A stretch of DNA of 27,689 nucleotides. Origin: a virus. Its lineage: Duplodnaviria > Caudoviricetes. The notes under the pieces are model-generated. The model was not told the origin of the DNA. It did no database searches and saw only the letters and a list, made by a program, of their open reading frames with translations. The stretch is taken from the IMG/VR virus record IMGVR_UViG_3300025018_000466, positions 1-27,689 of that record. One strand, 5' to 3'. Both the position numbers and the translations under genes were made by a program. Of this stretch, positions 1 to 27,689 are shown piece by piece (positions within the stretch are counted from its first letter, which is position 1; every line of letters begins with the position of its first letter).

Positions 1-38
1 TGGGCGGATCGCCTGGGGGTCGAGAAGGAGTGGCACTC

Positions 39-236
39 GTGACGTTTTCGTTCGCCCAGCTCCAAGCAGAGCAAGCCCCCTGGGTCGAGCACAACTTCGG
101 CGACCGCCCCTCGTGGATGCCCCTCTTAGGGATCGCGCGCACCGGCAAGAAAGATCCTGCGAAGCTCGTCGAGGATCTCAAGAAGGTGCGATGGTGCCTC
201 GACCGCGCCATTTCGGCCGCAGAGCGAGCGCGATGA
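39..236 (+). pseudogene. Small chimeric ORF: MazG-like pyrophosphatase N-terminus joined to a DUF3310-like C-terminus (probable deletion remnant)
   Basis: AGGAG 8 nt before GTG at 39. LQAEQAPWVEHNFGDRPSWMPLLGI resembles the start of phage MazG-like proteins but lacks the EExxE motif that normally follows. ARTGKKDPAKLVEDLKKVRWCLDRAI resembles the DUF3310 C-terminal motif. Confidence 0.5.
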
Positions 237-718
237 TGACCGACTTCCCCGATCCACCGCCACCCCTTGCCGAGCCCAAGGGGGGCATCACGGAGTGTGT
301 GAACAAGACCCTCCCTGGACTCCTCGACGTCGTCGAGCGCGCGCTGCCCCTCGGCAGGTTCTCCTTGGTCTTTGGAGAAGCCGGGCTACACGTCAACGTA
401 CCCCAATGTCCTCTCTGGTTCGACGGCGAGCGCGTCCATTGCGATCTACACCCACACAGCCCCTACGTGAACGTCGTAGTCGCGCAGATCCAGGCGTACG
501 CGATGGCTCTCGGGCTCGGGCGCGTGGGGCACTTGCCGACGACGGCCGACGAGGTGGGGGTCTTCGAGAATGCCCTCTACCTCGTGTACTTCGAGGCCAA
601 GAAGCACCACACCTTCGTCGCCGAAACCTTCCGGCGAGTTGCGATGGACGACTTGCGGGGGTGGCTGCGGCAGGAGATGGAAAGCGTTCGTCGTGCCAGT
701 TCGACGACCACCAACTAG
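233..718 (+). CDS. Hypothetical protein (161 aa)
   Basis: ATG at 233 overlaps the upstream TGA (ATGA); globular-looking composition; no motif recognised. Confidence 0.6.
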   Translation: MMTDFPDPPPPLAEPKGGITECVNKTLPGLLDVVERALPLGRFSLVFGEAGLHVNVPQCPLWFDGERVHCDLHPHSPYVNVVVAQIQAYAMALGLGRVGHLPTTADEVGVFENALYLVYFEAKKHHTFVAETFRRVAMDDLRGWLRQEMESVRRASSTTTN

Positions 719-944
719 GCACTCCCTGATCGGCGTCGTACCCGAGCCCGAAGACGCCTACAGCGGCATCGGGAAGGTCTGGGATGAGGAACTACAAGCC
801 CCCGTCCCTCCGCCACTACAGCTTCCACCGATCAGCGTCACAGAGGCCGCCGAAGAAGAAGACCCCGGAGTGCGCATCCTCATGCGCAAGCTTGGTGCGG
901 CCGTGCTTCGCAAGCTTGCGCGCAAGCTCGACCCGCCGCGTTGA
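693..944 (+). CDS. Hypothetical protein (~83 aa, acidic/Pro-rich middle, basic helical C-terminus); start uncertain
   Basis: 3' part of ORF 570..944; GTG at 693 is the most plausible start and fills the gap between neighbouring genes. Confidence 0.4.
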   Translation: MPVRRPPTRHSLIGVVPEPEDAYSGIGKVWDEELQAPVPPPLQLPPISVTEAAEEEDPGVRILMRKLGAAVLRKLARKLDPPR

Positions 945-995
945 TCTTCTATTGCTCAACTGCTACTGCTCCTACATCTCAACCCGGAGGATCCC

Positions 996-1238
996 ATGCG
1001 AGCAGCACAGTTCGACACCCTCAAGTTCTTCGCGGCGAAGGGCGACAAAGGCGCCCTGATCAGCGACGTGGCCAAGAAGTTCGTCTTGAAGACGTCCAGT
1101 GCGCGCTCGCGCGTCTTGCGCTGCCATGCGCAGGGCTGGCTCGGGGAGAAGGCCGAGCGTGGCCCGACGGGCCCCATGCGCCGCTTCTTCCTGACGGCCG
1201 ATGGAACACAGGAGTTGAAGTCCGCGATGAAGCGATAG
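996..1238 (+). CDS. Winged helix-turn-helix DNA-binding protein (PadR/MarR-like fold)
   Basis: GGAGG RBS 5 nt before ATG; helix pattern ISDVAKKFVLKTSSARSRVLRCHAQGWL followed by wing RRFFLTADG. Confidence 0.7.
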   Translation: MRAAQFDTLKFFAAKGDKGALISDVAKKFVLKTSSARSRVLRCHAQGWLGEKAERGPTGPMRRFFLTADGTQELKSAMKR

Positions 1239-1260
1239 GTCTGTCAGACCCCCGCCCTCG

Positions 1261-1561
1261 AACCGTCCAGCGCTCGTCGAGACCACCGACGGTGATGCGA
1301 TCGCCTTCGGCGTGCGTCCCGGTCGCGCGGGACCCTCCCGGCTCGCGCCCGCGCGCATGCCCGAGCCCACGATGGTGGTCACGGTCGTGTGTGGCCCGCA
1401 CGACGGACGTGCGTTCGTACTCTTCACGGCGTACGCGGGCCGTGTGGCCCCTCAAGAGCCCTGGGACCCGTCCCTCGACGACGCCGGCCGAACCCTTTGA
1501 GGCGTTCTGGGCGGTACACGCGTTCGCCCAGAAGCCCCTGGAGCCCCGTCAGGAGATGTAG
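1261..1561 (+). pseudogene. Frameshifted, 5'-truncated phage hypothetical gene
   Basis: Frame 1 reads RPGRAGPSRL...VVCGPHDG..VLFTAYAGRVAPQEPWDPSLDDAGRTL to TGA at 1500. The apparent continuation EAFWAVHAFA lies in another frame. No RBS-backed start upstream. Confidence 0.5.
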
Positions 1562-3858
1562 TTCAGGTTCGTTGGCCCGGTACCACCGAAGTAGCCCCAA
1601 AGCACGGCCGCCGTCGCAGAGATAGTGCAGCCGTCGAGTCGGTTGCCTGACGCAACTCCTCCCGTCACCCCATCGGCCATGATGCCCGTCACGGAGCCTG
1701 CGGTGAAGGTGAGGATATTTCCGGTGATTGTCACGTTGGTCGCGTACGCGATGTTGAACCCGTACTCCAACGCCACCGTCGAGCGGACGATGTTGTTGCT
1801 CAATGTGACGCGCGTAACGGTGGATGCAGAGTCGAGCTGGAGGCAGTACCCCCCGTTACCCTTGAACATGCACTCGGCGATCTTCAACTCGACGATCGCC
1901 GCCACCCCGGTGTAGCCGATGCAACGCCCATTCGCGATACCTGAGTTGAAGCCCTCGAAAGTGCAGCCCAGAATAGACGTGTCTTCGTTCAGCGTCGTCG
2001 CTTCAAAGAGAATCGCTAGGTCAGTAGCGGTCCGCCCCGCCACTCCGTTGCCGTGGAAGAACGAGTCGCGGATAGCAGCTTGATTCGTGTCCAGTAAATG
2101 GACGCCCCCACCAAGCGCATTGACGAGATCGAAGTTGCACGCCTCGATAGTAAGCATCGAGCACGTGGCGGCCTTGATTGCATGCTTCGAGGTAAATGTG
2201 CCAGTCGATGAATGAACGAAATCGCAACCGACGATTCGACAACGAGTCGGCTGCATGGAGTTAGCGGCTGCTAGCTCTACTCCCGTTACTGATGCGATCC
2301 AAGTGACGAGCGAGTTCTCGACAGAGCAACCGGCGTTGTTGTTGAAGTTGACTACAGCGCTTTGCCCATAGCCTGTCGCGTGCAGCCCTTTGAACTGACA
2401 ATCACGGATGTGTACTGGAGTGCTCTTCTCTCCGATCAGCCGATCATTAGCGACTAGCCAATAGGCAAACGACGACTCCACAAGGACAGGAAGGTTGTAG
2501 TAGTCATTCGCGCCATACGCACCGCCCGTGAGAATTTCAATGCCGCCAAGGATCTCACACGCTCGAATCGTGGAGCCCGGCCCACACAGAATAGCGGGCT
2601 CTGCGGTTGCGGAGATGTCGCCGAGCACGGTGCTGTTGGAGAGGTGAACCGTCTTAGCTTGGAACATCACGGCGTTGTTCGTCGGAGCTGCAGCCATGAC
2701 CAAGTTGCGGATCTCTAGCACCGCTTCTGTGTCCCCTACAGTGCTCATCAAGATCGCCGCCGTGCCGATCGGATGAGAAGCGGTGATTGCGTTCCCTTGG
2801 AAATCGATTAGTAGGCGATCACAAGATGCATTGATCGTGTGCGCAGTCGTGACGGGCCATACATAGGGTGCTGGCGTGCCCGTCTTACGAGACTTGCAGA
2901 CGATCTCGATCGAGTTGGGTGTGTTCGCGCCCATGTCCTCGATGTGCTGAAGGCACAACTCCAAACCTGTAGACCCGTTGAAGTCGCCGAACGTGCTCGC
3001 ACCATCGCCGACTGTGAACACCACCGTGTCTACGGTGCGCAAGCTGCGGGTCTGCTCTTCCGGGAGAGCATCAAGTGCATCCGTCGGCCCGTAGACGCGG
3101 CTGTACCAGTCGAAAGTGAACGATTCGCTCTGCCCTTTGATGTCCGCGATCTGGCGAGCTAGAGCGCGTAGTACGGGGTAGATCGCGTTGACGCCCACGG
3201 CCGCGCGAATCGCCGAGCGGCTGAACTCGTTGCCGAGCGCTGCTTGCGTTGCTGCATCGTAGGGGGCCGAGCCCTCGAATGCGAAGGTGCGTACGTCGGT
3301 GATGTTGCCGGCAGTGATCGTGGAGCCTCCCCACACCACGTCAGCCAGGTCGATCCACTCGTCGGACGCTGCGCCGCTAAGCCGCAACTCGAAACCTGGT
3401 AAATGGCGGGTGGGGACGTTCGTGATGGACTCCGAGTCGAGGACGCTGTCCCAGAAAGCTCGATTGTCCGCGGCTCCATCTACGTAGGTGAAGCGCATTT
3501 GCACACGGTACGTGGCGGGCGGCTGCCCCGTGAAGTCAAGAGTTTGCTCCGCGTTCCCTTCGAGGTTCGCGTCGTCGTCCATGTCGCCGACCAAGGCGCC
3601 GTGCGAGATAGTAGCTCCGAGATTCTCCGCCCCGAGCGCAGCGGACAGGACCCCGCCCCCGTTGTCGAGCTTGACGACGATTCGCGAGCTAGCCGGTGAC
3701 TCGGCCTCGGCGGCGAACCCGCGCAAAATCCGGTTCTGCTCGGCGCCGAGGACCACGGCGCGCAACGTTCGACGGAACTCGCCGAGGGGGAGGAAGCTTA
3801 GAGCCTCTTGGTCGGGGAGATCAACACGCTCTTGGGATGTCCAATGAACAATGCGCAT
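1549..3858 (-). CDS. Tail fibre/tailspike with C-terminal right-handed parallel beta-helix (putative receptor-binding or depolymerase domain)
   Basis: 769 aa at the end of the baseplate module; C-terminal half has PbH1-like repeats (CSVENSLV, CRIVGCDF, LTIEACNF, AAIRDSFF, VTLSNNIV, VTITGNIL). Confidence 0.8.
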   Translation of the reverse strand: MRIVHWTSQERVDLPDQEALSFLPLGEFRRTLRAVVLGAEQNRILRGFAAEAESPASSRIVVKLDNGGGVLSAALGAENLGATISHGALVGDMDDDANLEGNAEQTLDFTGQPPATYRVQMRFTYVDGAADNRAFWDSVLDSESITNVPTRHLPGFELRLSGAASDEWIDLADVVWGGSTITAGNITDVRTFAFEGSAPYDAATQAALGNEFSRSAIRAAVGVNAIYPVLRALARQIADIKGQSESFTFDWYSRVYGPTDALDALPEEQTRSLRTVDTVVFTVGDGASTFGDFNGSTGLELCLQHIEDMGANTPNSIEIVCKSRKTGTPAPYVWPVTTAHTINASCDRLLIDFQGNAITASHPIGTAAILMSTVGDTEAVLEIRNLVMAAAPTNNAVMFQAKTVHLSNSTVLGDISATAEPAILCGPGSTIRACEILGGIEILTGGAYGANDYYNLPVLVESSFAYWLVANDRLIGEKSTPVHIRDCQFKGLHATGYGQSAVVNFNNNAGCSVENSLVTWIASVTGVELAAANSMQPTRCRIVGCDFVHSSTGTFTSKHAIKAATCSMLTIEACNFDLVNALGGGVHLLDTNQAAIRDSFFHGNGVAGRTATDLAILFEATTLNEDTSILGCTFEGFNSGIANGRCIGYTGVAAIVELKIAECMFKGNGGYCLQLDSASTVTRVTLSNNIVRSTVALEYGFNIAYATNVTITGNILTFTAGSVTGIMADGVTGGVASGNRLDGCTISATAAVLWGYFGGTGPTNLNYIS

Positions 3859-3870
3859 TGCGGCAGCCTT

Positions 3871-4914
3871 TCACACCCTCGTGGAGACGTCTATGCGCGT
3901 CCCGACGGGGCGAATCTGATCCAGCACGCAGCGCACAGCACGCAGCGGGTCGTATAGATAGGGGGGGTAGTCGTTCACATTCCGCACGGTCTCGTCGACG
4001 GCGAGATGATGGTACGCGATCGTGTCATCGGCCCCATAGCCCGTGTAGTCGATGACCATGGACGTGCCGATCGCGCCGGGACTCGACCCGAGCGTGATCG
4101 TGTTGGCGCCCGGCGTGAACGAGCCACCTCCCGCAAAGAAGTTGGTCCCCGTGCGAGCCCCCCGACGCGCCGAGAGGGTGTCCATGTAGACGCCGTTGAC
4201 CGTGCGTAGCTGGACCGGGGCCCCGTTGTAGAACACGTCGACCTCGTCAAGCTGCGTTGTCAGCTCTACATGCCCCCCCGTGAGGAAGAACCGCCCGCGC
4301 ACGCCTTCCGGGTCGCCGGTAACGAGCGTGACTTCGACCGCCACGAATAGCGTATAAGGGTCCGTGATCAACATCTCCAAGATGTCGTAGCCCCCAGGGA
4401 CGAGCGCTTCGAGAACTCGCTCGAACGCATCGATCGTGTTCTTCGGCAGGTAGGCCAAGACCTTGATCAAGCGACGCCACGTCTCTTGATCGACCCCCGG
4501 GCACTTGTAGAGCCCGAGGTTACGTCCGATGACATCGAGGTCTGCGCCTTGCGCGGTGTCGACGAAGAGCCCACGTCGCACGTGGTCGACTGCGGAGCTG
4601 TTCCGCGCCAGATCTAAGATGATGCCCCCCGTGGGGTGCCCGATCGCGACTGTGCCATCAACCCCCCGTGTAAGGCCCGTGAACGTGAAGGGGGCAACGG
4701 CCGTACGCCCCGTGGCCGTGATGATCTCCCCGTTGATCAAGAGCCGTGCGACGGCCGCGCCGTCGACGTCCTCACCAAAACGCAGCGTACTGTCCACGCT
4801 CATGGTGCCCGTCTCCGAGACCGTCAGCGGCGCGGTGAGCCGAGCTGCAGCCCGCCCGCCCGCTTGGTCGATCTCCCCGAACACAGCGTCGAGGATGGCG
4901 GAGAGAAGCCCCAT
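3871..4914 (-). CDS. Baseplate wedge protein (gpI/gp7-like)
   Basis: Motif DTAQGADLDVIGRNLGL..PGVDQETWRRLIK and C-terminal LDQIRPVGT are typical of wedge proteins that partner baseplate J. Confidence 0.7.
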   Translation of the reverse strand: MGLLSAILDAVFGEIDQAGGRAAARLTAPLTVSETGTMSVDSTLRFGEDVDGAAVARLLINGEIITATGRTAVAPFTFTGLTRGVDGTVAIGHPTGGIILDLARNSSAVDHVRRGLFVDTAQGADLDVIGRNLGLYKCPGVDQETWRRLIKVLAYLPKNTIDAFERVLEALVPGGYDILEMLITDPYTLFVAVEVTLVTGDPEGVRGRFFLTGGHVELTTQLDEVDVFYNGAPVQLRTVNGVYMDTLSARRGARTGTNFFAGGGSFTPGANTITLGSSPGAIGTSMVIDYTGYGADDTIAYHHLAVDETVRNVNDYPPYLYDPLRAVRCVLDQIRPVGTRIDVSTRV

Positions 4915-5334
4915 CTAACCGCTCAGCACACGGGCGCCGACCGCCCACGCGGGCGCCCAGCGGTTGCGGTTCGTGAGAACACGGAACTGGTCGGCGTGGA
5001 GTCGCGCTTCGATCGCGCTGAACAGGTCGACGGTGCCGCTGTCGGTGGCCACGCGTAGATCATACACGCCGTCGGGCAGCGTCGGCATTCCCACGAAAGC
5101 CGCTGTCGAGCGCACGTCGTGGCGAGGATCAAAGATGTAGCCGTTGCCGATGTGTGTGTCCATCTGTCGCACCGTGACGACCATGGTGTCGGTGAACCCT
5201 GAGCCCACGATACGGATCACCGTCCCTCCACGGCGCTCGACAATGTATGGGGACGCGTCGAGGAGCCCCGGTGTGCCAGGAGGGGTACTGCCCCCCCAGG
5301 GTCCGAGGCCCCAGGGTCCGAGGCCCCAGGTCAC
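4915..5334 (-). CDS. IPT/TIG-like Ig-fold virion protein (139 aa)
   Basis: GTG at 5334 overlaps the upstream TGA; SPYIVERRGGTVIRIVGSGF...PTLPDGVYDLRV matches the IPT/TIG pattern; N-terminal WGLGPWGLGPWG. Confidence 0.65.
   Translation of the reverse strand: MTWGLGPWGLGPWGGSTPPGTPGLLDASPYIVERRGGTVIRIVGSGFTDTMVVTVRQMDTHIGNGYIFDPRHDVRSTAAFVGMPTLPDGVYDLRVATDSGTVDLFSAIEARLHADQFRVLTNRNRWAPAWAVGARVLSG
5294..5330. repeat. 15-bp tandem repeat (CCCCAGGGTCCGAGG x2.5) encoding WGLGP repeats
   Basis: Perfect copies at 5294-5308 and 5309-5323, partial copy at 5324-5330. Confidence 0.9.
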
Positions 5335-5516
5335 CCGCGGTCGATCCTCTCGGCGACGTCCGCGACCTCGCGCGCGATTGCGCCCGCGTCGAGCAGCGAG
5401 CGCGCCTCGGCGAGCAGCCGATCGATCTCGGCGCGGCCCGCCGCGTCCGCGCGCGCTCGCTCCGCCGCGAGCGCGGACGCGGCCAGCACGAGCACCTTTC
5501 CGAGCGCTTCGATCAC
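5331..5516 (-). CDS. Small Ala-rich helical hypothetical protein (61 aa)
   Basis: Overlapping start/stop junctions with both neighbours; GGAAGG upstream; short hydrophobic N-terminus. Confidence 0.6.
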   Translation of the reverse strand: MIEALGKVLVLAASALAAERARADAAGRAEIDRLLAEARSLLDAGAIAREVADVAERIDRG

Positions 5517-5746
5517 AAGTGCCTTCCTTCCTCGATCCCCCGCGCCGCCTCATCGAGAGCGGCTGCGCGCGTGGAGAGTCGGAGCGCGGTGGACTCGGCC
5601 CCACACCAGTGGGGGATTCGCAGCCGCTCCTCCCTCGCCAGCCGTCGCAGGTACGCCACGACGGCCGCCCGGTCGTGCTCGCGTGGCGTCGCCTGCGGCC
5701 GCTCGACGAGGTCGAGGTGGCAGGGGCTCGGCGTGAGCTGCGTCAT
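5513..5746 (-). CDS. Hypothetical protein (77 aa)
   Basis: ATG at 5746 overlaps the TGA of the lipoprotein gene; GGGGGAG RBS upstream. Confidence 0.55.
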   Translation of the reverse strand: MTQLTPSPCHLDLVERPQATPREHDRAAVVAYLRRLAREERLRIPHWCGAESTALRLSTRAAALDEAARGIEEGRHL

Positions 5747-6213
5747 CCGGCTCCCCCCAGCAGCCCCGTGAGCCACGCGGGCACCTCGGGCACCTCGGCG
5801 CCGAGCGAGCGAGCGAGCGCCGCCACGCGGGCCAGGAGCGCGAGCACTCGGGCCCCGAGCGGGAGCAGCTCCGCTAGGCCGACGTCGCCGACCTCGGCGA
5901 TGCGGGCCAGGTCGAGCGCGTCGACCCACGCGCGGATCGCCACGGCGACGGCATCGAGCGCCTCGAGCGCGGGGCGCCAGCGCGCGGACTCGGCGAGCAC
6001 GGCCTCGTCGTGATCTGGATCTACGGGGTGCGCGGCCTCGACGCGGTCGAGCGACTCCGCGCGCGCTGTCTCGACGATGGTCACGGCCGCGCGGTGAACG
6101 TGCGCCGTGGCGAGCGCGGCACGAGCGTGCACCGAGATCGCAGAGGCTCCGCAGCCCGCCGCAGAGCCGACGACGATCACGGAGAGGAGGAGTGCGCGGT
6201 GGCTGCGGAGCAT
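5743..6213 (-). CDS. Predicted lipoprotein (156 aa), alpha-helical; possible spanin-like or exclusion protein
   Basis: Basic N-terminus, hydrophobic stretch and lipobox (MLRSHRALLLSVIVVGSAAG-C21); amphipathic C-terminal helix. Confidence 0.7.
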   Translation of the reverse strand: MLRSHRALLLSVIVVGSAAGCGASAISVHARAALATAHVHRAAVTIVETARAESLDRVEAAHPVDPDHDEAVLAESARWRPALEALDAVAVAIRAWVDALDLARIAEVGDVGLAELLPLGARVLALLARVAALARSLGAEVPEVPAWLTGLLGGAG

Positions 6214-6219
6214 GGAGGC

Positions 6220-6230
6220 ATGCTAGCACA
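6220..6230 (-). promoter_or_regulatory. Extended -10 promoter (TGTG-C-TAGCAT), predicted leaderless transcript for the lipoprotein
   Basis: Minus strand reads TGTGCTAGCAT, then 6 nt, then the ATG at 6213; no Shine-Dalgarno sequence present. Confidence 0.55.
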
Positions 6231-6241
6231 CACCGGGCGTG

Positions 6242-6354
6242 CACCGCGACCGATAGCGTCGACCGCGGCGACGGCACGGATCGGAGCCGCCCGCCGAGAG
6301 CACCGCGATCGAGGGGGGGCAACGGTCGCTGGGCCTCAGCGGGCGGCTCCGATC
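6242..6354 (-). other. Tandem intergenic RNA hairpins (terminator/processing-site candidate)
   Basis: Perfect 16-bp inverted repeat 6279-6294/6339-6354, extending to 20 bp with one G-U on the minus strand; second ~12-bp hairpin at 6242-6270 whose mismatches become G-U pairs only on the minus strand. Confidence 0.7.
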
Positions 6355-6631
6355 AGCGATCCAGCGGCCGCCCGACCGTGATGCGCGGCACGAGCGAGAG
6401 CACGAGCGCGCTCGCCGACGCGGCCCACTCGAGCGCCTCGACGAGCCGATGCGCTGGCCCGTCGTCCCAGCGGGCCGGAGTCGACTGCGCCCAGTGTTCG
6501 ACGGCGCGCGCGACCGGGAGCAGCGCATGCACGAGCGCCGTCGCCGCGATGAGCGCGGCGAGCGCGTACGGCGCCCACGCGTGCAGCGCCGCGAGCCACT
6601 CTGCAGGCAGCGGGAGATCAGTCTCGGTCAC
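6353..6631 (-). CDS. Holin-like small membrane protein (92 aa)
   Basis: GTG at 6631 overlaps the upstream TGA with GGGAGG RBS; two hydrophobic segments separated by STPARWDD (TPxxxDD-type motif of small phage membrane proteins). Confidence 0.55.
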   Translation of the reverse strand: MTETDLPLPAEWLAALHAWAPYALAALIAATALVHALLPVARAVEHWAQSTPARWDDGPAHRLVEALEWAASASALVLSLVPRITVGRPLDR

Positions 6632-6888
6632 GGACCGACCCTCCCGAGGATGCGCCGCCGGATCGGCTGCTCGTCGGGGAGAGTCGAGTCGGCGCCCAGC
6701 GTGTCGGCGTACCATGAGTCGGGGCGCTCGGTCCAATGGGCGCCACCCCTCTCCGGCTCGCCGACGATGACCGCCTCCATCTCGCTCGTGATCGTGCGGA
6801 CACGCACCCGCTGGCCCATCTCGTACCGAGTCTGAGACTCGGTCGCTGCCGGGTGCGTGCAGTCGTGCCCATTGTTGCTGTAGCTCAT
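6628..6888 (-). CDS. Hypothetical protein (86 aa)
   Basis: ATG at 6888 overlaps the upstream TGA; GGGGAG RBS; YEMGQRVRV is SH3/KOW-like. Confidence 0.55.
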   Translation of the reverse strand: MSYSNNGHDCTHPAATESQTRYEMGQRVRVRTITSEMEAVIVGEPERGGAHWTERPDSWYADTLGADSTLPDEQPIRRRILGRVGP

Positions 6889-7274
6889 CGCTCCCCTTCT
6901 CTGCGGATCGCCCGCAGGATCTCGCCTTGGTTCGTCTCGATCTCGTCGCTGATCCCGTCGATGCGTTCCTTGATCACGGCTACCGCGACCGTGTTGCCGC
7001 GCACCTCCGCGCTGCGCTCGACGTAGACCTCCCACAATTGCGTACCGCCCCACACGCAGACCGACGCGAGCGCCGCGAGCAGCGGAGATCCAAACCACCG
7101 GATCGCCCACGCGCGCCGGTCGTGCGCCGTCAAGCGCACCTCGTGGTCTCGGCTCTGAGCGAGCAGCCCGCCCGGGTCGTCCTCGTCGCCGCGCACCGCG
7201 CGGTCGAGCGAGTCGATCGTAACCGCCAGCTCGCGGATGTCGCTGCGCAGGAGCCCGATCTCCTCCTCGCTCAT
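6885..7274 (-). CDS. Single-TM coiled-coil membrane protein (129 aa; XhlA/holin-like topology)
   Basis: GAGG 8 nt before ATG at 7274; heptad-like segments flank the TM segment WFGSPLLAALASVCVWGG. Confidence 0.6.
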   Translation of the reverse strand: MSEEEIGLLRSDIRELAVTIDSLDRAVRGDEDDPGGLLAQSRDHEVRLTAHDRRAWAIRWFGSPLLAALASVCVWGGTQLWEVYVERSAEVRGNTVAVAVIKERIDGISDEIETNQGEILRAIRREGER

Positions 7275-7296
7275 CTCACCATCCTCGCGTCGTCGA

Positions 7297-8397
7297 TCAT
7301 GCCCGCACCGGCCGGCTGAGGCACCCGAAGAGCGGCGTGGCTCCGGCAGCGTCCGAGCTGCCGACACGGAGCACCGTGCCCGTGGCGTCCGCCCACGTGC
7401 CCACGCCCGTGATCGCCGTCGTGCCGTCGCCCGTCGTCGCGCCCGCCACGGTCATCGTCCGCGCGTCCCAGTCGATCGTCACCGTCAGTTTCTGGTGTGC
7501 GCTCCACGTGAGCGCGGAGGAGAGCGCGACGACGACCCCGCCCACGGTGAGCTGCATCTTCGGGGCGCCGCCGCCGCGCGAGATGGCGAGGTGGTGCGTC
7601 GCGTCCCGGAGGTAGATCGACGGGTCGTACGCGAGTGCAGCCAGGATCGTGTGGATCATCTCGGGCCACACGTCCACAGACCACGCGTCAGCATCGAGTG
7701 CCGAGCCGGCAGCGAACGAGCAGATATCCACGGCGCGCGTGCCCTCCGCGCCGGCGGTACGGATCGGGGAGGAGGTGAACGTGCCCTCCTGCGTCTCCCA
7801 CCCCCAGCACAGGAGGTTGTCACCGATCGCGCCGGTCTGCGTGCCGTCGTGGTACCCCAGGCAGACCGACAGATAGCGGGAGGTCGACGTAACCGAATTC
7901 ACCAGCCGTGACCAAGCGACGGGGATCGGCGTGCGCGGGTCGCCGTTCACCGTGGTCCCGGTGTCGATGTCGCAGAACGATCCCTGCGTCCCGGCCTTCA
8001 CGAAGCACGAGAAGATCGACGCAGGGATCGAGCCGCCCTTGTCGTGGTAGCGCCAACGATCGTTGATCACCGTCCCGATCGAGGTGATCCGATCGGCCGT
8101 GAGCACACTTCCATCCGGACCGTCGGCGACGTTGCTTGTCAGTGTCGCCGCCCCGCCCGTGCCGCCCTGCCCCGAGTTGATGACCTTGTTCGTGCGCGAG
8201 CCCTCGATGCGGATCGCCCCGTCGGGCAGGATCGCGGGGACGTCGGTCCCGTACCACGCCGCGCCCCACAGCTCGGTGCGCAGGTCGTACGACGCCGCCT
8301 CGGACGCGCGCGCGAAGGTCGCGGTCGCGTAGTCGAGGAGCGGCTGTCGCGGTCGCCGTGCCCCTAGCATCGCCGCTGCTCCTGCGCGTCGCAGCAT
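7297..8397 (-). CDS. Virion fibre/spike protein with lectin-like (ConA/LamG) beta-sandwich domains; head-spike-fibre-like N-terminus (366 aa)
   Basis: ATG at 8397 in a TGATG overlap; motifs TFARASEAASYD, GAIRIEGSRTN, WGWETQEGTFTSSPI and TRAVD are typical of this fibre family. Confidence 0.65.
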   Translation of the reverse strand: MLRRAGAAAMLGARRPRQPLLDYATATFARASEAASYDLRTELWGAAWYGTDVPAILPDGAIRIEGSRTNKVINSGQGGTGGAATLTSNVADGPDGSVLTADRITSIGTVINDRWRYHDKGGSIPASIFSCFVKAGTQGSFCDIDTGTTVNGDPRTPIPVAWSRLVNSVTSTSRYLSVCLGYHDGTQTGAIGDNLLCWGWETQEGTFTSSPIRTAGAEGTRAVDICSFAAGSALDADAWSVDVWPEMIHTILAALAYDPSIYLRDATHHLAISRGGGAPKMQLTVGGVVVALSSALTWSAHQKLTVTIDWDARTMTVAGATTGDGTTAITGVGTWADATGTVLRVGSSDAAGATPLFGCLSRPVRA

Positions 8398-10181
8398 CAG
8401 ACCGCCGCCAGATCCCCGCGCACGAGCGCTTCGTCGGTGTCGAGGACGGTGACAACGAGACTTGACCACTGCTCGGCCGTGTACGGATTGAACGTCGCGC
8501 CGAGGCGTAGCGTGACGCCGCTCCCCACGACCTGGACCTGGCCCGCGCCCTCCTGGACGTACTCCACGGTCACGCCCGGCGTGAGCGCTGCGGGCACCGT
8601 GATCGTGACCGTGGTCGCGGCAGTACAGCGGATCACTTTGCCGGCGTCTGCGGCAGCCATGTTGCGCGCGGTGCCGGACTCCGTCTCGATCGTCGCAATG
8701 GCCGGGTGCACGTGATCGGATCGCGCTGCACCGGCCCCCGTGCCACTGTCCCCGAGCCCTACGACGGCGACAGGCGTGAAGTCGGAGAGCCGAATCCACC
8801 GCTGCCAGACCGCCGCCCCCGCAGCAACGTCCGTGGCGACGTACACCTCCTCGGCGAAGTGGTCGATCCAGATCGATCCGCGCTGGTACCCGGCCGCGGA
8901 GTCGTCAGTCACAGTCGGCGCAGACACTGCGCCGACCAGGTAGTCTTTGATCACCGCATACGCGCCCGCTCCGGTCCGAGTGAGCCGCCCCAGCGCCACG
9001 CCGGCGAAGTCCGCGTCGAGGATCGCGTTGTCGCTGGCCATCACCGCGCCGGCGGCTGCAACGTTCGTTGCGTCGGTCACATCCGCGCCCGCTTCGATTC
9101 CCGCGAGCTTTGCGACGTCGACGGGCAAGCAGGCCGCCGTGAACCAGTCGGTTCCGTTGGTCCAAAGCCACCAGCGCCCGCCGTCAACGTCGAGCACCCT
9201 CGTCGCGGCGACGCCGTCGATCTCTTCGGCCGCGGCGCGGAGGAGGGAAATCGGCTTCAGCGACGCGTTGTTCTCGCGGTCGATGATCAGCACAGGAATC
9301 AGCGCCCCCACGTTCGACGGCGCGGGGAGCTGCACGTCGATCGAGACCGACGTGTCGACGACGAGCACGCACGTCTCGGCCGCGAGGGTGTGCGGCGTCG
9401 CACTCGCGACCGTGACCGCGAGCGCGATCTGGTGCACGTGATCCGCCCTGGCGAGCGCGCTCGACGTGCCCTCGGCGCTCACGGCGCGGCCCGCGATGGC
9501 GGCTGCGGAGTCGGTCAAGACGTCGTGCTTGTGGTCCTCACGCGCCGCCTCGAACCCGGTCCCCGCCGCTGCCGCGGCCTTGGTGACGTTGGCGGGCGCA
9601 ATAGCTGAGAGCCGAAGCCATCGCTGCCAGATAGCCGCACCCGTTGCAACGTTCGTTGCTACGTACACCTCTTCTGCAAAGTGGTCGATCCAGATCGATC
9701 CCCGTGAGTAGTTCTCGGTGTTATCGTTGCCCACCCCGGGCGGAATGACCTCCGTCAACAGGTTATTTTTGATGAGGGCAAGGTGCACATCGCGGATGAG
9801 ATCTTCTACCGCTAGTGCCCACCCTGCATCGGCGTCGAACTGCGCCTTCTCCTGCGCTGCGGGGATCCGCCAGTCGAACACACCACTGAGGCGAATCGCA
9901 TAGCACTGCTCGTCTGCGTTGTCGAGAATGGTGCGGCCGACGTCCGTGTACGTGAAAAGACGAACTAGGTACGTACCGCGCACGTCCGGCGTGAACGTTG
10001 GCGTGGGCGATGTCGCGCTCGACAGCACGGCCCCCGACCCAATGGGGCGGTAGATGATCGTCCACGCCCAGCCAAGCACGCCTGTGTTGTCGAAGTTGCT
10101 GAGCGTGATCTCCGTAAGGCTCCCCCCATCCACCGTTCCGGTGTGGGGGGTTCCGTCATTGAATACGATTAGGGCTGCCAT
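8397..10181 (-). CDS. Modular tail fibre protein with N-terminal PKD/Ig-like domain, duplicated module and HxH motifs (594 aa)
   Basis: WAWTIIYRPIGSGAVLSSATSPTPTFTPDVRGTYLVRL (PKD-like); AREDHKH, ARADHVH, ARSDHVH; KLAGIEAGADVTD fibre motif; GAGG RBS. Confidence 0.75.
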   Translation of the reverse strand: MAALIVFNDGTPHTGTVDGGSLTEITLSNFDNTGVLGWAWTIIYRPIGSGAVLSSATSPTPTFTPDVRGTYLVRLFTYTDVGRTILDNADEQCYAIRLSGVFDWRIPAAQEKAQFDADAGWALAVEDLIRDVHLALIKNNLLTEVIPPGVGNDNTENYSRGSIWIDHFAEEVYVATNVATGAAIWQRWLRLSAIAPANVTKAAAAAGTGFEAAREDHKHDVLTDSAAAIAGRAVSAEGTSSALARADHVHQIALAVTVASATPHTLAAETCVLVVDTSVSIDVQLPAPSNVGALIPVLIIDRENNASLKPISLLRAAAEEIDGVAATRVLDVDGGRWWLWTNGTDWFTAACLPVDVAKLAGIEAGADVTDATNVAAAGAVMASDNAILDADFAGVALGRLTRTGAGAYAVIKDYLVGAVSAPTVTDDSAAGYQRGSIWIDHFAEEVYVATDVAAGAAVWQRWIRLSDFTPVAVVGLGDSGTGAGAARSDHVHPAIATIETESGTARNMAAADAGKVIRCTAATTVTITVPAALTPGVTVEYVQEGAGQVQVVGSGVTLRLGATFNPYTAEQWSSLVVTVLDTDEALVRGDLAAV

Positions 10182-10191
10182 CGGAACATCC

Positions 10192-11580
10192 TCACGTGAG
10201 CGTGATCGAAGCTGCCGCGATGCGCGCGACTTGGTAGGGGAGGATCAGCCCATCGGCGACGGGGGGTATCGAGCCCGAAAGTGCCAGGAACCGGAAGTTC
10301 GCCATCCCGGGCACGCCCATGGCGCGCTCGATGATCTCAGCCCCGATCACGTGCGCTCCGATGTCCAGCGTGTTGATGTAGCTCTGGATCACCCGCACGC
10401 ACTCGGCCGAGACGTCGTCGACGTCGAACCCGTTGGCGACTGCAATTGCGGCCTCGACACTCTGGAAGATCGCCGCCGGGGCGCGCACGTAGACGATGAC
10501 TCCTACGGGGCGTACTCCGGGGTAAGAGATCCGGTCGTCGGGGTCCCCGTCGATGACCTTCTGCGTCTGCTGGATGAGCCCGATGAAGTACCGATACTCA
10601 GCGCGCACGACGTCGCTCGCCGACAGGGCGACGACAAGATCTACTTGGCCCGTGGCGGCGTTCAAGTAGTAGTCAGTGTTGCGCACTAGGGGGACTGCAT
10701 TGACGCTCAGCACGAACGACCCGTCGTCACGAACGGGCCTCTCGGTCGTGAACACACGAGTCTCGCCACCTACGGCTGATGCGAGCACCACGTCGGGGGT
10801 AGTGAGGTAGCCCGAGCTGTATTCGTCGACGCTGCCGGTCCCATCGTCGATGTACAACTCCGCGTACCCGGCGGGGGTCGCGGACTCAACGATCCTGGCA
10901 AAGAGCACTCTCCGCCCATCGGCGAGGCGGACGTTGCGCGCGAACCCCTCGCACGCTGCGACCGTCCCACGCGCGAGCGAGCGCACGTACGCCTTGAGCC
11001 GTGCTCGGAAATCACGGTCGGATTCACGGTCGGCGCCGTTGTCAAAGGCCGTTCCGTTCGTCACCCCCGTGACGCCCGCCACGCGCGTCACGAAGCGCCG
11101 GATTTCGTCGCTCGCGACGTTGCCCCGCACACCCGCGTCGAGAGCAACCACGCCCACCGCTCCCGACAACGTATTGCCCGGCGTGATGGATCCCGAGACC
11201 GTCGTGCGGTAGCGGATCAGGCCCTCGGCGTCCTCGGCGGCCACGATGGTACCCGCGGGGATGGTCACGGTCCCGACCGTGGTCACGCGCGAGAACACCA
11301 CGTCGCCCGACGCGTAGCCCGCGGCCCTGCGCGAGATGGACCCCGGCTGGATCTCGGCGGCGCGTAGATCGAGATCAGAGCCCGTCGCCGTATCGATCGA
11401 GAAGAGCTGTCGGAGGCGCGCGAGCTGAAAGTACACCTCGGCAAGCTCGTTCGCCGCCGCGGCCAAGATGTGCCGCACAGCTGAGTTGTCTTCGAGGCGC
11501 GCGAGGGCCGAGCGCGCTACCACACGCGCCGCCATGCTGCGGAGGATCTCGACCCGGGTTCGAGGGCGAAAAACCGGCAT
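10192..11580 (-). CDS. Baseplate J/gp47-like wedge protein
   Basis: IDTATGSDLDLRAAE, GTVTIPAGTIV, GVRGNV, GVTGVTN..FDNGADRESDRDFRAR...SLARGT are signature baseplate J motifs. Confidence 0.92.
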   Translation of the reverse strand: MPVFRPRTRVEILRSMAARVVARSALARLEDNSAVRHILAAAANELAEVYFQLARLRQLFSIDTATGSDLDLRAAEIQPGSISRRAAGYASGDVVFSRVTTVGTVTIPAGTIVAAEDAEGLIRYRTTVSGSITPGNTLSGAVGVVALDAGVRGNVASDEIRRFVTRVAGVTGVTNGTAFDNGADRESDRDFRARLKAYVRSLARGTVAACEGFARNVRLADGRRVLFARIVESATPAGYAELYIDDGTGSVDEYSSGYLTTPDVVLASAVGGETRVFTTERPVRDDGSFVLSVNAVPLVRNTDYYLNAATGQVDLVVALSASDVVRAEYRYFIGLIQQTQKVIDGDPDDRISYPGVRPVGVIVYVRAPAAIFQSVEAAIAVANGFDVDDVSAECVRVIQSYINTLDIGAHVIGAEIIERAMGVPGMANFRFLALSGSIPPVADGLILPYQVARIAAASITLT

Positions 11581-13370
11581 TACACCCCGCTACTCCGCCC
11601 GAAGGGTAGCACGAGCGTTGTTCCACGTCGCCGCCCCGTTACGATTGGCGTGATCTCCTGGGTCAACACGTCGCCGTCAAGCACGACCGCAGACTCCGCG
11701 ATCCCTTCGATCCGACTGTCCGCGAGGATGGCCTCGCGCAGGTTGAGCGACGTCAACATGACGTGCTCGATCGTGCCCTTGCGGCCAATGTTGCGGTTGA
11801 CCCCCACCTGGGGGAGAAACGCCGTCGACCCGCGTTCGGTGTAGATGGTGATCGCCGCCCCTTGGACTACGTTGGCTAGCCCATGCACGAGGTCTGCGTC
11901 ACCTGCGCGTTCGCTCACGGGGTCGCGGAGATCGAGCACGCCTTCTGTGCGCAGCCGATCCATGTCGATGGCCAAGTCGACGCCGTAGAGCGCGTCGCCG
12001 ATCGAGAAGTAGCTGCTGGTTGAGTGGAGCCCCGTCGCACCCGACAACTCGCGCGTCGGTATCAAGATCTCATCGCCCGGCGAGAGCAGCCCCGGTCCTC
12101 CGCCAGGGTGGAAGTAGGGGGCGCTCAAGTCGTTGATCAGGATGATCAACTCCATCGGCACGCCGTACCGCGAAGCGAGGCCCTCCAAGGTGTCGCCTCG
12201 CGTCAAGCGCAGCGAGACCGAGCCACGATAGTCCGATGTGTCGAAACCCGCCGAGCCCTCCGAGCCGTACGCCACGCGCGTCCGAGAGCCGTCTGTCGCG
12301 CCAGCCGTGCCGTCGGCCATATCGCGCTCTGTGAGCGTGTTCTCACCCCGGTACGCCCCCAAGGTCTGCGCCGGGCTGAGCGCCTCAAACCGCTCTGGGA
12401 AGGCCACGATGCGATCGATGGCCTCCTCGATGCGTCGCAGGCTCCGCGCAGCCTCGGCCTCGGGCCCGAGCGCAGCATCCACGACAGACTCTGCAAGGAA
12501 ATCGGCGGCGTCTGCCACCTGCACGACCACGGTTGCGGCGAGTTGGATCGGGTACTGAATGAGCGCGCCCACGTTCCCGATCGCGTTGCCCACGGCGTTG
12601 ATGAACTGGCCGACGTTGACCATGACGGCGTTGATGTTTCCGATCTTGCCGCGGATCAAGCCGATGAACTTGTTGACCTCCGCAAAACTCGCACGCGCGT
12701 CGTGGAACGCGTTGGAGAGCCCGCGCATCCCCTCCGTCAGCATGTCCGACCCCGAGCGCGCCGCACGCCGTCGGAGGCGAGAGATCTCCGCCGCGTCGCC
12801 GATGGCCTGCGCCGTGATCCGGTACTGGTAGTGCATTCGCGTCGACTTCACGTCGCGGGGGGTCGTGAACACCGGCTGCGCCAGGATGAGATGATCGTCA
12901 TCTCGCAGAACATGCAGAATCAATCGAATGTAGGCCGCCGCGTCCGCGCTCTGCTTCAATAGGGAGTAGCGTCGGAACATGTTGCGCAAGCCCTTGAAGT
13001 GCTCGGCTCCAGTCAGCTCACGACCGCCACCTTGCGCCCCCTCGAAGGCGCGTGCCGCACGCTTGCGAACGCCGAACGTACCCTCGATCATGACCGTCCG
13101 CTGGATGATGCCGACGCTCTCGTCGACGACCGTGTTGTCCTCGGTTGGAGTGAGCGTGGACGAGTGTGGCTCGGTCAACTCATAGCGCTGGGGGTTGAGC
13201 ACAAGGGCGTGAACTTGTAGAGGTTGTGACTCCCGGATGTCGAGCAGCTCGAACACGAACCCATTGGCGAAGCCCGTCACGAGATCGGACTCGGGCGCGT
13301 CGGAACTGCCGGGGACCTGAATCGTGGTCCTTCCCGGGTCGGCGAGCGCACGTCCGAGATCTGAGGGCAC
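11580..13370 (-). CDS. Multidomain baseplate protein: tube-initiator-like N-terminus, helical linker, LysM and gp25/gpW-like C-terminus
   Basis: LNPQRYELTEP (tube-initiator-like); LysM RGDTLEGLASRYGVPMELIILINDL...PGDEILIP; gp25-like LVHGLANVVQ...TERGSTAFLPQVG...ADSRI. Confidence 0.75.
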   Translation of the reverse strand: MPSDLGRALADPGRTTIQVPGSSDAPESDLVTGFANGFVFELLDIRESQPLQVHALVLNPQRYELTEPHSSTLTPTEDNTVVDESVGIIQRTVMIEGTFGVRKRAARAFEGAQGGGRELTGAEHFKGLRNMFRRYSLLKQSADAAAYIRLILHVLRDDDHLILAQPVFTTPRDVKSTRMHYQYRITAQAIGDAAEISRLRRRAARSGSDMLTEGMRGLSNAFHDARASFAEVNKFIGLIRGKIGNINAVMVNVGQFINAVGNAIGNVGALIQYPIQLAATVVVQVADAADFLAESVVDAALGPEAEAARSLRRIEEAIDRIVAFPERFEALSPAQTLGAYRGENTLTERDMADGTAGATDGSRTRVAYGSEGSAGFDTSDYRGSVSLRLTRGDTLEGLASRYGVPMELIILINDLSAPYFHPGGGPGLLSPGDEILIPTRELSGATGLHSTSSYFSIGDALYGVDLAIDMDRLRTEGVLDLRDPVSERAGDADLVHGLANVVQGAAITIYTERGSTAFLPQVGVNRNIGRKGTIEHVMLTSLNLREAILADSRIEGIAESAVVLDGDVLTQEITPIVTGRRRGTTLVLPFGRSSGV

Positions 13371-13401
13371 GGGGGAAGCCTACCGCAGTCCGCCCTGCGA
13401 G

Positions 13402-14382
13402 TCACTTCTTCGCCTTGACGAGGTCAGACAGCGCGTTGCCCATGTCCACACCGAGCTGTGTGATGGCCATCTCGAACGCCGTGTTGACGAGCGTGCCCCC
13501 ACCGGCTTCAATCCCGGTCTTCACGAGAGCGACCCAAGTAGTGAGTGCCGTTCTGAAGTTGTCGAACGCCCCCTTGTTGTCGTCCCCCAGTACGAGGCGT
13601 TGCGTAGCGTCCTCCCCGAGATCGATCCGAACCTGCCCCGCGTCCTTCCAAACTTCGAGCACGTCCGTGCCATCCATCTCGACGGTGAGGCGCTTGGAGC
13701 TTTTCACGCGGATCCGCACTTGGCCTTGGCCCTCAGCGGGGTCCTCGTCGACGCGGTCCGACGTCGCACCTACGGTGTCAAGGAGCACGTCGCCCGCGCT
13801 GTTGATGCGCACCTCCGCGCCGGCAAAGCGAAAGAAACTCTCCTTGTCGTGCGGCGTGCCTCGCTCGGAACCACCCTCGGCCTCGGCCCAACCGTCGCCC
13901 TCGATCACCTCCCTGTGCGAGTGGGGGTGCGGGTAGGCACCCGTGACCACAGGGAAGCGGAAGTCGCCCTCGATGTAGTCCACGAGGACCACGTCCCCGT
14001 CGAGATCGCTGAGCACCGACGCCAGCTCGACGAAGCGACCTCGCCGCGTGATGGTACCGTCGACGTTCAGTGGGTCGCCCGACAACGTACGAGTCGTCTT
14101 ACGGGGGACCCACGGGGCCGCGTCGTTGACACCCCACCTCGACAGGACAGGCACCCGGCTAAGTCGAGCGCCGCTGCGCACGAGCACGACGTCGGCCTCG
14201 ACGGAGAACGCGCTCTCGCTCCGGTTCTCGCTCCCCGTGACGTACGTCTCGATCACCACGCCTCTATAGGGGCCGCGCGTGGTCTCGAAGGGACGTGGCT
14301 CCCCGCGCGTCCGCACGTCAAGCCCGGCCTGGTACACCCCGCCCGCGCTGCTACGCGTGGTCTTGAAGCGGCTGCGACTCAC
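13402..14382 (-). CDS. Baseplate central spike/assembly protein (gpV/gp45-like)
   Basis: Located after the hub; OB-fold-like GDVVLVDYIEGDFRFPVVTG followed by short beta-strand repeats (AEVRINSAGDVLL, LTVEMDG). Confidence 0.65.
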   Translation of the reverse strand: MSRSRFKTTRSSAGGVYQAGLDVRTRGEPRPFETTRGPYRGVVIETYVTGSENRSESAFSVEADVVLVRSGARLSRVPVLSRWGVNDAAPWVPRKTTRTLSGDPLNVDGTITRRGRFVELASVLSDLDGDVVLVDYIEGDFRFPVVTGAYPHPHSHREVIEGDGWAEAEGGSERGTPHDKESFFRFAGAEVRINSAGDVLLDTVGATSDRVDEDPAEGQGQVRIRVKSSKRLTVEMDGTDVLEVWKDAGQVRIDLGEDATQRLVLGDDNKGAFDNFRTALTTWVALVKTGIEAGGGTLVNTAFEMAITQLGVDMGNALSDLVKAKK

Positions 14383-16253
14383 GGTAGCCCCCCGATCGGG
14401 TCGTCGTCGTCAGGGAACGAGAGATCGGGGTCGACTGGGATAGGCTCGCCCGTTTCGAGCGCTTCTTGATCGAAGGTCACGTTGTCGCTCTCAAAGACGA
14501 AAGGCTCCATCTGGATCGTTTGCTCCTGCTCGCCTCGATATGCGCGCGCTGCGTCCTCTTCGGAAGGGGACGGCTGATCGGTGAAGTCCATGTCGACCGG
14601 CTCGTCGGCCATGAAGTCCATGTCAACGTCGCCGGTGTCCTCCGAGGCTCGCGCGGGATCAACCTCGAAGAGGTCGACGCCCTCCAAGCCCTCGTCGGTG
14701 ATCGACGTCGTGCTGAACCCGACCTCCCCCCCGGCGATCTGCGACACCATCGTGTCGAAGTCCTCCGAGAGCAGCTCGCTGTCGGTCGTGCGGATGACGG
14801 TGACGGGCTGTCGGGCCATCTCGCTGTAGACGCGATTGAGCAGCTCTTCGCCTTCGTACTCGCCGCGTGTCAGCGTCAACGTGGTTTGCCCCCCTTTCGA
14901 GTATGCGTAGTTGTTGGCCACGCCCTCGACATAGTACATGACGACGCCGTCACGTCGGATCTCCCGTACGCGATGCCCGATTCGGATCTCCGGCATGACG
15001 CGCGTCGTCTGCACCGTGCCACTCAACTGCATCGGAGCGATCACGTACCAGTCATGCAAACGCCGGAGCCAGTTGCCGGCGAGCCGCGCGAAGTTCGTCC
15101 CGCGCTCTCTTGATGCCAAGAGCATGTACGGGGTGGACTGCTGCCACTTGCGCAACCCGTGCTTCTCGATACTGGCGAGGTTCCAGATCGGGATCGAGCC
15201 GGGGCGGCCATTCTGAGCACCGTGTTGCTGTAAGACAGCTTGCAGCTCGACACCTTGTCGCCCCGCTACGTCAAGGAGCCAGTAGTTGAAACGGTGCGCC
15301 GGTCCACCCTTGGCGATCTGCCGACCGGCCACGTCGCCCAGATCCAACGTGTGGGTGATGAGTTGATCCCAGTGCATGTGATCGCCGTGGGTCTTGAACG
15401 GTTTGCGCCGGAGGGTAACCGTGGGCACGAGCCCGGTGTGCAACGCGCGGCTGTCGCTGGGGGGAGGACCGAGATCGATCCACAGCTCGTTCATCATCCC
15501 GTTGCATACCTCTTGAAGCATCGACCACAGGTTCTTCCCATCCTGGTCGGGAGCGATCAAGGCCGGGTAGGAGTCGAATCCGTCGTGCTCCTCGCTCTTG
15601 CACGAGATGCGCTGCCGCAGGAGATCGTAAAAGCTCCCGCCGCCGAGCCCGGGGGGTAGACGCCACGGCTGGGTGAGCGAGTAGTTGCCGATCCAGATGT
15701 CGAGCAACGCTTCGACGAACCGTCCCGGAGGGCCGCTGATGCTCCCCGAGCCGCGCTGGTAGATGCCGGCGATCCCGACGGCCGCGCCGATGTCGTAAAC
15801 GTTGACGAACGCAACGGTCTGCTCCAGCACCTTGCCGACGTCGCGCCCCGTGAGAGTGTAGATCTCCGCGCGCTCCCCAAGCCCCTGCCGAGTCACGCTC
15901 TCTGACACGGAGTCGAGGATCCCGAGCATGCCGTCGATAGGCTCGCCGTCGCAGATCCACTGGATGAAGACCCACGTCCCCTCGGGGTCGTCCCACAAAC
16001 GCGTCCAGCTCTGAGCCGTGCCCGTTCCGGGCGTGGCGATGCCGGCCGTTACGTGCTCCTCGGAAGGCTTCTTGACGACGATGGTGAAACTGCCGGCGGC
16101 GTCACCGAACTGCTTGGTCGTGCTGCATGAGACGATTCGACCGAAACCCGGATCGTAGCCCTCGACCACCCCGGAGAACCCGTCGTTGAACGAGTGGAAC
16201 TCCAGTCGGACTCGGGTGTGCGTCGCCGATGGCTCGTACGTGCTTCGCGCCAT
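14379..16253 (-). CDS. Baseplate hub protein (gp27/gpD-like) with long acidic C-terminal extension
   Basis: Directly after tape measure; motifs IVSCSTTKQFGDAAGSFTI, TLTGRDVGKVLE, PEIRIG, YYVEGVANNY...TTLTLTRG. Confidence 0.72.
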   Translation of the reverse strand: MARSTYEPSATHTRVRLEFHSFNDGFSGVVEGYDPGFGRIVSCSTTKQFGDAAGSFTIVVKKPSEEHVTAGIATPGTGTAQSWTRLWDDPEGTWVFIQWICDGEPIDGMLGILDSVSESVTRQGLGERAEIYTLTGRDVGKVLEQTVAFVNVYDIGAAVGIAGIYQRGSGSISGPPGRFVEALLDIWIGNYSLTQPWRLPPGLGGGSFYDLLRQRISCKSEEHDGFDSYPALIAPDQDGKNLWSMLQEVCNGMMNELWIDLGPPPSDSRALHTGLVPTVTLRRKPFKTHGDHMHWDQLITHTLDLGDVAGRQIAKGGPAHRFNYWLLDVAGRQGVELQAVLQQHGAQNGRPGSIPIWNLASIEKHGLRKWQQSTPYMLLASRERGTNFARLAGNWLRRLHDWYVIAPMQLSGTVQTTRVMPEIRIGHRVREIRRDGVVMYYVEGVANNYAYSKGGQTTLTLTRGEYEGEELLNRVYSEMARQPVTVIRTTDSELLSEDFDTMVSQIAGGEVGFSTTSITDEGLEGVDLFEVDPARASEDTGDVDMDFMADEPVDMDFTDQPSPSEEDAARAYRGEQEQTIQMEPFVFESDNVTFDQEALETGEPIPVDPDLSFPDDDDPIGGLP

Positions 16254-16256
16254 TGC

Positions 16257-18233
16257 TCACTCGATCGTGATGTCACCGACTTGGAAGTTGCCTCGACGGT
16301 CGATCTCATCGGCAGCGCGGTTGGTTGCCTCCGCCGCGATGCGGAGGTTCGAGGAGACCTCATCTCCAGTGGGAACGGGGACTAGGGCCCCTGGAGTAAT
16401 CGGCCCTGCGAGCGCGGGGGCTAGTCCAGGGAGTGCACTCCGATCTTGTTCTCGTCTCGCCTCGTATTCTGTGGCTTGCTCCGCCGCCTCTCGCGACCGG
16501 CGGGCTAGCCCTTCTGCCCCCACCGCTTCGAGCACTTCGGCCGCTCCGGTATTGAGCGCCCACTGAGCTACATTTCCCGCGCGGACGAGAACGTCCCCTG
16601 TCGTCATTTGATTGCCCGATGTGTCCGTCTGCAACCCTAGTGGCTCTAGGGCGATCGCCAGCGCTTCCGTAGCCAGTCGACTAAACCCCCCCTCTGTGAA
16701 TGCTGTAGTGAGTCGATCGAGCGCTCCTACCAAAGCGCTGATGACCGGGCTGAGCGCCTGGAGCCCCGCGCCCATGATCCGCAAGTCGAGGTTCTGGATC
16801 GCCTGCGCGCTCTCAGCCTGCGTCGACCCGATTGCCTGCCTCTGGAGGGCCATGCCCCCCGAAAACGCACCTGCTCCGAAGATCCCCCCCGCTGTAGCGC
16901 GCCGCCCGCGTAGCGTCTCTGCTGTGCGGGCACGCGCTCCCTCTGCCCCATCGACCACCATCCCGTTCTCGAACAGCTCGCGGCTCTGCACGGCGCTCAT
17001 GTCGACGCCGAGGCCCTCCATCGCGGACCGCATCAGGTACGCACCTGTGTCGGAGTCACCGGCCATGCCGCGCAGCGATTCCACAAACGCTCGCATGGTC
17101 TCGGGGTCCCGCGCTTCGAGGCGCTCCAAGGACTCCTGGTAGGACGCCCCGGAGCCGAAACCGGCGGCGCGGAGGGCTAACCCTTGCGCGAACCCGCGTC
17201 CGCGTCCGGCGCTCGCCATGCCCTGGCCGAAGTTGCCCGCAAAGCGACTTCCCGCCTCCCCTGCGAAAGACGCGCCGCTTCCGCGGAACGCCGTGAACAG
17301 CGCCATCACGCTCCCCGGCGCCAAGGGGATGCCGCGCGTCCGCGCGTCCTCGGTGAACGACGCCATCTGCTGCATGTGCTGATCGAGCCGTGACTCCCGG
17401 ATCCCCGCCAAGAGCCCCGCGCCGACCGCCTCTTGCATCAACGCGGCGGGGTCGTCCACGCGCCCTCCGCTCATCTCGGCCGCGCCGATCATGGAGCCCG
17501 CGTTGTTGACGCCGAGGAGCTGCGACAACGCGAGCTGCGTCCCGAACGCACCGCTGAGTCGGTCCCCGGTGAGCCCGCTCGTGCCGCCAAACTGCGCGAC
17601 CATCCCGGGCACCGCGCCGGGTGCGAGGCCGAAGGCGCCAACGCCCTGTCGCACGAGCGCGTCCATGCCGGGCCCGACGCCCGTGCCGCCGAACACGCCG
17701 GCCTGCGCCATCTGCTGCTGCGCGTACTCGTTGTATAGGCGCACGCTCGTCTGCGCTGCTGCGCCGAGGGTCCCGCCGATGTATGGGATCGATCCGAGCG
17801 CCGACGCGGTCGCGCTACCTCCGAGCATGCCGGGGCCCATACCCATCAACTGCTGGAGCATGTGGAACTTGAACATGCCACCGGCGATGGTGTTCGAGCT
17901 TGTGCCGCGGCTCCCGCCCCCTCCACCCCCCGCGCGACGAGACATCTCGTTGGAGCGCTTCAGCTCCTCGCGCAAGAGGCGCATCTCTTGGGCCAGCGCG
18001 CCCCCTTCCCGTGCCCCTCCTCGCCCGGCAGGGCTAAGCCCGCCACCAAGCGCGGCGCCTGCGCCCCCTGCCTTCCCGAGCCCCTCCATCTTGGCGGCGA
18101 TGCGGTCGAGCGCCTTCTCGAAGCGATCGAGCGAGCGGTCGTCGAAGGCGCGCTCCAGCGTCCGAGACAACCCGACGATCTGTCGATCGTCGACCGCTAC
18201 TTCGATCACCGTCTTGTGGCGCGTATCGCTCAT
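16257..18233 (-). CDS. Tail tape measure protein (658 aa)
   Basis: Long Gly/Ala-rich helical protein between tail chaperones and hub. Confidence 0.78.
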   Translation of the reverse strand: MSDTRHKTVIEVAVDDRQIVGLSRTLERAFDDRSLDRFEKALDRIAAKMEGLGKAGGAGAALGGGLSPAGRGGAREGGALAQEMRLLREELKRSNEMSRRAGGGGGGSRGTSSNTIAGGMFKFHMLQQLMGMGPGMLGGSATASALGSIPYIGGTLGAAAQTSVRLYNEYAQQQMAQAGVFGGTGVGPGMDALVRQGVGAFGLAPGAVPGMVAQFGGTSGLTGDRLSGAFGTQLALSQLLGVNNAGSMIGAAEMSGGRVDDPAALMQEAVGAGLLAGIRESRLDQHMQQMASFTEDARTRGIPLAPGSVMALFTAFRGSGASFAGEAGSRFAGNFGQGMASAGRGRGFAQGLALRAAGFGSGASYQESLERLEARDPETMRAFVESLRGMAGDSDTGAYLMRSAMEGLGVDMSAVQSRELFENGMVVDGAEGARARTAETLRGRRATAGGIFGAGAFSGGMALQRQAIGSTQAESAQAIQNLDLRIMGAGLQALSPVISALVGALDRLTTAFTEGGFSRLATEALAIALEPLGLQTDTSGNQMTTGDVLVRAGNVAQWALNTGAAEVLEAVGAEGLARRSREAAEQATEYEARREQDRSALPGLAPALAGPITPGALVPVPTGDEVSSNLRIAAEATNRAADEIDRRGNFQVGDITIE

Positions 18234-18643
18234 CAGAGATCCCGGTCAGGGGCCGTCGCCGCCAGCTCCATCGCGTCCCATTCGAGGTCGCCCGTCAAGT
18301 GGGGGGTGTCGGCGATCGCCTTGGCGTCCTCGCCGCGGTTGATGCGCACCTCCGGCTCGACACCACCACCTAGTCTCTCGGCACGAAAACGCTCACGCAG
18401 GTCGGCGATGTGCTCCGCGTCGATGCTCTCCGCGGCTTCGAGCTGAACGACGTGGTCAAGCACCTCGTCCAGCCGAAGACGCAAGAGTCTTGCGTCGTTG
18501 AGCGGGAGCCGATGCTTCCTCGCCCACAGAAGCATCGCCCTCCGAGTCGTCTCCGCCGCCGTCTTGTCCGGCCTTTGGAGCCACTCCTTCGCCGCCGTGA
18601 TCGAGATCTCGCGCCGCCGCGCCGCCGTGAAATCGACGCTCAT
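18233..18643 (-). CDS. Tail assembly chaperone, second (gpT-like) frame; probably expressed by frameshift
   Basis: Overlaps the upstream chaperone ORF by 188 nt in the +1 frame; WARKHRLPLNDARLL motif; ends at the tape measure start (TGATG). Confidence 0.65.
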   Translation of the reverse strand: MSVDFTAARRREISITAAKEWLQRPDKTAAETTRRAMLLWARKHRLPLNDARLLRLRLDEVLDHVVQLEAAESIDAEHIADLRERFRAERLGGGVEPEVRINRGEDAKAIADTPHLTGDLEWDAMELAATAPDRDL

Positions 18644-19007
18644 ACGCGGTGACCTCCTTGTACAGCGCCGAGATCGGCGTCGCGTCGTAGAGGTTCCACA
18701 CGTCCCACCAGTCCGGCAGCGACTTCGGGTCGATCGTGACGGTCAGGAAGCTGACTTGCTCGACGATCGCGAACCCGTTGGGGTCCGCTGCCGCACCCAT
18801 CGGCAGGTAGTTCGCCTTGAGCTGCGCGATCTTCACCTGATCCCCGAGGGTCGGGACCTTGAAGGTGAAGGTGTGCTTGTAGCGCTTGCCCCGCGTCCCC
18901 TCGACGTCGAGGTGGATCTTGGTGATCGGGGCGAGCCCTTGCTCGCCGTCCTCGGACTTCTTCTCTCCAAGATCGGCGAGCGCCTTGCGCGGGTCGATGA
19001 GGCTCAT
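18456..19007 (-). CDS. Tail assembly chaperone (gpG-like)
   Basis: Between tube and tape measure; globular ~125 aa ending in LPDWW...LYKEVTAYERRF, then a low-complexity tail. Confidence 0.7.
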   Translation of the reverse strand: MSLIDPRKALADLGEKKSEDGEQGLAPITKIHLDVEGTRGKRYKHTFTFKVPTLGDQVKIAQLKANYLPMGAAADPNGFAIVEQVSFLTVTIDPKSLPDWWDVWNLYDATPISALYKEVTAYERRFHGGAAARDLDHGGEGVAPKAGQDGGGDDSEGDASVGEEASAPAQRRKTLASSAGRGA

Positions 19008-19009
19008 GG

Positions 19010-19444
19010 CTAGACGATCTCGCTTTCGTCCATGATGCGGATCGCGACGAACTCCACGTCCTGGAGGACGATGCCACGCGCGCCTATGTTCTGCGTGTAA
19101 CGCGACGGGCGCACGCGCTGGATCGTGGCGACGATCGTTCCGGTGACCGAGTCCTCGACCGTCGCCGTCATCTCGGGGTGTCGGAGGATGTCTTCGAGGC
19201 GGGGGAAGAGCACGACGCCGTCGCGGTTCTTGATCGGGTTGGTGATCACCCGCACGAACTGCGCGCTGAGCGTGACGCGGTACGCGGTCGCGACGTGCTC
19301 CGCGACTTCGAGCTGATCCAGCACCTCGACGGGGTCCTGCTGGATCTCCTCGGAGTAGCTTACGTTCGTCGCGTACATCACTCGTACACCGTCTATGGTG
19401 AATCGAGCACGCGCACCGCTCAGGACGAGCCCTCTACCGGCCAT
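19010..19444 (-). CDS. Tail tube protein (144 aa)
   Basis: Size, beta-rich pattern (SGARARFTIDG, VEVLDQLEVAEHV, QDVEFVA), GGAGG RBS and position downstream of the sheath. Confidence 0.85.
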   Translation of the reverse strand: MAGRGLVLSGARARFTIDGVRVMYATNVSYSEEIQQDPVEVLDQLEVAEHVATAYRVTLSAQFVRVITNPIKNRDGVVLFPRLEDILRHPEMTATVEDSVTGTIVATIQRVRPSRYTQNIGARGIVLQDVEFVAIRIMDESEIV

Positions 19445-19531
19445 GGGAGTTAAGCCCTCCGACGAACTTCATGTTCGCCAATGATCGTACACGGTTTCGG
19501 GCAGCTAACCAAAGACCGCATCAGTTGCCGT

Positions 19532-19560
19532 TTGACGCCATTGTTGGACCCGGCTATGTT
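19532..19560 (+). promoter_or_regulatory. Sigma70-type promoter TTGACG-N17-TATGTT driving RHH-tnpB
   Basis: -35 at 19532-19537, 17-nt spacer, -10 at 19555-19560; predicted start site falls on the in-frame GTG at 19568. Confidence 0.75.
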
Positions 19561-19567
19561 GATGACC

Positions 19568-19720
19568 GTGCCGGCTCCAAAGAAGCGACAGCCAGTCCAG
19601 GGCATCAAGATCCACCTCGACCCACCGCTCTTGGCGTGGCTTCGGTTGGAAGCAAAGCGCCTTGACGTATCGATCTCCGAGTTGCTCCGACGCCTCGTCC
19701 GCAAGGAAATGGGCATTTGA
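19568..19720 (+). CDS. Ribbon-helix-helix (CopG/Arc-like) DNA-binding protein (50 aa), probably leaderless
   Basis: Beta strand IKIHL, helix PPLLAWLRLEAKRL, turn, helix SISELLRRLV; its TGA overlaps the tnpB TTG start (TTGA). Confidence 0.8.
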   Translation: MPAPKKRQPVQGIKIHLDPPLLAWLRLEAKRLDVSISELLRRLVRKEMGI

Positions 19721-20922
19721 TCCTCGCTCATCGGATCCGGCTCGACCCGAACAACGTCCAGGCATCGTGGTTGGAGCGCTGCGCGGGGACAGCGCGCTTC
19801 ACGTTCAACTGGGGCTTGGCGCGCTGGCAGGAGCAACACGCGGCCGGCGAGAAACCATCCTGGCAGAAAATCAACGGCGAGTTGAACTCCGTCAAGTCTG
19901 TCGAGTTCCCCTGGATGACCGAACTGCCGTGGGCGATCACCAACAAAGCTCTCTCTGACCTCGGCGCGGCCTTCACCAACTTCTTCCACCGGGTGAAGTT
20001 CGGGCAGAAACCCGGCTACCCGCGCTTCAAGTCGAGGAAGCGGAGCACCCCTAGCTTCGCGATCGAGGGCCGTGCGCTTCACTTCGACGGCAAAAAGATC
20101 AAGATCCCCAAGCTCGGTTGGGTACGCACACGGGAAGCGCTCCGCTTTCCGGGCAAGGTGCTTTCCGCACGCTTCACGAAGCGCGCAGGATATTGGTACG
20201 TCTCTCTCCAGGTCGAGGTCGACGAATCCCGTTGGTCCTACCCCCATCGCTGCGAAACCCAAGCAGTGGTCGGTGTAGACCTCGGTATCGTCGATCTCGC
20301 CGTGCTCTCCACCGGAGAGCGGATCGAGGCGCCTCGTGCTCTGCGAGCACACGAAACCAAGCTGCGACGGCTTAACAAAGAGCTGTCGCGGCGCACACGA
20401 GGAGGCAAGAACTGGCACAAGACCAAGGCGCAGATCCAGAGGCTCCACGAGCGCATTGCCAACATTCGACGGGATGTGACGCACAAGCTCACCACGAGCT
20501 TGGTCAAGCGGTTTCGCTGGATTGGCATCGAGGATCTGAACGTTGTCGGCATGACGAAGAACAGGAGGCTCGCCAAGTCCGTGATGGACGCAGCGATGTC
20601 GGAGGTCAGCCGGCAACTCGCGTACAAGGCCCCTCTCGTAGGAAGCGCGGTCGTCGTTGCCGACCGCTGGTATCCGAGCAGCAAGACGTGCTCCGGGTGC
20701 GGCGTCGTCTATGCCGACCTCTCGCTCGGCGAGCGCCGTTGGACCTGCGACGCATGTGGTGCCGAGCACGACCGCGACAAGAATGCCGCGGAGAACCTGA
20801 GAGCTATGGCCGCCGCCCAGGCGGTTACAGCCTGCTGTCACGGGAGCGCTGGCGCCGATCTTCGGATCGACGTGAAACCCCCGCTTGGGCAGGAATCGAG
20901 CAACGTTGTTAGCTTCGGTTAG
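19717..20922 (+). CDS. tnpB: RNA-guided endonuclease TnpB (401 aa), catalytic residues intact
   Basis: N-terminal HTH (AHRIRLDPN...ARFTFNWGL), GYPRFKSRK, RuvC-I VGVDLG (D188), RuvC-II IEDL (E272), Zn finger CSGC/CDAC, RuvC-III HDRDKNAA (D354). Confidence 0.96.
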   Translation: MILAHRIRLDPNNVQASWLERCAGTARFTFNWGLARWQEQHAAGEKPSWQKINGELNSVKSVEFPWMTELPWAITNKALSDLGAAFTNFFHRVKFGQKPGYPRFKSRKRSTPSFAIEGRALHFDGKKIKIPKLGWVRTREALRFPGKVLSARFTKRAGYWYVSLQVEVDESRWSYPHRCETQAVVGVDLGIVDLAVLSTGERIEAPRALRAHETKLRRLNKELSRRTRGGKNWHKTKAQIQRLHERIANIRRDVTHKLTTSLVKRFRWIGIEDLNVVGMTKNRRLAKSVMDAAMSEVSRQLAYKAPLVGSAVVVADRWYPSSKTCSGCGVVYADLSLGERRWTCDACGAEHDRDKNAAENLRAMAAAQAVTACCHGSAGADLRIDVKPPLGQESSNVVSFG

Positions 20923-20960
20923 CATCGTTCAAGTCTCGAATGGGATCACGCCGCCTGTCG
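20805..20960 (+). ncRNA. Predicted TnpB omega-RNA (reRNA) scaffold plus 3' guide; boundaries approximate
   Basis: Overlaps the tnpB 3' end; CCTGC (20831-20835) pairs with GCAGG (20889-20893); two C(UUCG)G hairpins at 20856-20869 and 20902-20929. Confidence 0.7.
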
Positions 20961-23213
20961 AATCGCCACCAGGTGGACAGTGATCGGGATCCAGTTGATC
21001 GGGAGGGTCGGGGCGATCTCCACGCTCACCGGGAACACGTCGCCGATCTGCTCGACGCTGAGATTCCGCCACGCGACCGCCACGCCCTCGGGGCCCGTGA
21101 GCTGGTTGAGCACGTCGGCCGCGAGGCCCTTGATGGACGCGGCCGAGCCCGCGAGCCCTCGGTGTCCGACCCTCTGTTCGAGCGCGCGCCGGAACTCGAA
21201 CACCGCGGTGTTCGCGGACTCGTTCGCGGACATCTCGCAGAACACCTTGTTGTCGTCGGCCAGGTGCGTGGTGATGGAGCGCACCCAGCGCACGCCCACG
21301 CGGTCGACCATCTCCGAAAACATCAGCCCCGCGTCGATCATCTCCTCGTCGTCATCTTGGACGGTCCACGAGGAGTCGCGGCGGGTGTCCGACACGAAGG
21401 GGCGCTTGTGGGTGAGCGGCTCGCCGATCGGTGAGCCCGCCTGCATGCCCGCCGCAATCGCCGCGTAGATGTACGGCGGGAACCACTCCTCGGTGAGCGT
21501 GTCGGGGTTGGAGCGCTTGCACTCCTCCGAAATCGCCGAGATGTGCCGCGTGGCGAGCGTACGGATCTGCGACTTGATGTTGGTCTTGGTCTCACCCGCG
21601 CCGCCGGCCGTGCCGATCCCGACGTAGCCGTTCGCCTCCGAGCGCCCGCGCCCGGCCCGCCACACGAGATGGAGCGCGAGGAGCGCATGGATCGCCGGGT
21701 CCCGCGTGAGGGGGACGATCGTGTTCACGCGCCGCGCGCGCAACAGGTCGAACGCCTGGAGCCATTCGTCGGCCGTGACCGTGCCCTCGGTCCCGCCCGT
21801 GAGGAAGATGGCGCCCGATGTGTTGGCCGGCGCCGCCGTGGCGCTCGAGGCGACCTCCACGGACACGTAGGCGCTGCCAGCGTTCAGCGCGTCGACGAAC
21901 GCCTGCAAGTCGCCGAGGAAGTCGTAGGCCGCGCCCATGATGGTCTGCCCCGTGACGGCGTCCAGGTCGGCGGGGTCGTAGGTGGTCGGGTTGCTGACGC
22001 TCGCGGTGGCCGTGATGCCGTCGCGAGAGTTGAGGTAGTCGACGAGCTTCTGAACGGTGTTGTAGAGGCTCAGAGAGGCGCTGATCGCCGTCACCGACAC
22101 GGTGACCGTCCGCGCGCCAGCCACGTCGCCGAGCGCCAGCACGTCGAGCCCGCCGAACACCGTCGCGCCGACCACGGGAACGGACGCCCCGTTGGTCATG
22201 TCGAAGCGGTTGGCAATGGCCGCGCCCGTCGCCGAGCGCCCCCACACCGCCACGTCGACGGCCGCGTTCGTGTCGATGGACACGGTCAAGACGCTCGCCG
22301 CCGGCATGTTCGTGAGCAGCACGACGCCGCGCGTGAGCACACCCGCCGTGAGCGAGAACAAGGTCGTGGGGAACGTCGAGCGCACGGTGACCGTGCCGAG
22401 GGTCGCCGCGCTCTTCACGACGCCGAGCACCTTCGAGAAGCTCTGCGTACCAGCCACAACGGTCGTACCGTTCAGGGTGACGGTCTCGCTGACCGGCGTC
22501 GTGCCACTCAGCCCATAGACCGTTACGGTCTGCGTCGTGTCCCCGGCGTCACTCGACAGGTACTCCAACGTGCCCGGCGCCGCGATGTCCGCCGTCCGCT
22601 CGGCCACGAGGCCCGTCTCCGCCTTCGTCGCCGCGACCGACAGCAGCGACGCGGTCTTCGTCGCGAGCGCCGTCCCGTAGCCCTCGGTCCCGGGCGTGTA
22701 GAGCAAGTCGAGGATCGTGTCCCCGCCGACGTCGTCGAAGACCTCGGTCTCGGTCTCGAAGATCACGGTGATCTTCTTGCCCTGGACGGTGCCCGCCGCG
22801 ACCGTGACGTTGATCTGGTTCGTGAACAGGCCCCAGTCCCGCGCGGTGATGTCCACCGAGTCCGCTGCCGCTCCGTCGGGGAGCGTCAACGAGGCTTGCA
22901 CGGCCGGATTGACCTTGACGGCCACGATGCGCTGTGCGCCGCCGGGGACCGCGTCGTCGAGGCTGGGCTCGAAACAGAACTGGCCCGCGACCCGCAGATC
23001 CCCCGATCGATACGTGGCCATCATCTTCCCAGGCCGCGTGTAGTCCGAGTAGGTCGAGTCGACGCTGAGCGGCTTACCGCCCTCGGCCGTGCCGAGGAGC
23101 GCCACGATCCCGACGGCTGACTGACTGACCCCCGCCAGCTCGCTAGCGTCGATGATGCTCACTGCTTGGGGGACGTTGATCCGGCGCCCGCCAAAGAAAA
23201 TGCTGCTGGCCAT
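20946..23213 (-). CDS. Contractile tail sheath protein (755 aa)
   Basis: ATG at 23213 with GAGGGAG RBS; VALLGTAEGGKP, ARDWGLFTNQI, FLTGGTEG, GEPLTHK and SITT motifs of phage sheath proteins. Confidence 0.92.
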   Translation of the reverse strand: MASSIFFGGRRINVPQAVSIIDASELAGVSQSAVGIVALLGTAEGGKPLSVDSTYSDYTRPGKMMATYRSGDLRVAGQFCFEPSLDDAVPGGAQRIVAVKVNPAVQASLTLPDGAAADSVDITARDWGLFTNQINVTVAAGTVQGKKITVIFETETEVFDDVGGDTILDLLYTPGTEGYGTALATKTASLLSVAATKAETGLVAERTADIAAPGTLEYLSSDAGDTTQTVTVYGLSGTTPVSETVTLNGTTVVAGTQSFSKVLGVVKSAATLGTVTVRSTFPTTLFSLTAGVLTRGVVLLTNMPAASVLTVSIDTNAAVDVAVWGRSATGAAIANRFDMTNGASVPVVGATVFGGLDVLALGDVAGARTVTVSVTAISASLSLYNTVQKLVDYLNSRDGITATASVSNPTTYDPADLDAVTGQTIMGAAYDFLGDLQAFVDALNAGSAYVSVEVASSATAAPANTSGAIFLTGGTEGTVTADEWLQAFDLLRARRVNTIVPLTRDPAIHALLALHLVWRAGRGRSEANGYVGIGTAGGAGETKTNIKSQIRTLATRHISAISEECKRSNPDTLTEEWFPPYIYAAIAAGMQAGSPIGEPLTHKRPFVSDTRRDSSWTVQDDDEEMIDAGLMFSEMVDRVGVRWVRSITTHLADDNKVFCEMSANESANTAVFEFRRALEQRVGHRGLAGSAASIKGLAADVLNQLTGPEGVAVAWRNLSVEQIGDVFPVSVEIAPTLPINWIPITVHLVAIRQAA

Positions 23214-23215
23214 GG

Positions 23216-23476
23216 CTAACGCTCCCTCGTCTTGAAGAGCTGAAACTCCGCGTCCCATTCCTCGGCGGCGAGCTTGCGCGTGCGAGGCGCGAGGCACTCA
23301 CAGTGCAAGAAGGCCGCGGCGAGCGGCGACGCGTTGCCGCGGAAGTGCTGCACCGCCGTCAACTTGAGGCGCCGATCGGGGAGGGCCTGCGGGGGGACCT
23401 GCGGGGGGACCTGCGGGGGGACCTGCGGGGGGACCTGCGGGGGGACCTCGGGCATCGAATCCTCGGGGTCAGGCAT
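23216..23476 (-). CDS. Small pre-sheath protein (86 aa) with (VPPQ)5 repeat
   Basis: GAGGA RBS before ATG at 23476; ends 2 nt before the sheath ATG. Confidence 0.65.
   Translation of the reverse strand: MPDPEDSMPEVPPQVPPQVPPQVPPQVPPQALPDRRLKLTAVQHFRGNASPLAAAFLHCECLAPRTRKLAAEEWDAEFQLFKTRER
23386..23448. repeat. 12-bp perfect tandem repeat CCTGCGGGGGGA x5
   Basis: Five exact copies at 23386-23445 plus CCT. Confidence 0.97.
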
Positions 23477-23521
23477 GGGTGAGTCCTCGATCTTGCGGGG
23501 GCGGCGCACGGTTGTTGATCC

Positions 23522-23550
23522 GTCGTATCACAATGCCTATTTTCCGTCCA
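23522..23550 (-). promoter_or_regulatory. Possible internal promoter for tail genes (TGGACG-N17-TACGAC with TGn extension)
   Basis: AT-richer intergenic gap; 17-nt spacing; TGTG-A before the -10; only a partial match to consensus. Confidence 0.35.
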
Positions 23551-23553
23551 TGC

Positions 23554-24336
23554 TCACTCATCGGAACCCTCGGCGTACGGGGTGACGCCACCTTGAACCC
23601 CGTCAACTTGAACGTCGTCCATGAAGATCCCCGTGATGCGGAACCCCACCGGATCAAGCTTCAATAGTGGCATCGAAGACAAGCTCTGGCAGCTCAAGCG
23701 AACCACGCGCACGAAGACGTTTTCGGGCGTGTAGCCTTCGTCAGGAGCCAGATCACCCCCAGAAAGGCGGGGGTCAACGATGCCAGCCTGTAGCATGAAC
23801 GGCTTGGCCGACAGGAGGATCAGCTTGGTGAAGTGGTAGAGGTACGCGCACACAACGGGGTGCTCCGCGTAACAGAAAATGTTGAATGTTTGCTGAAAGT
23901 GCGCACCCACATATTCAGCGTAAGGGTCCTTCTCCTCGGGCAGTGACTCGCCGATGTAGTCCCCGAGGTAGCTCGGTTCGCTCTCACTTTCCTCGCCGAG
24001 AGTGATCGACAGGATCGGCAAGTCGACCACGGTGCGGGGGTAGCCAAGCACCACGGCTGGCGACCGGCGCTGGAAGTTGGCCACGTACTCGGCGCGCTCT
24101 TCGGCGCCCGCCAGCGGATCGAAGATGTGCCGAAAGAAGCGCGTCGTCTCCGCCACGTTCACGGGGTCGGCGAGCCGCGCCATCTCGGACTTCAGCACAG
24201 CGAGGAGGATGCGCTCGACCATCACGCCGCTCGTGCGCGCCTCGGCCAGCTCGGGGCCGTCAAAGAAGTCCTCGATGGTCGCGCCATAGGACGCGCCCGG
24301 GTTCTTCGCTTCGACTCTGTCCTTGCGCCCCATCAC
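23554..24336 (-). CDS. Tail terminator/neck-tail junction protein
   Basis: Position before the sheath; VVLGYPR...LPILSITLGEESES pattern; GTGA overlap with the upstream gene. Confidence 0.6.
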   Translation of the reverse strand: MMGRKDRVEAKNPGASYGATIEDFFDGPELAEARTSGVMVERILLAVLKSEMARLADPVNVAETTRFFRHIFDPLAGAEERAEYVANFQRRSPAVVLGYPRTVVDLPILSITLGEESESEPSYLGDYIGESLPEEKDPYAEYVGAHFQQTFNIFCYAEHPVVCAYLYHFTKLILLSAKPFMLQAGIVDPRLSGGDLAPDEGYTPENVFVRVVRLSCQSLSSMPLLKLDPVGFRITGIFMDDVQVDGVQGGVTPYAEGSDE

Positions 24337-25127
24337 CGACCCCGCAGAGCTTGGGTGAGGATCCCCATGGCCAGCTTTTCGACGTGCTTCTGCACCTTGG
24401 GAGCGAACCTACGTGCAGCAACCCCGGGGTGATACCAGTGCTGCGTCGCCTTGCCCTGCTCGTCCTTCTCGCCGCGGATCACGCGCTCAGAGATGGTGCG
24501 GAAGGTCTGGTAGGAGGACTGCGTCGCGCGCTCGTAGGTCTTCTCCTTGCGCACCATGCCCGTGTAGATCGAGGACGCGTGCCAGGACTTCTCTTTGCGC
24601 AAGAGGATCTTGCGCGCGGTCTTGCCCATCGAGAGCCCGGCGTGTAGCCGTTCACCCCACGCGGTCTTGCCGTCTCTGCCACCCACCCCCGGGCGGCTCA
24701 GCGTGGCGCCCAGCACTTTCGCGACGTCATGGATGGCAGCGGGCATCGCTGTCCCGACGTTACGCCCCCCCGTGCCCGGAGTGCCATGCCGGAAGGGGAT
24801 GACGAGGTAGCGCCCGTTCTTGCCGCGCTTGGCCTTGGGCGACTTGAGCATCCAATCGCGCATGTCGCCGCCCGGAAAACCGTTTTCGATCAGGTTGGGC
24901 AGGGTCCCGACCAGCTCGACGAACGCGCTGTTCCCCTCGTAGAAGACCTGGATCCCTGCGGCGTAGTCTCGTGAAGACGACGTCAACTCCGTTTGCGCTA
25001 AGCGCTTCCACTTCTGCACGGCCGCGGCGCCAATGCCCTGCAACACGCGCTGTGTGTCCGCTTTGTGGGGCAGCGCGCCCGCGAGCGCTCCGGTGAGCTT
25101 GCTCAGGTCGATCCTGACGATGCTCAT
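24333..25127 (-). CDS. Basic tail-completion/virion morphogenesis protein (264 aa)
   Basis: ATG at 25127 overlaps the upstream TGA; DMRDWMLKSPKAKRGKNGRYLVIPFR and YQTFRTIS resemble the protein at this position in Twort-like phages. Confidence 0.65.
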   Translation of the reverse strand: MSIVRIDLSKLTGALAGALPHKADTQRVLQGIGAAAVQKWKRLAQTELTSSSRDYAAGIQVFYEGNSAFVELVGTLPNLIENGFPGGDMRDWMLKSPKAKRGKNGRYLVIPFRHGTPGTGGRNVGTAMPAAIHDVAKVLGATLSRPGVGGRDGKTAWGERLHAGLSMGKTARKILLRKEKSWHASSIYTGMVRKEKTYERATQSSYQTFRTISERVIRGEKDEQGKATQHWYHPGVAARRFAPKVQKHVEKLAMGILTQALRGR

Positions 25128-26002
25128 GGGGCCCCCGTGACGGGCGCGACCGTCTCCGCGGGGAGGTTGGCGTCGAGCAAGAAGTCGAGGAACGCGGCGC
25201 CCTGGATCGGGTGCGCGATGATCCGGTCGACGCCCTTGGGGGACTTGCGCCCGCTGGTGTCGTCGCGGAGCCCGTGGGGGAAGCTCTGGATGATCCACAC
25301 GGGGTGGAACTCGTATCGGATGCTGATCCGCGTCCCGTCGGGTACGGCCGCTGCGCCAGCCGCCGTCCACTCGATCCAGCCGTTGTCCGTGATCCGGTAG
25401 TACGCGTCGTCCAAGAACAGCGGAGCGCCGTTCAAGTAGGCCGCGATCCGCGTCACGTTCACGATGCGGTAGCGGGCCGTGTCGGTGCGCGCGGGTAGCG
25501 CGCTGCGGATCCCCCGCCGATTGCCCTTCACCAGGATCTCGTTGAAGGCGATGATCGAGTCCCGCATCTCGATCGAGTCACGGAACCCGATCCGATGCTC
25601 GGGTAGCATCGTGATGGAGCACTTACCATCGAGCCACATGGAGAACTTCTCGAAGATCCGAGTGCTCTTGTCGAACTGCACCATGTGCGCCTGAACGAGC
25701 ATCGGGTCGACGTAGTGGAAGCCCGACCCATCGCAGATCGTGCAGTTGATCGCCGCTTGTGTGGTGGTCTCCGTCAGACACGCGCACATCAATGCCTTGC
25801 GCCACGTCACGTACTTGCCGTGCTGGGCGATGACGCGGCGGAACTCGCTCTCGCGAAAATCAGCGCGCGTCTTGCTCTTGGTGGGCAGCTCCGCGCCCGT
25901 GGGTACGGCGGGGCCGTCGACGCCCCCGGGGAGTCGAGGTACCTCCGCCGAGGGGATCTCGACGCTACGGCTCGGCAGCGTGGCGGGAGCCGGAGGTCTC
26001 AC
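25124..26002 (-). CDS. Neck protein 2 / head closure (stopper) with Cys cluster (292 aa)
   Basis: GTG at 26002 overlaps the upstream TGA; GKYVTWRKALMCAC...CTICDGSG matches the CxC-CxxCxGxG motif of SPO1/Twort-like neck proteins. Confidence 0.75.
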   Translation of the reverse strand: MRPPAPATLPSRSVEIPSAEVPRLPGGVDGPAVPTGAELPTKSKTRADFRESEFRRVIAQHGKYVTWRKALMCACLTETTTQAAINCTICDGSGFHYVDPMLVQAHMVQFDKSTRIFEKFSMWLDGKCSITMLPEHRIGFRDSIEMRDSIIAFNEILVKGNRRGIRSALPARTDTARYRIVNVTRIAAYLNGAPLFLDDAYYRITDNGWIEWTAAGAAAVPDGTRISIRYEFHPVWIIQSFPHGLRDDTSGRKSPKGVDRIIAHPIQGAAFLDFLLDANLPAETVAPVTGAP

Positions 26003-27078
26003 ACGACCACCATCCCGCCGACCCGCTTGTAGTAGCGCCTGAGCATGGGGATCTGCTCCTTGATCTGCTTGAGGTACTGAATGATCCGACTTCCGTACCC
26101 GGCGTTCGTGGCCGACGACGTGGTCCCGATATTCTGCGACAGCCCATCGAGCGAAAGAGAGATTGTCGCGATACCTGCGCCCGCGATCAAGTCGCCGAAG
26201 ATATTGAATGGGCCGAGCGATGCGAACATGCCGATCACGTCGATGATGTTGCGCGGGATCTTCCCGTCCTCGAACCCAGCCGTGTAGGTGATCTCGAAGA
26301 GCTGCGGCAAGTGCTGCAAGCCCGTGTAGATCGCCGGCAGGAAGGACCCACCTTGACCGATCAGAATCTCCGACAACGTGCCCGCCGTCGGAATGATCTG
26401 CACATGCCCTTCGGCCGCATTCACACGGAACCACTCGGGGGGGAACTGGATGATGTTCTGGCCCGACGGATACTGAACGCGGAACTCGCTGACCTCGATC
26501 ACGGGGTACTGGTCAAGCTGAATGAACTGGAACGCGGCGAAGTCCTGGACGTAGTAGTCGTGCTTCTCGATGAACTGCGTGGGCAGGATCGAGATGTCGA
26601 TCTGATGCTCCAGCCAACGGATCGCCGACATGATGTAGTGCTCGAACACGTCGTCGGTAAGCGTCTCTCCGGCGTCGTTCGTCAAGTCGAGCCCAAACAA
26701 GTAGCGGGCCTTCAGCTCGGGCACCGTCAGGATGTTCCTGATCGCGAGCCCTACACCCTCGATGGCGTCGCTCGGGTCCGTCAAGTCATCCGTGGTCGAG
26801 TTGCGGTAGCGGACTCGGTACTGGTAGCTACTATCACCCGATCGGTCGCGCCACTCGTAGGCGATCTGCGTCGGGACGAGCGCAGGTTGTTCGCTCGGGA
26901 CTGACGCCGTAGCCCATGTGAGCCCACCGTTGGTGGAGCGCTCCACGACCAGTCGATTGAAGCCAGCGACGACGACGTCGGCGATGTCGTTGTCAACGAT
27001 CGAGATCTTGATCACCGTGCCCTTGGCCTCGGTGTTGAAGTTCCGATTCTCGCTCGCCGTGATCGGGAAGTGCGACAT
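25999..27078 (-). CDS. Neck protein 1 / head-tail adaptor with N-terminal FN3-like domain (359 aa)
   Basis: YLFG...LEHQIDISILP, GHVQIIPT and GDLIAGAGIATISLSLDGLSQNIGTTSSA resemble the Twort-like adaptor; ATG at 27078. Confidence 0.8.
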   Translation of the reverse strand: MSHFPITASENRNFNTEAKGTVIKISIVDNDIADVVVAGFNRLVVERSTNGGLTWATASVPSEQPALVPTQIAYEWRDRSGDSSYQYRVRYRNSTTDDLTDPSDAIEGVGLAIRNILTVPELKARYLFGLDLTNDAGETLTDDVFEHYIMSAIRWLEHQIDISILPTQFIEKHDYYVQDFAAFQFIQLDQYPVIEVSEFRVQYPSGQNIIQFPPEWFRVNAAEGHVQIIPTAGTLSEILIGQGGSFLPAIYTGLQHLPQLFEITYTAGFEDGKIPRNIIDVIGMFASLGPFNIFGDLIAGAGIATISLSLDGLSQNIGTTSSATNAGYGSRIIQYLKQIKEQIPMLRRYYKRVGGMVVV

Positions 27079-27089
27079 GCGCCGCCTGG

Positions 27090-27464
27090 CTACAACTTGC
27101 GGATGCGGCTGCGCTGCGTCAGATAGAGCACCGCGGTCCCTCCCGTCGCCCGGACGACGACGCGGTCGTTGTGGCCGGGGCGGATATGGACCTCGAAGGG
27201 CTGCACCCCAGCGAGGAGCGGAGTGGCAGGAACCGCCGCGAGCATGGCGGTAGGTGTCTCCCCCACCACGTAGGGGATGAACTTCACCCACACCACGTCG
27301 GAGCCGCCGGGGCTCGTGGCATAGACGAGGTAACTGCCCGGAGCGAGCGCGCCCTCTGCGTCGGTGTTGTGCGTCGACGCAGCCGACCCCACAGTGACAG
27401 CGCGCGTGGGACCGAGCCCTCGATCGAAGTAGTCGCCGACGTCGTCGCCACGTGCTCCCTGCAC
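27090..27464 (-). CDS. Hypothetical beta-rich virion protein (possible head decoration)
   Basis: 124 aa ORF filling the space between a capsid-adjacent gene and the adaptor; alternating beta-strand pattern. Confidence 0.55.
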   Translation of the reverse strand: MQGARGDDVGDYFDRGLGPTRAVTVGSAASTHNTDAEGALAPGSYLVYATSPGGSDVVWVKFIPYVVGETPTAMLAAVPATPLLAGVQPFEVHIRPGHNDRVVVRATGGTAVLYLTQRSRIRKL

Positions 27465-27467
27465 AGC

Positions 27468-27689
27468 TCAGACCCCTTCGACGCCCGTGGCGTCGTTCTC
27501 GAAGATCACTGCGGCGATGGTGGCCTTGATCTCGTTCTTGGTGCGTGCCTTGGAGAGATCGATCTCGTAGCCCTGGAGCCGGTAGTCCTCCGCGGTCGCG
27601 ATCAGCTCCTTTGCGGTCATCCGGTCCAGATCAGGGCCTTCGGCCGGCGGGGGCGGCGGGGGCGGCGGGGGCGACGGAGGCGGAGGCGG
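27468..27689 (-). CDS. Partial CDS (3' end): poly-Pro linker plus Rho-N/HeH-like helical domain
   Basis: Hand translation: PPPPPSPPPPPPPPPAEGPDLDRMTAKELIATAEDYRLQGYEIDLSKARTKNEIKATIAAVIFENDATGVEGV*; includes GGCGGGGGC repeats. Confidence 0.65.
   Translation of the reverse strand, partial: PPPPPSPPPPPPPPPAEGPDLDRMTAKELIATAEDYRLQGYEIDLSKARTKNEIKATIAAVIFENDATGVEGV

Follow-up and report, generated by a model that had tools for sequence, protein, structure and literature searches.

How is an antisense tnpB unit accommodated between the tail sheath and tail tube genes of a phage operon, and is it bound to that site or free to move? In the window, the whole 27,689-nucleotide stretch of viral DNA that was analysed, the tube gene (phrog_985, 19010..19444, minus strand) and the sheath gene (phrog_279, 20946..23216, minus strand) flank an element of about 1.5 kb that occupies 19445-20944 together with a shared AT at 20945-20946 and lies backwards on the start codon of the tube gene. 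The first-pass annotation had described an antisense unit between two normally adjacent genes, and the sheath and tube genes are indeed adjacent in 13 of 14 related loci; the unit itself also stands, with its limits moved from 19443..20965 to those given here. We consider it probable that the element belongs to a mobile family of the IS607 lineage, carried mostly by phages, and is a copy without a transposase that was inserted backwards on the tube start codon and likely bears a translational bridge on its opposite strand. In the reconstructed empty site the sheath stop codon would overlap the tube ATG (plus-strand CAT, 19442-19444) by one base. One-base overlaps occur at two of the seven other junctions of the tail operon; this particular one was seen in no sampled relative, 13 of which have spacers of 13-25 nt. 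The tube Met1 is invariant in relatives.

Members of the family were identified at 24 distinct sites, mostly in unrelated genes, and three copies that are 99.3-99.6% identical (L064, L065 and L080) lie at different ones, contrary to the expectation that RHH-tnpB orthologues might keep the sheath/tube locus. The reported lack of a Y1 or serine transposase was upheld, as PF01797 and PF00239 are absent from the record, which is only 28% complete; in addition, no transposase was found at any of the 88 family loci or by Pfam in five (incomplete) records, and a protein search of 10 records gave only one weak match of HTH length. The RHH gene holds the tnpA position, with no serine recombinase tnpA in cis. 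Two signs had earlier been associated with an ordinary non-autonomous insertion sequence, of which near-identical copies at different sites were found and a cognate tnpA in trans was not. In a sister group the left core is fixed and the right core variable, which matches the behaviour of CboTnpA. In four DNA runs no joint was seen that bypasses the element, a result that says little on empty alleles because contigs drop rare variants. A boundary on a GG core (TGGG is present at both junctions in the window) was also considered; the three bases past CAT differ across the family, and this model was dropped because the AT-core model alone restores normal SD-spacer-ATG sites.

The left end (19445..19567, plus strand) has a fixed length across the family and an almost gap-free alignment in which conservation begins at CAT. 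It includes a subterminal palindrome of the GAAC-N5-GTTC type (19461..19479, no strand assigned), present in 20 of 24 family left ends, which is a candidate recombinase or RHH site. The promoter proposed earlier is recovered as a sigma-70-type TTGACG-17-TATGTT (19532-19560, plus strand; one found against 0.3 expected) whose -35 TTGAC is kept in 23 of 24 left ends, and since the RHH start lies 7 nt past the -10, the mRNA is likely leaderless. The RHH gene (19568-19720, plus strand) starts with a GTG that aligns with the ATG of the family and encodes an Arc-like protein of 50 aa, the length first given, whose predicted class was confirmed by Pfam RHH_1 (PF01402, 27.9 bits against a cut-off of 20.5). 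It has 33 relatives, and a search for longer, fused RHH forms found none. Domain and family comparison shows a stand-alone RHH adjoining tnpB, as in Arc-type repressors of insertion sequences, and the protein is likely an autorepressor of the element's own promoter by analogy with Arc-containing IS605 elements, where Arc represses the element promoter according to the available text of Moon, Zedaveinyte, Wiegand and Sternberg (bioRxiv 10.64898/2026.09.24.754181); the regulatory role first suggested for RHH agrees with that study.

TnpB (401 aa, 19717-20922, plus strand) begins at a TTG that overlaps the RHH stop codon, and has HTH, RuvC and zinc-finger domains, two CxxC motifs and the residues D188, E272 and D354, which are invariant in 12 of 12 family members, so that its description as a coupled nuclease with an intact triad is borne out. 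It scores 285 bits with the guided_TnpB profile (cut-off 100), 297 with NF038280 (cut-off 350) and 317 with the IS200 profile NF038281 (cut-off 425), and the nearest annotated TnpBs adjoin IS607 serine tnpA genes. In a quick TnpB tree with one fork open, a multi-copy sister group that lacks RHH nests inside the family.

The right end (20810..20946, plus strand) is a predicted omegaRNA scaffold that ends in the shared AT. An omega-RNA-like structure had been suspected there, and its predicted pairs covary, with compensatory changes at 18 of 38 pairs among 12 sequences and none of 500 shuffles as high; an Rfam scan of this end gave no significant family and no RAGATH-18 match up to E 5. Family flanks diverge directly past 20946, where sibling elements show loose ends, and 20947 is the most likely first base of the guide, by analogy with the IS607 element CboIStron, in which the core belongs to both the TAM and the scaffold. 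The predicted guide (20947..20966, plus strand) is antisense to the stop and last codons of the sheath gene, in keeping with the guide position proposed at the outset, although its start lies three bases later. The TAM is predicted to be CAT, the tube ATG as read on the plus strand at 19442-19444. The last right-end scan returned one known locus and three chance matches.

Start codons recur at the left junctions of the family. CAT was identified at 21 of 24 distinct left junctions, and additionally CAC with an AC/AC core; among 13 complete copies, 12 have AT past the right end. The 2-bp core is AT/AT in 11 complete copies with CAT and in L001 (AAT), which sits within an EF-G gene, and AC/AC in L082, with no longer duplication. 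The left AT copy is part of the host ATG, and this junction ATG opens a frame of at least 50 codons in 14 of 18 cases, as against a proportion of 0.41 among 1472 flank ATGs (p 0.0016); it opens only a short frame in 4 of 18. A native Shine-Dalgarno sequence lies in the right flank in 9 of 17 cases against 0.22 (p 0.005), and in L060, L061, L069 and L075 the profiles begin at the N-terminus of the junction gene. The element supplies the tube gene with an outward Shine-Dalgarno GGAGGG (19455..19460, minus strand; anti-SD pairing of -10 kcal/mol), and an mRNA fold hiding it was no better than in shuffles (z -0.46). Pairing of -5 kcal/mol or stronger occurs in 21 of 24 left ends, a count that is not independent because the sequence is inherited with the left end (median shuffle p 0.08); positions 11-15 ahead of the ATG are 94-100% purine in 17 left ends. 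The start-codon junctions may reflect targeting or the survival of harmless insertions, as both fit equally. Left out of the junction counts were L067, which lacks a left end, L073 and L080, whose left flanks are too short, the non-member L083 and the duplicates L070, L071, L074, L084, L086-L088 and L055-L056; L061 was shifted manually by one base, and L060 by three in the tree and the terminal-stop count, which comprises 25 left ends including the later addition L110. Neither the start-codon landing nor an antisense frame figured in the first-pass annotation.

On the operon strand, the element holds an open frame of 491 codons (19450..20925, minus strand) that begins 20 nt after the sheath stop, with a weak Shine-Dalgarno only, and terminates at a stop codon (19450..19452, minus strand) 5 nt ahead of the tube ATG. 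Across the family, the host-gene strand has one such frame of about 490 codons, and its stop lies 5 nt ahead of the host ATG in 20 of 25 left ends, alternating between TAA (10) and TGA (10). The codons TTA, CTA and TCA are absent from tnpB in the window and were seen twice against 167 expected in 25 RHH-type tnpB genes and not at all against 77 expected in five RHH-less sisters, as compared with 412 against 504 in 34 outgroup genes; none of 54 distinct outgroup genes is stop-free in antisense. The two other antisense registers have normal stop numbers, and over the left end and RHH of 21 copies the bridge register holds 7 stops against 58 and 70 in the others. Of 14 complete copies, only 9 have the whole bridge; L063 has one internal stop, and the frame closes early in L007, L076, L077 and L110. 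From these sequence comparisons it appears that the openness of the frame is selected and that its peptide is barely constrained. The frame is likely a translational bridge, and the insertion is therefore predicted to be non-polar.

It is improbable that the host operon expresses from this frame a genuine protein with a function of its own, for instance a mobilising enzyme, otherwise missing, or a factor acting on the host, even though such a product would account for the failure to find tnpA, the start (ATG in 8 of 10 copies and in the window) and the stop are conserved, and conservation at four-fold sites slightly exceeds that in outgroup pairs (excess of 0.14 vs 0.07). A comparable long antisense frame over tnpB in cyanophage A-1(L)/Anabaena is transcribed and has a detected N-terminal peptide; it comprises 347 aa in one element and was read as a novel protein, and the available part of that report (bioRxiv 10.64898/2026.02.14.705889) contains neither a test for selection nor a model of the insertion site. 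However, most of the similarity among bridge peptides follows from TnpB (antisense identity of 0.41 vs 0.35 after third-position shuffling), F, G, P, L and V, which mirror TnpB codons, make up most of the invariant residues, no Pfam family was matched, and the structure predicted from nine sequences only has no fold (pLDDT 27). Short, internally deleted derivatives, moreover, hold the greater part of the frame open, with different content. An ordinary non-autonomous insertion sequence, in which start-codon insertions are survivors and the open frame is a by-product of codon bias, would be in line with published elements that carry RHH and tnpB only, with the high G+C that favours long antisense frames, and with the survival bias expected in gene-dense phage genomes. 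Yet copies at 51-54% G+C hold 0 or 1 stop codon where 11-16 are expected, 19 G+C-matched outgroup genes have 1-17, the phage's own genes do use the three codons (61 of 878 Leu/Ser codons), and the openness runs through RHH and the non-coding left end; codon bias as the source of the frame is largely refuted, and we regard this account as a whole as very unlikely.

The original proposal was that the element is an RNA-guided homing nuclease or weapon, domesticated and bound to its locus, which strikes relatives at the conserved sheath/tube junction. It is favoured by the intact nuclease residues and by the HNH endonuclease gene that the closest relative carries there, and in at least one distant myophage related elements occupy this site as well: the left end of L061 lies on a tube ATG (tube 32% identical), and the right end of L014 follows a sheath stop (sheath 34% identical). 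These two are not the nearest relatives of the window element and may be halves of one locus; since the L061 tube has no relatives among viral contigs, they can be neither joined nor separated. The scatter of the family over its 24 sites argues against such a weapon. So does the guide: it lies over a stop/start junction that varies, and all 14 relatives sampled differ from it at 10-13 of 16 bases, whereas in the available text of PMC11061315 single mismatches in positions 1-13 are enough for one IS607 TnpB to lose activity. Of the 14 related junctions 13 are empty, and neither the one fixed locus nor the target conserved in relatives that characterize free-standing homing endonucleases was found. 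The locus-specific weapon is thus improbable; TnpB homing against empty alleles, the more general part of the proposal, is established for chromosomes and plasmids and would by analogy apply to sibling phages in co-infection as well. Another model, put forward for an archaeal clade (PMC10691335), is a toxin-antitoxin-like pair with TnpB bound and blocked by RHH; gene order and translational coupling are the same, but the archaeal RHH/MazE-TnpB module is non-mobile with a rearranged RuvC-III site, whereas here D354 is invariant, the element is mobile, and the nested multi-copy sister group does without RHH. This option is highly improbable.

For a mobile IS607-lineage element with a translational bridge, a serine TnpA acting in trans would recombine at the AT core. 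On the host strand there is a start near the right end, followed by an open stretch of some 490 codons whose stop lies 5 nt ahead of the host ATG, together with a Shine-Dalgarno. Ribosomes from the sheath gene would re-initiate, traverse the element, guard the late mRNA against polarity and then start again on the tube gene. RHH would repress the element's own promoter, as its published homologues do. TnpB, with a guide from the right flank, would cut the empty site beside a CAT-containing TAM, which would restore the copy after excision and drive it into empty, near-identical co-infecting siblings; such a drive against siblings is likely. There is about an even chance that the family as a whole is a phage-specialist gene drive that targets start codons, is disguised as an operon gene, passes ribosomes on and converts siblings.

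The element shows how a TnpB element may enter tightly coupled, essential phage operons harmlessly, and its signature is measurable as three codons purged from tnpB and a fixed stop ahead of the host ATG. A short TAM of the CAT type is expected for its TnpB, as against G-rich motifs in the characterised members of the IS607 lineage to which it probably belongs. The element also suggests a serine recombinase of new core specificity and may provide a natural system for RNA-guided gene drive between phages; a 1.5-kb cassette inserting at start codons without polarity would also suit genome engineering. If the bridge is real, it would add to self-splicing (IStrons) and inteins a third way in which an RNA-guided selfish element can stay phenotypically silent, with tnpB, RHH, promoter and omegaRNA all recoded around a stop-free frame and the transposase partner not yet found.

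The new part is the opposite strand of the element, as RHH-tnpB elements and TnpB gene drive are already published. IS900 with its hed frame (IS110 family), said to have been described by Doran et al. in 1997, reportedly inserts in one orientation between the ribosome-binding site and start codon, bears a long host-strand frame and re-creates a ribosome-binding site for the gene that follows. It is said to belong to an unrelated transposase family and to carry its own transposase, whereas here the frame overlaps TnpB, RHH and omegaRNA, and selection for openness alone was measured. In the literature searched, which covered few subscription papers, no report of start-codon-targeting TnpB elements with an antisense bridge frame was found, and the main text of Moon et al. 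(bioRxiv 10.64898/2026.09.24.754181) describes neither feature in its available part. Their Arc-containing IS605 elements similarly have a small RHH beside tnpB and include forms with arc and tnpB only, but arc there often points away from tnpB and goes with a Y1 TnpA, whereas here the genes are co-oriented, coupled and probably of the IS607 lineage. Judging from the accessible text on CboIStron (bioRxiv 10.1101/2023.11.20.567912) and ISFba1 (PMC11061315), the probable TnpB lineage, the right-end omegaRNA layout and the 2-bp core at both junctions, without target duplication and with a fixed left and variable right copy, are shared with IS607; unlike in IS607, the core is AT in a CAT target (a start codon read backwards) rather than GG in the G-rich TGGG or AGGAG, RHH replaces the serine tnpA, the antisense frame is open and RAGATH-18 is not matched. 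IS200/IS605 elements have subterminal hairpins with guide tetranucleotides that pair to the cleavage sites, of which the left-end palindrome of this family may be a counterpart; Y1 tnpA is absent from the incomplete records. TnpB gene drive, or non-restorative homing, in which a flank-derived guide cuts IS-free copies of a multi-copy replicon, is known from plasmids and IS605 and not from phage in the parts available of PMC11870625 and PMC13565253, where co-infecting phages are named in review among the targets. Free-standing phage HNH homing endonucleases of the Seg/Mob type are likewise selfish nucleases between two conserved genes, though protein-guided, in sense orientation and without mobile ends in the accessible text of PMC13565253, and L015 carries an HNH endonuclease at the same sheath/tube junction.

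The window, an entire virus record of 27.7 kb that is about 28% complete, carries a myophage virion operon on the minus strand, and a plus-strand unit sits between its sheath (20946-23216) and tube (19010-19444) genes. As the first-pass annotation had described, this unit comprises a sigma-70-type promoter site found by sequence scan (19532-19560, + strand), an RHH protein of 50 aa scoring above the Pfam cut-off (19568-19720, +), a coupled TnpB of 401 aa (19717-20922, +) whose TTG start overlaps the RHH stop, and an omegaRNA-like end. TnpB possesses a zinc finger and D188, E272 and D354, which are invariant in 12 of 12 relatives, and the right end of the element folds, with compensatory changes in 18 of 38 predicted pairs. 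The claimed absence of Y1 and serine transposases was borne out within the record, i.e. about 28% of the genome. In most copies the distance between the -35 and the RHH start is constant at 36 nt (window 19532-19570) and no Shine-Dalgarno sequence is present, and for this reason the element mRNA is probably leaderless; TTG triplets recurring around the -35 may be RHH sites. RHH proteins beside tnpB, with or without tnpA, were reported as promoter repressors (bioRxiv 10.64898/2026.09.24.754181), and RHH would repress the element promoter here.

An RHH profile search hit 29 loci in metagenomes, 3 in viruses and only 2 in 185,579 species genomes, the last two on contigs of 2-4 kb, and tnpB lies directly downstream of RHH at nearly all of them. 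Nameable flanking genes are mostly phage-type (primase, DNA polymerase, terminase, ribonucleotide reductase, tube), and many flanks had no match. Complete copies span 1431-1510 nt, and the family is mobile: it occupies 24 distinct sites, so the orthologues do not keep the sheath/tube locus, and three copies (L064, L065, L080) share 99.3-99.6% identity and have different flanks. These copies agree with an ordinary non-autonomous IS, the alternative named in the annotation, but the cognate tnpA which that alternative calls for was absent from all 88 family loci examined. The element most likely belongs to the IS607 lineage, as the nearest TnpBs outside the family (43-48% identity) often adjoin serine tnpA and their right ends share, by eye, the omegaRNA layout of the family; the transposase class assigned to the family is a putative one. 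The window TnpB falls under the cut-off of both NCBIfam subfamily models. A sister group lacking RHH nests inside the RHH-type family in the tree; it consists of RHH-less elements and internally deleted derivatives of 278-296 nt (L002-L006, L012, L017-L040, L092-L103). The left end of the sister elements repeats their right end in inverted orientation, unlike in the RHH type. About ten sister-element ends occur in one 154-kb virus record, where searches found neither Y1 nor serine transposase. A more distant TnpB outside the family (L130, 44%) has a related RHH directly upstream and 5 antisense stop codons.

Family elements are joined to host start codons. CAT, the start codon ATG read backwards, occupies 21 of 24 left junctions (CAC, AAT and AGT once each), and right ends show GGG followed by AT in 12 of 13 complete copies, or by AC in the copy with CAC at its left junction; the dinucleotide common to both junctions is the expected recombination core. 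Among sister elements the left core is always AT and the right core varies, much like the fixed/variable pattern with non-matching cores reported for CboTnpA (bioRxiv 10.1101/2023.11.20.567912). Of 18 junction ATGs, 14 begin an open frame of 50 codons or more, versus 41% of flank ATGs, and a native Shine-Dalgarno sequence is present in the right flank in 9 of 17, versus 22%. Profiles matching protein N-termini begin near the junction for DNA polymerase (L060), tube (L061), KH (L069) and GDSL (L075) genes. When the window element is excised in silico, the sheath stop and tube start overlap by one base, a style that 2 of the operon's 7 other junctions also show and that none of the sampled relatives has at sheath/tube. 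A purine run lies in the element left end, 11-16 nt ahead of the host ATG. In one viral record (L001:2701-4734, -) an EF-G gene lacks its first residues and the element left end supplies an in-frame TTG and purine run; this site looks rearranged, because the missing EF-G start does not lie in the right flank. A terminase-like gene displaced by another element (L068:1593-3383, -) contains a LAGLIDADG domain, probably an intein, which would place two selfish elements on one gene.

On the operon strand, a stop-free bridge frame of 491 codons crosses the window element (20925 to 19450, -). It is in register with tnpB, and therefore any TTA, CTA or TCA codon in tnpB closes it. In 25 RHH-type genes 2 such codons were counted where 167 were expected, and 5 sister genes had none where 77 were expected; 34 outgroup genes had 412 of an expected 504, and each of 54 distinct outgroup genes contains at least one. 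Across 16 family genes they make up 2 of 918 Leu/Ser codons, and A-ending codons 388 of 2657 in other four-fold boxes; the phage's own genes have 61 of 878. Shared ancestry was rejected as the cause, since third codon positions are near saturation. Across RHH and the non-coding left end, the bridge register holds 7 stops versus 58 and 70 in the others. Its start lies 19 nt within the right end, and in 20 of 25 ends its stop codon, TAA and TGA equally often, is placed exactly 5 nt short of the host ATG; of the 14 complete copies, 9 have the whole frame. The frame is thus under selection to remain open. In L007 (4961-5023), loss of 71 nt close to the start of tnpB has put that gene and the bridge frame out of frame, yet a second frame still reaches a stop 5 nt ahead of the host ATG. 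In the sister element L004 the antisense frame end overlaps the junction ATG.

The bridge peptide itself looks nearly unconstrained in sequence: its identity is 0.41 versus 0.35 after third-position shuffling, family searches returned no match, and no fold was predicted from a shallow alignment. Purged stops, a fixed terminal stop and a nearly free peptide together point to selection on openness and on the translation end point. Given what is established about translational coupling and Rho polarity, the simplest reading is that on the host strand the element passes for a gene of the operon, and that a ribosome relay across it would keep the displaced host gene translated. IS900 reportedly also targets translation starts and carries an antisense frame, hed. 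For a cyanophage tnpB, a frame on the reverse strand was reported as a novel protein (bioRxiv 10.64898/2026.02.14.705889). Our literature search found no publication joining a start-codon target and an antisense bridge frame in a TnpB element. What is new in this RHH-TnpB element, most likely of the IS607 lineage, is its changed target and the bridge frame kept open by selection.

The annotation had further proposed an RNA-guided homing nuclease, or inter-phage weapon, bound to the sheath/tube locus. Fourteen related junctions were compared, some of them near-duplicates: 13 hold no insertion and have spacers of 13-25 nt, and the closest relative carries an HNH endonuclease. The predicted guide of the window element differs from all 14 at the tube start by 10-13 of 16 bases, and no CAT-flanked near match was found elsewhere in 12 loci, so that only near-identical siblings could be cut. 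With 24 family sites besides, a locus-bound weapon against relatives is not supported; the homing-like part survives in a narrower form, as predicted cutting of such siblings resembles the published role of TnpB in maintenance and gene drive (PMC11870625, PMC13565253). The HNH gene of the closest relative (L015:4534-4998, +; phrog_3377, E 1.7e-27; tube 93% identical) is in sense orientation, overlaps the sheath stop and ends just before the tube start. Related elements also sit between sheath and tube in a distant myophage (L061:3384, L014:648), and this recurrence, together with the HNH case, suggests a tolerant or favoured site rather than a locus-bound system. The two elements are not the closest kin of the window element in the tree and may be halves of one locus.
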